A DNA stretch of 64,000 nt from Scyliorhinus canicula (Eukaryota). Shown here piece after piece: positions 1 through 64,000 of this stretch. The translations under genes were made by a program, and so were the position numbers. The notes beneath the pieces are model-generated. The model had not been told where the DNA came from, did no database searches, and saw only the letters and a program-made list of their open reading frames with translations. How positions within the stretch are numbered: the first letter of the stretch is position 1; the number at the start of each line of letters is the position of its first letter. Location of the stretch: the NCBI RefSeq assembly GCF_902713615.1, contig NC_052152.1, forward strand, positions 85,821,228-85,885,227, given 5' to 3'.

Positions 1-234
1 CAGGACTGTTTTGAACTTGGATTTGTCCTCACCTTCAGCAAATGTGAGGGAGTTAAAAATGTGGATGGCGTGGTCCCCAGCTGTAGAGAGGAAGAGAGCA
101 ATTTTTCTGGGATCTGACGCGGCTTCGAGGTTGGTGGCTTCGAGATGCAGCTGAAACTTCTGCTTAAAAATCTTCCAGTTGGCACCGAGATTGCCGGCGA
201 CGCGGAGTGGCGGGGGAGGGCGGACGCTGTCCAT
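1..234 (-). CDS. N-terminus of Gag of a Mag-like Ty3/Gypsy LTR retrotransposon; runs off the window edge
   Basis: My translation from the ATG at 234: MDSVRPPPPLRVAGNLGANWKIFKQKFQLHLEATNLEAASDPRKIALFLSTAGDHAIHIFNSLTFAEGEDKSKFKTVL. This matches the Mag-clade Gag pattern (NW..FKQ.F..., ALFL..AG..A..I.N.L.F). Confidence 0.8.
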   Translation of the reverse strand, partial: MDSVRPPPPLRVAGNLGANWKIFKQKFQLHLEATNLEAASDPRKIALFLSTAGDHAIHIFNSLTFAEGEDKSKFKTVL

Positions 235-301
235 ATTACCAGATGGCTGATCGCCGGTCAAAGGCAGACTATCTCAGGGTAGGTCCGTCAAACTCTAACA
301 T

Positions 302-718
302 CATGCACTGCTACCATGATGTGTTGGGTATGCTGGGTCTGCGAGGACTGCTTTTACCATAGCAGTGAGAGAGACAGGCTTCCAACACTTGTAGAAATGC
401 AACTCTATTTTATTGAAATATGAACTGTTACACATACTTGAACTGTGGGGTGACACTATGCTGAGTTGACTGGAGACCTGAGGCTAACCTGACCAGACTA
501 TCCTGCTGCCACATGGTGGATGTTTGTGTTGCTGCTCACGGGCTCTGGCTGTCTCAGAGATTGCATCCTAAGAGAGCAGGAAAACTAGTGCCCTCTGGCT
601 TTATAGTGGCCGTGTCCTGTCTGGTGATTGGCTGCTGTGTTCTGTCTGTTGATTGGTCATTCAGTGTCAGTCAATGTCTGTCTGTGCACCATCATATACT
701 TTTGTGTATATTATGACA
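302..718 (-). mobile_element. 5' LTR (about 317-718) and PBS (about 302-316) of the Mag-like element at the window start
   Basis: On the minus strand the LTR reads TGTCATAATA...AACACATCA, followed immediately by TGGTAGCAGTGCATG (partial match to the initiator tRNA-Met 3' end), then gag. Confidence 0.65.
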
Positions 719-1139
719 GCCTATTACTGCCACACCTGTCTACTCTCAATCATCGGAAAAATTATGCAAGGTATCGTTACAGTTCTATCAAGTGTAAGGG
801 TCCTTCCTGTGTGTTCCTGTTTATTCCCTTGTTTCCCCTTTGTTTTAATTTTGCTATTACAATTTTGATCATTGGAAGATTAATGGACCTGTGCCTTTAA
901 TCCATGCAGAAGCATGTGCTGGTTTAAACTGGAGTTTGACCAATGACAGATTTAGGCTGTGACTCGGTTTGACTGACTTTCCTGGTGGCCAATGAATTGG
1001 ACCAAATGTCAGTGCTCTGTCCAGAAACAGATGGTGATTGAATATGGTCACAATATGGTCACACTGATATGCTTTTCAGTGTGACCAGGCTTGTGTTTTC
1101 ATTTCACTTTTGGTTCTGAAACCTGGATGGAGGAGTTCT

Positions 1140-1141
<2 letters not shown>

Positions 1142-1194
<53 letters not shown>
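1142..1194. repeat. (CT)n microsatellite
   Basis: Uninterrupted CT dinucleotide run of about 26 units. Confidence 0.97.
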
Positions 1195-1198
<4 letters not shown>

Positions 1199-1919
1199 AT
1201 CTGATTAAATCTCTGGAAACCCAGGGTAAGAGTTCTTCTCTCTCTCTAGCAAGTCGGGGTACGGTTCTCTTGGGACTACAGAGAAATAAAGCCAGACAAC
1301 AAGCTGAAAGCTAGGTTTGATGCAAAATCAAGTGCCTCTACAGGAAGATAGAGGCCTTGATGCAAACCTATGGCTCAAGGTCCAGCTTTATGAGAACTTA
1401 AGGGTCTCCAGAAATTCTGCTGCCTGTGAATAAGATATTTCCTAAAGTACCAGGATTCTGACTGAATGGCTCTACAAAAAAACCATTACCAGCTGAGAAC
1501 AAAAGAACTAATCTCCCAGCATATGGTGAGAAAAGTGCACCATCCGAAGCAAAGACCTTTAACTTTCCTTCATTCTTATTATTTTCTTTCCCCCACCCAC
1601 CCCATCTGTATTTGTATATCTTGTGTGTGTGGGTAGAGAGTGGGACAGTTAAAAGTGGCGTCAAGTATTCGCTCGTTATTAACTAGTTGTTTTATTGCAT
1701 ATTCTACATTTGTTCTGGTTATAAAAAAACAGTAATTATGTTCAAACTTAACCTGGTGACTGTAATTATTGGGCAGCCAAGGGCCAAAGATCTTGTGCAT
1801 TATCATAAGAATTGTTGGATGATTGGTAGTCCATGTCTGTTGTCACTCTGGGGTATGTGGGGCTGGAATTGACTGTGCAATTGCCCAGGGTGCTGTCATA
1901 AAAGTGACACTAATAGAAC

Positions 1920-2830
1920 AATAACCTGCTCACCAGTGCTCAGTTTGTGTCCCATCAGGGTCACTTGATCCTGACCTTATTATAGCCTTGGTCCAAATAT
2001 GGACAAAAAACTGAATTCAATAGTTTAGGTGAGAGTGACTACCCTTGACATTAAGGCAGCATTTGACCGAATGTTGACACCAAGAAGCCCTAGCAAAATC
2101 AAAGCCAATGGGAATGGGGTGGGGGAGGGGGAAACACTTCATTGGTTGGCGTCATACCTGTCACAAAGGGAGAATGGGATGGTTGTTGGAGCCCAATCAT
2201 TTTACTCCCAGGACATTGCTGCAGGGGGTCCTCAGAGTAGGGTCCTTGGCCGAACTGTCTTTAGCTGCTTCTTCAATGACCTTCCTTCTAAGATCAGAAG
2301 TGGGGATGTTGATGCTAATAATTGCACAGTGTTTAATACCATTTGCAACGTCTCTGAAACTAAAGTGGTTTATGCCTACTTGCTGCAGGACTACAGAAAA
2401 TATTCTTGAGCTGCTAAGTGGCAAGTGGCTACACAAGTGCCAGGCAAAGAGCATTTCCAATGAGAGAGAATCTAACCTTTGACATTCAATGGCATTACCA
2501 TTGCTTAATACCCCCACCATCAACATCCTTGGGGTTATCATTGACCAGAAACTGAACTGTGCCAACCATATAAAAACTATGGCTATATACAGCTATTGTC
2601 ACTGGGTTAAAAACCTGGAACCCCTCCCCTAATGGTTCTATGGATGTATCAACACCACAATGGGTCAAAAACCTGGAACCCCCTTCCTAACAGTACTTCC
2701 TGACACAACATGGATTACAGTGCCTCAAGAAAGTGGCTCACCAGCGCCATCTCAAGGGCAGTTAAATGTAGACAATAAATGCTGACCTCGCCAGCAACAC
2801 CTCCAACACAGGAGGAAAATAAAATAAACA
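1920..2830 (+). mobile_element. Decayed CR1/L2-group LINE, RT region and 3' end
   Basis: ORF 2029-2409 has LDIKAAFDR, LHWLASYLSQR and GGPQSRVLG...FFNDLPS non-LTR RT motifs, with frameshifts. Confidence 0.8.
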
Positions 2831-3622
2831 AATTTGACACTAAGCCACATGTAGTGTGACCTGATCGGGCCAGCAGCTCTAGGGGGCACGTTGCCATCCT
2901 GAACAAACCTCGCTGTAAGCCATTTTTATACTGGACGTAAGATGTAGATTGCAAAATACTAGGTATTTTAAAAGACTTTGCATGAAAATCCTCACGGTAC
3001 ATTGATAGCATGTTAGTTTTTAATGTTGTGGAGTTGTTTAATCTGAACTTTAAATTTGAATGCCAAAGTAGAATTACTGTAAATAAACCTGATGTTAGAA
3101 GTAAGAAGTAAGTTTCATTCATTTCCACTAATTCAATCTTGTACTGTCTGAAAATGTCTTTTGTGTCGCACTTGGTGTGGAGGTATTAGACTTGATAGCG
3201 ATTCTCTCCATCTGTTTCATAATAGTACCTGTTAAGGTGTCTGCAGCCAGAACCTCCAGCCTTTAGGCTGCTGACTCATCAAGTGCCACACATGTTGCCC
3301 ATTTTGATCACTTCCTGCATTACTACCTGTGCATGGAGAACCTGATTATGGCTGTAGTGGATATTGATGCTGCCGATATCTCTCGCCTGCTATATTGCAG
3401 TTCTCGGGTAGGAGGATTTGGGTATAGAGATCAGTTTCCCCATGTAAAATAAAACAGTTATGACTGTTATGCGAACCTTGAGTTGCAACAGTGAAGCAGT
3501 GATCTTGGTGATTCGGATATGTCTTTTATTTAATTCAAAATATTTGAATTTGTGTTATTTTGCAAACTGGAGATGGGAGAGCTGGAGCATGTTTGCCTTA
3601 ATTTAGCAGTAGTCACATTTGT

Positions 3623-3925
3623 GGGCAGCACGGTAGCATTGTGGTTAGCACTGTGGCTTCACAGCTCCAGGGTCCCAGGTTCGATTGCCCGCTGGGTCAC
3701 TGTCTGTGTGGAGTCTGCACATCCTCCCCGTGTCTGCGTGGGTTTCTCATGGTGCTCCAGGTCCTCCACAGTCCAAAGATGTGCAGGTTAGGTGGATTGG
3801 CCATGCTAAATTGCCCTTGCTGTCCAAAAAGATTGAGATTGGGTTATTGGGATAGGGTGGAAGTAAGGGCTTAAGTGGATCGGTGCAGACTCGATAGGCC
3901 GAATGGCCTCCTTCTGCACTGTATG
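3623..3925 (+). mobile_element. tRNA-derived SINE (HE1-like)
   Basis: GGGCAGCACGGTAGCA head, B-box GGTTCGATT, conserved core, CR1-like 3' tail GGCCGAATGGCCTCCTTCTGCACTGTA. Confidence 0.9.
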
Positions 3926-5016
3926 CATGTTTTGTGAATGGGAATGCCTCACCGGCCAGCCATGCATGTTGCAGGTACTCGTTTCCGACTGCAGTCAGAA
4001 CCCTGACTCATGATAAAATTCTGGCCTTTTTCTTTCTGACTGGATGTTAAATGAATTCACCCATTTTAATTTATACTTGCTTCTCGGTCCTTATGCTGTT
4101 ACTTCCATCATTATGATTTGTTGAGGAGATACGCAGTTGGTTTTCTGTTCAGCCAGTGCCCAGATGTCCTGTTTTCATGTGACTTTATCAGCTTGTGCCA
4201 AGCAAAAAAGTTTGAAAAGCCTAAACCGGCAATTCGACGGACATCATGAGATGCCCTACTCCAGCAAACAATGTTCCAATATGTTCAATGGCAGTCATTT
4301 ATACAATGGGTAGAATGAGGTAGAAAAGTAATTTTCTGGAACAAACCCACTTCAAAAGCTAATGCAGCAAATGACTGTATGTGCACCATGCCTGTGTGTT
4401 CCCTTTACACAAGTCATCTCGCGCAATTAATTCACCAAGTATGCCTGCAGTCACTGTGATTAACTCTAATGGGGTGATTGCATTGCTGTTTGAATCCTGG
4501 AATATCTTCCGTGTGCTTGGAATGAATGGTTCACTAACACAATCAATCCTTTGGCAGGTAAGGAACGGCAGGAAGATTTAACTTTTATGGATTAGCAGCT
4601 CACCACATGATGGGAGAGGGACAGCAAATAAAACAAGAGCTCTTGGCAAATATTGTAATTTATGGGGAATGGTTCCAATTGACAGTATTTTCACATATAT
4701 TTAGGATTAACATGCATGTTGCTAGATGAGACTATTAAAAGATTTTAATTAAAAAGACATGTATAATGACTCAACTATAATTAAAAAAAATATTTGGATA
4801 GACTTGTAGATACCCATAATATGATTACTGAGGCTTCAAGCCACATTGAATGTATTGATCGTTGTGCCAATTCTCTGAGCTAATTATTTGGAAGTTGTTG
4901 CTTTTCAGTTCTGGTGAAAGACTGATTAAATACATTGAAAAACTGTTCAGATTTGGCACTACAGACAATTAACAAAGAAACACATGGACATGAACTGGAG
5001 TGAGGGGGCGTACCGT

Positions 5017-5385
5017 GGGCAACACGGTAGCATTGTGATTAGCACAATTGCTCCACAGCACCAGGGTCCCAGGTTCGATTCCCGGCTTGGGTCACTATCT
5101 GTGCAGAGTCTGCACGTTCTCCCTGTGGGTGCGTGGGTTTCCTCCGGGTGCTCCGGTTTCCTCCCACAGTCCAAAGATGTGCAGGTTAGGTGGATTGGCC
5201 ATGATAAATTGCCCTTAGTGTCCAAAATTGCCCTGAGTGTTGGTTGGGGTTACTGGGTTATGGGGATAGAGTGGAGGTGGTGACCTTGGGTAGGGTTCTC
5301 TTTCCAAGAGCCGATGCAGACTCGATGGGCCGAATGGCCTCCTTCTGCACTGTAAATTCAATGAATTCTGTTAATTCTATGAATT
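5017..5385 (+). mobile_element. tRNA-derived SINE (HE1-like)
   Basis: Same head, B-box, core and tail as the copy at 3623, with a degenerate (TTCTATGA)n tail. Confidence 0.9.
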
Positions 5386-6500
5386 TACATTGATGACCTC
5401 CACACGTAATATCGCCTCAATTTGTCCAAGTTGGCTAGTCATTAGGAAACTTAGCTAAATATATCACCAGCTAATTAGAGACACATTAATGGCACATAAT
5501 TGAAAGGATTAAAGTATGGCCTACAAATGGATCTAGAATTTCTGGAATGTGATGGGTGTAGTAAGTAAATTGATCTTTTATGAGTTTGAACCTTTTCAAA
5601 ATAATTGCTGACACTTAGAAATAATACTGATTCTGGCTAGTGGAATAGTCCACTCCTGTTAATGCAAAGCTATTTTCTGCTTTCAAAATTGCAATCCCTT
5701 GAAATTCATCCACGTTGAAGGAAATGCCACAAGAAGGGCTTAAGCCCCCATTATTTCAACAACACCAGAACTATGGGTGGGTGTGAGTGGAGGATAATAA
5801 TTTGGAGCAACTTTTACAGGGCTGTTAGTTGGCATTAAAGAAGGAGATTTCTTATGCTTCATGACATGCCTTTTGGGGTCTTGTAACAGGATGCTCAGGC
5901 TTTACTACATAACTTTGGGTGTTTCTTTAGTGATGAAGAGTACCATCTTATGTTAAGCTGGAATACAAAATGCTTTGATGGAAATTGTTACTTAAATGCA
6001 ATCAGTGGATCTGGAATCAACTGCACATCAGGGTGGAAAGGTGAGCTTATATAAATTTGGACATAAAATTACAATTGGTATATTGCAGTTCTCAATGTAA
6101 ACATCACATTTATGGTCTCCTGCTATTTTTTACTTGCTTCATCTATGGAGGAAGACAGCACATTAAACTTTTTTCATGAATTCATGTCAATAAATCATGC
6201 TTTGTATGTGACACTGGAAATCCTGTAGCTTGATCCAAAACTGCTAGCAGACTACATTCCTGTTGCACAATGAACTCTGCGATGAATATAGGAATTTCAG
6301 GTATATTGTATTATATGTAGTTGCTGCAGTAAGGGTTAAAAGCCGGGGTTAGTATGTGACTACTGCAGTCATATTTTTAAAAACACTGGTTTGAAAGGCT
6401 TTTCAGAGACAGAGGTGCAATTAAAGCATTGTAAACGTTGGGCAAATGGAATTTGGTTTATATAAATAGGATTCCTTGGGAAGTAGATAATTAGAGACAT

Positions 6501-7143
6501 TGGGTGGAATTCTCCATTCCTGACGCTAAGTGCCGGCATCAGTGGAGAATCCGTGGATGATTCATGATGGGACAATATGCGAGAACACCTCACCGATTCC
6601 AGTACCGGTGAGGGTCGAGCGCGTTGAAGACCTGTGGACCGTGCGGAAAACAGCCGGAGAATTGTCAGGCCCCGGGCCGCGCATGAGCAGGCCTGACGAG
6701 CAGCTGGAGTCGCACTGGAAAACATGGTGCTGGCTGTGCTGGAACCCTAACCCGCCCATCCTGACCCCACAGTCCACCCCTGGCCACCCTCTACCACTGC
6801 CCCTACCCCTGGCAGCAGCCCCCCAGCCAGCGACACTGATCCCGGACGAGTGTGGCGGCGCTGAACTTGTACGCAGCTGACACGCCAGGTTTTTGACCGC
6901 TGGGACATGTGCCGTCGGGAAATCGGCCCACAAGGGGCAGGGCATCGTGGGTGGGCCGACTGATGATGCACCAAAGGCATTGTGACTGCGTGCTGCGGTT
7001 GACCCGATGATGATGATTTGGAGGGGGCAGATAATCAAGACGCGCCGTCAAACTGCTGCCTGCCCCGAATCCGGCGGCGGAGGCCATTCTCTGCCCAATC
7101 GCCAATCCCAATTTTGCCGTTGGGCTTCGCAGAATCCCTTCCA
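6501..7143. mobile_element. GC-rich non-autonomous TIR element (PIF/Harbinger-type MITE)
   Basis: Ends GGGTGGAATTCTCC ... AGAATCCCTTCC. GC-rich body is similar to the elements at 50146, 52163, 56306 and 60717. Confidence 0.6.
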
Positions 7144-8755
7144 TGGTGTTTAGCTCAGTAAGATTATGTAGTTAATAGGAAGATCCAGTGGTTGAAGCAG
7201 TCAGGTATTGAATTTTCAGTTTTGGAATTCAGTTGTAGATTGGGATGTGGACAGATAAACAGCTTCTCTGAAAACAGTGAGTTTTGATCTGTTTGTGAAT
7301 AGGAGACGGGCAAGAATCTGAAAAGTGGTTCCTGAAGGATATCTCTTTCTCAAAACAGAGTACCCAAGACATCTTTATTAAGCAAGTATTCCTGGGTCTG
7401 CTACCTCTATTTAAAAACAGATTTTGACCTGAGATGGGGTGTTGTTTGAGTGGAGATAAAGATAGCAATTAGGAGTTACTGTTTCATTGCATTATTAAGC
7501 ATTGTTTAACTTCTAATTGTAGCCTACTTTCTTTATGATATTAAAATTAGTAAAACTGTGTTAGTAATAAGTTTGTTGTTATATACCATACCCCTAATTG
7601 TGCGTAGAACCATTCCTGAAGCAAAGAATACTTTCTCACAGTTTAACAAGTTAAGGAAAATATTGGGGTTTATGTCCGGTATCCTAGCAACTGTTGGGGT
7701 CTGATCCAGGATTGTAATAACCCCCTGAAGATGAGATGCAGATTTGCCGCAATGATGGTCAAGCCTGAAGTCTAACATCTAGATGTGCAACATGTGGTCT
7801 TGGGATGAGGCAGTCATGGAGTTTTACAGCACAGAAAGAGCCCCTTCAGCACATTGCATCTGCACTGGCCATCAAGCACCAATCTATTCTAACCCAAGGT
7901 TCCAGAACTTAATCCGTCACCTTGTATGTTATGGGCATCCCCTCACTTAATCATTGTGGAAGTACAGACTGGGAGGGGTCCCAAGAACTTTAAGCCATTG
8001 TCCTGCTTTGAGGAGAGCACCTTTGAAATGGCTCAAAACCATTCAAAAGTTGGGAGAGGGAAAATAGGGATGTTCTACCATCAAACTGTAATCATTCCAC
8101 ATTTATTAGCCTTATTGTTTCACCCATTCAGTGACAAAGCCATACCTCTAAATCAGGTAGATGTTCATGTTGGACAGTCTAATGTGATGCAAGCACCACC
8201 ACAGATAAAGACACGTTGTGCATTTAGTTGATGACTATCATGGGGGACGGATGTGTTAAGCACATTTAACAAGGGAAGAGAAGTTAGTGGACTTATGGAA
8301 AGCAGCTAATACAGTTCCAGTTCCACGTATCCATTGACTACATTGGACTGACAACCCCAGTAGGTCTGCCTTCAAAGGGATTTGTCAAGTCAGAAAAAAA
8401 CAGTTAATTATATCTAATGTTTGGAACCCCCGACAAAGATTGTTGACACCAACATCTTTGCAGCAATGTATAACACAAATTCTCTAAAATTTAGTGTATC
8501 TAAGTGTATAGGTAATGTCACAACCTTCTGCAGGATAGTCTCCAAGGGCAGAGGACCTTCATTCAGTGCGATTAACAATATTATTTTTCTAAGATTTAAC
8601 ATGAGATTAGTTTATTTAATTATGCCCACGTGCGCAAAGATTCAAAATAGCTATGTGCTGAAACCATATTCCAATTGAGTTTGACAAATTATTAGGGATT
8701 TTATTTGACTTGCTGTCTGAGGGAAGGCCATTCAGTTCCAGTGAAATACCGCATG

Positions 8756-9549
8756 GGCATGATTTAACAGGCTCGTTGTGCCCGACCTGGTGGTGGAACG
8801 AGGCTACTGACTCTCGTGTGAAACCTCTCGCAAGATTTGCGACACTCTAACCACCTCACAGGATTTAAAGGAGTCTCACGAGGCATGAGCATGATCCAGA
8901 TTAGCGTAAATAAATGAGCCACATGGCTCACTTAAATATGTGTTCACGGGATTCTCCCAGCGCCCAGGACATAATGGCTGCTCCTGGGAGACGTCGCTAG
9001 GGCGTGATTAGTACTGTTTTTCACAAATGTGGACCATTTATAATGGCACCTGAGGGGGGTCTCCCAGGCCATCGGAGACACGTGGGTGGTCAGGACAGTG
9101 CAGAGTAGTACCCTGGCACCCACGCACCTTGGCAGTGCCAGCCTGCCAGTTCCACATAGGCACCCTGTCAGCACCACCCTGACACTGCCAGGGTGTCTGG
9201 GTGGCACTGCCAGGCTGGCACTGCCAGGGATTGGGCCAGGGGTACCTTATCAGTTGGAGAAGGGTAATGGGGCGCTCCCGGCAGCCTCCGGAGTTGGAGG
9301 TGGTGAGATGGGGGGGGAAGGGAATCAAAATGGGGAGGGGTGGGTAGAGGCCAGGACAGCCAGACAAAATGGTGTTCCAATTTGCGAGGAGCCTTTCCTA
9401 CTGAATCTGCCAGCAGAAAATTACTCTGTGCCGCTTCTGCAGAGAAACTCCCGTGGCCAAAAACAGGTATTTCTTGGCACTGCAGCAGAAACACCCTGCT
9501 AAATGTCCACAAAACCAGACATAGATTTTTCCTGTTTAAACCGCACCCC
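8756..9549. mobile_element. GC-rich MITE-like element
   Basis: Ends GGGCATGATTTAACAGG / CCTGTTTAAACCGCACCC form an imperfect inverted repeat; internal GGCACTGCCA-type repeats. Confidence 0.55.
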
Positions 9550-9906
9550 ATGTCTTTGGCACTTGTTTTACTTTGTTTGAAAAAAATGTATACATTTGCT
9601 GTGATTGTGTCACATTCTTGAAGGTATTCAGTAACTTGTCATAGTGAAACCAGAGGCCACAAAGTTTGGCTCTGTAGTGTTAATTTCTTTGATGTTATAC
9701 GTGTCGTTTGGTGTGCAAAATGGCGCCCACACCTTGTTCACACATTTGTGTTGCCGGCCATGCCAGGTGGTATTTTTGTGATGGCCCGAGTACAGGTGTT
9801 AAGAGAGTGTACTGCAAATATGCAGAATAGGCAGATTGTGACACCATCATGTTGAGTAACTTAAATGCTTCAGGTACTGCTACCTCAACATCACATAGTT
9901 GAACAT

Positions 9907-10829
9907 TGTTGCTAATTTGCAAAGTGTGCGTTACACTTAATTGCTCTGTTTTATAATCTTTGCTCTAGAGTCGCCAGGTATCTTTATGATACCACCACGA
10001 GGTTCAAGTTCAAGTGCTGATCAATTACTCAATACACCAGTTAGTAAGGTTCAAATCAAAACACATTTATTATATACACAGTCAATCGCTACTCATGCAT
10101 AAAATGCTACTCACTAGACTATCTCTAACACTAAAAGGCCAATACTTAGCTTTGGAAACTGGCCCACCAGGTCAGGGGAGCAAATGGCCTTTTGTTCGAT
10201 TCTGAGTCTGCAGGCTTCCAGCTGATATGGACTAATGGTTAGGGGCGCCTATCTTGGAGCGTGCGTTGACTGGACACTTACTTGGTTGGTGCAGCTGCTA
10301 GGCAAGTCTCTCCGAGTTGAGAGTCACGGTCAAGAGTTCTTTGAGAGCTGCCAAGAAGCTGTTAGGCCGGTCTCTCCTCGCTGAGAGCCAAGTGCCAAGA
10401 AGATCAAACTGAACTTGGGGACTCTATTTTATAGTCCCCAGGGGCTTCGCACCCTTGTGGGCAGATCCCGTACCTGGTTCCAATTGATTGGACTATGTTC
10501 CAATCAATTGATTTGATTTCCCCAATACTGGTGCTGTTCCCTGATCGCTGGGTGGTTCCTATATGTCCGTTGGCCTTCCTTTGTCTTGGCTCCCGCTGGC
10601 GCCGAGGAGTCTGGCTTGGCCTCGATTATCTTAAATGTTTCCAATTGTTCCGGGGGATCGCTCATCAATATGTAGATGGTTGTTAGTTTCAGTGCTGTCT
10701 GGGTTTCTGCAAGTTCTAATATTCAGGAGATTTTGTACCTGCTTGTTTTCCTGCGTTTGGCCATTTCTCCCTGCATTCTTAGCAGATCTCCATTTTAAAG
10801 TCGGGAAGTGGCCAACCCAGGTGGCTACA
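9907..10829 (-). repeat. 3' LTR (923 bp)
   Basis: Direct repeat of 18723-19555. On the minus strand: TATAAAA at 10433-10427, AATAAA at 10071-10066 and a CCAAT-containing inverted repeat at about 10481-10510. Confidence 0.95.
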
Positions 10830-10840
10830 CTCCCTCCTTG
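10830..10840 (-). promoter_or_regulatory. Polypurine tract
   Basis: Minus-strand AAGGAGGGAG abuts the TG start of the 3' LTR. Confidence 0.85.
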
Positions 10841-11214
10841 TGATCCCTAACACGAAGCGTGAAGGATCACATAACTGCGTCGTCTTCATTCCCTGACCAA
10901 GAGAGCACTCTTCCTTGGCCTCTACACTGATTATAACTATGCAAGAAAATTTTAACTGACAATTCTAAGTGGCGCTATGTCATAAAAGGGACATGCATTA
11001 CAAAACAAGAACTGGAACCTCTAACTATCCTCAATAAACTACTCTCACTTAAATCATCCAAACATACTAACTTCCTAACAGTACAAAAATAATAGCAGCG
11101 TTCACATTTTCCTCTGGCTTGGCGGTCAAGCACAGAGTTTTACAATCTTACAGTCATGAACGAAACACATTTCTTTATTTACAAATGACGCACAAACAAA
11201 ACGAAAGTTCTTTA

Positions 11215-11689
11215 TTACATCTCAATGGGTTTGGGGGCCTGGTGGAAACCGAAAATAGGAGATCTCATCCTGTATACCGTGGTGCGAGAGCGGTAGGCTC
11301 TCCTTCGCCATTTCATCATGTGAATAGTCTGCACGATGCTGCAGAGTATCGCCAATGCTAGAAGGGATTCAATTACATATGAGAAGGAGTACCATGTTAT
11401 AAACCTATCACACCATGATGGTGTGTTGTTACTTGTCACTGGGCTCTGGGTGCTATTGGGAAGTGAATCATTAATGGCCGGGGGGGGTTGGGGTGAGGGG
11501 GTTCGCGTTCACGCGCAACCGAATACAAATCATAACGATAACGAAAAACACGAAGGATGTCTTCATTGTTGTCTTCTTCTCTTCTCTTCTCTTCCTTTTC
11601 TTCTCTTCTCTCTTCCTGGAGCTTCTGGAATTCTGTGGATCAAGCATAGTTTCTGTTACTATCTTGCTTAATACCTTGTATGTTAGCAT
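11215..11689 (-). pseudogene. Small type-I membrane glycoprotein in the env position (one frameshift in a C8 run)
   Basis: ORFs 11471-11689 and 11215-11439 join by removing one C at about 11480-11487. Product: basic leader, signal peptide MKTSFVFFVIVMICIRLRVNA, short ectodomain with NDS/NST/NNT sequons, TM YVIESLLALAILCSIVQTI, polybasic KWRRRAYRSR tail. Confidence 0.7.
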
Positions 11690-12450
11690 GTCTGTCCTTT
11701 AGTGCTAATTTCCCTTTATAATTGGTCACCATCTGTGACTCCCTCATTTAAAAAAACAAAACAAATTTCAGGACAAGACACACTTAAAAATACTGAAACA
11801 GTGCGAGCCGTCTCGCAGCCTGTGCGATTTACCATCCAAATGTTTGAGGATGTAAATAGCAGGAGGGGTGGCAACTGAAGGGTCACCTGAAAACAAAACA
11901 AAACTTTTTGAACCAGAGTGCTGAAATGAGGTGCGTATGAGCCGCGACGGGTAAGAGTTGGATGGAATCCCCGGGTAGGGCATGCTGTGCTGTACCCGAG
12001 CTTAGCTGACCAGAGGGAGGGGTGCTCAGACAGGGCGGGAACCACTGCCGTTTCTCCACTGCCTGAGTAACCGATAAGAACGGGCAAGAATGTAGTCATC
12101 GTGGGGGGTTGCTGTAAAGGTTCTACTATCAAACCAGAAGAGCAGTTATGAACAGGGTTCTGGCAAGCTCTCAGTGGTGTCTGCTGAGAAGTGGATCCTC
12201 AAATCAGAAGAGCAGTTACGAATAGGGATCGGGCAAGCTCTCAGCGGTTTCAGCTGATAAGCATGCCGGCAAGTTTTCAAAGGTTTCTGCGGACAAATGT
12301 GGCGTGTGGCCGTAGAAGCGGTTTAAACTGAAACAAAGAACATTTGACAAACATAAACAAACAAACATGCAATGAATATCGTGCAGGTTCCATCAGAAAG
12401 GACACCGATTCTCTCTCAAGCGGTTCCTTTTTAAAACATCATCTGGACAC

Positions 12451-15400
12451 TCAGTTATCTGTTGCGAACAGGGTCGCAAAGGGATTCTCGTTTTGGGAGT
12501 CAGACTCAACGTCATCATCTTCTCCCGGATGCCATACTCTTGAATGAATGAGAGTTGCTAAAGCTGCATGGTGTGACCTAGGGTCCATCGCGTCGTTCCG
12601 GATGAGCCTGAACAAATTGTCACGGTGCCAAACAGTCGTGTCTAATTCTGTGGGAACGGAGTTGGGGTTGTCATCGTAGGGCGGTGGTCTTGGGCGAGGG
12701 TTGTTAAGGAATGTGATCAGGAAGGGATCACTCGAGTTGTGGTCAGAGTCGCTGGGAGTGGGGCCTGTTGCATGGGGATAGTAGGAAGGTGTGCTGTCGC
12801 TGAAGTCTGTGTCACAGTCACTGTCTCTGCTGCTGCTGCTTGTGGGCGTTCTGGGGTGGATTCTGGAGTTAGGGGGCGGAGTCGAGGTCGAGTCCGTGGA
12901 TGGGTCGGTCATGCTGGGGGAGGCTAGGGATACGTTTCTTGTGGGCGGGTCGTGGTCTGCTGCGTCGAGCATGACGTGGTGTGCGTGGTTAGACTGCGAG
13001 CCATATGCCTTGAGCTGGTTTATATGAAACCATGCAGTCTTTCCATTGGGGTATTTAATCTTAAACTGAGGGGCTTACTTTGTCCGCAATCGAATACGGA
13101 CCCGAATACTTGGATGACAGGAATGTGCTGGGGTTGTAAATGGAGAGCATAACCTGCTGTCCTACATCAAACTCAGTTGCATGCACTGTCTTGTCGGAAC
13201 AGGCCTTTCTCTGTTTCTTCCTGGTGCCTAGTTTTACTGCGGCTGCTAGCTGAGCCGTTTTAACATTCTCTACTAACTGTTTCACTGCGTTCTCGTGGGT
13301 GAGGGCCGTCACTTCGGGGCTGGTCAAGTCAAGTCCTAATAAAAATTCTGTGCCTTTCATGGGGCGTCCGGTCATGAGAGTATGTGGGGTGTATCCTGTG
13401 GACGTGGATACAGTGTTACGCAAAAACATTAATGCAAAAGGGAGGACTGAATCCCAAGTGGTGTTGTTTTGTTGGACCATTTTTCTGAGAGTTGCTTTTA
13501 GGGTCCGTTTCATTCGTTCCACAATACCACTTGACTGGGGGTGGTATGCGATATGGAATTTTTGGGTGATGCCAAATATCGTGAGGACGTTCTTCATGAC
13601 ATGACCCGTAAAATGGGAACCTTGGTCGGATTCAATGCTGCGGTGGAGTCCCCATCTCGTAAAGATGTGGTGGGTTAAAACCTTAGCTGTAGTCTTTGCC
13701 GTGTTGTCCTGGATGGGAATGCCTCTACCCATTTCGTAAATGTGTCTATAACTACCAACACATACTTGTAACTATTCCTGCAAGGGGACAGTGGTCCTAT
13801 AAAATCAATCTGGAGGTTAGTCCAGGGGCCATCACGGGGTTGGTGTGGCTAAGCTGAGCTTTTTTCGCATGTCTGTCCAGATTGTTTTGGGCACAGATAA
13901 GGCAATTCTCAACATAGTGGGCAATGTCTTCCTTTAAATTCGGCCACCAACAGAGCTGCCTGAGGTGGGCTGTAGTGGGATCAATTCCTTGATGCCCATG
14001 ATTATCGTGAAACAAACACATAAGATGATTCCTGTCCTGTTCAGGAACCACATAAAGGGTGTCTTTTAGGATCACGCCGTCATGTGTGGTCAGTGCATAT
14101 TTAAACTTATCGTATGGGGCTGGGAATTTTCCTTTTAAAATCTCCCTGAGATTACTGTCTTGCTTCTGGGCCTGCACTAAATCTTCGATATTTGACTGCG
14201 AGACCTGAACTGCGTTCACTGGGGCGCTTTCGGGGGGGGTTCCAAAAATGACCATGCCTGGAGCCTGTTTTAGCTAGTGCGTCAGCTTTTACATTTCCAG
14301 GTGGGGGGAAGAACGGTGGTGACTTCGTACTTTAATAATACCAAATATCCTGTCCTGTGCTTTGCCTAAAATGTGGCGGAGCAATAGGGCTGAAGGGAGG
14401 GGTTTATCGTCCGCGGAAACAAATCCTCTTGCTTTCCACAGGGGTAGGAATTCTGTAAGGCTGTTGCAGACATAGAGGCTGTCCGAGTATATGTCTGCTG
14501 GGCTGGGGAAGGAATCTGGGTGATCTACGATATATGCAATGGCTGCCAGTTCTGCCGCCTGCGCGCCTAATTGTCCTGGCAGTTTTAATGAGATTTCTTC
14601 TAGGGCGCGTCCCTGCGCGTCCTCAAGATAGATGCCGCATCCTGTAATGCGTTTCCCGTCTAATATAGTGGAAGAACCATCCACGTATATCCTTAGGGGT
14701 GCGCACGTGTCTGTGTGCTGGGGGCTCTGGGGTGAACTACCTATCTTTCTGGGGGGTGTTTTCGCGATAAAGGGGCCTGTGTTGTGGTGTGGTGAGATGA
14801 TTTCACATTCATGGGGGGTGCCTGGGTACTGGAGGTTGTCGACTAGGAAAGTGTGGGTCTTGGTCCTTTTTACAGTGACGTCCCGTCCCTGCAAAAGAAG
14901 GGTCCATCTGGCTGCTCGGATCTGGCTAACTGTACCGTCCTTTAGTCATCTGTCTAGTAAAAGTTGTGTGGGGGTGTGTTCCGTGAGGATTGTGATGGGG
15001 TTTAGTCCGGTTATATAAGAAAAATATTGAACTGCTCAGAAAACTGCGAGCAGGTGCCTTTCACAGGCAGAAAATCCCTGCTCCACAGGATCTAAAACTC
15101 TGGAGGCATAAGCCACGGGTCTTAACTGTTCGTGCCGTTCCTGGAGGAGCAAGGCTGAAAGGGTGCGGTCTGTGCTAGCTACCTCTATAGCATAGGGGGA
15201 AAGCGGGTCTGGAACCTATAGTGCGGGGGCTGCAATAAGGGATCTTTTCAAAGCATCCACAGCATCCGTATGCTGCGGAAGCCATTCCCAAGGGGCTCCT
15301 TTCTTTAGAAGGTCTGAGAGGGGTGCTGCTTTGGTGGCGAAACCATCTATATGGTTTCGGCAGTAGCCAACCAGTCCTAAAAACGACCGGAGGGCTGAAA

Positions 15401-16674
15401 CATTCTGGGGAAGGGGCAATTTGACAATTGTGTCAATCCTTTTGTGCTCGATCTCGCATTTATCATGCGTGATAATCGTTCCCAAATATACCACTTTGTT
15501 TTCCAAACTTTGGGCCTTCTTGGGGTTCACTTTACATCCAATTTGCTGTAGGAGTTCTAGGCACTCTGACAGAAGCGCGATGTGATCTGCCTTGGTGTCT
15601 GTCTGCAGTAACAGGTCGTCTATGTACTGGGCCAGACATTCGGGGCGAGAAAATTTTGATAAACCATTTGCCAGTTGTCGGTGGAAAATGGAGGGGGAGT
15701 TGTGGAATCCTTGTGGAAGGCATGTCCACGTATATTGCCGACCTTTGAAAGTGAAGGAAAATTTGTACTGGCACGCTTTAGCCAATGGAATTGACCAGAA
15801 CCCATTACTGATGTCCAAAACTGTAAAATATCATGAGTTGAGTCCCTGTTTGAGCATGGTCTCGGGACTTGTGGCTACCGTGGGGGCTGCAGCGGGGGTG
15901 ACTTTGTTGAGTTCCCGGTAATCGATGGTCAGTCGCCATGATCCATCGGACTTTCTCACTGGCCAAATCAGGGCATTATTAGTAGAGGCTACTGATCTAA
16001 GTACGCCTTGCTCTAATAAACTATCAATTACTTTTGAGATTTCTCCCTCTGCCTCTTGGGGAAATCCATATTGCTTTTGGGGTCTAGGGTCAGGTCCTGT
16101 AATTTGAACCGAACCAGCCATCCTGCCACAGTCATGTTTATGACTTGCAAATGCTGTCCTGTTTTTCTGCAGAACTGCCCTAACCTGTTTGTCTGTGCTA
16201 ATCGTGGTCGGGTCAAACCAGAAATCGCCGACAGCGCTAATCTTATTAGCATACTCACCTACTGTGAGCGTTGCGGGGGCTCTTGCTGACTTTGCCATTT
16301 TCCAGACACATTGATTTACTGGGTCAATGACAGGTTGTGGGAGTTCATGAAATCGATGCCCAAAATATGTTCTGCTGTTTGAGGCAGGTCGACTAAAACT
16401 ATGGGGTGTTTTGTTGTAATGGTGCCAATTTGAATGGATGCAGGGGCTGTGATGTGTCCCTGCTGTGAGTAGCCTGTGAAGCCGCTGAGGGTGATGTTGC
16501 TGTAGTGGGCCACGTGTCTTTTTGGAACATGTTGGAGGAATTAATTATGGTGCGGGACCCTCCTGTGTCCCAAAGAAATTCAATGGGCTTGCCCCGTACT
16601 TTCGCTGCAATGACCGGTCGGCCGGACCTATCCCAAAGGGTGTCGCAGACCCAAGTGGGGGAGCCCGAACACCG
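12451..16674 (-). pseudogene. pol: pol: protease, RT, degenerate RNase H (tether), RNase H, integrase and a low-complexity tail; several frameshifts and stops
   Basis: PR FLWDTGGS (about 16570); RT DYRELN, DISNGFW, LPQGFHNSP, YIDD; tether PVAYASR...TEH; RNase H YVDGSS / AAELAA / YSDS / GNVKADALAK; IN HDNHGH..CLIC, IDFIGPL, SDQGSHF, GIVERM, GPY. Confidence 0.93.
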
Positions 16675-18407
16675 TCAGTCTGTTCCGTTCATGTCTGTCT
16701 GGTCTGAACGGACACTTACATTATGAATAGGTTTTGTCCTATTTCTATTCAGAGTGCCTGTCTGCTGGGCTCTCTGTGGCTTTTGTGGGGCATTGCACTC
16801 TCGAGCAAAGTGACCTAATTGTCCACAGTTGTAACACTCCTGTGGTTTCTGTGGGGGGCTGTTTCTACCTTTGTTCACCCATGCGGGGTTCTGGTGCGCT
16901 CTAACTGCTTGGATATCTGCCTCTGCCTGTGCTTCCTCGGGTTTTCTAATCGCGGGTTTATTGTGGACGGATTGCTCCCAAGCGCGGGACAACCTTTTTA
17001 AAACCCATTTTGCGTTGTGTGCTTCTTCTGAGGGGTCATAATTAGCACGAGCTCTTTGTCCTGCCTCTGTGGCATGGGAGATAAGGGTGCAGGTCCATTT
17101 GGCCATGTTTTTTGGGGTCAAATGGGCATGGGTTGAGTCACCGTAAATGGCTGTAAAATGGATCCACAGGCTTCCAGCAAACGTTGTGGGGTGTTCAGTT
17201 TTCTCCTGCCTGCACTTATTCAGGCCTTCTACTGGGTCACCTCTGTTATAACCGATCGCGTCTAGGATCGCCGTGTGCATCTCTGCAAGGGTGCCTCCTC
17301 CTACGTTCTGTGGGTCGGGAAGGGCTGCTACAACAGAAGGGTCTAAGCTTAAAACTGAGCTTCACTTGCTCACGCTCATCCAGGCCGTACATGGTCGCCT
17401 GCTGCTTAACTCTAGCAAAGAATTGGTGGGGGTCTGAGGTGGGGAGGAACAGTGTGATCTTGTTGCACGGATCGCCATAATTGGATCACGGTTAAGGGGG
17501 TTGTGTAAAGAAATTGCGCTTCTCCGTCTGATGTGACTGTGCGGTGGGTGGTGACCGGATTCATGGGTGCCTGATCTATCTGCTCTGTGGGGGGTTGGGG
17601 TGCTTTTCTCTTTTGGGGCTTTCCTTGCGCACATGTTCTCTGAACATATCTATGCGCCGTCTCATTTAGTTCTTGCCAATCAGGGCCGTCTTCTTCATCT
17701 AATTGGGATCCAAAGGTGCTTTGAAACCCACATTGAACAGAAAGCAAAGACTACAGTTCTGCAATCTGCTTCCGGCACTTTGCATGATCCACTGAGCTTT
17801 GTCTCTGCTCCATGGTGGCAGTATGGAGTGCTCTTAATGTTGCTTTTAGATCGCTGCACTGCCTTTGCAATGCCTCTACCTGTTTCTCTGTCTCTTCTCT
17901 TACCAGGACTGCACGTTGCGTGTCCTGATAGGCCTTATCGTATTGGGTTTGGAAGCTGCTCAGATGCGCCAGACAAGACTGGTGTGCCGTCTTGCCATCA
18001 TCCACCTCTCCGTCCTTTGCTGCTAACTTCCTTCTTAACTCTATATTCTCTTTCTCGATCTCACTAACATCGACTTTACTCATTCGATTCCTCTCTTCTA
18101 TCCCTTTGCGGAGCGTCCGAACGACCTCTCGCAATTGTGCCAGACAGGACACGATTGCCATCGGCTTGCGAGCTTTCCCTAAGCTTTTCTTATGGATTTC
18201 GGTCAGCTTCTCCCACCAAGTATGTCCTATACTCCCGTGACCTGTTTCCTCATTTGAACAAAAGTCACTCCAAAGGGGCCATCCCTTCTCTTTGAGGTAC
18301 TTTCTAATCTCAACTTCCCAAACGGGACACTGTCCTACTCTGTTGCTGGTCGCTGCGACCACGAATTCTTGAGGGTGCATGAGGCGTTCCATTGCCTTCA
18401 TGGCCAT
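16675..18407 (-). pseudogene. gag: gag with N-terminal coiled coil and one CCHC zinc knuckle; frameshifted
   Basis: ORFs 17751-18407 (heptad-rich, e.g. EIEKENIELRRKLAAK and VEALQRQCSDLKATL), 17412-17747 and 16675-17280 (CYNCGQLGHFAREC). Confidence 0.88.
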
Positions 18408-18694
18408 TTTTCCTATCTGTGCTCTCTTTTAAAATTTGGAACGAGGGGTACTGAGGCGGTGCTGTAAACACGGGAACGGCTTTTGCTATTTTCCAGAATA
18501 CAAACTCCCGACAGTTTTTCGCCACAAAATCTATCAGTTTTACCTTATCGCCCTGTTAGTAAGCATGTATTAACACACTTCCAAATTATGAGGATTGATC
18601 AGAACTGTTTGAACACTTGTGGTTATTTCTGTTCCCAATTGGATTCTAATTTCAAATTTCTGGGTTCTCTCGGAGTGGGGGGGCCACTTCTAAG

Positions 18695-18717
18695 TCGAGT
18701 CCCGTCAGAGGTCGCCA
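18695..18717 (-). promoter_or_regulatory. Primer binding site, probably tRNA-Arg-like (imperfect)
   Basis: TGGCGACCTCTGACGGGACTCGA begins 5 nt after the 5' LTR. Its complement TCGAGTCCC...GTCGCCA resembles tRNA-Arg 3' ends. Confidence 0.65.
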
Positions 18718-18722
18718 CTAAA

Positions 18723-19555
18723 TGTTGCTAATTTGCAAAGTGTGCTTTACACTTAATTGCTCTGTTTTATAACCTTTTCTCTAGAGTCACCAGATATCTT
18801 TATGATACCACCACGAGGTTCAGGTTCAGGTGCTGCTCAATTACTCAATACACCAGTTAGTAAATTTCAAATCAAAACACATTTATTATATACACAGTCA
18901 ATCGCTACTCATGCATAAAATACTACTCACTAGACTATCTCTAACACTAAAAGGCCAATACTTAGCTTTGGAAACTGGCCCACCAGGTCAGGGGAGCAAA
19001 TGGCCTTTCGTTCGATTCTGAGTCTGCAGGCTTCCAGCTGGTATGGACTAATGGTTAGGTGCGCCTATCTCATAGCGTGCATTGACTGGACACTTACTTG
19101 GTTGGTGCAGCTGCTAGGCAAGTCTCTCCGAGTTGAGAGTCATGGTCAAGAGTTCTTTGAGAGCTGCCAAGAAGCTGTTAGGCCGGTCTCTCCTCGCTGA
19201 GAGCTAAGTGCCAAGAACTTGGGGATTCTAGTTTATAGTCCCCAGGGGCTTCGCGCCCTTGTGGGCGGACCCCATACCTGGTTCCTGTATGTCCGTTGGC
19301 CTTCCTTTGTCTTGGCTCCCGCTGGCGCCGAGGAGTCTGGCTTGGCCTCAATTATCTTAAATGTTTCCAATTGTTCCGGGGGATCGCTCATCAATATGTA
19401 GATGGTTGTTAGTTTCAGTGCTGTCTGGGTTTCTGCAAGTTCTAATATTCAGGAGATTTTGCACCTCCTTGTTTTCCTGCGTTTGGCCATTTCTCCCTGC
19501 ATTCTTAGCGGATCTCCATTTTAAAGTCGAGAAGTGGCCAACCCAGGTGGCTACA
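18723..19555 (-). repeat. 5' LTR (833 bp; 78-bp and 12-bp deletions relative to the 3' LTR)
   Basis: Direct repeat of 9907-10829, adjacent to the PBS. Confidence 0.95.
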
Positions 19556-19810
19556 ACATGTGTTCAGCAACAGAAAGGACTCTGCATCAATGCTATTCAA
19601 AGTTTTAGTTGGAGATTAATTACTGCTGCCTATTGTTGTACAGTTATTTAACTTTGACCAGTCTACCTGGCATGGTGTTGCATGTGGCAAAGGCTTTGGT
19701 TCTGACTTCGAGTTCTGCTTGGCCCACTTGTTCTCAGTCATGGGTGCCACAATTTCCATCCTATTCGGCCGATAGCATGACAGGGGAATTAACTAAAGGT
19801 AAAGTAGGTC

Positions 19811-20450
19811 ATACGAGGAAAGGTTGAGGGTGCTAGGCCTTTTCTCATTAGAACGGAGAAGGATGAGGGGCGACTTGATAGAGGTTTATAAGATGATCAG
19901 GGGAATAGATAGAGTAGACAGTCAGAGACTTTTTCCCCGGGTGGAACACACCATTACAAGGGGACATAAATTTAAGATAAATGGTGGAAGATATAGAGGG
20001 GATGTCAGAGGTAGGTTCTTTACCCAGAGAGTAGTGGGGGCATGGAATGCACTGCCTGTGGAAGTAGTTGAGTCGGAAAAGTTAGGGACCTTCAAGCGGC
20101 TATTGGATAGGTACATGGATTAGGGTAGAATAATGGAGTGTAGGTTAACTTCTTAAGGGCAGCACGGTAGCATTGTGGATAGCACAATTGCTTCACAGCT
20201 CCAGGGTCCCAAGTTCGATTTCGACTTGGGTCACTGTCTGTGTGGAGTCTGCACATCCTCCCCGTGACTGCGTGGGTTTCCTCCCGGGTACTCCAGTTTC
20301 CTCCCACAGTCCAAAGATGTGCAGGTTGGGTGGGTTGGCCATGAAAAATTGTCCAAAATTCTATGATTAACCTAGGACAAAAGTACGGCGCAACATCGTG
20401 GGCCGAAGGGCCTGTTCTGTGCTGTATTTCTCTATATCTATATCTTCTCT
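19811..20450 (+). mobile_element. 3' fragment of CR1 (HER1-like) LINE with a SINE at about 20157-20352
   Basis: ORF 19824-20123 LGLFSLERRRMRGDLIEVYK...RFFTQRVV is a CR1 ORF2 C-terminus; SINE head GGGCAGCACGG at 20157. Confidence 0.9.
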
Positions 20451-21179
20451 ATAAAGCAGGGGGGGGGGGACAAGCTGCTGAAAGAAAGGAGAGGGATTTC
20501 AGCAGGAGGCCATTGTAATGATATGCATAAGCAATTCTGTACGTTAATATGTTAGACCTCCAACCAGCAGGTGGCAGTAGAGTTACACCACGTGACATTG
20601 CAACCTCGGGGAGTCTGAGTGAGGAGTCATCGTGGATAATCGTGTTTTGTATTAGCTCTTGTATTCTAGCTGTTAACAGTTTACAGTTCATTAGTAGTCT
20701 TAGTATTGTTTTCTACCCACATTATTGCAATTTAATAAATCTTAACGAGGCATGAACTAGACATTCTTTGGTGCACTGACTCAATCATTGCAACGCACTA
20801 GAACGTAACAGCCATATCCATTCTGCTTTCAGGGAGCAAATCTCTTAATTCAACCTCAGCGAGGAATAGTGTGTGTGCTGTTTCCGCTTTATGAAGGTGA
20901 TGTTGACTGAAATCTGCCACCACTAGCAGGCAGACCTGCAGCCTCAGAGCAGGACATGGACAGCTCTGCCTGTGGTTTTGAAGGATACCGGACCATGAGT
21001 TTCTTTGCATCGGGGCTGGAAAAAGTAGCATCTCTGACATCTCAACAGTTTGTGATCTTTAGATGTACAAAGGAAGTGACTGATATCCTTACCTGAGGGG
21101 GAAATACATTGCATTTTCCATATCTGGAGATGAGCAGGCACTTGGTTTGACCAGGGTGATGGGTTTTCAGCAGGAGAAC

Positions 21180-21842
21180 TTATCCAATCTGTTTTCAGGG
21201 AACAATTCTCTTACTGCAGCCTTCTGGGGAACAGTGTATGCGAGTGTGTGATCTCCATTTTATGAAGGAGATGCTCAGTGAAATCTACCACCCTAGGGAC
21301 AGGATGCCGTTTACTTCATGCAGGTTGCTTTCGAGGTACTGCAGCAATATGCAGAGATTTGGGCAAAGGTTTTCAGTTGTGACCATGCTCAGCATTTCAC
21401 ACAGATTAATGCGTGCGGTTCAACATAGAGGATGTTTAAAACATAGATTTTCAAAATCACAAGTTGGTGTTTTGCACCAAAAGTCACAAAAGTACAAACT
21501 TTTCCTCTGGGTTTATACCAATGCTGGTAAGAACTCCCTAACAACAATCATGATGTATTTATTCTGCACCAGTCTGCTGTTCCCTCAGTATTTGAACCAT
21601 TACTTCAAGCTGGAAGGTGACTGATGGGCACCATTCCTGCTGACCACTTGGCTCCAGTATACACCCCAAATACACACGATCAGCTTGCATATATCGTGAA
21701 CCTGCCACGCAAATGTCATTACCAGATCATGAGTGTGCTCAGAAAATGCTTCTGCTTCTTGAACCCTAGTGTGGGGGCCCTGCAGTGCTTCGCAGAGCAG
21801 GTTTCGTGATTTGTCATGGCCCTGTTGCACCCTGCACAATGA
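21180..21842 (+). pseudogene. Decayed PIF/Harbinger (HARBI1-like) transposase fragments
   Basis: EQFSY..., LHFMKEMLSEIY, and VLRKCFCFLNPSVGALQCFAEQVS..LHN, compared with the family pattern LK.RFRCLD.SGGALQY.PE...CC.LHN. Confidence 0.6.
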
Positions 21843-21843
21843 C

Positions 21844-24260
21844 GAACAAAGAAAAGTACAGCATAGGAACAGGCCCTTCGGCCGTCCAAGCCTGAGCTGA
21901 CCATGCTGTCCTTCGAGCCTAAAACCGTCTACACTTCCGGGGGCCATATCCATTGAAACCCATCTTATTCATGTATTTGTTGCCCCTTAAACGTCACTTT
22001 CATATCTGCTTCCACCAACTCCTCTGGCAGCGAGTTCCAGGCACCCGCTATCCTCTGTGTAAAAAAACTTCACTTGCACATCTCCTCTAAACTTTGCCTC
22101 TCACACCTTAAACCTATGTCCCCTAGTAATTGGCTCTTCCGCACTGGAAAAAAGCTTTTGACTATCTACTCTGTCCATAGCCCTCATAATCTTGGAGACT
22201 TCTATCAGGTCACCCCTTAACCTCTGTCATTCCAGTGAGAACAAACCAAGTTTATCCAACCTCTCCTCATAGCTAATGCTCTCCACACCAGGCAACATCC
22301 TGGTAAATCTCTTCTGTATCCTCTCCAAAACCTCCATATCCTTCTGGTAGTGTGGCAGCTAGAATTGAACACTATATTCCAAATATGGCCCAACCAAAGT
22401 TCTGTATAGCACCTGCATGACTTAACTATTTCTATACTCAGTGCATCGCCTGATGAAGGCAAGCATGCCATATGCTTTCTTGACTATCTTCTTGACCTGC
22501 GTTGCCACTTTCAGTGATCTGTGGTCTTGTATACCCAGATCCCTCTGCCTGTCTGTACTCTTAAGGGTTATGCCCTATATTGTATATTTCCCACTTGTAT
22601 TGCACCTTCCGAAATACATTACCTCACATTTGTCCGGATTAAACTCCATCTGTCATCTCTCGGTCCAAGTCTCCAATCGATCTATATCCTGCCATATCCT
22701 CCGACAGTCCTCATCACTATCTGCAATTCCACCAACCCTTGTGTCATCCGCAAACTTACTAATCAGACCAGATACATTTCCCTCCAAATCATTTACATAT
22801 ACTACAAACAGCAAAGATCCCAGCACTGAACCCTGTGGAACGCCACTAGTCATAGCTTCCATTCAGAAAAACACCCTTCCACTGCTACCCTCTGTCCTCT
22901 ATGACCGAGCCAGTTCTGTATCCAACTTGCCAGTTCACCTCTGATTCCATGTGACTTCACATTTTATATCAGTCTGCCATAAGGGACATTGTCCGTGTAG
23001 ACAACATCCACTGCCCTACCTTCATCAATAATCTTCATTACTTCATTGAAAAACTCGATCAAGTTAATGAGACATGACCTCCTCTTCACAAAACCATGCT
23101 ACCTCTTGCTAAAACGTCCATATGCTTCCAAATGAGAGTAAATCCTGTCTTGCAGAATCCTCTCTAATAATTTCCCTTCCACTGACGTCAGGCTCACCAC
23201 CCTGTAATTACCTGTATTATCCCTGCTACCCTTCTTTTTGTCTCTTTTTTTAAATACATTTTGAGTACCAAATTCTTTTTTTTCAAATTAAGGGGCAATT
23301 TAGCATGGCCAGTTCATCTACCCTGCACATCTTTTTGGGTTGTGGAGATGAGACCCACACAAGCATGAGGAGACTGTGCAAACTCCACATGGACAGTGAC
23401 CCAGGTCCTCGGCGCCGTGAGGCAGCGTCACTGTGCTGCTCCTTACTACCATTCTTAAACAAAGGAACAACATTAGCGATTCTCCAGTCCTCTGGGGCTG
23501 CACCTATAGCCAGTGAGGATATTAACATTTCTGTCAAGGCCTCAGCAATATCCTCCCTTGCCTCGCTCAGTATTCTGGGGTTGATCCCATCAGGCTCTGG
23601 GACTTCTCTACATTAATGCTTTTCAAGATGCCCAACACCTCTTCCTTTTTGATCTCCATGTGACCCAGACTATCTACGCATTCTTCCCCAGACTTATCAT
23701 CCACCAAGTCCTTCTCTTTGGTGAATCCTGATGGAAAGTACACATTCAGTACCTTGCCCATTTGCTCTGGCTCCACGCATAGATTCCCTCCCCTGTCCTT
23801 GACTGGGAGACCCTTTTCCTGCCTAAAGCCTTGGGATTTTCCTTAATTCACCTTCAGTGACCTCTTTTAGCCCTCCTGACTCCTTGCTTAAGTTCCTTCC
23901 TACTTTCCTTATATTTTTCATGGGCTTCGTCTGTTCTCCGCCTTCTAGCCCTTACAAATGCTTCCCTTTTTCTTTTGGACTAGGCTCACAATATCCCTCA
24001 TTGTCTAAAGTTCCCGAAACTTGCCATACTTATCCTTCTTCCTCATAGGAGCATGCCGGTCCTGAATTCCTTCTTCCTCACAGGAGCATGCTGGTCCTGA
24101 ATTCCTTCTTCCTCACAGGAGCATGCTGGTCCTGAATTCCTTCTTCCTCACAGGAGCATGCTGGTCCTGAATTCCTATCAACTGACATTTAAAAGCCTCC
24201 CACATGCCAGATGTTGATTTATCCTCAAACATCCACCCCCAATCTAGATTCTTCTGTTCC
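21844..24260 (-). mobile_element. CR1 (HER1-like) LINE, 5'-truncated and decayed; SINE fragment at about 23285-23440
   Basis: GVPQGSVLG..KFADDT (22653-22862), PEDWRIANVVPLFK (23283-23537), CR1 3' UTR near 21850. Confidence 0.92.
24034..24175. repeat. 35-bp tandem repeat, 4 copies
   Basis: CCTTCTTCCTCACAGGAGCATGCTGGTCCTGAATT starting at 24034, 24069, 24104 and 24139. Confidence 0.92.
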
Positions 24261-25189
24261 TCTGTTCCTGTAATCGTGAGTGCACAGCTCATCGTGAGTG
24301 CATAGCACTCGGCACCAGCTACACAGCAAAAAGCTGAATAGATTGGGGGGGGGGGGGGGTAGGTGCGGTGGTGGAGGAAGAGTTTGAGGCACCCAACACG
24401 TTTCCTTTCTGGCAGCCTGTCCACTCATAAGTGAATGCAACCCCGTTCGCCAACTGTCTGTCACCACCTCACTCCCTCTCTGTTACTCACCATCACGGTG
24501 TCCTCTTGGCCGCAATACTGAAGTAAAATCCACAACAAAACCAACATCCCAAACCAACTTTAGCAAACAAACCATCTATTATTCCATACATCATCTTTGT
24601 GCGCCTCCTTTTCCGAGTGCTCCTATACAATGCTACCCCAGTGCGTGCAACATGACTGATGGGGGACTGCTCACCTTCAGTATCAGAGATTGAGCAGTTC
24701 GAAGCTTTGAGGGCTTGGCTTTGAGCTGCATTACCTTGGCATGGACAGCCGCTGTCTAACCAGCAAATCAGGGCACTGGTGGAGTACGAGTGGTCGCAGC
24801 ACGAGTGCTGTCATCCTGAGGGAGTACAGCCGGTGTGTGCTTAAAGCAGTGACTGCTGCTCCCTTGGTGGGAGCTCAGCAATCCTAGCAATGTATTGGAG
24901 GACAAATTGTTGGATTGCTATGACACCCTTTACCCTTTCAGCATTGGTATCTATAGGCATGATGGAAACCGTTTGAGCGTGAGTGACATCAAGCCGAGCT
25001 TTCACTGCAGTATTTAGTTATCTGGTGGCTTCTGTTTGTGTTACAATTAAAGCCAAGACATTAACCATCAGATCCTCTAATGGTTGAACTGCTGGCAGAC
25101 TGTGTGAGATATGAGATATGGGTGCTAAATGTTTGAGAGGGGTATGTAGCTATGAATTATCGGCATGAGCTGTGAATAATACTGATCAT

Positions 25190-27620
25190 TGGATTTTGGA
25201 TTTGGATTTGGATTTTGATTTGTTTATTGTCACACGTACAGGTACAGTGAAAAGTATTATTCTGCGCACAGATCAGACAGATCATTCCGTACATGAAAAG
25301 AAAGTACATAGGGTAAACAGAAAATACACATGGTAAATAAACAGACAAAGGCATCAGGTGTTGTACTACTCAGTAGAGAAGATGCGTGAGATCAGTCCAT
25401 AAGAGGGTTGTTTAGGAGTCTGGTAACAGCGGGGAAGAAGCTGTTTTTGAATCTATTAGTGCGTGTTCTTAGACTTTTGTATCTGCCCGAGGGAAGAAGT
25501 TGCAACAGTGAATAAGTCGGGTGGGAGGGGTCTTTGATTATGCTGCCCACTTTTCCAAGGCAGCGGGAGGTGTGGACAGAGTCAATGAATGGGAGGCGGG
25601 TTCATAGAATATAGAACATACAGTGCAGAAGGAGGCCATTCGGCCCATCGAGTCTGCACCGACCCACTTAGGCCCTCACTTCCGCCCTATCCCTGTAACC
25701 CAATAACCCCATCTAACCTTTTTGGACACTAAGGGCAATTTATCATGGCCAATCCACCTAACCTGCACGTCCTTGGACTGTGGGAGGAAACCGGAGAACC
25801 CAGAGGAAACCCACGCAGACACGGGGAAAACGGGCAGACTCCGCACAGATAGTGACCCAGTGGGGAATCGAACCTGGGAACCTGGTGCTGTGAAGCCACA
25901 GTGCTAGCCACTTGTGCTACCATGCTGCCCTAATTGTGTGATGGACTGTGCTGTGTCCACAAGACAGATTGTTCGTGGTGTGCACACCTAGGAATTTAAA
26001 GCTGTCAACCATCTCCACCTCGGCCCCGTTGATGCAGACAGGGGTGTGAACAATACTTTGCTTCCTGAAGTCAATGATCAGCTCTTTAGTTTTTCTGGCA
26101 TTGAGGGACAGATTGTTATCGTTACACCACTCCACTAGGTTCTCTAGCTCCCTCCTATATTTTGACACATCGTTGTTCGAGATCCGACCCACTAAGGTAG
26201 TGTCGTTGGCAAACTTGTAGATGGAGTTGGAGCCAAATTTTGCCATGTAGTCAAGTGTGTATAGGGAATATAGTAGGGGGCTATGTACACAGCTTTGCGT
26301 GGCCCCGGTATTGAGGACTATCGTGGAAGAGGTGTTGTTGTTTATCCTTCCTGATTGTGGTTTATGGGTCAGAAAGTCGAGGATCCAGTTGCAGAGTGAG
26401 GAGCCAAGTCCTAGGTTTTGGAGCTTTGATATAAACTTCGCTAGGATTATGGTGTTGACGGTGGAGCTGTAGTCAATAAATACGAGTCTGATGTAGGAGT
26501 CCCTGCTGTTGAGATGGGCCAGGAATGAGTGTAGGGCCAGGGAGATGGCGTCTGCTTTGGACCGGTTGAGGCAGTATGTGAATTGCAGTGAATGTAAACA
26601 TTCTGTATGGAGTTGATGTGCCTCATGACCAACCTTTCAAAGCACTTCATTATGATCGATGTCAAGGCGGCCGGATGATAGTTGTTGAGGCACGTTGCCT
26701 GGTTCTTCTTTGGCACCGGTATCATGGTGGTCCTCTTGAAGCAAGCGGGGACCTTGGAACGGAATAAGGAGAGGTTGAAGATGTCCGCGAATCCATCTGC
26801 CAGCTGGTCCACGCAGGATCTGATTGCATGACCAGGGACCCCGTCCCGATCTGTTGCCATCTGAGGGTTCACTTTCAAGAAGGCCGATCTGACTTCGGAA
26901 GCTGTGACGATGGTTATGGGTGTGCCTGGGGCTACTAGGGCAGTCGACAGCGGTTTGATGGTTTCCTATTCAAACCAAGCATAGAATGCATTGAGTTCAT
27001 CAGGGAAGGGTGCACTGTTGCTGGAGATTCTGTTCTGCTTCTCTTTGTAGCCCATTATGTTGTTTACATCTTGCCACAACCGACGAGAGCCTGTGACTCT
27101 AGCTTGGTCTGATATTGTGTCTTGGCATCCCTGGTGACTTTGCGGAGGTCGTACCTGGATTTCCTGTATAGGTCAGGGTCGCCTGACTTGAACCTGGCCT
27201 ACTGGCTTTCAGTAGGGAGTTAATGTCGCAATTGAGCCATGGTTTCCGGTTGGGGAACGTACGTACTACTTTCTTTGGCACTCAGTTGTCCGCACATTTA
27301 CTGATAAAGTCTGGGATGATGGTGGAATACTTGTTTAGGTTGGTCGCTGAGTCCTTAAATATGGACCAGTCCACTGACTCCAAGCAATCATGTAGGAACT
27401 CTTCTGCTGCCTTGGACCAGCCCTCCGAGACCATCTTAACCAGATTCTCCCGCTTAAGTTCTGCTTGTATGCGGGAGAAGGAGCATCGTCTTATGGTCCG
27501 ATTTTCCGAAGTGAAGTCGGGGGATGGATCAGTAGACGCCCTTGATTTTTGTGTAGCCATGGTCGAGATTGTTGTCACCCCTGGTGGGACAGGAGATGTG
27601 TTGGTGGTAGGTAATTGATG
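25190..27620 (-). mobile_element. Rex1/Babar-type LINE (end of EN plus RT), decayed
   Basis: DCLESVDWSIF, FPNRKPW, PACFKRTTMIPVPKK...ALTSIIMKCFERLV, KFANDTTLVGRI...LNARKTKELIIDFRK; (CCAAAT)n tail near 25195. Confidence 0.88.
25604..25931 (-). mobile_element. HE1-like SINE inserted in the Rex1 LINE
   Basis: Reverse-complement SINE head, core and tail interrupt the Rex1 ORF. Confidence 0.9.
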
Positions 27621-27679
27621 GTGTGTGAAGCCAGTATGCAGTTGGTGGGCATGTGCGATTTGAAGATCCATTCACTGAC

Positions 27680-27900
27680 CTTGACCATTGGTGAGTTCGG
27701 AGAACATTTTTGGTACTGCATCCAGGTCCTCGGGGACTACACTGGAGTTATTAACTGCCAAGGCTATCTGCTCCCACAACCTGTATAAAGATTGTCCGGA
27801 GACTCTTTTATCCCCCTGTGGATAGAACACCTCCTGCACCAAGGCCTCCAGTGCAGTGTTGGAATGTTTTGGAGCACACTTTCAGCCATGTTGTGCCATT
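27680..27900 (-). pseudogene. Myb/SANT-like ORF remnant of a Harbinger transposon
   Basis: My translation gives pieces such as PKHSNTALEALVQE, LWEQIALAVN and PRTWMQ, resembling the Harbinger Myb-like protein. Confidence 0.5.
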
Positions 27901-29054
27901 CTCAATTCTCATGTCAAAATCACCTTTAGAGTGATTCCCGCACCGGCTCTGGCCAAGGTGCTACTGCCCGTTTCAAGAGCTGCAGGTTGGTTTTAAATAG
28001 CGCAGGTTATGAACTTGTGTTAGCCTCGCACCATTTTGTGCCTCCCACTCAGGCATGCAGCCACTTACCAGCACGATTAGCATTGGCTGCACAATGTGAT
28101 CATTTCAAATGAACAGGCAGTCGGATGTTTGGGTGCATAGACGCCTTCACCAGAACAGGTTAATCACAAATCATGATTACCACACATGATTTCAGGTGTT
28201 GTGTAATTTCATTCGTCCGGACCCTGAACCAGGAAGTCTAAGTTAGAATAATGAATTCATTGTCAAATACTGTACAAAAAGCAAAACATAAACATCTTGA
28301 TAAGCCAGTGGAGGAGCAGGGCATCTTGTACTGCAGCTTCATGATTTTTCCATTTAATTGTGCATGGGTAGGCACTGTGAAGTTGTCGTCCAATTTTCTC
28401 TTTAATAACTGAGCGCTGCTAGAATTACTGTTATTTATTTCTACTGTAAAATCCGGGCCATTGCTATTCCATGAAAAAGTACTGCCTCCACTTTTAAATT
28501 AAAATTAAAAATAATATATGCAGCAAGCTTACCTACCTACAAGCTGATTTGCCGATAGATTGATTTGTCACATTTCTGAAGGTAAAATATGGGAAAAGAA
28601 CTGTTAAAAGATCACTAAAAACCTCCTCTTATTATATCGCTGGCCAAGCACACGATAAAAGGTTTCCATAAAGTACTCAGTGTGAAAACAAGAAAGCTTG
28701 TTCAAAAGCTCGCCATCTGCCTCCAGTTTAACAGCAGCGTGTGTGCGATGGAAGACAACAGTTGGGGCAGAGGAAAATAATATAACCCCCAATAGAATTG
28801 AACATAATTATGTTAATACAACCCTTGTAAATAATTTACTCTGAATGCGGTCAGGAACTGATCAGAGAGACTTACACTTATGTGGCAGTTTCGCCCAACT
28901 GAGCAATTGGATGTAAACATTGTAAACCTTGTCATTTTGTGTCTGGCATGGCAACTCAGTTCCTTCTGTTGCTTCCTGAGGGTTGTTTGGTTTTGCTCTT
29001 TTTACCTTTTCTATGACAGTTTAATACACAAAATATGTCAAAAAGACTTACACT

Positions 29055-29480
29055 TATATAACATAAGAACTAGGAGCAGAAGTATGCCAACGGCCCTTCG
29101 AGCCTGCTCCGCCATTCAATGAGATGGTGGCTGATCTTTGGTGGACTCAGCACCACTTTCCCATTCAAACACCATAGCCCTTTATTCCTTTATTCTTCAA
29201 AACATTATCTATCTTTATCTTGAAAACATTTAATGAAGGATCCTCAACTGCTTCTCTGGCCAGGGAATTCCATAGATTCACAACCCTTTGGGTGAAGAAG
29301 TTCCTCCTGAGCTCAGTCCTAAATCTACTTCCCCTTATTTTGAGGCTATGCCCCCTAGTTCTGCTTTCACCCGCCAGTGAACCTGCCCGTATCTATCCTA
29401 TCTATTCCATCATAATTTTATATGTTTCTATAATATCCTCCGCATCCTTCTAAATTCCAACGAGTACAGTCCCAGTCTAT
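29055..29480 (-). mobile_element. CR1 3'-end fragment
   Basis: Reverse complement of the CR1 ORF2 C-terminus and 3' UTR with an (AACATAAG) tail. Confidence 0.8.
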
Positions 29481-32400
29481 TGCACCTATTAAGACCTTAC
29501 GGTGTCCCAACGCATGATACAGCCAACAAATTCATTTTGAGGTGTAGTCACTCTTGCAATGTAGAAACGCTTGGGCAAGCAGTGGCTTTTTTAGAAAAAA
29601 TAATTTGTTCTTTATGTGTCCGGACCATCGGTGTGATCAGATTTTCTCGTGGAACACTAGCGATGTGTTTTGTATGAAATCATTCTTTCTTTGAGTATTG
29701 ATTTTCTCCACTAAGACATATGTTTGCCATCAGTTTAATTTTCTTCCTCCAAAACAATCCTTCACAAATTTGACATGTCTGTTTCCCAGTCATTGCTGCT
29801 TTAGTTTATTGCAATTCAGCTTCAGTATGGCGGCGTTGGGAAATGAGCCAGGGTTCCTGCTCCTGATTTCTACTTAGTGATTTGTGCAGTTAAGTGGACA
29901 TTAGGCAACAGATTGATGTCCTCCAGTTAAACACCCAGCCAGTACTTAATGTGAAAGGTCCCACATGAAGAACAGTCACTTGAGTGAACGACCGAAGGCC
30001 AGTTGGCGACTATAGAACCTATTCCAGCAAACATCTCCAGGATATGAGATGGGAAAATTGGACGGAGAAAGGATTTATTGAGAGGGTACAAGATATTTTT
30101 AAATTTGAAGGCAAGTTGACTGCCTCTTCAGACAAAGTAATGTTACAAATGTTATCTTTCCTGATGGTAATTACCAGGGTTACATATCAATTACATTATA
30201 GAAGGTTCAGTTTAGATGCACAGCTTTGACTATACAAAAAACAATTCTGGAGCTTAAGCAGAAAAATATTTAAATATATATGCCTCATTTAGTTTAATTG
30301 CTGCTTCCATTTAAGAGTATGCAATTGAAGGCCTGGCTAATCTAATTAAACTTAATTGGAATTTAATTGCTGCCTGGTGTAAGAAATAACTGTGAAGAGA
30401 CACTTGTTGTTGGTGATTTGGTACAAGGAAACCCATGCTTAATTACCTGTGGCATCACATGGAGAGGAATGGGTGTGAGTGATGAATCTGGATCTTGATT
30501 TATTTGATTTTTAAACCTTCCCCCCCCTACAAGTTGTTCTATGGTAAACTAACATGAATCTAAGTTGCCCATTTATCTTGCTTCAGTGTGCACTCAATAA
30601 GGCTACATGTAATTGATAAATAGTTCCCCTTATGGGAGAGAAAAATATTCTGTTGGTCTCTTCAGTTAAGTAGTAGCTCCTTCTAATTGATAAGAACTCT
30701 GGCAGAATTTGCAGGAATTGCCCAATTAGAGCAAGCTGATGTGGGAATCATGTTGCTCAGGAAGTACTCCAGAGCTTCTCAGCCTTGCGCTTGACTACAA
30801 ATATAAGCAGTTGCACCCTGTGATGTCTAGCTATGATCAGAGACTGAATAAAGTTTGGTTCCTTTCTCCAGTAAGTTAAAGTGATTTAATTGTGACATAT
30901 TTAAAATCATGTAGGACATTGACATGTCGACTCCAGTAGCTTAGTAATAAGTTACAGGTGGAGTAATCCTGAAGCCTGAGCTATTGATCCAGAGATACAA
31001 ACTCGAGTCTGACCACAGTATTAGAAAATTTTAAATGCAATTAAATAAATAAAATCAGGCTAGCATTAGTAATGGTGATCAAGAATCTTCCAGATTATCA
31101 TTCAATAATGTCCTTTAGAGGTGGAAATCTACCATCCTTTTCCAGTCTGGGCCTATATGTGGTTCTAGACCCTCAGCAATGTGTTTGACTCAACTGCCTT
31201 CTGAAATAGCCTAGAAAGCCACTCAGTTGTATCCAAGTTAGCTTCTCAAGGCATAGATGGATAAAATGCTGGCCTCCTTACCAGCGATACCGAAATAGTG
31301 TGAATGAATTCAACAGAAATAAACAAGGTCCCTCCAGTAGGGAAATCCAAAACAATGGGATGTGATCATGAAATCAGAATAAGGTGGTTAAAAATAAACC
31401 TCCTTAATACACAATGCATTCTGAGGCTATAGAAACACTGTCCCGGCAGGTCATAGGAAAAAGGGATCAGATGAGATGATTAAAGGTGATTGATACTTAG
31501 TTGGGAAGCAGTAAGATTAAAGAATGTGGAGTAAATTGAGAGATGAGAAGATTGAGCTGTCATGGCTAACAAAATGATAAGTGATTGCCTTGGCCTGTGT
31601 GTACATAATCTCAATTCTGAAAATCTCATCATAACTATAACAACAATGACAGCTTTAAACTGAAGAGTCCACTGGTTTAAGTTCAGGACATGATTTTTAA
31701 TAATCCAGTCAATAGTCTGACAAAACAGGAGAAATGTAATAATATATTGTTGCAGCTTTTCATCTCTATTTCTCTATTTTGCTGGTGATTTGACATAACT
31801 GTCAGCACTGAGCAGCACAAATCAAGCACTCCAGATTATTGAACAGATGTGCACATTGTGACACTGACACTGTCAAACCTTGGACCGTACACTCTGAATT
31901 AAATTTAAAAGTCTGGTTCAGCTTGCATTGTGTGAACAATGCATTATTTCTGCCTATTGCAATATATATTCCATAAACCCGCCTAGATGCACTCACTATA
32001 TCTCAAAGAAGAATTCTACTTGTCAGTGCTGTCACATTCTTCAACTTAAATGAGAACTAAAAAAAGCAATCAATTAATGAGCCTTCAAGCATCAACTAAT
32101 CTACTGGACTGAAATGCAAACAGTAACAGTAGCAACCATATAATCGCCTCATCTAGCAGGGGATCTCATCTGATATTCACTGATATTCATTCTGAATTCA
32201 CTGGTGGCGATGCTGCATTGCCACATTCAGGTTTAAATGCGCACAAACTATAGTTGTAAGCAGCCAGTTTAACTTGCACTGTGAATTTAATGAGAAAAGA
32301 TGCAATTACAAAATTAAAAAACCTCCAACAACTGTTGTGTTCTATGTGGTAATGATGTACACAGAACATCTAGTTCTTTAACTGGAAAGATGATTTATTA

Positions 32401-32685
32401 ACTATCACATGGAACGATAACTAACGAGCTATAATACAGACGATAACTAATAAATGATTTCAGTGGATTCTCCTGGAGCTACTCGAAATGCAACCAACCT
32501 CTTGTACGACTTACTACTAACTGGCGAGTGTCTAGAGTCACAAGATAGATCTCTCGCCACCAGCTTGTTGGAGGTTGCATCACTAACTATATACAGAACT
32601 GTACATAGGCATGTCACCACATCCCCCTTTCTCTGAAACTGTTAACATTTACAAACAAATGTAACAGTGTCTTACAAAACATAAT

Positions 32686-33692
32686 CAGTTACGAGTGGCG
32701 TACCACAAGGACCTGTTCTGGGGCCGTTGCTGTTTGTCATTTTTATAAATGACCTAGAGGAGGGCGCAGAAGGATGGGTGAGTAAATTTGCAGACGACAC
32801 TAAAGTCGGTGGTGTTGTAGACAGTGCGGAAGGATGTTGCAGGTTACAGAGGGACATAGATAAGCTGCAGAGCTGGGCTGAGAGGTGGCAAATGGAGTTT
32901 AATGTGGAGAAGTGTGAGGTGATTCACTTTGGAAAGAATAACAGAAATGTGGAATATTTGGCTAATGGTAAAATTCTTGGCAGTGTGGATGAGCAGAGGG
33001 ATCTCGGTGTCCATGTACATAGATCCCTGAAAGTTGCCACCCAGGTTGATAGGGTTGTGAAGAAGGCCTATGGTGTGTTGGCCTTTATTGGTAGAGGGAT
33101 TGAGTTCCGGAGCCATGAGGTCATGTTGCAGTTGTACAAAACTCTAGTACGGCCGCATTTGGAGTATTGCGTACAGTTCTGGTCGCCTCATTATAGGAAG
33201 GACGTGGAAGCTTTGGAACGGGTGCAGAGGAGATTTACCAGGATGTTGCCTGGTATGGAGGGAAAATCTTATGAGGAAAGGCTGATGGACTTGAGGTTGT
33301 TTTCGTTAGAGAGAAGAAGGTTAAGAGGTGACTTAATAGAGGCATACAAAATGATCAGAGGGTTAGATAGGGTGGACAGCGAGAGCCTTCTCCCGCGGAT
33401 GGAGGTGGCTAGCACGAGGGGACATAGCCTTAAATTGAGGGGTAATAGATATAGGACAGAGGTCAGAGGTGGGTTTTTTACGCAAAGAGTGGTGAGGCCG
33501 TGGAATGCCCTACCTGCAACAGTAGTGAACTCGCCAACATTGAGGGCATTTAAAAATTTATTGGATAAGCATATGGATGATAAGGGCATAGTGTAGGTTA
33601 GATGGCCTTTAGATTTTTTTTCCATGTCGGTGCAACATCGAGGGCCGAAGGGCCTGTACTGCGCTGTATCGTTCTATGTTCTATGTTCTATG
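32686..33692 (+). mobile_element. Young 5'-truncated CR1 LINE with an open RT C-terminal ORF (32727-33596)
   Basis: 289-aa uninterrupted ORF with KFADDTK, LYKTLVRPHLEYC and LFSLERRRLRGDLI; (GTTCTAT)n tail. Confidence 0.95.
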
Positions 33693-33819
33693 ATCTGCAT
33701 CATAATTTTAAACATGCCATAATAATAATGTGTACAAATGCAACTGTGCTTTACACAACATGATATGCCTGATAATATTATGCATGTCCCTTGTACACAG
33801 CTTATTGGATATTCACAAC

Positions 33820-35240
33820 GACATCATCCCGTTGGTCTTCTGAACTTTGATTGGCTACTCAATGCTGCTCTAACTTCCGGAAGACCAGTTTTCTGACTGG
33901 TCTTTTTTGCATCACCGACTTTTGTAGCCTTCTGACGTGATGCATCCTGAAGACCGGTTTTCTTGCTGGTCTTCTCTGCATCACCAGCTTTTTGTAACAT
34001 GATGCTTCCTATTTTGTCTTAGTGTGCTGATAAGCCATCAATGAACACACGACGAGTGGTGAACGTAACTGAGGCTTTAATAAACTAAACGGAAAGTCTC
34101 CTGGCCTCGGATCCCGAACTGAGGCAGCGGGAGAGACTAGCCACCTGTATACCAAGCCCCAGGGGAGGCGGAGCCGGCAGGCAGTGGTTTACCACATTAC
34201 ATATAATACAGTGGCAGTTTACCACAATACACATAATATATACTACAGTGGTCCGGCGCCAGCAGGGACAAGCCCAGGCATGTAACAGTACAACAGTACA
34301 ATACAATACAGTGGTTTACCACATGTACTTTCTTACCTGTTGGCCACATCGCCGATGCCTTCCTCTTTACTGTCGCGGCTGCTTCCTGATCGACCAACTG
34401 TATCTTCAACTCTTCTTCTCTTCCCCTTCCTTCATGGGAGGGATCCTCTAACGGCGTCTCCTTTTCTTTTTGATTTTAGCGGCATACTTCTTGCTGTTGG
34501 ACTCTGCCTTGGGACTAGTTGCTTCTGGTGCTTTTGCCATAGTCACTGCTTTTGGATCGTCTGCAGTACAAGCTGATTCTGGCTCTTCTGCCACCATGTC
34601 TGATTCCGGAGCCTTAGCTGGATCAAGGAGTTTTGGTTAATCCATGGTGCTTAAACTTGAATGCTGAACTGCGTGCCCATCACCTACTGAACCATCCAGT
34701 GTCGGCTTACTTTTAGATGATTGCGCCGTTGCATTTGAGTCTGCAACTTCAGGAGCGATCTGCAAATCCTCGCATTCCGGTATCTTAGTTGGATCAATGT
34801 TAGGCTTTCGTTCTCCACCTCGTGTTTTCACCTCAATTTGTGGCTCATCCTCACTTGATATGATGTGTGGTTCGTATTTTGTTGGGAAGCTGAGCAGTGG
34901 CTCATCCTCACCCGATATGACGATGCATGCTTTGTCTTTCGTTGTAGAACTGCATGCAGGTGTATCCATTTGCCCTTGCACGTCTTTTGGTGGAGAGGCC
35001 TTGAATATTGGGGTGTCCGTGACAGGAACCATTCTGTGGGCATGGGATGATTCATCGTACTGCCAAAATGGGGATTATTTCTTCAGTTATCAGTTGGCTG
35101 CTCACAGTTGATTTGCTCTCAACTGATGTATCTGCTGCTGCAATCTCTTTCAGCCTCTACACATATCACTTTAAAGGTTTCACACTTACCATTGTCCTGC
35201 ACAGATTGGGTGCTCCTTGTGATCACCTCATCACCGCCGC
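33820..35240 (-). pseudogene. Decayed low-complexity ORF inside the Mag-like element (SIM-like repeats, basic cluster, Lys-rich repeats)
   Basis: ORF 34637-35032 continues in frame past its TAA to KIKKKRRRR; internal repeats have periods of 57 and 69 bp, both multiples of 3. Confidence 0.5.
34028..34323 (-). mobile_element. Solo LTR nested in the Mag-like element
   Basis: TG...CA ends; flanks TGTGC / TGTAC (4 of 5 TSD match); three near-identical CAGTGGTTTACCACA-type motifs; ATTAAA on the minus strand. Confidence 0.7.
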
Positions 35241-35361
35241 AAAACTACCTGAATAGCATTTCATAGTCGTCCTCATCTGGCTCATCATCTGAGTCTCCAC
35301 TTCCCTCATTGAAATCATGGTCGTTGTAATTATCATTGTCGTAATCATCATCGGAGATATC

Positions 35362-36061
35362 ATAGAATAATAGAATTTACAGTGCAGAAGGAGGCTATTC
35401 AGCCCATCGAGTCTGCACCGACCCTTGGAAGGAGCACCCTATCTAAGCCCCAAGCCGCCAACCTGTCCCCTTGATCCCCATAACCCAGTAACCCCACCTT
35501 ACCTTTTTGGACACTAAGGACAATTTAGAATGGCCAATCCACCTAACCTGCAAGCCTTTGGACTGTGGGAGGAAACCGGAGCACCCGGAGGAAACCCACG
35601 CGGAAACCCATGGGGAAACGTGCAGACTCCACACAGCGCCGGCCCTAGGGTTGCTGGCGCCCCAGGCAAGCTGAACTTCGGCGCCCTTGGGGGGGAGGGG
35701 GGGCAGGGGGGGGGCTGGCTGGGGGCGGGGGCGGAGATGGGGGGTGGGGCCGAGAGGGGGGGCCCGGCGGACCGGGGGGGGGCGGGGGGACGGACCCGCG
35801 GGGGGGGGGCGGACCGAGGGGGGGCCGCCCTGGGGGAGGGCGGCCACCGCGCATGCACTGGTTGGCACCGGCCCAACTGCGCATGCGCGGGACCCGAGTC
35901 TCTGGCGCCCCCTAGCACATGGCGCCCCGGGCGACTGCCCGAGTTGCCGGTGCCTTGAGCCGGCCCTGACTCCACATAGACAGTGTCCAAGCCAGGAATC
36001 GAACCTGGGACTCTGGAGCTGTGAGGCAACAGCGCTACCCACTGTGCTACCGTGCTGCCCA
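35362..36061 (-). mobile_element. HE1-like SINE inserted into the NAP1L1 acidic tail
   Basis: Reverse-complement SINE head at about 36060 and tail at about 35365; split by a MITE. Confidence 0.9.
35634..35968. mobile_element. hAT-type MITE (335 bp) inserted in the SINE
   Basis: TIRs CAGCGCCGGC / GCCGGCCCTG; perfect 8-bp TSD ACTCCACA at 35626-35633 and 35969-35976. Confidence 0.9.
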
Positions 36062-36839
36062 CTATCTGCATCATCATCTGCAATGGCTTCTCCTGTAAAG
36101 TATGACATTGCTTGTGGAATTATGTGTTCATGCAAGAAATGACCAATTTCAAAGTCAGCAGCAAGTCTTGCTGCAGAACATTCATCCAGCTCTCCATGCT
36201 CTGGAACTTCAGGAAGACTGAAGAAATTGAAGAGTTATTTGGTACAGTTTTTGTTACTGTTCTACTAGTGCCCCGACCCTTATGCTCCCGCTTCATTTCA
36301 ATGGTTTTCAATGTGACGGTTTTTCCTTTCTACAGTCGATCTGGCACCCTGTGCAAGCCGTGATTTCTGGTTCATCAAAGAATAAAAAGTCTAACTTGTC
36401 AGGCTGCGACTCCACCTGGTACGTTTTTGTGACTAACTCATTTGTGAAATACTCATTTGGCTCAAACGTAAACTCCAGAGTAAAGGTCATTGGCTGTCCT
36501 GATGCTGAACATTTTACATTTACATCTTGTAGATGCTTTAGGACAGCTCATCATACTCCTGTATCATGCTTCTGAGCAAATTCACATTTTTAAAGACTGT
36601 TAAACAGAATTATGGAATTCCATTTGGTTCCCCCAGCTCTTCATTTGGTTTATCTTCTTCCACTTTAACTTTTGCTTGTATCTCATCAGATAACTGCGCC
36701 ATTATATCTCATTGCCAGTCGCCATGATCCTGTTATTTTGCTGGTAGGGTCAGCTGGGTTTCGAACAGTCGTGCCAGATTGGCTTCAGCAGTCACAGGAT
36801 GTGGAATTTTACGCTTGTTGAAGAGACCAGAGAGTGTCT

Positions 36840-38071
36840 GGGATGTATAACCGCTCAACTAGGTTCAGGGCCTCACGTGCGTCTACTTGTATGATGGACT
36901 TGTGTTCCGTGTCCACAATCGAAAATGGTACGATGTGTCTTCTTTTGTGTACCCATGCTTTGAGCTCACATGCTCCCAGCATCGCAATTTCATTCCCATT
37001 GTAGTCGTTCAGCAGTCTTGTTTGATTGACGACTTTCGGTTTAACTCGCAGCCCATTTCAAATCAGACAAACTGAGGAGGTTGGCCCTTGCTCCCATGTC
37101 GAGTTTGCATTTGATCAATGTGTCATTCAGCATCACTGGAATTGTCCATCTGTCTTAGATTGTATCAGCATCATCATCACTATTACAGCAACTGGTCAGT
37201 AAGACTTTTCCACTTTTCATATTCAGACTCATCAAGACCTAAGTCAGAATTAGATAAATAAAAAACAGGTCTTCAATGCACGTCTCATTAATTGCATTGA
37301 CTAACCCTGTCTGGTCCACTATTGGATACGAAAAATATTGCTTCACAAAGTTATTTGTACAGACAAACTGGACATTGTGTTGGCCCATGTCGATTGCCAC
37401 ATCGCTGGCATAAAATGGTGGATCCAGTCAGCTTAAAATGGCAGCCCACACTGAGACTACGCATTTTATTCAACTGCACCACGGTGCTGATGGCACTGGC
37501 GTTTACTTTCAGATTGGCGCCAAAATGTTTCAGGTTGAGCGTACTAATCGGCTGTGCAACTAGCTCGCTTGCATGTCAAATCTTGATAATGTTTACTAAT
37601 TTCAGGTTGTCTTCTTCCCTCAATAACCTCTCACATACTTTATCATTCAATATCCTGAATACTATCTGGTTGTGGATCATGCATGAATTTTAAGTACTAA
37701 AATTGCACGACTGCGCCTTCAACCGCAAGTCGGTTAAAAAGCTATCAAAAGATTTGCCTGCTTTTTGGGTACGTGTATGAAATATATAACGTTCAAATAT
37801 TTGATTTTTCTGAGGAGAGCAATGCCAATCAAAGTACTTTATTACTTCATCGAAGCTCTTGCTTTCTTCTTTGCTGTTGAACGCGAAGGTGTTGTATATT
37901 TCTATTGCTTGCGGACCTGCTACTGTGAGCAGCAACGCAATACGCCTCTCATCAGACTGTGTCTGCAGGCCAAGGGCTGCAACATAGAGTCTGAATTGCT
38001 GCTTGAAAATGTGCCAATTTTCATATGCGGTACCCCTTACTGGAAGTGGTGGGTGCCTTCAAACCTTCCAT
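36840..38071 (-). pseudogene. Mag-like gag plus aspartic protease, decayed
   Basis: Gag NWHIFKQQF..LLLTVAGPQAIEIYNTF..FERYIFHTRTQ and knuckle CQRCGNRH...C; PR KLDMGARANLL (DTG degenerate), DYNGNEIAMLGACEL, FSIVD...ALNLVERL. Confidence 0.82.
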
Positions 38072-38704
38072 CTCTAACTTCACAGTCTTTCTATGTGTTG
38101 AGTTCCGATTGCCCGTAATTCACCAGATAGGCAGAAGAATTTTCTTTTTTCCCTCTTCAGCCTGTTCCATCCTCCTTGATCCTTTGTTATGTTTAATTGT
38201 TCTGCACCCCTGGTACCATGTTGTGTTCTGTGTTATGGCCATGGTAATGATGTACACAGAACATCTAGTTCTTTAACTAGAAAGATGATTTATTAACTAA
38301 CTCATGGGATGATAACTAACAAGCTATAATACAGAAAATAACTAATAAATCAATTCAGTGAATTCTCCTGGAGCTACTCCTAAGTGCGACCAACCTCTTG
38401 TATGACTTACTACCAGCTGGCGAGTGTGTTGAGTCACATGATAGATCTCTATCGCCCCCCAGCTGGTTGGAGGTCGCATCTCTAACTACAGAACTGTGCA
38501 CAGGCATATCACCACAATCATGTGATCCTACCTCAATAACCCTTTAACCATTGCTGGGAACTGCAGCATATACAATAACACTAATACCACAATGATTTAT
38601 TTGGGAAGGTTCCCTTTGCTTTTGTTGGGACTTTTTATGCTTATCTTGTGCTTTTTAAAATTTGACTGAACCATGTATCTTTCCTTGGAACTACCAGATC
38701 ATTT

Positions 38705-41400
38705 GTACAAGTCAGGATGGTGCATGGTGTGGAGGGGAACTTTGAGGTGTTCCCATGGATCTACTACCCTTGTCCTTTTAGGTGGTAGAGGTCACGGGTT
38801 TGGAAGGTGCTGTTGAAGAAGCCTTGGTGAGTTGCTGCAATGAATATTGTATCCACTGCTGCCACAGTATGTCATTGGTAGAGGGAGTGTATGTTTAAAG
38901 TGGTGAATGGGATGCCGGTCAAGTGGACTGCTTTGTCCTGGATGCTCTCAAACATCTTGAATGCAGTTGGAAACACACTAATCCAGGCATCCACCACTCC
39001 TGACTTGTGCCTTCTAGATGGTGGACAGGCTTTGGAGAGTCAGCAGGTGAATTATTATCACAGAATTCCCAATGTCTGACCAGCTCGTCTGGGCACACTA
39101 TTTATATGGCCAGTCTTGTTCAGTTTCAAGTCAATGGTAACCTCCATGATGTTGATAGTGGGTGGTTCTGCAATAGCAATGCTGTTGAATGTGAATGTCA
39201 AGGGAAGGTGGTTCTCTCTTGTTGAAATGATCAATACCTGGCACTTCTGTGGTACGAATATTACTTGCCACATCAGCCCAAGCCTGAATATAGTCCAGGT
39301 CTTGCTGTCAGATGTATATGGACTGCTCCAGTATGTGAGAAATCACAAATCACCAATACTGACCACAAATGGTAATAACATTATGCAATCACCTGCGAAC
39401 ATCAGCACTTCTGACCTAATATTGGAGGCAAGGTTATTGTTGAAGCAGCTGAAGATGGTTGAGCCTAACTACCCTGAGGAACTCCTGCAGCGATGTCCTG
39501 AGGCTGGGATGTTTGGGATCCAAAACCAAAACCTTATTTCTTTGTGCTAGGTATGAATGATTGGACAGTATATACCCTGTTTTCCTGGGTTCCTTGATGC
39601 CGTACTCTGTCAAATGCTGCCTTGATGTCAAGGGCAGTCACTCGCTGCCCACCTTTTTAGTTCAGCTCTTTTGTTCATGTTTGAGCCAAAGCTATAATGA
39701 GATAAGGTGATGAGTGCTCTAGCAGAAGCCATGCTGAGTGCCAGTCAGCAGGTTATTGCCGAGTAAGTGTTGCTTATAAGGATTGTCGATGCCACCTTCC
39801 ATCATTTTCATGATTGAGAGTATACTGATTGGTGATAACTGGCCGGATTGGATTTTCCCTGTTTTTTGTGAACAGGACATACTTGGACAATGTGTAACAT
39901 TGTCATGTGTTGTCGCTGTATTGGAACGGCTTGGCTAGGGGTGTAACTGGCTCTGGAACCTCTGTCCCACTGAAATGGATTAACCATTTCTGGCAGAAGG
40001 TGTTTGCCAATGCATCAAATGTTTGTACTGACATGCTAGGCTCATGAGGATGGTGATGTTTTGGGAATCTCTACCTCTAGTTAATGTTTGATTGTCCACC
40101 ACCATTCATAACTGGATGTGACAGGATTGCAGACCTTTGATCTGATCCATTGGTTGTGGGACCACTTAGCTTAGCTCTATCTATTGCATATTGCTTCCGC
40201 TGTTTGGCATGCATATAGTCCTGTGTCCTAGCTTCACCAGGTTAGCAACACATTTTTTGGGTGGACCTGATGCTGCTTCTTGCATGCACCCTGCCCTCCT
40301 CCGTGAAATAGGGTTGATGGTAATGGCAGAATGATGGAAATGCAGTCCGTGAGATTAAAGTTTGTGGTTGAATGCAATGTTGTTAATGCTGATGATTCAC
40401 TGCCTCCATTTTGAGCTGTTTAATCTGTTCTGAATCCATCCCATTGAGCACTGTGATAGTAACACATGATATGATGAATGGTTTCTTGAGTGTGAAGATC
40501 GGACTTTGTCTCCAAGGACTATACAGTGGTCACTTACCAGTACTGCCATGGAAAGATGCATCTGCAAAAGATAGATTGGTGAGGGCATGATTTTCTCTCT
40601 TGGTGGTTCCCTCAATACCTGCGGCAGGCCCAACTGGACAGGAATGTCCTTGAGTACTTGGCCAGCTCAGTTAATCGTGAGCGACTCAGGCACTCTTAGT
40701 GATAGACATTTGAAATCTTCCACTCAGAGTACATTCTGTGCGCTTGCCACCTTCCGTGCTTCCAAGTGCTGTTCAACATGAAGGAGCACTGATTCGGTGG
40801 GTGGTAATGAGCAAGAGTTTCCCTTGTCTATGTTTGGAGTACTGATTCGGTGGGTGGTAATGAGCAAGAGTTTCCCTTGTCTATGTTTGGAGTACTGATT
40901 CGGTAGGTGGTAATGAGCAAGAGTTTCCCTTGTCCATGTTTGACTGATGCCATGAGATTTCTTGGAGTCCAGAGTCAATGCTGAGGATTCCCGAGAAAAC
41001 TCCATCCCCACTGTATACCATAGTGCCACCGCCCAGGCTGATTCAGTCTTGCCAGTGGAATAGGACTGACCCAGAGATGGTGATGGAGGAGTCTGGGACT
41101 TTGTAAGTTATGATTCGGTCACTATGATGGTATCAGGCTGTTACTTGACTAATCTGCGAGGCAGGTCCCCAAACTTTGGCTCAAATTTCCAGATGTTAGT
41201 GAGGAGGGCTCTGGAGGGACTGGGCATGTTTTGCCGTTGTCATTTCTGGTGCAGCAGATTGTTGCTGGTCAGTTCACCGATTTTAATTCTTTTTTGACTT
41301 TTCTGCAGCAGTTCAGTACAACACGCAGAGTGACTTGTGGGCTATTTCAGACGGCAGTTCAGAGTCTGCCACATTGGTGTTTATGACAATCCAATAGTTT
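38705..41400 (-). mobile_element. Decayed CR1/L2-group LINE (EN plus RT), same family as 1920-2830
   Basis: Minus-strand LDIKAAFDRV, WQVIFVPQKCQVLIIS and LLLITTH...VLLHVEQHLE..RKVASAQNVL. Confidence 0.8.
40788..40941. repeat. 53-bp tandem repeat, 3 copies
   Basis: ACTGATTCGGTGGGTGGTAATGAGCAAGAGTTTCCCTTGTCTATGTTTGGAGT at 40788, 40841 and 40894. Confidence 0.92.
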
Positions 41401-41785
41401 CACGGTCATCATTGATGAGATTAATTTATAATTTCAGCTACCACGGTGAGATTTGAAGCTTTTCACAGTAACTTCATTGAAGCCTACTCGTGACAATAAG
41501 CGATTTTCATTTCATTTCATGTCCTCAGTGTATTAGCCTGGGCCTCTAGACAGTAGTCGAGTGACATTACAACTGGGCCATATTCCCCCTGTTGTGCAGA
41601 CAATGGGGCAAACCCAATTATATCCTTTTGGTCCATTAAAATTGGCCCAACTCAGCAACATCCTTTGCTCATTGGGCACCATGCATGGTACATCTTCTTG
41701 ACTCACGCATTGAGGTTCACTCACTAGATTAAAATTGAAGTGATCTATGTGCTCAGTGCACTGCATACACCATATTGAAAACATT

Positions 41786-41944
41786 GGGCGGGATTCTCAG
41801 GCCCCCAGCCGCGTGTTTCTCGGTGGCAGCCATTCGCTGGCAGTGGAATTTCCCATTGTAAACACCCCACACCGGCGGCAAACCCATGGATGGGGGTGCT
41901 GCCAGCGGAAAAGGTGAATTGGAACGACTGGAGAATTCTGGCCC
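41786..41944. mobile_element. Short MITE
   Basis: GGGCGGGATTCTC ... GAGAATTCTGGCCC inverted termini; related to 56997-57194 and 62403-62593. Confidence 0.6.
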
Positions 41945-42008
41945 TTGTGCGTCCAGGGGGTGATTTATTTGACACCTCACAGTTCTTCAGTAACCGCTTG
42001 TTGCTTTT

Positions 42009-42345
42009 ATAGAATAGAATAGAATAGAATAGAACAGTACAGCACAGAACAGGCCCTTCGGCCCTCGATGTTGTGCCGAGCAATGATCACCCTACTTAAA
42101 CCCACATACCCGTAACCCAACAATCCCCCCATTAACCTTACACTACGGGCAATTTAGCGTGGCCAATCCACCTAACCCGCACATCTTTGGACTGTGGGAG
42201 GAAACCGGAGCACCCGGAGGAAACCCACGCACACACGGGGAGGACGTTCAGACTCCACACAGACAGTGACCCAGCCGGGAATCGAACCTGGGACCCTGGA
42301 GCTGTGAAGCATTGATGCTAACCACCATGCTACCGTGAGGCCCCG
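42009..42345 (-). mobile_element. HE1-like SINE with (TTCTA)n tail
   Basis: Reverse-complement SINE; (ATAGA)n run at 42009-42033. Confidence 0.9.
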
Positions 42346-43232
42346 TGAGGCTTTTAAATTTGTCCTGTAACGGAGACAAACAACAGCAAGAAAATTTTAC
42401 CCCTGACAATGTTTTGGTGATCATGCTACAGGAGATCTTACACGGAAATAATGGATCATTTTGGAGGTGAGGACAAAGCAGCAGAGGATGAAGGCTCGAG
42501 AGAGAGAGAGGGCGAGAATGTGAATCTTTTCTCATTTGTATCACCAGTGTTCAGCAGGTGAAATATCCATTTTCTGGGCTGTTCAAAAGTGTCCAACATC
42601 TGTGTAAAACTGAGCAACACCAGCGCTGACGTACAGTACATCAGAGTGTATTTCACAAAAAGACTGGTGCAGCACACAATGGGAGAAAGCCCAACACCTT
42701 TTCAATTGTCTCTGTGTTTTCAAACTTCTCTACTTCCTGTACACTGTCATCACAACTCGGATTCCCTACAATCCGGGGTTGGCCAGGAGTCTCCAGGAAT
42801 TAAAGATCAGTTTCCCAGGACACTGCTCTGTGCAGCCCCGGAGAAAAATTGAACATTAAAAATTATTTTTGTTTGTCATTTTCTCCAAGTATTTCTCTTT
42901 ACCAGGTGTAAAAACTATTGAAAATGGGGTGTGGGTATGGGTACGGGGGTGGGTGCCGGGGTGGGGTGGGAGCTGTTTGGCTCACGTAATGGGTAATGAG
43001 TCTGTGTGCTTTCCAATTGGCGGAGGAAGGTAGTGTGTCACAAAGATGGACGTGTTGGCCGACTCATGGCTGGGGCGTGGGGGGCTAGTTGTGTGATGAA
43101 ACCCCCAGGAGTACATTTAATCACAAGTTGGCAACTCTATCACACCATAACAGAAAATGGTGTAATGTTGGAATTTATCCTGTACCTCATTAAGTATGGT
43201 AATTAACAGGCACACCAGATGAGGTGCCAGCA

Positions 43233-43468
43233 TGTGATGAACGGTATTAATAACTGCCGTAAATGGTACCTGACCTTTAATACCTTGCCCCTTTAAGAGG
43301 CTTGGAACCCTGGGGGACTCCGCCTCTGGCTACACCCCCAGGAAACGGTATATAGGATAAGGCTCCATGTGGTGAGCACACTTCTCTCTCGGATGCTGTT
43401 CAGTTCTCTGTAGATTAAAGCCTTTTGATTACCGACCTCGCTCTCGCGTCGTAATTGAGGATGCCTCA
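43233..43468 (+). mobile_element. Solo LTR
   Basis: TG...CA ends, perfect 5-bp TSD CAGCA, TATATA and ATTAAA. Confidence 0.8.
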
Positions 43469-43583
43469 CAGCATAAGGTAACCAAGTATTGCATATTCAC
43501 ACAGTGACATGAAGGATTTGATGGCCCGAGCATCGTGATGATACATGTTCCCTCTATGAAATATAATGCAATATTTCAATGAT

Positions 43584-43876
43584 AAAGTAAAGTAATCTTT
43601 ATTGTCACAAGTAGGCTTACATTAACACTGCAATGAAGCTATTGTGAAAAGTCCCTTCTGGTGCCTGTTCGGATACACAGAGGAAGAATTCAGAATGTCC
43701 AATTCACCTAACAGCAGGTCTTTCGGGACTTGTGGGAGGAAACCGGAGCACCCGGAGGAAATCCACGCAGACATAGGGAGAACGTGCAGACTCTGCACAG
43801 ACAGTGACCCAAGCTGGGAATTGAACCTGGGACCCTGGAGCTGTGAAGCAATAATGCTACCCACTGTGCTACCAGT
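43584..43876 (-). mobile_element. tRNA-derived SINE with a different 3' tail
   Basis: SINE head and core on the minus strand; the tail CCTACTTGTGACAATAAAG(TTACT)n differs from the CR1-type tail. Confidence 0.8.
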
Positions 43877-44488
43877 CATGCAACAATTCCATTCATTTGA
43901 GCTCAGCAGGGGTTGTTGTCAAATGCTTCTGATTTCTTGTCAGTTACCATTTCTCAAGCCAGTCTCAAATTCGACAGTATTCCTGTCAGACCCCCAGGCA
44001 AGAGTTCCATCTACACATCAAGCAGCTTTTTAAGAGCTACAGGTGCCATGCCCTGGACCTGTAATGCTTTCAATATGTTTTCTGCAGTATACTGAGTGAA
44101 TAGATCATATTTATTCTAATTTAATGAGCTGACCTCAGGAGTGAGAGATCAGTAAGATGTACTAGGCAAGCATGGTGCCCAAAGAGCAATCATAAATGTA
44201 ATTGGGAAACATACTGAAATCTAGTTGAGATAAGTAATTTCTAAATGGTAATTTATTTTAAGGAATTACAATATTTGCATTGCAAAACATGAGCAGTATA
44301 ATTATGACTGATATCCTTGCAATTTTAATAGTGTTCAGCGTGACGCCTGCTACATACTGAACCCACTCGGTACCGGAGAGGAAATAGCCAGGGTGAGCAT
44401 CACAAGGGATTCCTTGAAGCTGGCCTAGAAGCAATAAAAAAAATGACAGGACGAGGCAGCTTTGTAGCTTCAGTTTTACCTTGAGCCA

Positions 44489-44792
44489 TGTGGTGAATCA
44501 TAATCCTAGTAATTCACACTATGTTGTATTGTATGAGTTGTGTCTCTGTAAGCTCGGTATACGAGCAGTTGCACGGCTCTGCCCATAGGGGGAGATTAGA
44601 AGTTTGTACTGGGCTCCACCCTTGGCTCCGCCCATGGCTCTGCCCATGGCTCCTCCCACTAACCGGAAGTATAAAGATCTGCAGTTGTGAGCCTGCTGCC
44701 AGTTCATCTCGTCGCAGGCAGGCTCAGTTGTAAGACTATTAAGACCACTGTTCACTTCCAATCACGTGTCTTGTGAATTGATGGTCTCATCA
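44489..44792 (+). mobile_element. Solo LTR
   Basis: TG...CA ends, perfect 5-bp TSD AGCCA, GGCTCCGCCC-type repeats upstream of TATAAA. Confidence 0.8.
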
Positions 44793-46469
44793 AGCCAAAC
44801 ATTCTGAGGAGTAGCAACACCATCGATTGCTACTTCATTCCTATTCAATTACCCTGCACTGGAAATCCACATTTATTGCTCAGACCTCTGAACCGGGCCT
44901 TCTGAGAAAGGTGTAGTGTACCCACTCCTGGAGTCCATCTTGGGTAGTGCAGAAAAATCAAGGAAGGCCATGGCATACGGCAGCCAAGGCATAAGGTAAT
45001 GTGCCAAAACCACTTTGATAAGCTATGGAGAGAAAGTAAGTGTGTAAGGTAAGTGAATAAGTGGCCTGTAATTGGTGAGATAGGTGGGATAATAGGGGAA
45101 TGGTGTGTAGTCGGGAGGTCAGGACAGGGTAGGGTGGTGGAGCGAGTACTTGGGGGTGGGTATAGTTGGGGGGTCAGGGGGATGGTCAGAGGTATAGTCG
45201 GGGGTGTGTGGGGTGGGGGGAGAGTGTGGGAAAGAACCTTGGTTGTAGTTGGAGGAACAAGTAGATGGTGGGTGGGGGACGTGGTGGGGCTGGTTGGGGA
45301 AGAGATTCGGGAAGTAGTCAGTCATACAGTTACCCAGAAATTAGAACTATCTCTAATTCTTCTAACTCTTATTGGGTAACTATTCTGCTAAGTAAGTTGG
45401 AACCATTCAAATCAGAGTTTTGTAGGATTCCAGATGCAGGCAAATTTCCCGCCGGAAGTTGAAACTTGCAGAGTCCTGTGTTTGGACTTCTGAGGGAATT
45501 CTCGCGTGTATCTTCCGGGGTATCTCTGAGGTACAACCATTTGGAAACTGGAAGATCGGGGCCACATCGAACACACAATCGCTCTTCTGCCCAGTGTTTA
45601 TAATCCTCTGCCTCTTTTTGTTGATGCTCTCCACTGCTTCCTTACCCCTTTCTGAAATTGGCTTATCTGTCCTTACCTTGCCACTAGATTTCCCAGCTTG
45701 CCAAAGGATCAAGCTACATATCAGGACCAGAAAAATTGTTGCGCAGCCTACCACAGAATGCAAATGGCCACCGAACCATCAAAATTGTTCAGTCCTCTCA
45801 TTGGCAACATGGAGAGAGCATTCTGATTGCTGTACTCTTCACTAGCCTGATAATGCAGATGATGAAAAAAGACTTGGTGGGTCAGACTGATTTTTTTTTA
45901 AATTTAAAGTTCTTCACTCAGGTATTTAAGTTACAAATTCCAGAATGCTCTCAGCCTGGAGCCTGTCACTTTTCTGGGTGAATGTACAGTTTGTCTAGAG
46001 ACAAGAGAATGCTCTTCTCGTGACGGCCTCAAGTGATCCTTCTGACCTTTACAGACAGAACTTGACAGTATATTTCGGTCAAATGCAAATGTTAAATTAA
46101 TGGCAGGAGCAATATCTTTCGCAGCAGTCAATTCTCCAGCTAAAAATAGCAAAGACGTGTAAACTGTTATGCTCAAGAATGTTAAAGTATGGGTGGCAAC
46201 TCTTATTCTTTTCACCCAATCTACAGAAGCTGTGTAGTCTGATTATCTCTTTTTGAAGGTTTCAGACATTCTACAATAAACTTTTCACTGCTTCTCGTTT
46301 ACACCATGAAGCCAACACTGAGAACATAGCATGCCTGAACATCTCACAGTTTGTACACAGAGTCAACCATGACAGCCACATCACTCAATCAGATTGCACA
46401 ACATATACTTACACACTTCAATCTTTCTTCTGGAACAAGATGACAAAAAAAACATCTTTAAAGCTTCAG

Positions 46470-46819
46470 CACGCATGGTACCATGTTGTGTTTGGTCCTT
46501 TGCACTTTATGAAGTAACTCACCAAGGACTTTGAGATGTCCAAACCAGGATCCTTTTATTGTGTCTCGTGTGGTAAGATGGCAATCTGATACAGAGCACG
46601 TTATCATGGAGCCTTGCTACTCCTCTTGAACTTACACCTAGCTCTGACCAATTACATGTACGTCTTATTAACCTCTCAATCTTCTTCTGAAGATGGCCGG
46701 ATGTGTCTCCCTTTATATCTGGGTCACAGATCACATGACCTTGGTCTGGAGACCGCATGGTGTGTCTGTACCACCACCTGTTATTTGGAGGTTGCACACC
46801 ATCTATGATATCGGCCACA
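46470..46819 (-). mobile_element. LTR (46484-46819) with adjacent TGGTACCA PBS; partner LTR not seen
   Basis: Plus-strand TGGTACCA|TGTTGTGT junction identical to that at 38211-38226; the LTR ends in CCACA. Confidence 0.55.
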
Positions 46820-47639
46820 GGCAAATCACAACTTACCCCACCTTGAGGAAGTTCATCAGGGCCCAAACTACCCCGATTCCAGGCCCACCCAAGATGGCAG
46901 CCCCACACCCGTCCATAAATAAAGAAACCTTCATAGCCAGTCCCCCCCCCCCCCCTCCCCCCCAACCGGCACCTATCCAATAACCCTTCCCCATTCCCCC
47001 TGCAAACGTCTAACAACCTACCCAACTCCAAAATGCACCCTTCCTCCATTCCTCCCACACCCCAAACAAAGGAAACCCAACCAACCTAGGCTCGTTACCT
47101 TACCCCACAAACAAAGCCATCACCGCCCCCCCCCCCCCCCCCCCCCCCCACACCCCTCCCAGGTAACTAGCCGCAACCCTCTCTCCCACTCTGCTCCCAC
47201 TAACTAGCTTATCTGCTAGCTACTGACCCCCACTTGGGGAACAAGGAAAAACAAACACCCCCCTTTCCCAATCCTACGTTGAATATCCAACATTCTGGGA
47301 AGAAATAACCCGCAATCTCCTTCCTGAAAATAAAAAAAACCCTTACTGCCATTAAAAAGACAAAATTCAATACAGAAACACAGAAAAAGGCAGGATACAT
47401 GAACATGTAAAGTTCAAAATTCCATGACATCCAACAACTACAATCAGATCTCTCCCACTCTCATTGCTCCCTTGCAACGCCGAGGACCGGGTTCAATCCC
47501 AGCCCCATGTCACAGTCCATGTGGAGTGTGCACATTCTCCTCCTGTCTGCATGGGTTTCACCCTCATAACCCAAAGATGTACAAAGTAGGTGGATTGGCC
47601 ATGTTAAATTGCCCCTTAATTAGAAATTCTTTTTTTAAT

Positions 47640-48420
47640 TAAACAAAAATCTCTCCCAGTCCATTTTTCCACAAAGGCATTTGCATCCTTCAGAGTGTCA
47701 AAATAATGGTCTTTATCTTCATATGTTACCTGCAAGGGAGTTGGGTGCACCACTCCAAACCTCACCATGCTCTTGTAGTGCGTCGCCTTGGCGCTTGTTG
47801 AACCCTGCTCACCATTTTGCCAGTTCCGCCCCGACAACTTGATAAATTCAGATGGAATGACCCTCCCATATACTCTCTCGCTTGGCTTTCACCTACTTTA
47901 AAATCCATTCCTTGTCTTGATGTCTATGGAGACCGACTATGGCCACCCATGGTGGATCCCCAGATCTGGGCTTTTGTCGCAGTGGCCCGGCCCACGTCAG
48001 GAGGGCTTGCAAAGAACCTCTCCCCACCAATTTCCCGAACATCTTCGCCGTATACTCTTTGGCATTCATATCTTCAATGGCTTCTGGTAGCCCAACAATC
48101 CTCAGGTTCTGGCGCCTGGACCGGTTGTCCTGGTCATCCACTTTGGCCTTCAATACATTTTGGGCCTCCGTCAGTAGCATCACCTCTGCCTCCAAGGAGT
48201 CAATCCGGCCACTGTGGCCTGTGACTGCTTTCCCCATCTCCCGAATCGTCGAGCCCTGCATTTCCAACTGCTGTTCCACCCTTCCCTGGGTCATTCAAAT
48301 GGGTGCCACTGACACCTCAATCACCCTGGACAGGTCCTCCAACATCACCAATCTTTGTTTCTTGAATTCCCCCATGAGGAATTCCACTAACTTCTCTGTT
48401 ATCCATTGGGGGGGGCAACT
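47640..48420 (-). pseudogene. L1-clade ORF1p remnant
   Basis: Coiled coil followed by DQDNRSRRQNLRIVGLPE, DKEWILK and a C-terminal P.LQVTY...YFDT segment. Confidence 0.85.
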
Positions 48421-50145
48421 ATAACACTGTGTGCTCTGTCATATTCTCCTCTTTTACGCCACGAGGGCCTATGCACTTTAATTAACCCACTTCTCTTCCC
48501 AAAACGGCACCCATTAACCGTAACAAAGGGCCAAAATCCAAGTCCCCAAGCAGGAGCCACCTTGTGTGTGACCGCTCATCTCAAAGTCGCCATCGGGGGT
48601 TCCTGAGTCCCCTTACTGAATGGGCGGAAGCGCACACAATGGGGACTGACTGGTGGGACTTCAAAAACCCCTAGTAACCCAGCTGGTCTTCCCGATGGTG
48701 CCGGGTTTGGGCACAGCTTTGTATGCTGCGGCAGAGGCTTCTTTTTGTTACCGGATTAGACCTGAGTTTGTTCAGAGCAAGGTGTTGGCGGAGTTATTAC
48801 ATACATAAAAGAAAGACTTGTATTTGTATTGCACCTTTCACAACTCCCAGACATCCCAAAGCTCTTTCCAGTCAATGAAGTTTAGTCATTGTTCTAATTT
48901 GGAAACATACTACAATCTTGTTGAGATAAGTCATTTCTAAATAATGCATGGTAAAGAATTGCAATGTTTGCATTGCAAAGCATATGCAGCATTAAGATGA
49001 GCGCTAATTGATGAGGTAAAACGATTTTAGATGTAAACTTTAAAAAGACTACACTTTCTCTATTCACTACCTTTTCTGTCTAGTGTTTAATCTATTCAGT
49101 CTGACTCCTGCAAGCTAATTACGTTTCCAATTTTCTCTCTTATCTGTCAGCTTTGTGATCTGAGATTTCTGAAACCTTGTATTCAAAGTATATCTTGTTA
49201 TGAACTGTGATGCAATAAATACACATTAATGCAAGCCCATCCTGCGGCTTGATATGAATTTGATTTTGTCAATAAATGAATAAGCGGAATGGAACTGCTG
49301 AGGCAAACTAACTCACCAATGAGTCAGCACCTTTGGCAGAATTTTAAAGTAAGTGATTTCTTCTGGAAAGGTATCATGGTTTGAGATTCTTTTACAAGTG
49401 ATAGTAAGCCAGCTTTTATATTCTGTGTTTTACCTTTTAAACTACAGGACAACTGGATCTTTCATCCAGCACCCTATCGTACTTTAAATGATGCGATCAA
49501 TGTTTACGCATCCAGTTGTCTTGATGATACCCACCAAGCTGAATTGTCTACACAGTGCCCAGCCTCAATCTTTATTGTAACCCACAGGGCGAAGGTGGGA
49601 GAAAAAGAGTGCCCCCACGGCACAGGCCCACCTGCCGATCGATGGGCCCCGATCGCGGGCCAGGCCACCGTGGGGGCACCCCCCGAGGTCCGATCGCCCC
49701 GCGCCTCCCCCCCCCCCCCCCCCCCCAGCGCCCACCCGCGCCGCCAATCCCGCCGGTCAGGTAGGTGTTTTGATTCCCGCCGGCGGGAGACGCTTGTCAG
49801 CGGCGGGACTTCGGCCCATCGGGGGCTGGAGAATCGCCGCAGGGGGCCCGCCGACCAGCGCGGCGCGATTCCCGCCCCCGCCAAATCTTGGGTGGCAGAG
49901 AATTCGGGACACGGCGGGGGTGCGATTGACGCTGGCCCCGGGCAATTCTCCGACCCAGCGGGGGGTCGGAGAATTCATAGAATTTACAGTGCAGAAGGAG
50001 GCCATTCCCGCCCCAGGTGTTATAGGGAGAACGTAGGAGAATGGAGATGAGGAACATGTCAGCCATGATCGAATGGCAGAGCAGAGTTGATGGGCCAAAT
50101 GGCCTATTTCTACTCTTATATCTTATGATGGTGACTGAAGACAAT

Positions 50146-50990
50146 GGGCGGAATTAGCCAAAATCGGGGCGTGCGATCGGGCGAAGAATCGCCCCCGATG
50201 CCGAAATCGTGGCAGGCACCGGTTTGACACTGAATCGCGATGCTCCATTTCCCAAAAACGGCGTCAACGTGACTCACGCCGTGCATAGCTGAAACACCGT
50301 TTGCATATCATTAGTGGGTCCACCCGCTAATCTCCGCCACCGATGGGCCGAGTTCCCGACGGCGCGGTCCACGTGTGGTCGCACAAATCATGAACTTGGC
50401 GTGGTGGCTGCTGAGAGAGAGAGAGCGCGTTTGGACAGTGTCCAGCGCTGCCATACTTCACCGACAGCCGTGCTGCTGGCCAGGGGGCTTCTGCCAGGGC
50501 TGGGGGGAGTAGTGAGAGGTGGGCTGTGGGGTGGGGTGGACAGTATGCAGCACCATTATCGCAGCTGGCAAGGCAGCCATGCAGCCACACATGCCGCTGA
50601 CAGCCCACTTTAAACCTGGTGCTCTGGGTTGCATAGGTGACCCTTCCCAGAGCACCCCCCCTGAGTGCCCTCTGGCTCCAGTCGATCCATCAGTTGTATG
50701 GGCGCTCCAGCAGAACCTGTCCCATCTTTTCGGTGTGTGTGGAGGGGGGGGGGGGGTGGCGCTGTATTGGTTAAGTGAGCTGCAGCTTGTCAGCCTTGAG
50801 AGTGTCCATCTGGACCTGTCGATTTCCTCACCGTTTTTCGTGCATTTCAGTGGTGTTCCATGTGGTGCCGGTGCTAGCCTCTCACTGGTGGCAGAATCGG
50901 TGAAGGTTTGGTTCAGATGTTTCTGATGTGACAGTCCATGGATTCTCCGTTGGCTTCAGCAATTAGACTCAGCAATGGAGAATCCAGCCC
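50146..50990. mobile_element. GC-rich Harbinger-type MITE
   Basis: GGGCGGAATT ... GAGAATCCAGCCC termini. A partial related copy lies at about 49580-49975. Confidence 0.6.
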
Positions 50991-52162
50991 AACAACTTCA
51001 GTCCTCACAATATTTAGTTGGAGGAACTTTATGCTGGATGTTGGACAAGTGATCTGATCATTTTGAGACAGTGCTGTCATGTGAAAACTGAATTCTGTTT
51101 TTGGATAATGTTGTTGAGGATACAGGAACAAATGCTGAGTAGACCTGGTGCTCTACCTCTTGAGCATAAACATGGGACTCCCTTTATTATGTTGTGATGG
51201 GATCTGTGGTTCCAAAGCTTGTGTATATTTACTCAAACCCCATAACTGAAAGGGAAACTGAACCTCGGGGTTTCTGGAGTAACTGTAATGGAAATGTCAT
51301 GTTTCCAGGGAAACTGAGGCTCATTAAGACCAGATAAAGGCACAGAGCCATTTGAGCTCAAATCACCCAGTGGTGCAGTTGGAAAAGGTGAATAGGAAGG
51401 CTGGATCTGAGAATGAAGATAAGGAAAAGTAAAGTTTCTGCTACTGCTCCAATTATTTTTAACTATTGGACTTTAACCTGGACTTCTTACTGTGCTCACC
51501 CCAGTCCAATGCCGGCATCTCCACATCATGGTTATTTTTAAGGGAATTGATCGACCAGAAAGGCCAACAGTCCACAAGGCTGATATTGAGAGTCCAGATT
51601 TAAGGTGCTACGAAGAATTTTGTGGGCAGACGTGAGGAGGATCTGCAGACATGCACCATTTTGTGAAGACTGTGCCTATGGAACTTGGGTTGGTTACATG
51701 CTGCAGTTGACAAAGGATTGGAGAAAGTTCATACCTTTGAAGCAATTTGTGGTTGAAAACAGTGCTATGTCTGCCAAGTGGACTGCCTAGCAAATCTGTG
51801 AGATCTATCTTTATTGTATCCGCTATTTAATGTGTAATTTAGTTTCTATTGACCACAATTTGTTAATTTTGGTTAAATTGTTAAAGGTAAATGTTATAAA
51901 AGGTCTTGCCCATTCATATTATTGTTGGAGTTGTTTGGTAGATTCAGCTCTTTTGATTTGTTGGTCCCCATAGGGATTATAACAATGTAAAGATAACCAA
52001 ATGCAAAGCAAAATTGGCTTGGTTGACATAATTCCCCGTGACTGACTCAAATGAAGACACAATAATATTTGATGTTTTAAGATTTTTACTGCAATGAAGA
52101 AACCAACATTGAATAAACATTACTCAGTAGACAACTAATGCACTAAACTACAGAAAATATAA

Positions 52163-52834
52163 AGGGCGGGATTCGCCGCTACCCGACGGCAAAATCGTGT
52201 TCGGCGATCGGGCAGAGAATGGGCTCCGACGCCGAAATCAGGGCCAACGCCGGTTTGTTGCCGGTCAGCCATGCTACGCCCCCTCGGAAATGCTATCACC
52301 ATGTCGCGCACCACGTGCCATTGCAATGGCGTTGGCGAGTCATCGGCCAGCCCTCCCGCGATACTCCAGCCCCAGTGGGCTGAGTTCCCAATGGCACGGG
52401 ACATATCGTCTCGGCTGTGCAGGAACCCGGCATGGCGGCTGCGTAGTGTGTCCAGAGCTGCCACACTCAGCCGGGATCTGTGCCGCTGGCCGGGGGGGGC
52501 TTCTGTGAGAGCTGGGGGGGGGGGGGGGGGCTGGTGGGGGTGGCCAGGGTGAGGGCTGTGTTGTCGTGGATGGTGGAGTGGGTCCACGCATGGTCGGCAC
52601 CATGTTGTACAGCGCGACCGCTGAAGATCATCAGCCGTGCACATGCGTGGCCCGGGACACGGCAATTCTCTGGCCGTTTTCGGCACGGGAGGCGGGAGTT
52701 TCACCTAGCTCCAGCGCTAGACCCTCACCAGTCCCAGAATCGGTGAGGGGTTGGTGCCGATCGTTTTGGTCAGAAAAGACCACACATGCTCCGCTGACGC
52801 CAGTTCCTAGCCGCTGAAACTGAAAATCCAGCCC
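52163..52834. mobile_element. GC-rich Harbinger-type MITE
   Basis: GGGCGGGATT ... AATCCAGCCC termini. Confidence 0.6.
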
Positions 52835-53139
52835 ATGCTTCCTTAATTTCCGAAAATGACTGTAAATGCCTTGTCACATCTATATTTAAACCCACTCGCC
52901 ACAGAATTGTAGTTTTACAGGAACCAGTCGAAAATTACTTCCAGCTTCCAATAGGCTTACTTCTCCCTGTTCCATTGATTTCTAACCACCAATTTCCATT
53001 GAAAGTTGTTTCCCTCGGTCTTCTGAGAATTCCCGAACCAACTTCCAGCCTTTAAATCTGATAATCCTGGACAAAATTAACCACTGCTTGGGCCAGGGTG
53101 GATTAATTAAGGAATTTTTAAGGAGTTAAGAAAGGATTT

Positions 53140-54510
53140 AATTAAGGAGTTTTTAAAAGCAAATTGTCCTTAACTCATTTGATTGAATTTTTTGATGAGA
53201 CAACCGAGAGGGTTGATGAGGGTACTGCAGTTAATGGAGTGTATTTGGAGTTTCCAAGGTGGTTGGTAAAGTCTCACATGATAGACTTGTCAGTAAAGTT
53301 GAGACTTGTGATAAAATGGGACAGTGACAGCATGCATATGAAGTTGCATGAGTGACAGGAAACATAACAGTGGTAAACACTTGTCTTCCAAACTGTAAGG
53401 TATACAGTGAGCTTCCACTGATCGTGAGCTTCTACTTGACATACATTAATGAACTAGACATGGGTGGATAGGACACAATTTCAAAATTTGCAGCAAGTAC
53501 TGAGAGCTGTGAGGAGGATCGCAATAGATTTCAAGGGGAAATGAACAGATTGGTGGAACGACTGGACACGTCGCAGATGAAATTAAATGCAGAGAAACGT
53601 GGTGATACATTTTGCTAGGAAGTGTGAGGATAGGCAATGTAACCTGAAGATACAATTCTCAAGGGTGTAGAGGAACAGAGAGACTTGGGGATATATGAGC
53701 ACAAATCACTGACAGCATCAGGGCAGGTTGAGAAAGTGGTTAAAAACCCATTTGTATCCTGACCTCTATAAATCGAGGCATAGAGTACAACACTCGTTCA
53801 ACCTCAAAGGGTCCAATTGTGGCACCACACTTCAGGAAGGATGTGCAGCTTTTCCTTTGCCGGTGTAATCACAAACCAGAGCACACAAATTTAAGATGAT
53901 TGACAAAAGAACTAAAGGTAACATTGGAAATCATTTTTTCATGTTGCGAGTGGTTAGGATCTGGAATGCACTACCTGGGAATGTGCTGGAGGCAGATTCG
54001 GTTGAAGCTTTCAAAAATAAAATTGGTGTCAGGAGCTAGGCCCAGTGGGGATCAAGGTGTTTGTGTTATAACGAAAGGTTGAGCAGGTTGGACCTATGCT
54101 CCTTGAAGTTTAGCGGAATGAGAGATGAAATTATTGAAAGATGTAAGATTATGAAGGGACTTGGTTGTGTAGCTGCTGAGAATATGTTTCCTCTCATGGG
54201 GAAACCTAGAACTAGGGGACATGGTTTAAAAATCAGGAGTGTCCCATTTAAGATGAGACGAAGAGGACTTTCTTCCCTCAGATGGTTGCTGTTCTGTGGA
54301 ATTCTCCTCCCCAGAGAGCTGGAGGTTGGGTCATTGAATATGTTTAAGGTTGAGTTAGACAGACGTTTGATCAACATGGGAGTGCAAAGTCAAGGGTTAT
54401 GTGGATCAGACAGGAAAATGAAGTGAAGGCTACAACCAGTTCAACTATGACCTTATTGAATGTTGTCACAGGCTCAAGGTTCCAACTGCTAGGTTCCTAC
54501 TCCTGCTTCT
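53140..54510 (+). mobile_element. Old CR1 LINE fragments
   Basis: SLTHLIEFFDETTERVDEGTAVNGVYLEF; ERLSRL..PRTRGHGLKIR; CR1 3' UTR. Confidence 0.8.
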
Positions 54511-55984
54511 AGTACTTATTTTCTTATAAGCAGTTGAAAATGCTTTGCAATATTATGAAAAAAAGGTGAGTGAATGGGACCAGCTGAATTGCTCTTGCAG
54601 CGAATCGTTGTAGGTGCAATTGATCTAATGACCTCCTTCTATGCAGCAATCAGTCTATGATTCCATAATTCTACAATAATTCTATAATAAGCTTGTTAAC
54701 TACTGTAAAGGAAGCTAAAGAAAAATGGTTTCCTTTGAGCTTTACCTATTCCAAATAGATTCTAAAATACAAATCAGATGTGCTTGTCATGATTTTTTTA
54801 ATAAATGCTGGGAAATTGTTTTTTTTTAAATTGCAGTAATACAGAGTGGATTCCTAACCTGCTGAAGAATCTTATTGTTATTTTATAGCTGTCCTTGAAA
54901 AGCTAAATTAGTTTTACATCTACTTCTCACCCATGTGGCAGCATATCTTATTCCTTGAGATCTCTTGTGACTCCTTTAGGTTTTAAGAGGTAATTGAGAC
55001 TGTGGAGTGAGCTATTGATATAAAATGCTTTATGGAGCAGGACAAGTCAATCAAGGAACTCTGTAGTGACTATCACTTCTCTAATCCTTATAGTGTTTAC
55101 TCCGCATACCAATAGGGCTGCTCTTTTTATATGTGTTCTATCTGCACATTATCCTCTGCAGAATGATACGCTTAAGTATTGTACATGTGGGCTTACAAAT
55201 TGTGTATTATGAAATTTGTTTCATGTAATTTCAGCACTTGACTCACTTTTTCTAATGAGCAGCAAAAAATTTACCCGCTGAGAGATTTTGATTGGCCCAG
55301 TGAATATTTGCGGTGGCTTTCATCCGCATGGTAAAATAAATTGGTGTCCCTCGATGGTTCAGTCAATTTGTCTTGTTTGTGTAGCTGAGCCACTGACAGC
55401 AGGAAGCTGCATTCAGTCAAGGCGGCTGCAAGGGCTGTGAAGGTGGAAAACCAGTCACACTTCCCTCCTAGTTTGCTGTCTGCCAAATGTAGCTGCAAGG
55501 TAGAGTCTACTAATTTAGAACTAATACTGTCGACTTTCTCATGGACAATTGTCAGTTTTGTGCCATCAGCTTACTTGGAAAGATTCTGCAATATTTTAGT
55601 TCTTGTCCATTGCATCTTCTTGCCCAGCTCATTTCCAGACGTGTGTTCATCACGTGGAGAAAATTTAAGACTTCCTATTTTCTATTTCATGCTGACGGGA
55701 CACAGTTTAGATTGGCGAAACTGGCAAAATGCAAATCAAATGTAAAGGCCTGAATGGCTCTGAAGCAAACCATCAGCCCTGGATTAGGGCTCCAATTACA
55801 ACTGAATTTTTGTGCAAAGTGAAATTACTCGACACCAATGTTGTAACGTGAATACACTCTTATTTGGGCGAACAGATAAGTGTAGTTCATAAGCATTATC
55901 TGGATGACAGGATGAGAGTTGTCTATCTGTGCCACCTGTAAGGCCCTGTGTTAAAATTTGTTGGATAAATGGTCCAACAAGCCT

Positions 55985-57270
55985 CTTATGGTCTCAAGGA
56001 ACAACACCTCACCTATCGATTAGGCACTTTACAACCTTTTGGAGTCAACATTGAGTTTAACAATTTCAGATCATTACCCCGGTCTCTATTTTATTTCCTT
56101 TGTTCTTTGCAGGTTTGGTTATAATTCACTTTCTTTGCTTTAAGACAATCTTTTGTTTCTTTATTTGTCCCATTACCACTCCTTGTGTCCTTGCACTACC
56201 AATCATTTTGTTATTTAATCACTACTGCCTGACATCCTATAAGGACCTTCCCATTTGTTTTGTGTACCAAGCCACCTCCCCTTTTATTTGCTTGAAAGTT
56301 ATTACGCTGGATTCTCCCAAAATGGGACTATGTCCCTACGCATGCAAAAACGCTGGAGTTTTACTCTAGAGATTCCTGCAAAAAAGTACAGCTAATTCAA
56401 TGCCCTGCAGGGGCTAGCAAGGACCTGGAGTAATTCACACAGCTTTAGCTGCGATACGGGCTCCCGCGCTTCCAGTTTTGAGTCTGCACATGCGCATGGC
56501 GGCGGCCTCCAGCAGCCGCGCCGAGCTCCATGGCAGACTCGGACCGCGGAGGCAGACAGAAAAGTTAGATCCCTCCGCGATCGGCCACACACCCGAGCAT
56601 CTGACCGCATGGATCTAACCCCCGGCCACCAATAAGACCCCCCCCCCGGTGTCCAATCCCCCCGCCCCCCCACCAGGGCCACCGCAGACTGAGTCCACAG
56701 CCGCCAAGCCAGCATCCCAACTGGCAATACCAGGTTAGTTCGATGCCATTGGGAGCTCGGCCGGTCAGGAGCGGAAGATCGCTGGGCTGGTCTCTGTCAA
56801 TGGCTACTCTGCGGTCACGCCGATTCTCGGTCTTGAAGAATTGCTGGACCGGGGCCGGGCCCGGGCCCGATGTTGCTGTTAAATTGGATTCTCCGCCCCC
56901 ACCGAATGCGATTTTGGCACGGGGCTGCGGCGAATCCAACCCATTGTATTTCTAACTTTTCCCAGTTCTGGTGAAAGGTCATCAATCCAAAATGTTGGCC
57001 GAGATCCTCCAGCTGTTCCAGCCAACGGGATATTCCAGTTCTGCTGGCAGCACACCCCAGCTCCTGGTTTCCCAGCACTGTGTCATTGATTCAATAAGAA
57101 ATCCCATTTGCAATGGCGGGACCAGAAAATCCCACTGCCAGCCAACAGCAGATGGCTGAGAAACGCGCTGCGGGAAGGTCAGAGGATCTTGCCCGTTAAC
57201 TAGGTTCCTCCCTCCACAATTTCTGCCTGACCTGTGTACTTTGTAGCATTTTCTGTTGATGTTTCAACTT
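55985..57270 (+). mobile_element. Penelope-like element 3' fragment interrupted by MITEs (56306-56942, 56997-57194)
   Basis: EQHLTYRLGTLQPFGVNIEFNNFR resembles the Penelope GIY-YIG C-terminus; downstream TTCTGGTGAAAGGTCATC...AAATGTT repeat motif. Confidence 0.65.
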
Positions 57271-58385
57271 ATTATGAGTATAGGCTTCATGGTAAAAACA
57301 CAGATTTTGGGATATTTGGCAATTCCAATAATGTCACAAGAAATAGATAATGTGAAGAGTGTAAGATTTAATACTGTAGCAGGCAGCAGAGACCGTTTAA
57401 AACTGGGGTAAGTAACAGATTTTAGATAGCTTAGAAGAAATGTCATTGCAAAGAGATTAAAGAAATTAACAATTCTTGATGGAAAATGTTCCTTTCCCCA
57501 TCACCCTTTGTGTGAATGAACACAAAGCAAGAATTACATTTTTTTCATTCTTTTTGTTACTCACTGGGACACACACCAGATTATAGTGTTAAATTTGTTA
57601 GTGCAGAGGGCTGGGAGAGGGAGTGGGGGCGAGGAGGATCTTGTTGGGGTTTTGAGGTGAAAGGAAGCTGGAACTCTGATACAAAAGCAGAAAATGTTGG
57701 AAGCACGTAATAGTCACCATATCTAGAGTGAATGGACATGAAACGGAGATACTTCATTATTGGATGAAAAGAAGCAGACAGACATTTTAATATTATCTGT
57801 ATTTGTCACTGGTGGTGCGGGCTGCTCTACATTGAGGAAATTAAACAAAGATTAGATTTACAATCACCTCCATTGTGTTCAGAAGTAAAACTCCACTTTA
57901 ATTCCCAATTCCATTCCCATTTAGATCGCTCTTCATTTCTCTCATTGGGCTCGAACGCTCCATTGAAGCTTAAAGTCAGCTTCAGGAACAATATGTCTTC
58001 TTTCTCCTCGCTAATTCACAACCCTATGGTCTTCAGACTTTAGCGCTATTGTAATTTTTCGATCAATTTTAATTTCATACCATGACCCAAAGGTTTTCTG
58101 TTTCTCCTATTTTATTGCAATTTCCCATATTCTTTTTGTTTCTTTAATATCTTAATGCTTCAGTTCATTATGTACTTGAGATGAGCTGTGACATAATTCC
58201 TGCTGATGCATCATCTCTGTCTGCCATAAAAGTATGTGTGAGTGTATATACACAAGTATTTGTGATAATAAACATCTGTAATAATGGGGACCTCAGGAGA
58301 TGGTTGAATATATCATAAACATGAGCATAAAAATGTATAATGGTGGTGGGTTAATATACAGGAAGGAGGTGGGAATAGTATACAG

Positions 58386-59613
<1,228 letters not shown>

Positions 59614-60611
59614 GTTTACAGGAAGGAAGGGGGAGGTACTATGCAGGAAGGAGGTGGAGGAATAGTATACAGGAAGTAATGGGGAGGGGGTAGTATACAG
59701 GAAGAAAGGGGGGTGGTGAATATAGGAAGGAGGTGGGGAGTAGTCTCAAGAAAGGAGGTGGGGTAGTATACAGGAAGGAGGTTGGGGTATAGTATACAGG
59801 AAGGAGGTTGGGGTATAGTATACAGGAAGGAGGGTGGGGTATAGTATACAGGAAGGAGGGTGGGGTATAGTATACAGGAAGGAGGGTGGGGTATAGTATA
59901 CAGGAAGGAGGGTGGGGTATAGTATACAGGAAGGAGGGTGGGGTATAGTATACAGGAAGGAGGGTGGGGTATAGTATACAGGAAGGAGGTGGGGTATAGT
60001 ATACAGGAAGGAGGTGGGGTATAGTATACAGGAAGGAGGTTGGGGTATAGTATACAGGAAGGAGGGTGGGGTATAGTATACAGGAAGGAGGGTGGGGTAT
60101 AGTATACAGGAAGGAGGGTGGGGTATAGTATACAGGAAGGAGGTGGGGTATAGTATACAGGAAGGAGGTGGGGTATAGTATACAGGAAGGAGGGTGGGGT
60201 ATAGTATACAGGAAGGAGGTGGGAAATAGTATACAGGAAGGAGGGTGGGGTATAGTATACAGGATGGAGGGTGGGGTATAGTATACAGGAAGGAGGGTGG
60301 GGTATAGTATACAGGAAGGAGGGTGGGGTATAGTATACAGGAAGGAGGGTGGGGTATAGTATACAGGAAGAAGGTGGGGGAATAGTACACAGGAAGGAGG
60401 GTGGGGTATAGTACACAGGAAGGAGGGTGGGGTATAGTACACAGGAAGGAGGGTGGGGTATAGTATACAGGAAGGAGGGTGGGGTATAGTATACAGGAAG
60501 GAGGGTGGGGTATAGTATACAGGAAGGAGGGTGGGGTATAGTATACAGGAAGGAGGGTGGGGTATAGTATACAGGAAGGAGGTTGGGGAATAGTATACAG
60601 GAAGGAGGGTG
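59614..60611. repeat. G-rich 25-26-bp minisatellite, roughly 35-38 units
   Basis: Unit AGGAAGGAGGGTGGGGTATAGTATAC; degenerate at the left, homogeneous at the right. Confidence 0.97.
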
Positions 60612-60716
60612 TCCTTCCTGTATACAGCATTCCTATATAGAATATAGGAAGTGCGAGCCAATATAAGATTTTTATTTATCTGCGCACACCTGTCAATTTT
60701 TCCGACTATAAATCTT

Positions 60717-61225
60717 GGGGACGATTCTCCGAGCCGCACGCCGGGCCGCCGAATCACCGCAACCACCACCACGATGCCCCGATGCCGGCGCGCGATTCTC
60801 TAAGTTGCGGAGAATCGGCGCCATTTGTGCTGCCGGGTCTGGCGCGGCACCGGCCGCGGGCCACTGGAATCGGCGGGGCCGGCGATTCTCCGGCCCGAAT
60901 GGGCCGATCGGCCGCTCCGATACGACAGAGTCCCGCCGGCACCGTTCATCCCTTGTCGCTGCCAGCAGGAAATCTACGGGAATGGTCGGGGGGCAGCCTG
61001 TGGGGGGGCTCCTTCACCGGGGGGAGGCCTCCGATGGTGTCTGGCCTACGATCGGGGCCCAGCAATCAGCGGGCCGGCCTCTTCCCCCCACGGGCCTACT
61101 TCCTGGCACGGCCGGCCCCTGAACACCGACCCCATGTTGGTCAGGGACGGCACGCAAAAGATGTCCCCTGCGCATGCGTTCATGACGGCGCAAACTCTTG
61201 AGCCCAATATTGGAGAATCATCTCC
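60717..61225. mobile_element. GC-rich Harbinger-type MITE
   Basis: GGGGACGATTCTCC ... GGAGAATCATCTCC termini. Confidence 0.65.
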
Positions 61226-62810
61226 AATGTCTACATCGATTATGAAAACCAACTTGGTAAATGCGTTACACTGGTACAAAAGCACCCTCTACCACCACCA
61301 GTAATTGTAAGGTTAGAATTGCTGTAACGTTTGTTATTTTAACTGTAATATCCAAAGAATAAGGACAATGCATGACTTTAAAATGGAGACTGATCTACAA
61401 TTGCTCAAACTGTTTGAATTGTTGAGTTTTATGCTCAGTTTACATGAAATCTGAGTCCGCTTCTCTAAATCCATTATTTCACTTAATTAGATCAAATTAA
61501 TTTCTTTAGTTGTTGCTACCCTGTCTAATAGTGCATAAAACGATCCCTAAACAGGACTTTTTGTGCCACCTCATTTCACTCACTTAATTCAGAATTCTAC
61601 ACATCTGCATAATTTAAATTCATTCAATAAATTTTAACTGCGATAAATCCTTTTCATTACAGGATTGGCAACATCTTCTATGATCTCTAATAAGATCCTT
61701 TGTATTCCACAGTCTGTCAAATTTGTGGAAAGTTGGCTTTCATTCCTTTTAATGTTTCATAGAATTGGAGATTTTCTTAACTTGTGAGAATTTCAAAATG
61801 AAGTCTGAGCACGCACAGCGTAAATAAAGATCCAGATCAAAAAACCCATGGCATTTTCAAATTGGATTTCAAAACCTGCCATGAGATTTAGAGGGTTTAT
61901 CAAAAAAAGAACATCAATTGTTTGTGGAAATAGGGTGGCTTCTTCAGGTTACTTGTTCACAAACCAGCGCAGAAAATGTGTTGCGTATAATCACCAAAAA
62001 AAAACCCTTCTCGATTGCACTTTATTTAATCTGAGTTCTGAGAGCTCTGGATGGCATTGGAAATAATAACATCTGCTACACATGGTTCTGTGACTAATAA
62101 ATGCCCTTCTCTCCATCTGTACGCTTGATCTCTCTGAATGATATTTACCTAAATTCTTTTCATCCTTTGTGTCGCCTGGAAAAACGATACTGGAATGTAT
62201 AACATTCCTGAATTTATTACCTAGCTTTTAAAAGCGATGTTAGGTTTTGTGCAAACAAACTATGACTCGAAACAGTAAAAGCAGAGTTTTGTTCAAACTG
62301 TTTCTTAGAAAGTCAACATCAAGCTTGAGTTCGTGCAGGGGGGGGGGGGGGGGGGGGGGGAAGCTCGAAGGCAATGGGTGAAATTCTCTGTTAAGGAGAC
62401 CAAGGCCTGAATTCTCCAGTCGTTGTGATTCAGTATTCCCGCTGGCAGCACACCCCCGCTCGCAGGTTTCCTGGTGGGGTGGTGTGGCTTCAATAGGTAA
62501 TCCCATTGACAAGAGGCGGGAAGGTGGAATCCCGCTGTCAGTGAACGGCGCATCACCGAGAAACACATGGCTGGGGAATCTGAGAATTCAGCCTCAAGTG
62601 TTGACGCCAGAACTGAATTTCGTTCGGTAGGCGCTCCCGTTGGGTGCGTTATTTCTGGAGCAATTCAAGACATGCTGATGGGCCAGCACTCTGCCCAAAT
62701 GAATCTAGAGCAATTCTTATTCTCGCCGGGGTCAGATAAACACTCCACTCCACACACAATCTCATTCCATCCAAGAAGTTGGTCCAGAGAAGAGCAACAC
62801 CATGCTTATC

Positions 62811-63088
62811 ATAGAATTTACAGTGCAGAAGCAGGCCATTCAGCACATCGAGTCTGCACTATTCCCGTAACCCCACCTAGCCTTTTTGGTCACTAAGGGA
62901 AATTTATCATGGCCAATCCACCTAACCTGCACATCTTTGGACTGTGGAAGGAAACCGGAAACCAAAACCCAAGCAGACACGGGGAGAACGTGCAGACTCC
63001 ACACAGACAGTGACCCAAGCCGGGAATCGAACCTGGGACCCCGGAGCTGTGAAGCAACTGTGCTAACCACTATGCTACCGTGCTGCCC
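62811..63088 (-). mobile_element. HE1-like SINE
   Basis: Reverse-complement head at 63088, with core and tail. Confidence 0.9.
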
Positions 63089-63089
63089 T

Positions 63090-63700
63090 TGCCCTGCTTC
63101 AACTTTGAGCTAAATACCAGGTAGGGTGTGATGGAGGAGAGATGGGACACCCTCTTCCCTAGGGCAGGCAGGAGGCTCCTGCCCGTGGTCATCAAAAGGG
63201 CCTAGGCGGAGGTGGCTCAGGCGGTCGTGATGTGAGCTTCATTCGGTGGACTGGCACTCAGTGACGCAAGAAGATAAACAACCTCCTTAGGGCTGCTCGA
63301 GTGAGCCACTACCTCTGTTCCCCTGGGATCACTCATGTCCCTCACTCCTCACATCACACACCCACTTCCATAGGCCAATCAATGCTCACCTACTTTCATC
63401 TCCCTCACATCCCATCCTGCACCAAACCCCAATACCTGTATGTCCTCTTTGGCCAGCTGCCTTGCATATACATGCCACCAGCTACAGACTCCCTGTGTAA
63501 CTCTCCTCCATGTGTCTCACCGTGCCCTTTATGTGTCCCCTAGGAAAAAGTAGCCCATAACAGAATGGAGCGGGAGAGGAACAGAGGGGGTAGCATTGAC
63601 CTAAGGGCTCTCACCCCTGACAAGCAGAGGGTGATGGAATTATCTGGGAATATGAAGGAGATGCTATCTCCGAGGCGGAGGTTGGCATGCGACAACAGAG
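63090..63700 (+). pseudogene. Harbinger Myb/SANT-like gene remnant with a putative intron (63301-63543)
   Basis: MEERWDTLFP, KKINNLLRAAR|GTGAG donor; pyrimidine tract TAG|EKVAHNRMERER...DLRALTPDKQRVMEL. Confidence 0.6.
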
Positions 63701-64000
63701 TGAGTCCCTAATGCAAATTGACATCCCTATGGCAAGTTGGTCACCCCTCTCCACCAGACCACTCCTTCCCAAGAACTCTCCATGTGCCTTTAGTCTTGCA
63801 AGATCACCATCAGACTATGCCGGCCGTTTGGTTACCTTACCCCCAATACATCCGAGGACCAGTCCTCGGATGACACCAACTTCTCAGCACTGCATTCACC
63901 TGCATCCTCCACCTTCACAGAGACTATCACCTCAGTGGGACATTTTAGTGAAGAGGCTCCTGGGTCAGCTTCTGGTGCCCATGTCACACATGCAACTGCA

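Follow-up and report, generated by a model that had tools for sequence, protein, structure and literature searches.

A short gene under purifying selection at the env position of an env-less catshark retrovirus family, predicted to encode a type I membrane glycoprotein

A very abundant family of env-less endogenous retroviruses in the catshark Scyliorhinus canicula carries, at the position of env, a small open reading frame (ORF) that is under purifying selection and is not there by chance. Judged from the sequence, it would encode a type I membrane glycoprotein about 115 amino acids long. The gene is real and a property of the whole family, not an accident of the copy in which it was noticed; that copy lies in the window (the whole stretch of 64,000 nucleotides that was analysed) and is itself a frameshifted, broken member of the family. 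No description of the small ORF was found in the openly accessible papers searched, and this selected gene of an env-less vertebrate retrovirus family is apparently undescribed. We give a probability of roughly 0.4 to the reading that the family-wide glycoprotein at the env position serves in place of Env in passing capsids from cell to cell, a reading that is built on analogy with the sORF2 proteins of Drosophila retrotransposons.

The LTR element in the window (19555–9907, minus strand) is a degenerate provirus with TG...CA ends and a 4-bp target-site duplication (19559–19556 and 9906–9903). Its 5′ LTR (18723..19555), which has TG...CA ends, contains a donor-like site (19101–19092) and an AATAAA (18887–18882), and in a young copy poly(A) loose ends fall at the matching LTR position. 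The primer-binding site (PBS, 18699..18717, minus strand) reads 18717–18699 and resembles, as we take it, the 3′ end of tRNA-Arg. Then follow gag (16675..18407), which is broken in this copy, is without Gly2 and has a coiled-coil-like region and one CCHC knuckle, and pol (12451..16674; PR-RT-tether-RNase H-IN), which is broken too; despite the breaks Pfam recognises a zinc knuckle as well as protease, RT, RNase H and integrase in these frames. A constrained, non-coding region (11633..12450) separates pol from the small ORF, after which come the polypurine tract (PPT, 10830..10841) and the 3′ LTR (9907..10829), all on the minus strand. Of 805 aligned bases, 31 are mismatched between the 5′ and 3′ LTRs (the last 28 bases of the 3′ LTR lie outside the alignment), and the window copy is therefore older and degenerate.

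In young copies of the family pol is open for 1404–1411 amino acids, and gag has an in-frame stop ahead of it. The two genes are in frame over a single TGA that is followed by CGG (L071:3414–3422; window 16677–16672), a context which we presume to be consistent with read-through. The integrase C-terminus (window 12900–12640) contains, in young copies too, a long low-complexity stretch rich in S, D, P and T, and then a conserved acidic-aromatic end, and right after the pol stop several copies have an imperfect direct repeat of about 90–100 nt (L071:7767–7954; window 12268–12107). Elsewhere the window holds many SINE-like and LINE-like fragments, a 26-bp tandem array (59594–60665) and a 35-bp tandem repeat (23998–24207).

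The stretch from the pol stop (12451) to the PPT (10841–10830), about 1.6 kb long, contains no env-sized frame, as the first-pass annotation of the window had stated. It holds two overlapping minus-strand frames, of which the first begins with ATG 11566 and a hydrophobic N-terminus and stops at 11471, and the second (11508–11215) encodes an S/T/P-rich stretch, an aromatic segment, a transmembrane (TM) helix and a basic tail. The proposal that the two are one gene, split at a homopolymer run (11480..11487), is borne out by sister copies, which at 26 of 69 loci show the same layout in a single frame of 112–119 amino acids. The window copy's pieces were left unjoined in our analyses, and natural sister copies were used in place of a repaired ORF. 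Read along the minus strand, the gene consists of the start codon with a predicted signal peptide of 21 codons (11504..11566; by hydropathy and eye), the run with the frame break, which lies in a region that is recurrently broken in older copies, an S/T/P-rich and predicted disordered ectodomain (11416..11479) with a family-wide sequon at 11472, an aromatic, probably amphipathic juxtamembrane segment with a predicted TM helix (11323..11415), where the invariant WC, W-x-S, Y and E are found and which is the most constrained part, and a predicted cytoplasmic tail (11215..11322) with a polybasic patch, a conserved Tyr and an S/A-P-hydrophobic-F motif. An AATAAA (11216–11211) overlaps the stop.

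All three N-glycan sequons that had been noted are present in the window copy, but only the first is family-wide (30/30 ORFs); one other recurs in most members of the older subfamily, whereas the sequon in the middle is absent from the sister ORFs examined. A longer form of 157 amino acids starting at ATG 11689, also put forward at first, had to be given up: its frame varies among copies, young copies are without an in-frame upstream ATG, and a conserved acceptor-like site (11633) follows only downstream of ATG 11689. The 12098–11716 frame, which has a P-loop-like stretch, was not taken as coding either, since the frames differ between subfamilies and pN/pS is 0.83–0.91 in all frames of the region.

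To see how general the gene is, copies were collected from the same genome by its ORF (29), by integrase (40 of 150, of which 20 were picked for young or divergent character and 20 among the best matches) and from third-subfamily matches (20 of 150). The underlying DNA search yielded 2284 first-look candidates with 40 scored and the integrase search 50626 candidates with 150 scored, neither of which is a copy number. The small ORF was found at the env position in 40/40 copies picked by integrase alone, none of which has an env-sized frame (longest stop-free frame 219 amino acids). Of 33 copies in which it could be measured, 30 have a pol-to-PPT distance of 1466–1698 nt; among the three outliers, two are early PPT-like matches and one measures 3675. 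In the third subfamily the ORF is at the same place and has a longer ectodomain, and no env was found in the 20 copies. A full env had thus been looked for in sister copies and was present in 0/40 and 0/20, which rules out that the gene is the product of an internal env deletion specific to the window copy. The earlier idea of an env-less, retrovirus-like element that keeps a dedicated gene for a small membrane protein is upheld, the gene being both family-wide and selected.

An uninterrupted frame from start to tail is present at the 26 loci mentioned and fails at the other 43, and by group it is found in 15/17 young and 11/52 older copies. The 15 young ones include all ten copies whose pol frame is at least 1261 amino acids long; in each of these ten the small ORF is uninterrupted, in one of them with an altered tail. 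Young copies combine a small ORF of 113–118 amino acids with a gag of about 580 amino acids, the in-frame stop and the long pol, and their LTRs are 99.5–99.9% identical over the compared part. From the open gag and pol and the near-identical LTRs it follows that the family has been copying recently without env. In old copies gag and pol are as broken as the small ORF. The frame is broken across the homopolymer-run region in 18 of 42 scorable older copies; on a tree built without the run these breaks need 10 changes versus 14.1 with shuffled labels (7–13 of 500 shuffles being as low). The breaks are mostly recurrent slippage or assembly error, and their mild clustering suggests that broken templates were sometimes copied, e.g., by complementation in trans.

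Selection was analysed with a codon model on 30 natural ORFs, namely 25 of the 26 uninterrupted ones and, from the third subfamily, 5 of 8 candidates; rows with a frameshifted tail, four in number, were left out. Neutral evolution, the outcome that would have spoken against the gene, is not what was found: omega is 0.307, or 0.31 when rounded, with lnL = −3872.0 as compared with −3980.2 at omega = 1 (2ΔlnL = 216). In a control unguided by protein (25 non-independent pairs between two young subfamilies, DNA-only alignments), pN/pS is 0.24 in the coding frame; the two alternative frames of the ORF have 1.16 and 2.93, and both flanks lie at 0.78–0.91 whichever frame is read. A single pair by itself reaches a Fisher p of 4e-8. 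In the same non-independent pairs, none of the 10 gaps in the ORF breaks the frame, whereas upstream 290 of 391 gaps do so and downstream 170 of 228. It should be noted that picking uninterrupted copies strips nonsense changes and cannot produce a frame-specific excess of synonymous changes. A chance or neutral ORF is therefore ruled out by the frame-specific purifying selection and the frame-preserving indels, and a neutral remnant is hardly credible, even though the window copy is broken and the 43 loci fail the test for an uninterrupted frame, because in old copies gag and pol have decayed to the same extent.

Within the gene the juxtamembrane segment and the TM helix are most constrained (dN/dS 0.05–0.31 between groups), followed by the tail (0.10–0.32), and the signal peptide and ectodomain are least constrained, their character being kept rather than their sequence. 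Compared over one set of 13 copies, the small ORF has an omega of 0.30 and integrase one of 0.05. The pol-to-ORF region (12450–11633) diverges less between the young subfamilies (p = 0.13–0.15) than synonymous sites do (0.32–0.37) and includes a conserved short exon-like segment (11886–11833); it likely holds constrained RNA elements.

The predicted protein has a consistent anatomy. An N-terminal hydrophobic core is found in 30/30 ORFs (KD over 9 residues 1.7–3.9), where cleavage of a signal peptide is predicted by eye, and so is one internal hydrophobic stretch of 19 residues (30/30; KD 1.5–2.5), the predicted TM helix, which is followed within 15 residues by 6–8 K/R (30/30). The one invariant N-x-S/T sequon (30/30) is a predicted glycosylation site. 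Gly2 is absent in 30/30; there is no conserved CC, and the single invariant Cys lies on the predicted outside. Invariant among 17 aligned copies are the Asn of the first sequon, W-C, W-x-S, Y, E, L, I, Q-T, K-W, R-A, S and the Tyr of the tail. The hydrophobic moment (muH, calculated without a shuffled control) is 0.45–0.65 for the juxtamembrane segment and 0.28–0.42 for the tail in the older and third subfamilies.

Comparisons of structure and sequence yielded few leads. The AlphaFold model has a helix at 2–19, a disordered part and one helix at 38–90 (pLDDT 67, pTM 0.33), and Foldseek with this model against BFVD returned 0 matches at E = 0.001. Pfam gave sub-threshold matches alone, all below the curated cut-offs: TMEM156 in 15 of 17 members (best E = 0.0017), adenovirus E3A in 3 of 17 (E = 0.011) and CMV TRL10 (E = 0.22). 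In the ESM Atlas the best score is 0.88 and the feature score to influenza M2 is 0.84, both of which are leads only. Protein matches at any length were catshark gene models that hold the same exon, and nothing else.

How the ORF may be expressed was looked at in sequence and in RNA. An acceptor-like motif, after which comes a purine-rich stretch, is conserved across subfamilies 65–76 nt before the start (11633 in the window copy); in the pol-to-ORF region acceptor-like sites end at 12328, 11887 and 11633, and a donor-like site is at 11837–11827. Nine annotated catshark proteins contain the small ORF, whole or in part, as a late exon of the gene model (HEPACAM2-like, EP3 receptor, KIAA1958, a galectin-domain protein, two glycosyltransferases and others), and two of the nine join it exactly at the predicted acceptor point. 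The acceptor thus appears to trap host transcripts or gene models; being annotation models, the nine proteins are no direct proof of splicing.

The family is transcribed in sense: a young copy is covered in every one of its 30 bins by two stranded oligo-dT runs, whose reads lie mostly in sense direction, and in a single-cell run poly(A) ends lie within the LTR. Most reads come from other copies than that of the window, to which just 17 and 10 reads are at least 99% alike. None of the joints listed for RNA reads and contigs from five runs, lists that leave out a further 2 and 16, is a canonical splice joint, and the RNA depth across the ORF gives no distinct sign of a subgenomic mRNA. Depth is highest over the pol-to-ORF region (12450–11633), which may reflect cross-mapping. 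In 25 of 26 uninterrupted ORFs an AATAAA overlaps the stop, in different registers, even though the position of the stop differs between subfamilies, and in most ORFs a second AATAAA is located 15–40 nt further on. The former may act as a poly(A) signal inside the element; at this place the RNA runs list no poly(A) ends.

By its pol, which has the order PR-RT-RH-IN with tether and RNase H and an RT in the retrovirus clade, the element belongs to the Retroviridae as far as sequence can tell. The closest pols are from frogs (55–56% identity) and coelacanth (52%). An RT tree of 48 rows places the family within the retrovirus clade, beside frog and coelacanth elements (support 91/94) and separate both from gamma/epsilon-like rows and from the fish clade in which the lokiretrovirus motif is found, so that it groups with non-class-I vertebrate retroviruses; no RT relative was found among viral contigs. 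The same genome contains gamma-type env ERVs with open env frames of 563–570 amino acids that are unrelated to the family. Of 78 matches to env-bearing ERVs, 24 loci were examined, and no kinship was detected: their pol is about 30% identical to that of the family, and the small-ORF profile gives a best E of 0.89.

Among described retroviruses, the available portions of the literature on SnRV-like and clade Huo ERVs (class III-related; PMC2717909, PMC6001957, PMC8922424, PMC4422223, PMC4131045) report features that the catshark family has also, namely a non-myristoylated coiled-coil Gag with one zinc knuckle and an in-frame gag-pol stop. The likeness to SnRV is one of Gag features, as given in PMC2717909, the RT tree having no SnRV row, and the coiled coil of the catshark Gag was judged from weak Pfam hits and composition. 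An env-less SnRV-like element from a frog transcriptome is also reported in this literature. The catshark family differs in being without env but with a selected membrane ORF of 115 amino acids, which the available text of those papers does not mention. ERV-Spuma.0-Sca is, according to the accessible parts of its description, an ERV from catshark in which no Env domain was detected (PMC10699275), but its layout differs (gag 2259 nt, pol 2946 nt, third ORF 1326 nt; Table S4 of the same paper), and it is probably another family; the LTR-start motif of our family was not found in the supplements available. Lokiretroviruses, as far as the source (PMC7947760) was at hand, share tether plus RNase H and fish hosts, but identity with them was rejected by tree and motif: the catshark RT is outside the clade with the loki RT motif, and the copies have neither an F-like env (PF00523) nor room for one.

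Why should such an element keep a membrane protein? Retrotransposition in cis needs gag and pol only, as stated in the available part of the source (PMC8922424), and a selected protein of the secretory pathway therefore needs another role. The closest functional analogue is, in our view, sORF2 of the Drosophila MDG1-group LTR retrotransposons. The accessible text of the preprint (bioRxiv 10.1101/2025.03.14.642691) describes it as a short single-pass membrane protein of env-less LTR elements with an amphipathic ectodomain segment and a juxtamembrane polybasic patch; the catshark protein resembles it in its setting, its predicted single TM helix, its polybasic patch and a probably amphipathic segment. 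sORF2 is proposed to act in capsid transfer from soma to oocyte, with the limitation that fusion was not reproduced in culture. The sORF2 elements are Metaviridae, whereas the catshark element, with its tether and RNase H, is of vertebrate retrovirus lineage; sORF2 has 63–107 amino acids as compared with 112–119, and the catshark ORF is at the env position. An N-myristoylation motif, MGxxxS/T, was a criterion in the search for sORF2 and is found in 4/6 founders; the catshark protein instead has a signal-peptide-like start and an invariant sequon. No sequence similarity between the two was detected, and the preprint mentions neither "shark" nor "signal peptide".

A likeness to the reovirus FAST fusogens had been pointed out as well, and it holds for the small size (FAST 95–198 amino acids), the one TM helix, the short ectodomain and the juxtamembrane polybasic motif (3–8 basic residues in FAST, 6–8 in catshark). 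It fails in that FAST proteins have a reverse signal anchor and no signal peptide, and are unglycosylated and acylated, none of which fits the catshark protein (available portions of PMC3952855 and PMC12945298). Membership in either group, FAST or sORF2, was rejected because the start resembles a signal peptide, the sequon is invariant and Gly2 or a myristoyl motif is missing (30/30).

The reading that the protein substitutes for Env draws on the sORF2 analogy and on the gene's place at the env position; a Gag without myristoylation and the constraint seen in TM helix and tail favour it too. The protein would be made from an env-type mRNA in which splicing links the LTR donor with the acceptor at 11633, its signal peptide would be cleaved and the chain glycosylated in the ER, and the polybasic patch would export it to the plasma membrane. 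There the conserved tail might bind the non-myristoylated Gag or the actin machinery, the amphipathic juxtamembrane helix and the TM helix would do the membrane work, and capsids would pass at cell contacts, e.g., from gonadal soma to germ cell, as proposed for sORF2. Against this speak the missing FAST/sORF2 hallmarks, the lack of a canonical joint among those listed in RNA, and an omega of 0.3 that is looser than that of integrase. The glycosylated ectodomain, moreover, would tend to hold membranes apart, and if some broken templates were copied, this argues against a strict need in cis. More doubtful is the further-reaching proposal that a vertebrate retroviral lineage has swapped Env for a miniature type I glycoprotein moving capsids from soma to germline, which would be a second, independent sORF2 strategy inside the Retroviridae and a new architecture of a minimal fusogen or transfer factor.

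An unlikely explanation, to be taken seriously nevertheless, is that the protein is an accessory one that acts on the host: a small glycoprotein of the surface or secretory pathway that binds a restriction or immune factor and removes it via TM helix and tail, in the manner of Vpu or adenovirus E3, or that blocks superinfection. The type I layout with variable ectodomain and conserved TM and tail would suit such a role, the weak Pfam look-alikes are small viral glycoproteins (E3A, TRL10), action in trans would agree with some copying of broken templates, and SnRV-type retroviruses carry accessory ORFs, as the accessible part of the source describes (PMC2717909). But every family match is below the curated cut-offs, the gene sits at the env position behind an env acceptor, and an element confined to germ cells would have little need to fight surface immunity.

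Unlikely to a higher degree is a minimal remnant of a lost env, made of leader and membrane anchor with tail, that would be an internal anchor for assembly of capsids or their budding into ER or vesicles while the element retrotransposes within the cell, with no cell-to-cell step. Indeed, Env-like traits are present: the place after pol, the acceptor motif, and a predicted signal peptide and TM anchor, which with the W-rich juxtamembrane segment resemble the two ends of an Env. The gamma-type Envs of the genome end, by eye, in a loosely similar W-rich plus TM stretch, and the Gag is without the Gly for myristoylation. However, no env-bearing relative was found, the env-ERV loci being as distant in pol and profile as given above and all protein matches being catshark models with the same exon, and the invariant sequon and the polybasic, export-type patch would point to the surface. 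No frame or Pfam match with gamma-type or F-like Env features (a length of several hundred residues, furin site, fusion peptide, heptad repeats, CX6CC) was found. An origin from the ends of env and a role in cell-to-cell transfer are mutually compatible. Very improbable is a viroporin or membrane-remodelling oligomer like M2, disulfide-linked through the invariant Cys: the small single-pass build, this Cys, a Glu that never varies where the TM helix begins and a probably amphipathic helix would allow it, but the lead to influenza M2 in the Atlas is a score below 0.9 with 140 shared features, and there is no fold match.

Env-less ERVs are usually taken to copy within one cell by gag and pol alone. 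The catshark family, high in copy number and recently active, keeps a membrane protein under purifying selection in several subfamilies and in two catshark species, and "env-less" can thus hide a third, essential-looking gene that is too short for annotation pipelines. If the protein does transfer capsids, envelope-independent infectivity would reach from flies to vertebrate retroviruses, with consequences for our picture of the loss and gain of env. Should it be an accessory factor instead, it would indicate that cartilaginous fish have a restriction or immune target for it. And since all this comes down to a single short gene, it is directly testable.

Follow-up and report, generated by a model that had tools for sequence, protein, structure and literature searches.

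A captured NAP1L1 piece is kept under purifying selection in a pol-less Ty3/gypsy retrotransposon family of the catshark Scyliorhinus canicula

Results

The window analysed here, a 64,000-nucleotide stretch of catshark DNA (contig NC_052152.1, positions 85,821,228 to 85,885,227 of the forward strand), contains at 32333..38516 a degraded LTR element on the minus strand (Table 1). As had been proposed in an earlier, sequence-only reading, LTR, PBS, gag, protease (PR), NAP, tail, polypurine tract (PPT) and LTR follow one another in this order on that strand. The assignment of the PBS to a Leu-type tRNA holds as well: the site is complementary to the 3' end of tRNA-Leu(TAA), and a pattern search for PBS-matching tRNA 3' ends called tRNA-Leu(taa) at two of four loci. 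The LTR pair aligns with 258 matches and 27 mismatches (K2P 0.10), and both gag and protease are interrupted by stops and frameshifts. At the nucleotide level, the protease is 68% identical to the Pfam-matched protease of a related element, locus L103. A Pfam profile search found the NAP domain PF00956 in two parts (E 2.8e-22 and 5.5e-12), and over 670 bp this region is 80% identical to the spliced exons of the host gene. In agreement with the earlier reading, the window copy contained no motif of reverse transcriptase (RT), RNase H or integrase (IN); the pol of two relatives matched only the inserted SINE and, weakly, one site in the inner solo LTR.

Table 1. Features of the element copy in the window, ordered along the minus strand
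Feature	Positions	Strand	Remarks
5' LTR	38219..38516	-	298 bp, TG...CA ends
PBS, tRNA-Leu(TAA) type	38207..38218	-	
gag	37290..38180	-	capsid-like region and two CCHC knuckles (family level); broken here; ends approximate
Aspartic protease	36835..37150	-	broken here; 5' end approximate
Private 103 bp at PR-NAP junction	36732..36834	-	12 bp in most copies
Captured intron-free NAP1L1 piece	36069..36731	-	from the 3' part of host exon 6 through exon 12; contains accessory region and earmuff domain
SINE	35355..36062	-	later insertion, splits NAP acidic end
GC-rich MITE	35634..35968	.	nested in SINE; terminal inverted repeats and 8-bp duplication; same piece in locus L015
NAP acidic end (host exons 12-13) and family-specific low-complexity tail	34324..35352	-	same frame across family
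Solo LTR, other family	34028..34323	-	5-bp duplication with one mismatch
Tail end (basic part) and 3' untranslated region	33697..34027	-	
Young CR1-type LINE, 3' fragment	32685..33696	+	opposite-strand insertion; RVT_1 E 4.5e-12 in 303-aa open frame
Polypurine tract	32622..32634	-	
3' LTR	32333..32621	-	289 bp

The ends of the element had been placed correctly from the sequence alone, but its length of 6.2 kb is owed to later insertions (the SINE with its nested MITE, the solo LTR of another family and the CR1 fragment), and copies without them measure about 3.9-4.3 kb. Likewise, NAP does lie close behind the protease, but the spacer of about 100 bp is absent from 71 of 71 other loci and is therefore private to the window copy, whereas 37 of 49 other copies share a 5' junction with a spacing of 12 bp. 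The remodelled acidic tail is present, yet the SINE now stands between this tail and the NAP core, and the tail stems in part from host exons 12-13; the first two letters of the tail sequence as formerly quoted are the end of the SINE.

The captured piece is intron-free from host exon 6 through exon 13, seven introns having been lost. The host NAP1L1 gene, located on C20, has GT-AG introns; family copies match its exons 7-10, 12 and 13 and run uninterrupted across the exon joins. With full-length NAP1L1 as query, all 107 of 107 matches began at residue 128 or later, and the capture starts near residue 130. For the N-terminal 100 residues, all 13 of 13 scored candidates belonged to the host gene or its paralogue. 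The dimerisation helix (domain I) is absent from the piece and the histone-binding earmuff (domain II) is retained. The earlier description of an intronless sense-strand core without N-terminus, poly-A or target-site duplication (TSD) of its own was thus borne out, the tail standing in place of poly-A. As in LTR-mediated retrocopies, intron-free host mRNA replaces the internal ORFs. Phylogenetically, the four element proteins form one clade (100/100) inside cartilaginous-fish NAP1L1 (97/98). An origin from NAP1L4 was rejected (p-AU 0.0004 for that grouping), as was a LINE-driven processed pseudogene, because of the 5' junction shared among copies and the tail instead of poly-A.

Compared with the host protein, 41 of 224 NAP residues (about 18%) differ. 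Conservation was lowest for basic residues (19 of 31 kept), with 40/52 acidic, 56/67 hydrophobic and 65/74 other residues kept; acidic residues are no better kept than the hydrophobic and other ones, which fits selection for folding. In the part of PMC9128123 available, D125, E129, D295 and D296 of C. elegans NAP1 are described to contact H2A-H2B from one monomer, and in yeast Nap1 both monomers take part in H2A-H2B binding. Most copies keep the host residues that align to these four positions. The predicted model of a natural NAP piece (P0295) matched human NAP1L1 best (7un6, E 3.2e-20), an earmuff result to be expected from a model built on an alignment of NAP proteins. A predicted complex of P0295 with H2A-H2B, computed without alignment, scored 0.00 and is weighed neither for nor against binding. 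After NAP follows a new tail of about 330 residues with a basic stretch (33% K+R). Beyond exon 13, the tail gave no Pfam family, no usable Atlas match and no counterpart in either the host locus or the pol-bearing relatives, nor among the proteins compared.

The element in the window is one decayed member of a large, multi-copy, pol-less and non-autonomous Ty3/gypsy family of about 4 kb, with the layout LTR, tRNA-Leu PBS, gag, protease, NAP1L1 piece, acidic tail, PPT and LTR. Both sides of the junction were present at 40 of 40 scored places. Among 39 copies selected by their protease, NAP followed directly in 37, and RT, RNase H or integrase was found downstream of PR in none, so that the suspected mobilised family is confirmed. 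In six elements with both ends found, flanking bases matched at 5/5, 4/5, 4/5, 3/5, 2/5 (the window copy) and 0/5 positions; 5-bp TSDs are hence seen in the family, and the window copy has no clear one. The D, T/S and G columns of the protease are kept in 35/45, 33/44 and 38/45 copies, and a natural Gag stretch (locus L087) found Gag/Retrotrans_gag/zf-CCHC clusters as its look-alikes in the Atlas (score 0.95). Two CCHC column sets are present in the family gag; the family may belong to the Mag-like gypsy clade, for which a double CCHC knuckle is characteristic.

Every copy examined was broken, the longest open stretch in the 22 copies measured being at most 295 codons. NCBI annotation names several copies NAP1L1 genes, and seven element-like proteins were found among the catshark annotations. 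Contigs of a second species cover 30 of 30 bins of a copy, but the two listed pieces that cross the junction reach over it by less than 31 letters, which we do not take as proof. A search of sequencing runs listed no RNA run with the element. When three RNA runs were mapped on the internal part of one copy (82% likeness), depth in gag and PR bins was mostly below 2-3. Depth of up to 400 over NAP was rejected as element expression, since the loose read ends continue into host exon sequence and the reads hence are those of the host; the runs therefore count neither for nor against expression of the element.

Furthermore, a second subfamily has lost the protease by a deletion that leaves Gag and NAP in frame, and it has been amplified: the deletion was spanned by 38 of 40 matches. 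NAP is missing through internal deletion from 4 of 20 hand-picked gag loci. Two of these four junctions were searched, and each gave 1/40 matches, namely the query itself.

A sister family (loci L103, L105 and L099) has a pol with the order PR-RT-RNase H-IN, in which RNase H and H2C2 scored above the Pfam cut-off and the RT and rve pieces below it. Both families agree in PBS start, PPT and LTR ends; their gag and PR are 65-70% identical, and their LTRs agree in 193 of 308 columns. The Ty3/gypsy placement of the RT-less NAP family thus rests on its likeness to the sister family in gag, PR and LTR. The sister family is likely the helper of the NAP family, although at these identities it may not be the true one. 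Set beside L103, the capture junction lies just past the end of PR; L103 is a relative and not an identified direct parent, and the family copies themselves diverge by 6-19% from the column yardstick.

Compared column by column, the gag-PR-NAP-tail frame has no column in which most copies carry a stop, while the other frames have 6-48 per region. The suggested Gag-PR-NAP1 polyprotein is thus supported at the family level. Changes private to single copies are neutral (dN/dS 0.94-1.19 across regions). In contrast, shared non-CpG variants gave ratios of 0.11 for gag, 0.12 for PR, 0.19 for NAP and 0.74 for the tail; for NAP, Fisher p was 1.6e-7, and 4.5e-5 when the count was restricted to departures from the host state. 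The constraint on NAP is close to that on gag and PR. Between the main and PR-less groups, a branch of element-only evolution, NAP has dN 0.135 and dS 0.459, i.e., a ratio of 0.29 (CI 0.19-0.48). We used these two tests in place of the host-versus-family ratio of 0.25, which is not relied on alone because synonymous change on the host lineage inflates dS. With values of 0.2-0.3 on element lineages, and not 1, the outcome that the sequence-only reading had named against itself (a junction unique to this locus with normal pol elsewhere, or dN/dS of about 1 without a frame) was obtained on neither count.

Discussion

In this mobile family, the NAP1L1 piece is almost certainly an in-frame cargo under selection. 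The fate of deletions speaks against a passively carried cargo, as the PR deletion was amplified (38/40) while the two NAP deletions stayed unique (1/40 each). On balance, we lean towards the view that this pol-less family, which kept NAP under purifying selection, was mobilised by its sister and used the piece as a particle-borne histone chaperone. Against this view weigh the absent dimerisation helix, given that both monomers of yeast Nap1 take part in H2A-H2B binding, the 41 residues changed from the host, and the fact that copies without NAP did arise. Template switching onto NAP1L1 mRNA just past the protease would have created the chimera, whose frame might then have been read into a single protein, Gag-(PR)-NAP-tail, with about 1,050 residues. 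This protein could co-assemble with the Gag-Pol of the helper and favour its own RNA, and such a preference would allow selection to act on the cargo in cis. Earmuff and acidic tail may bind H2A-H2B, either as a monomer or arrayed on Gag, and might help to place histones on the new cDNA or the target site or to take them off. What NAP did for the element is an inference, and this includes the earlier proposal that it modulated chromatin or silencing. A chaperone activity probably was useful to the element; that histones were the client we rate at just short of even chances. Only tentatively do we suggest that the earmuff entered the particle on Gag, acted on histones at the element's cDNA or target site, and was prized above the element's own protease, which one subfamily has discarded.

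NAP could also have acted on the element's own basic proteins, such as nucleocapsid or helper integrase, by chaperoning them or aiding their import, or it could have been a nuclear localisation signal (NLS); that it served in one of these ways, and not for histones, we regard as rather unlikely. From the available part of PMC13255070, human Nap1 uses its acidic face to bind HIV-1 Rev and break up its aggregates, and the Nap1 NLS is the beta5-beta6 hairpin, which lies inside the captured piece and is largely kept; the nuclear export signal on helix 2 lies outside it. In the PR-less subfamily, moreover, NAP remains joined to Gag. However, Rev binding depends on the dimer and on helix 1, neither of which was captured, the basic stretch of the tail could already act as NLS, and basic residues are the least kept class of NAP.

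We give a similarly low probability to NAP being a mere passenger, folded and soluble enough not to spoil the polyprotein and kept as a long frame for RNA stability, with its chaperone activity unused. Hydrophobic and small residues are indeed conserved no less than acidic ones, the unstructured front part evolved faster (ratio 0.46, CI 0.13-1.42) than the core (0.19), and the tail frame stayed open with near-neutral residues. Yet a passenger could be dropped, and both tested NAP-less junctions are unique while the PR-less one spread. Its ratio of 0.29 was held over a dS of 0.46 of element-only evolution, near the constraint on gag and PR.

Alternatively, the captured sequence might act as an RNA decoy, in that small-RNA silencing of the element would also strike NAP1L1, as proposed for captured pieces of piRNA genes in telomeric elements of Drosophila, with TART/nxf2, aub and piwi as examples (PMC13534243). 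This is very improbable and largely refuted by the synonymous divergence of NAP from the host (dS 0.39 and 0.92) with amino acids kept, i.e., constraint at the protein level. Still less credible is a processed pseudogene in a dead element or one host-domesticated copy: the window copy is old and broken and NCBI labels several copies NAP1L1, but a junction common to many loci and the missing poly-A refute the pseudogene, pol was replaced and not interrupted, the singleton ratio is about 1 everywhere, and no open stretch in 22 copies exceeds 295 codons.

LTR capture of host genes is usually seen as an accident that gives retrocopies to the host. Here the direction is reversed: the cargo is held by selection on the element lineage about as strongly as gag and has outlasted the protease. 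In population-genetic terms, this is evidence for retrotransposons being able to take up a chromatin protein of their host as an accessory domain. The family also offers a natural and presumably monomeric NAP1 fragment, with which the effect of histone loading on cDNA or target upon integration and silencing becomes testable. Furthermore, the family accounts for the mis-annotated "NAP1L1 genes" in the catshark annotations. That LTR elements can capture host mRNA is already known, vertebrates included. The statement that no vertebrate LTR family with NAP cargo had been described stands in so far as the precedents found carry other cargoes; a selected, amplified histone-chaperone fusion in an LTR element was not found in the open literature. 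Repbase or Dfam might already list the family without remark.

Acutely transforming retroviruses carry in-frame Gag-onc fusions that replace pol; they depend on helpers, are short-lived and somatic, and are selected via cell proliferation. The shark family, in contrast, is a germline retrotransposon whose cargo was retained over long evolution. Compared with NAP1L1/Nap1 chaperones, as far as the available parts of PMC13255070 and PMC9128123 describe them, the element protein appears to share the earmuff fold, the NLS hairpin, the acidic C-terminal stretch and the C. elegans-type histone contacts. It differs by the loss of helices 1-2 (dimerisation, export signal), by about 18% changed residues, and by Gag-PR and the tail of about 330 residues. 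Maize Bs1, as cited in the accessible text of PMC5131818 and PMC5408686, likewise is an LTR element whose hybrid ORF contains transduced pieces of host mRNA, but it is a plant element and its pieces are three metabolic/transport gene fragments. In CrocERV29 (KIT-ligand) and CrocERV31 (nectin3), captured host mRNA was multiplied under purifying selection as in the shark (PMC4299795, in the portion available). These, however, are retroviruses that kept pol, with a cell-surface ligand in a separate ORF or replacing env and with 6-9 copies, whereas the shark family is a pol-less Ty3/gypsy element with a nuclear chaperone domain fused to Gag. Similar too are the LTR-mediated retrocopies of zebrafish, chicken and mammals (Tan et al. 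2016, PMC5131818, as far as its available text goes), in which a partial spliced mRNA also replaces the internal ORFs between two LTRs in sense orientation without poly-A and can be remobilised as a non-autonomous element. Those retrocopies are young and present in single or few copies, and 14 of 21 older ones have lost their function; the shark family, in contrast, is large and divided into subfamilies, its cargo is fused in frame to Gag, and purifying selection acts on branches that belong to the element only.

Results

The element in the window and its family

The sequence-only reading of an LTR retrotransposon on the minus strand, in which a NAP1L1 piece takes the place of pol, is borne out in its parts (table below). 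RT, RNase H and integrase are indeed absent from the window element, two of its open stretches match Pfam NAP, and tRNA-Leu(TAA) pairs with its PBS. A PBS-derived pattern was found at five places, with tRNA-Leu(taa) called at two of the four loci returned. The copy is dead, with stops and frameshifts in gag, protease (PR) and NAP alike, and insertion of a MITE-bearing SINE, a solo LTR and a CR1 fragment lengthened it by about 2 kb; copies free of insertions are about 3.9–4.3 kb long. The closest named proteins are those of Scyliorhinus catsharks.

In the species' own genome the PR–NAP junction is common to many loci, as had been anticipated: both sides were present in all 40 places scored out of 1,184 candidates. 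With a protease-only query, used so that copies were not selected on NAP, NAP followed in 37 of 39 other matches; one of the remaining two had the tail without NAP, the other was cut off, and pol followed the protease in none of the 39. The earlier claim that NAP lies within about 150 bp of the protease holds as close adjacency (37 of 49 copies have a spacing of 12 bp), but the 103 bp spacing itself is private to the window copy. Full-length shark NAP1L1 retrieved 2,693 candidates, and 107 of 107 matches (104 places scored) began at residue 128 or beyond. As candidate counts are not copy numbers, the safe claim is that more than 100 places were seen and that there are probably many hundreds; the loci analysed were the best-scoring ones, hence older or odd subfamilies are under-sampled. 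LTR divergence in the family has a median K2P of 0.17 (16 LTR pairs). Flanks of six elements with both ends located agree in 5, 4, 4, 3, 2 and 0 of 5 bases, the value of 2 being that of the window copy. The NAP1L1-bearing element family is real.

Features of the window and of related loci (bare coordinates, window positions)
Feature	Position	Strand	Remarks
Element copy	38516-32333	minus
Two LTRs of this copy		minus	298 bp and 289 bp; K2P 0.10 between them
Other parts of this copy		minus	PBS, gag, protease, NAP1L1 piece, tail, PPT
Tail beyond host exon 13	33697-35250		about 330 codons; open frame, near-neutral residues
MITE	35634-35968		GC-rich; terminal inverted repeats; 8-bp duplication; nested in SINE; presumably hAT-like
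Solo LTR	34028-34323		unrelated family, within the element
CR1 fragment	33267-33696		98.8% identical over 430 bp to L024:4780-5207
26-bp tandem unit	59617-60611		about 39 copies; yields long spurious open frames
Smaller tandem arrays	24033-24176; 40783-40942
Full pol-bearing sister element	L103:773-6177		5.4 kb; gag-PR-RT-RNase H-IN
PR-less subfamily loci	G000:C5:119.79 Mb (L088), L080, L089, L108-L127		gag end joined in frame to NAP through the final few PR codons
Tail segments with RNA reads	L013:4849-4959; L013:5293-5514		depth up to 58 and 20

A piece similar to the nested MITE is present in locus L015 and apparently also in L051. The matching CR1 fragment at L024 sits in another family copy at a different insertion position; to judge from their sequences, the two fragments belong to a very young LINE family. 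Several NCBI models named NAP1L1 or uncharacterised resemble element copies, labelled S. canicula (P0001, P0295, P0229, P0223) or S. torazame (P0041, P0122, P0124); P0041 fuses gag and NAP in one model, and P0201 (S. torazame) is a further truncated NAP1L1-like model and candidate copy.

Origin of the cargo and the pol-bearing relative

For the N-terminal 100 residues of NAP1L1, the host gene on C20 and the paralogous gene on C9 were the sole matches. Host NAP1L1 has GT-AG introns across the whole captured region, and the element piece begins within exon 6, lacks introns as far as exon 12 and also contains exon 13; by this structure the cargo is evidently derived from a spliced NAP1L1 mRNA. 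Comparison with a pol-bearing relative places the switch point just past the protease end. Four element proteins form a single clade within cartilaginous-fish NAP1L1, and grouping with NAP1L4 was rejected. Six sites set the S. canicula host apart from three other sharks used for comparison; the host-specific residue is carried by 0–2 of about 50 copies at five of them and by 13 of 56 at the sixth. Such rarity implies that the capture is older than most of those host changes. Annotations of S. canicula and of S. torazame each contain element-like proteins.

The integrase sequence of locus L095 retrieved a pol-bearing family (854 candidates), and gag and PR resembled those of the NAP family at four of ten retrieved loci. 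Sister-family loci are L103, L099, L105 and L095, with L095 and L099 being internally deleted derivatives. L103 is 66–68% identical to the NAP family in gag and PR; PBS start, PPT and LTR ends agree. Sister-family LTR pairs are 85–87% identical, which makes the two families roughly equal in age. The sister family could plausibly supply RT and integrase in trans and was probably the helper.

Reading frame and selection

Natural copies were aligned over three overlapping regions (46, 48 and 34 rows), and the stop share was taken per codon column. The proposed single gag-PR-NAP frame is open at family level: not one majority-stop column occurs from the gag start through PR and NAP and on across 394 codon columns in the third region (some 1,050 columns in total), and no column exceeds a stop share of 36%. 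The other two frames have 30 + 36, 39 + 14 and 48 + 7 majority-stop columns per region. The open frame is the same in all three alignments and within NAP is that of the host; when 224 codons were left to drift neutrally by 0.3 changes per site, 0.5% of simulated runs stayed stop-free. The D-T/S-G columns of the protease are retained in most copies, as are two CCHC knuckles. The tail beyond exon 13, whose composition shifts from acidic to basic, is possibly a second captured piece.

Variants were scored against the commonest codon per column, with CpG-prone codons excluded. Singletons, which are changes arising after insertion, had N/S values of 0.94 (gag), 1.00 (PR), 1.19 (NAP) and 0.95 (tail), and variants common to at least 15% of copies 0.11, 0.12, 0.19 and 0.74, respectively. 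For NAP the contrast is strong (Fisher p 1.6e-7) and persists at 10% and 25% thresholds; for the tail it is not significant. Restricted to changes away from the host state, the NAP contrast still gives p 4.5e-5, and fresh recapture of host mRNA therefore does not account for it. From host NAP1L1 to the family, dN/dS is below 1 (dN 0.098, dS 0.386, host-lineage change included). The codon patterns indicate that selection acted during the mobile phase of the family.

In a gag sample of 20 matches hand-picked out of 150, NAP was present in 12 and absent by internal deletion in four; three matches were cut short and one was pol-derived. Three loci of this sample have an identical protease deletion, a junction spanned by 38 of 40 scored matches (619 candidates), whereas the two of four NAP-less junctions examined occurred once each. 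Gag and NAP again share a single open frame in 22 aligned copies of this PR-less subfamily, with shared-variant ratios of 0.16 (gag) and 0.22 (NAP; p 0.0014). Between the main and PR-less subfamilies, NAP has dN 0.135 and dS 0.459 (ratio 0.29, CI 0.19–0.48); in a three-point split nearly all divergence falls on the PR-less branch, the slightly negative main arm showing how noisy the split is.

In three RNA runs host reads covered NAP, with little signal over gag or PR, a pattern in keeping with an extinct family though short of proof. The reads on tail segments of L013, another family locus, probably reflect single copies within other transcripts.

Discussion

In the simplest account, a template switch onto NAP1L1 mRNA would have replaced pol, by chance in frame, followed by helper-dependent spread of the NAP-bearing element. 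As selection on an element-borne protein requires a benefit to the encoding RNA, we infer that the Gag-(PR)-NAP-tail protein entered particles together with its own RNA. PR could free NAP from the main-subfamily polyprotein; in the PR-less subfamily NAP would remain on Gag unless cut by a helper protease.

Most likely the NAP domain acted as a chaperone, with histones, on newly made cDNA or at the target site, as the leading candidate clients. The element captured the accessory region, earmuff, hairpin and acidic end and omitted helices 1–2; the long helix 2 is described as serving dimer formation and carrying the export signal (PMC13255070). A natural copy was modelled as an earmuff fold, the expected outcome given its alignment. 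C. elegans NAP1 is reported to bind H2A-H2B via one monomer, through D125, E129, E132, D295 and D296, and yeast Nap1 to engage it with both monomers (PMC9128123). Most copies retain the host residues aligned to the C. elegans contacts, the E132 position being Q in the shark host. As a class, acidic residues fared no better than others, which counts against a histone-surface reading. That NAP served another basic client or nuclear import is unlikely in our view; the NLS is placed in the retained β5-β6 hairpin (PMC13255070). Constraint from folding alone, with which the even retention of acidic residues would agree, seems similarly improbable. An RNA decoy role and a plain pseudogene are both scarcely tenable.

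Our literature search, with repeat databases and subscription papers outside its scope, returned nothing relevant on a NAP1L1 cargo or family. Partial-mRNA capture by LTR elements is described as established in animals in PMC5131818, which also cites the maize LTR element Bs1. In crocodilian ERVs, captured copies of KIT-ligand and nectin3 are reported to be under purifying selection (PMC4299795), and Drosophila telomeric elements to have captured piRNA-gene fragments (PMC13534243). Distinctive here are the in-frame fusion of a chromatin chaperone domain to Gag, the measurement of selection along a branch confined to the element, and a subfamily that lost its protease while keeping NAP.
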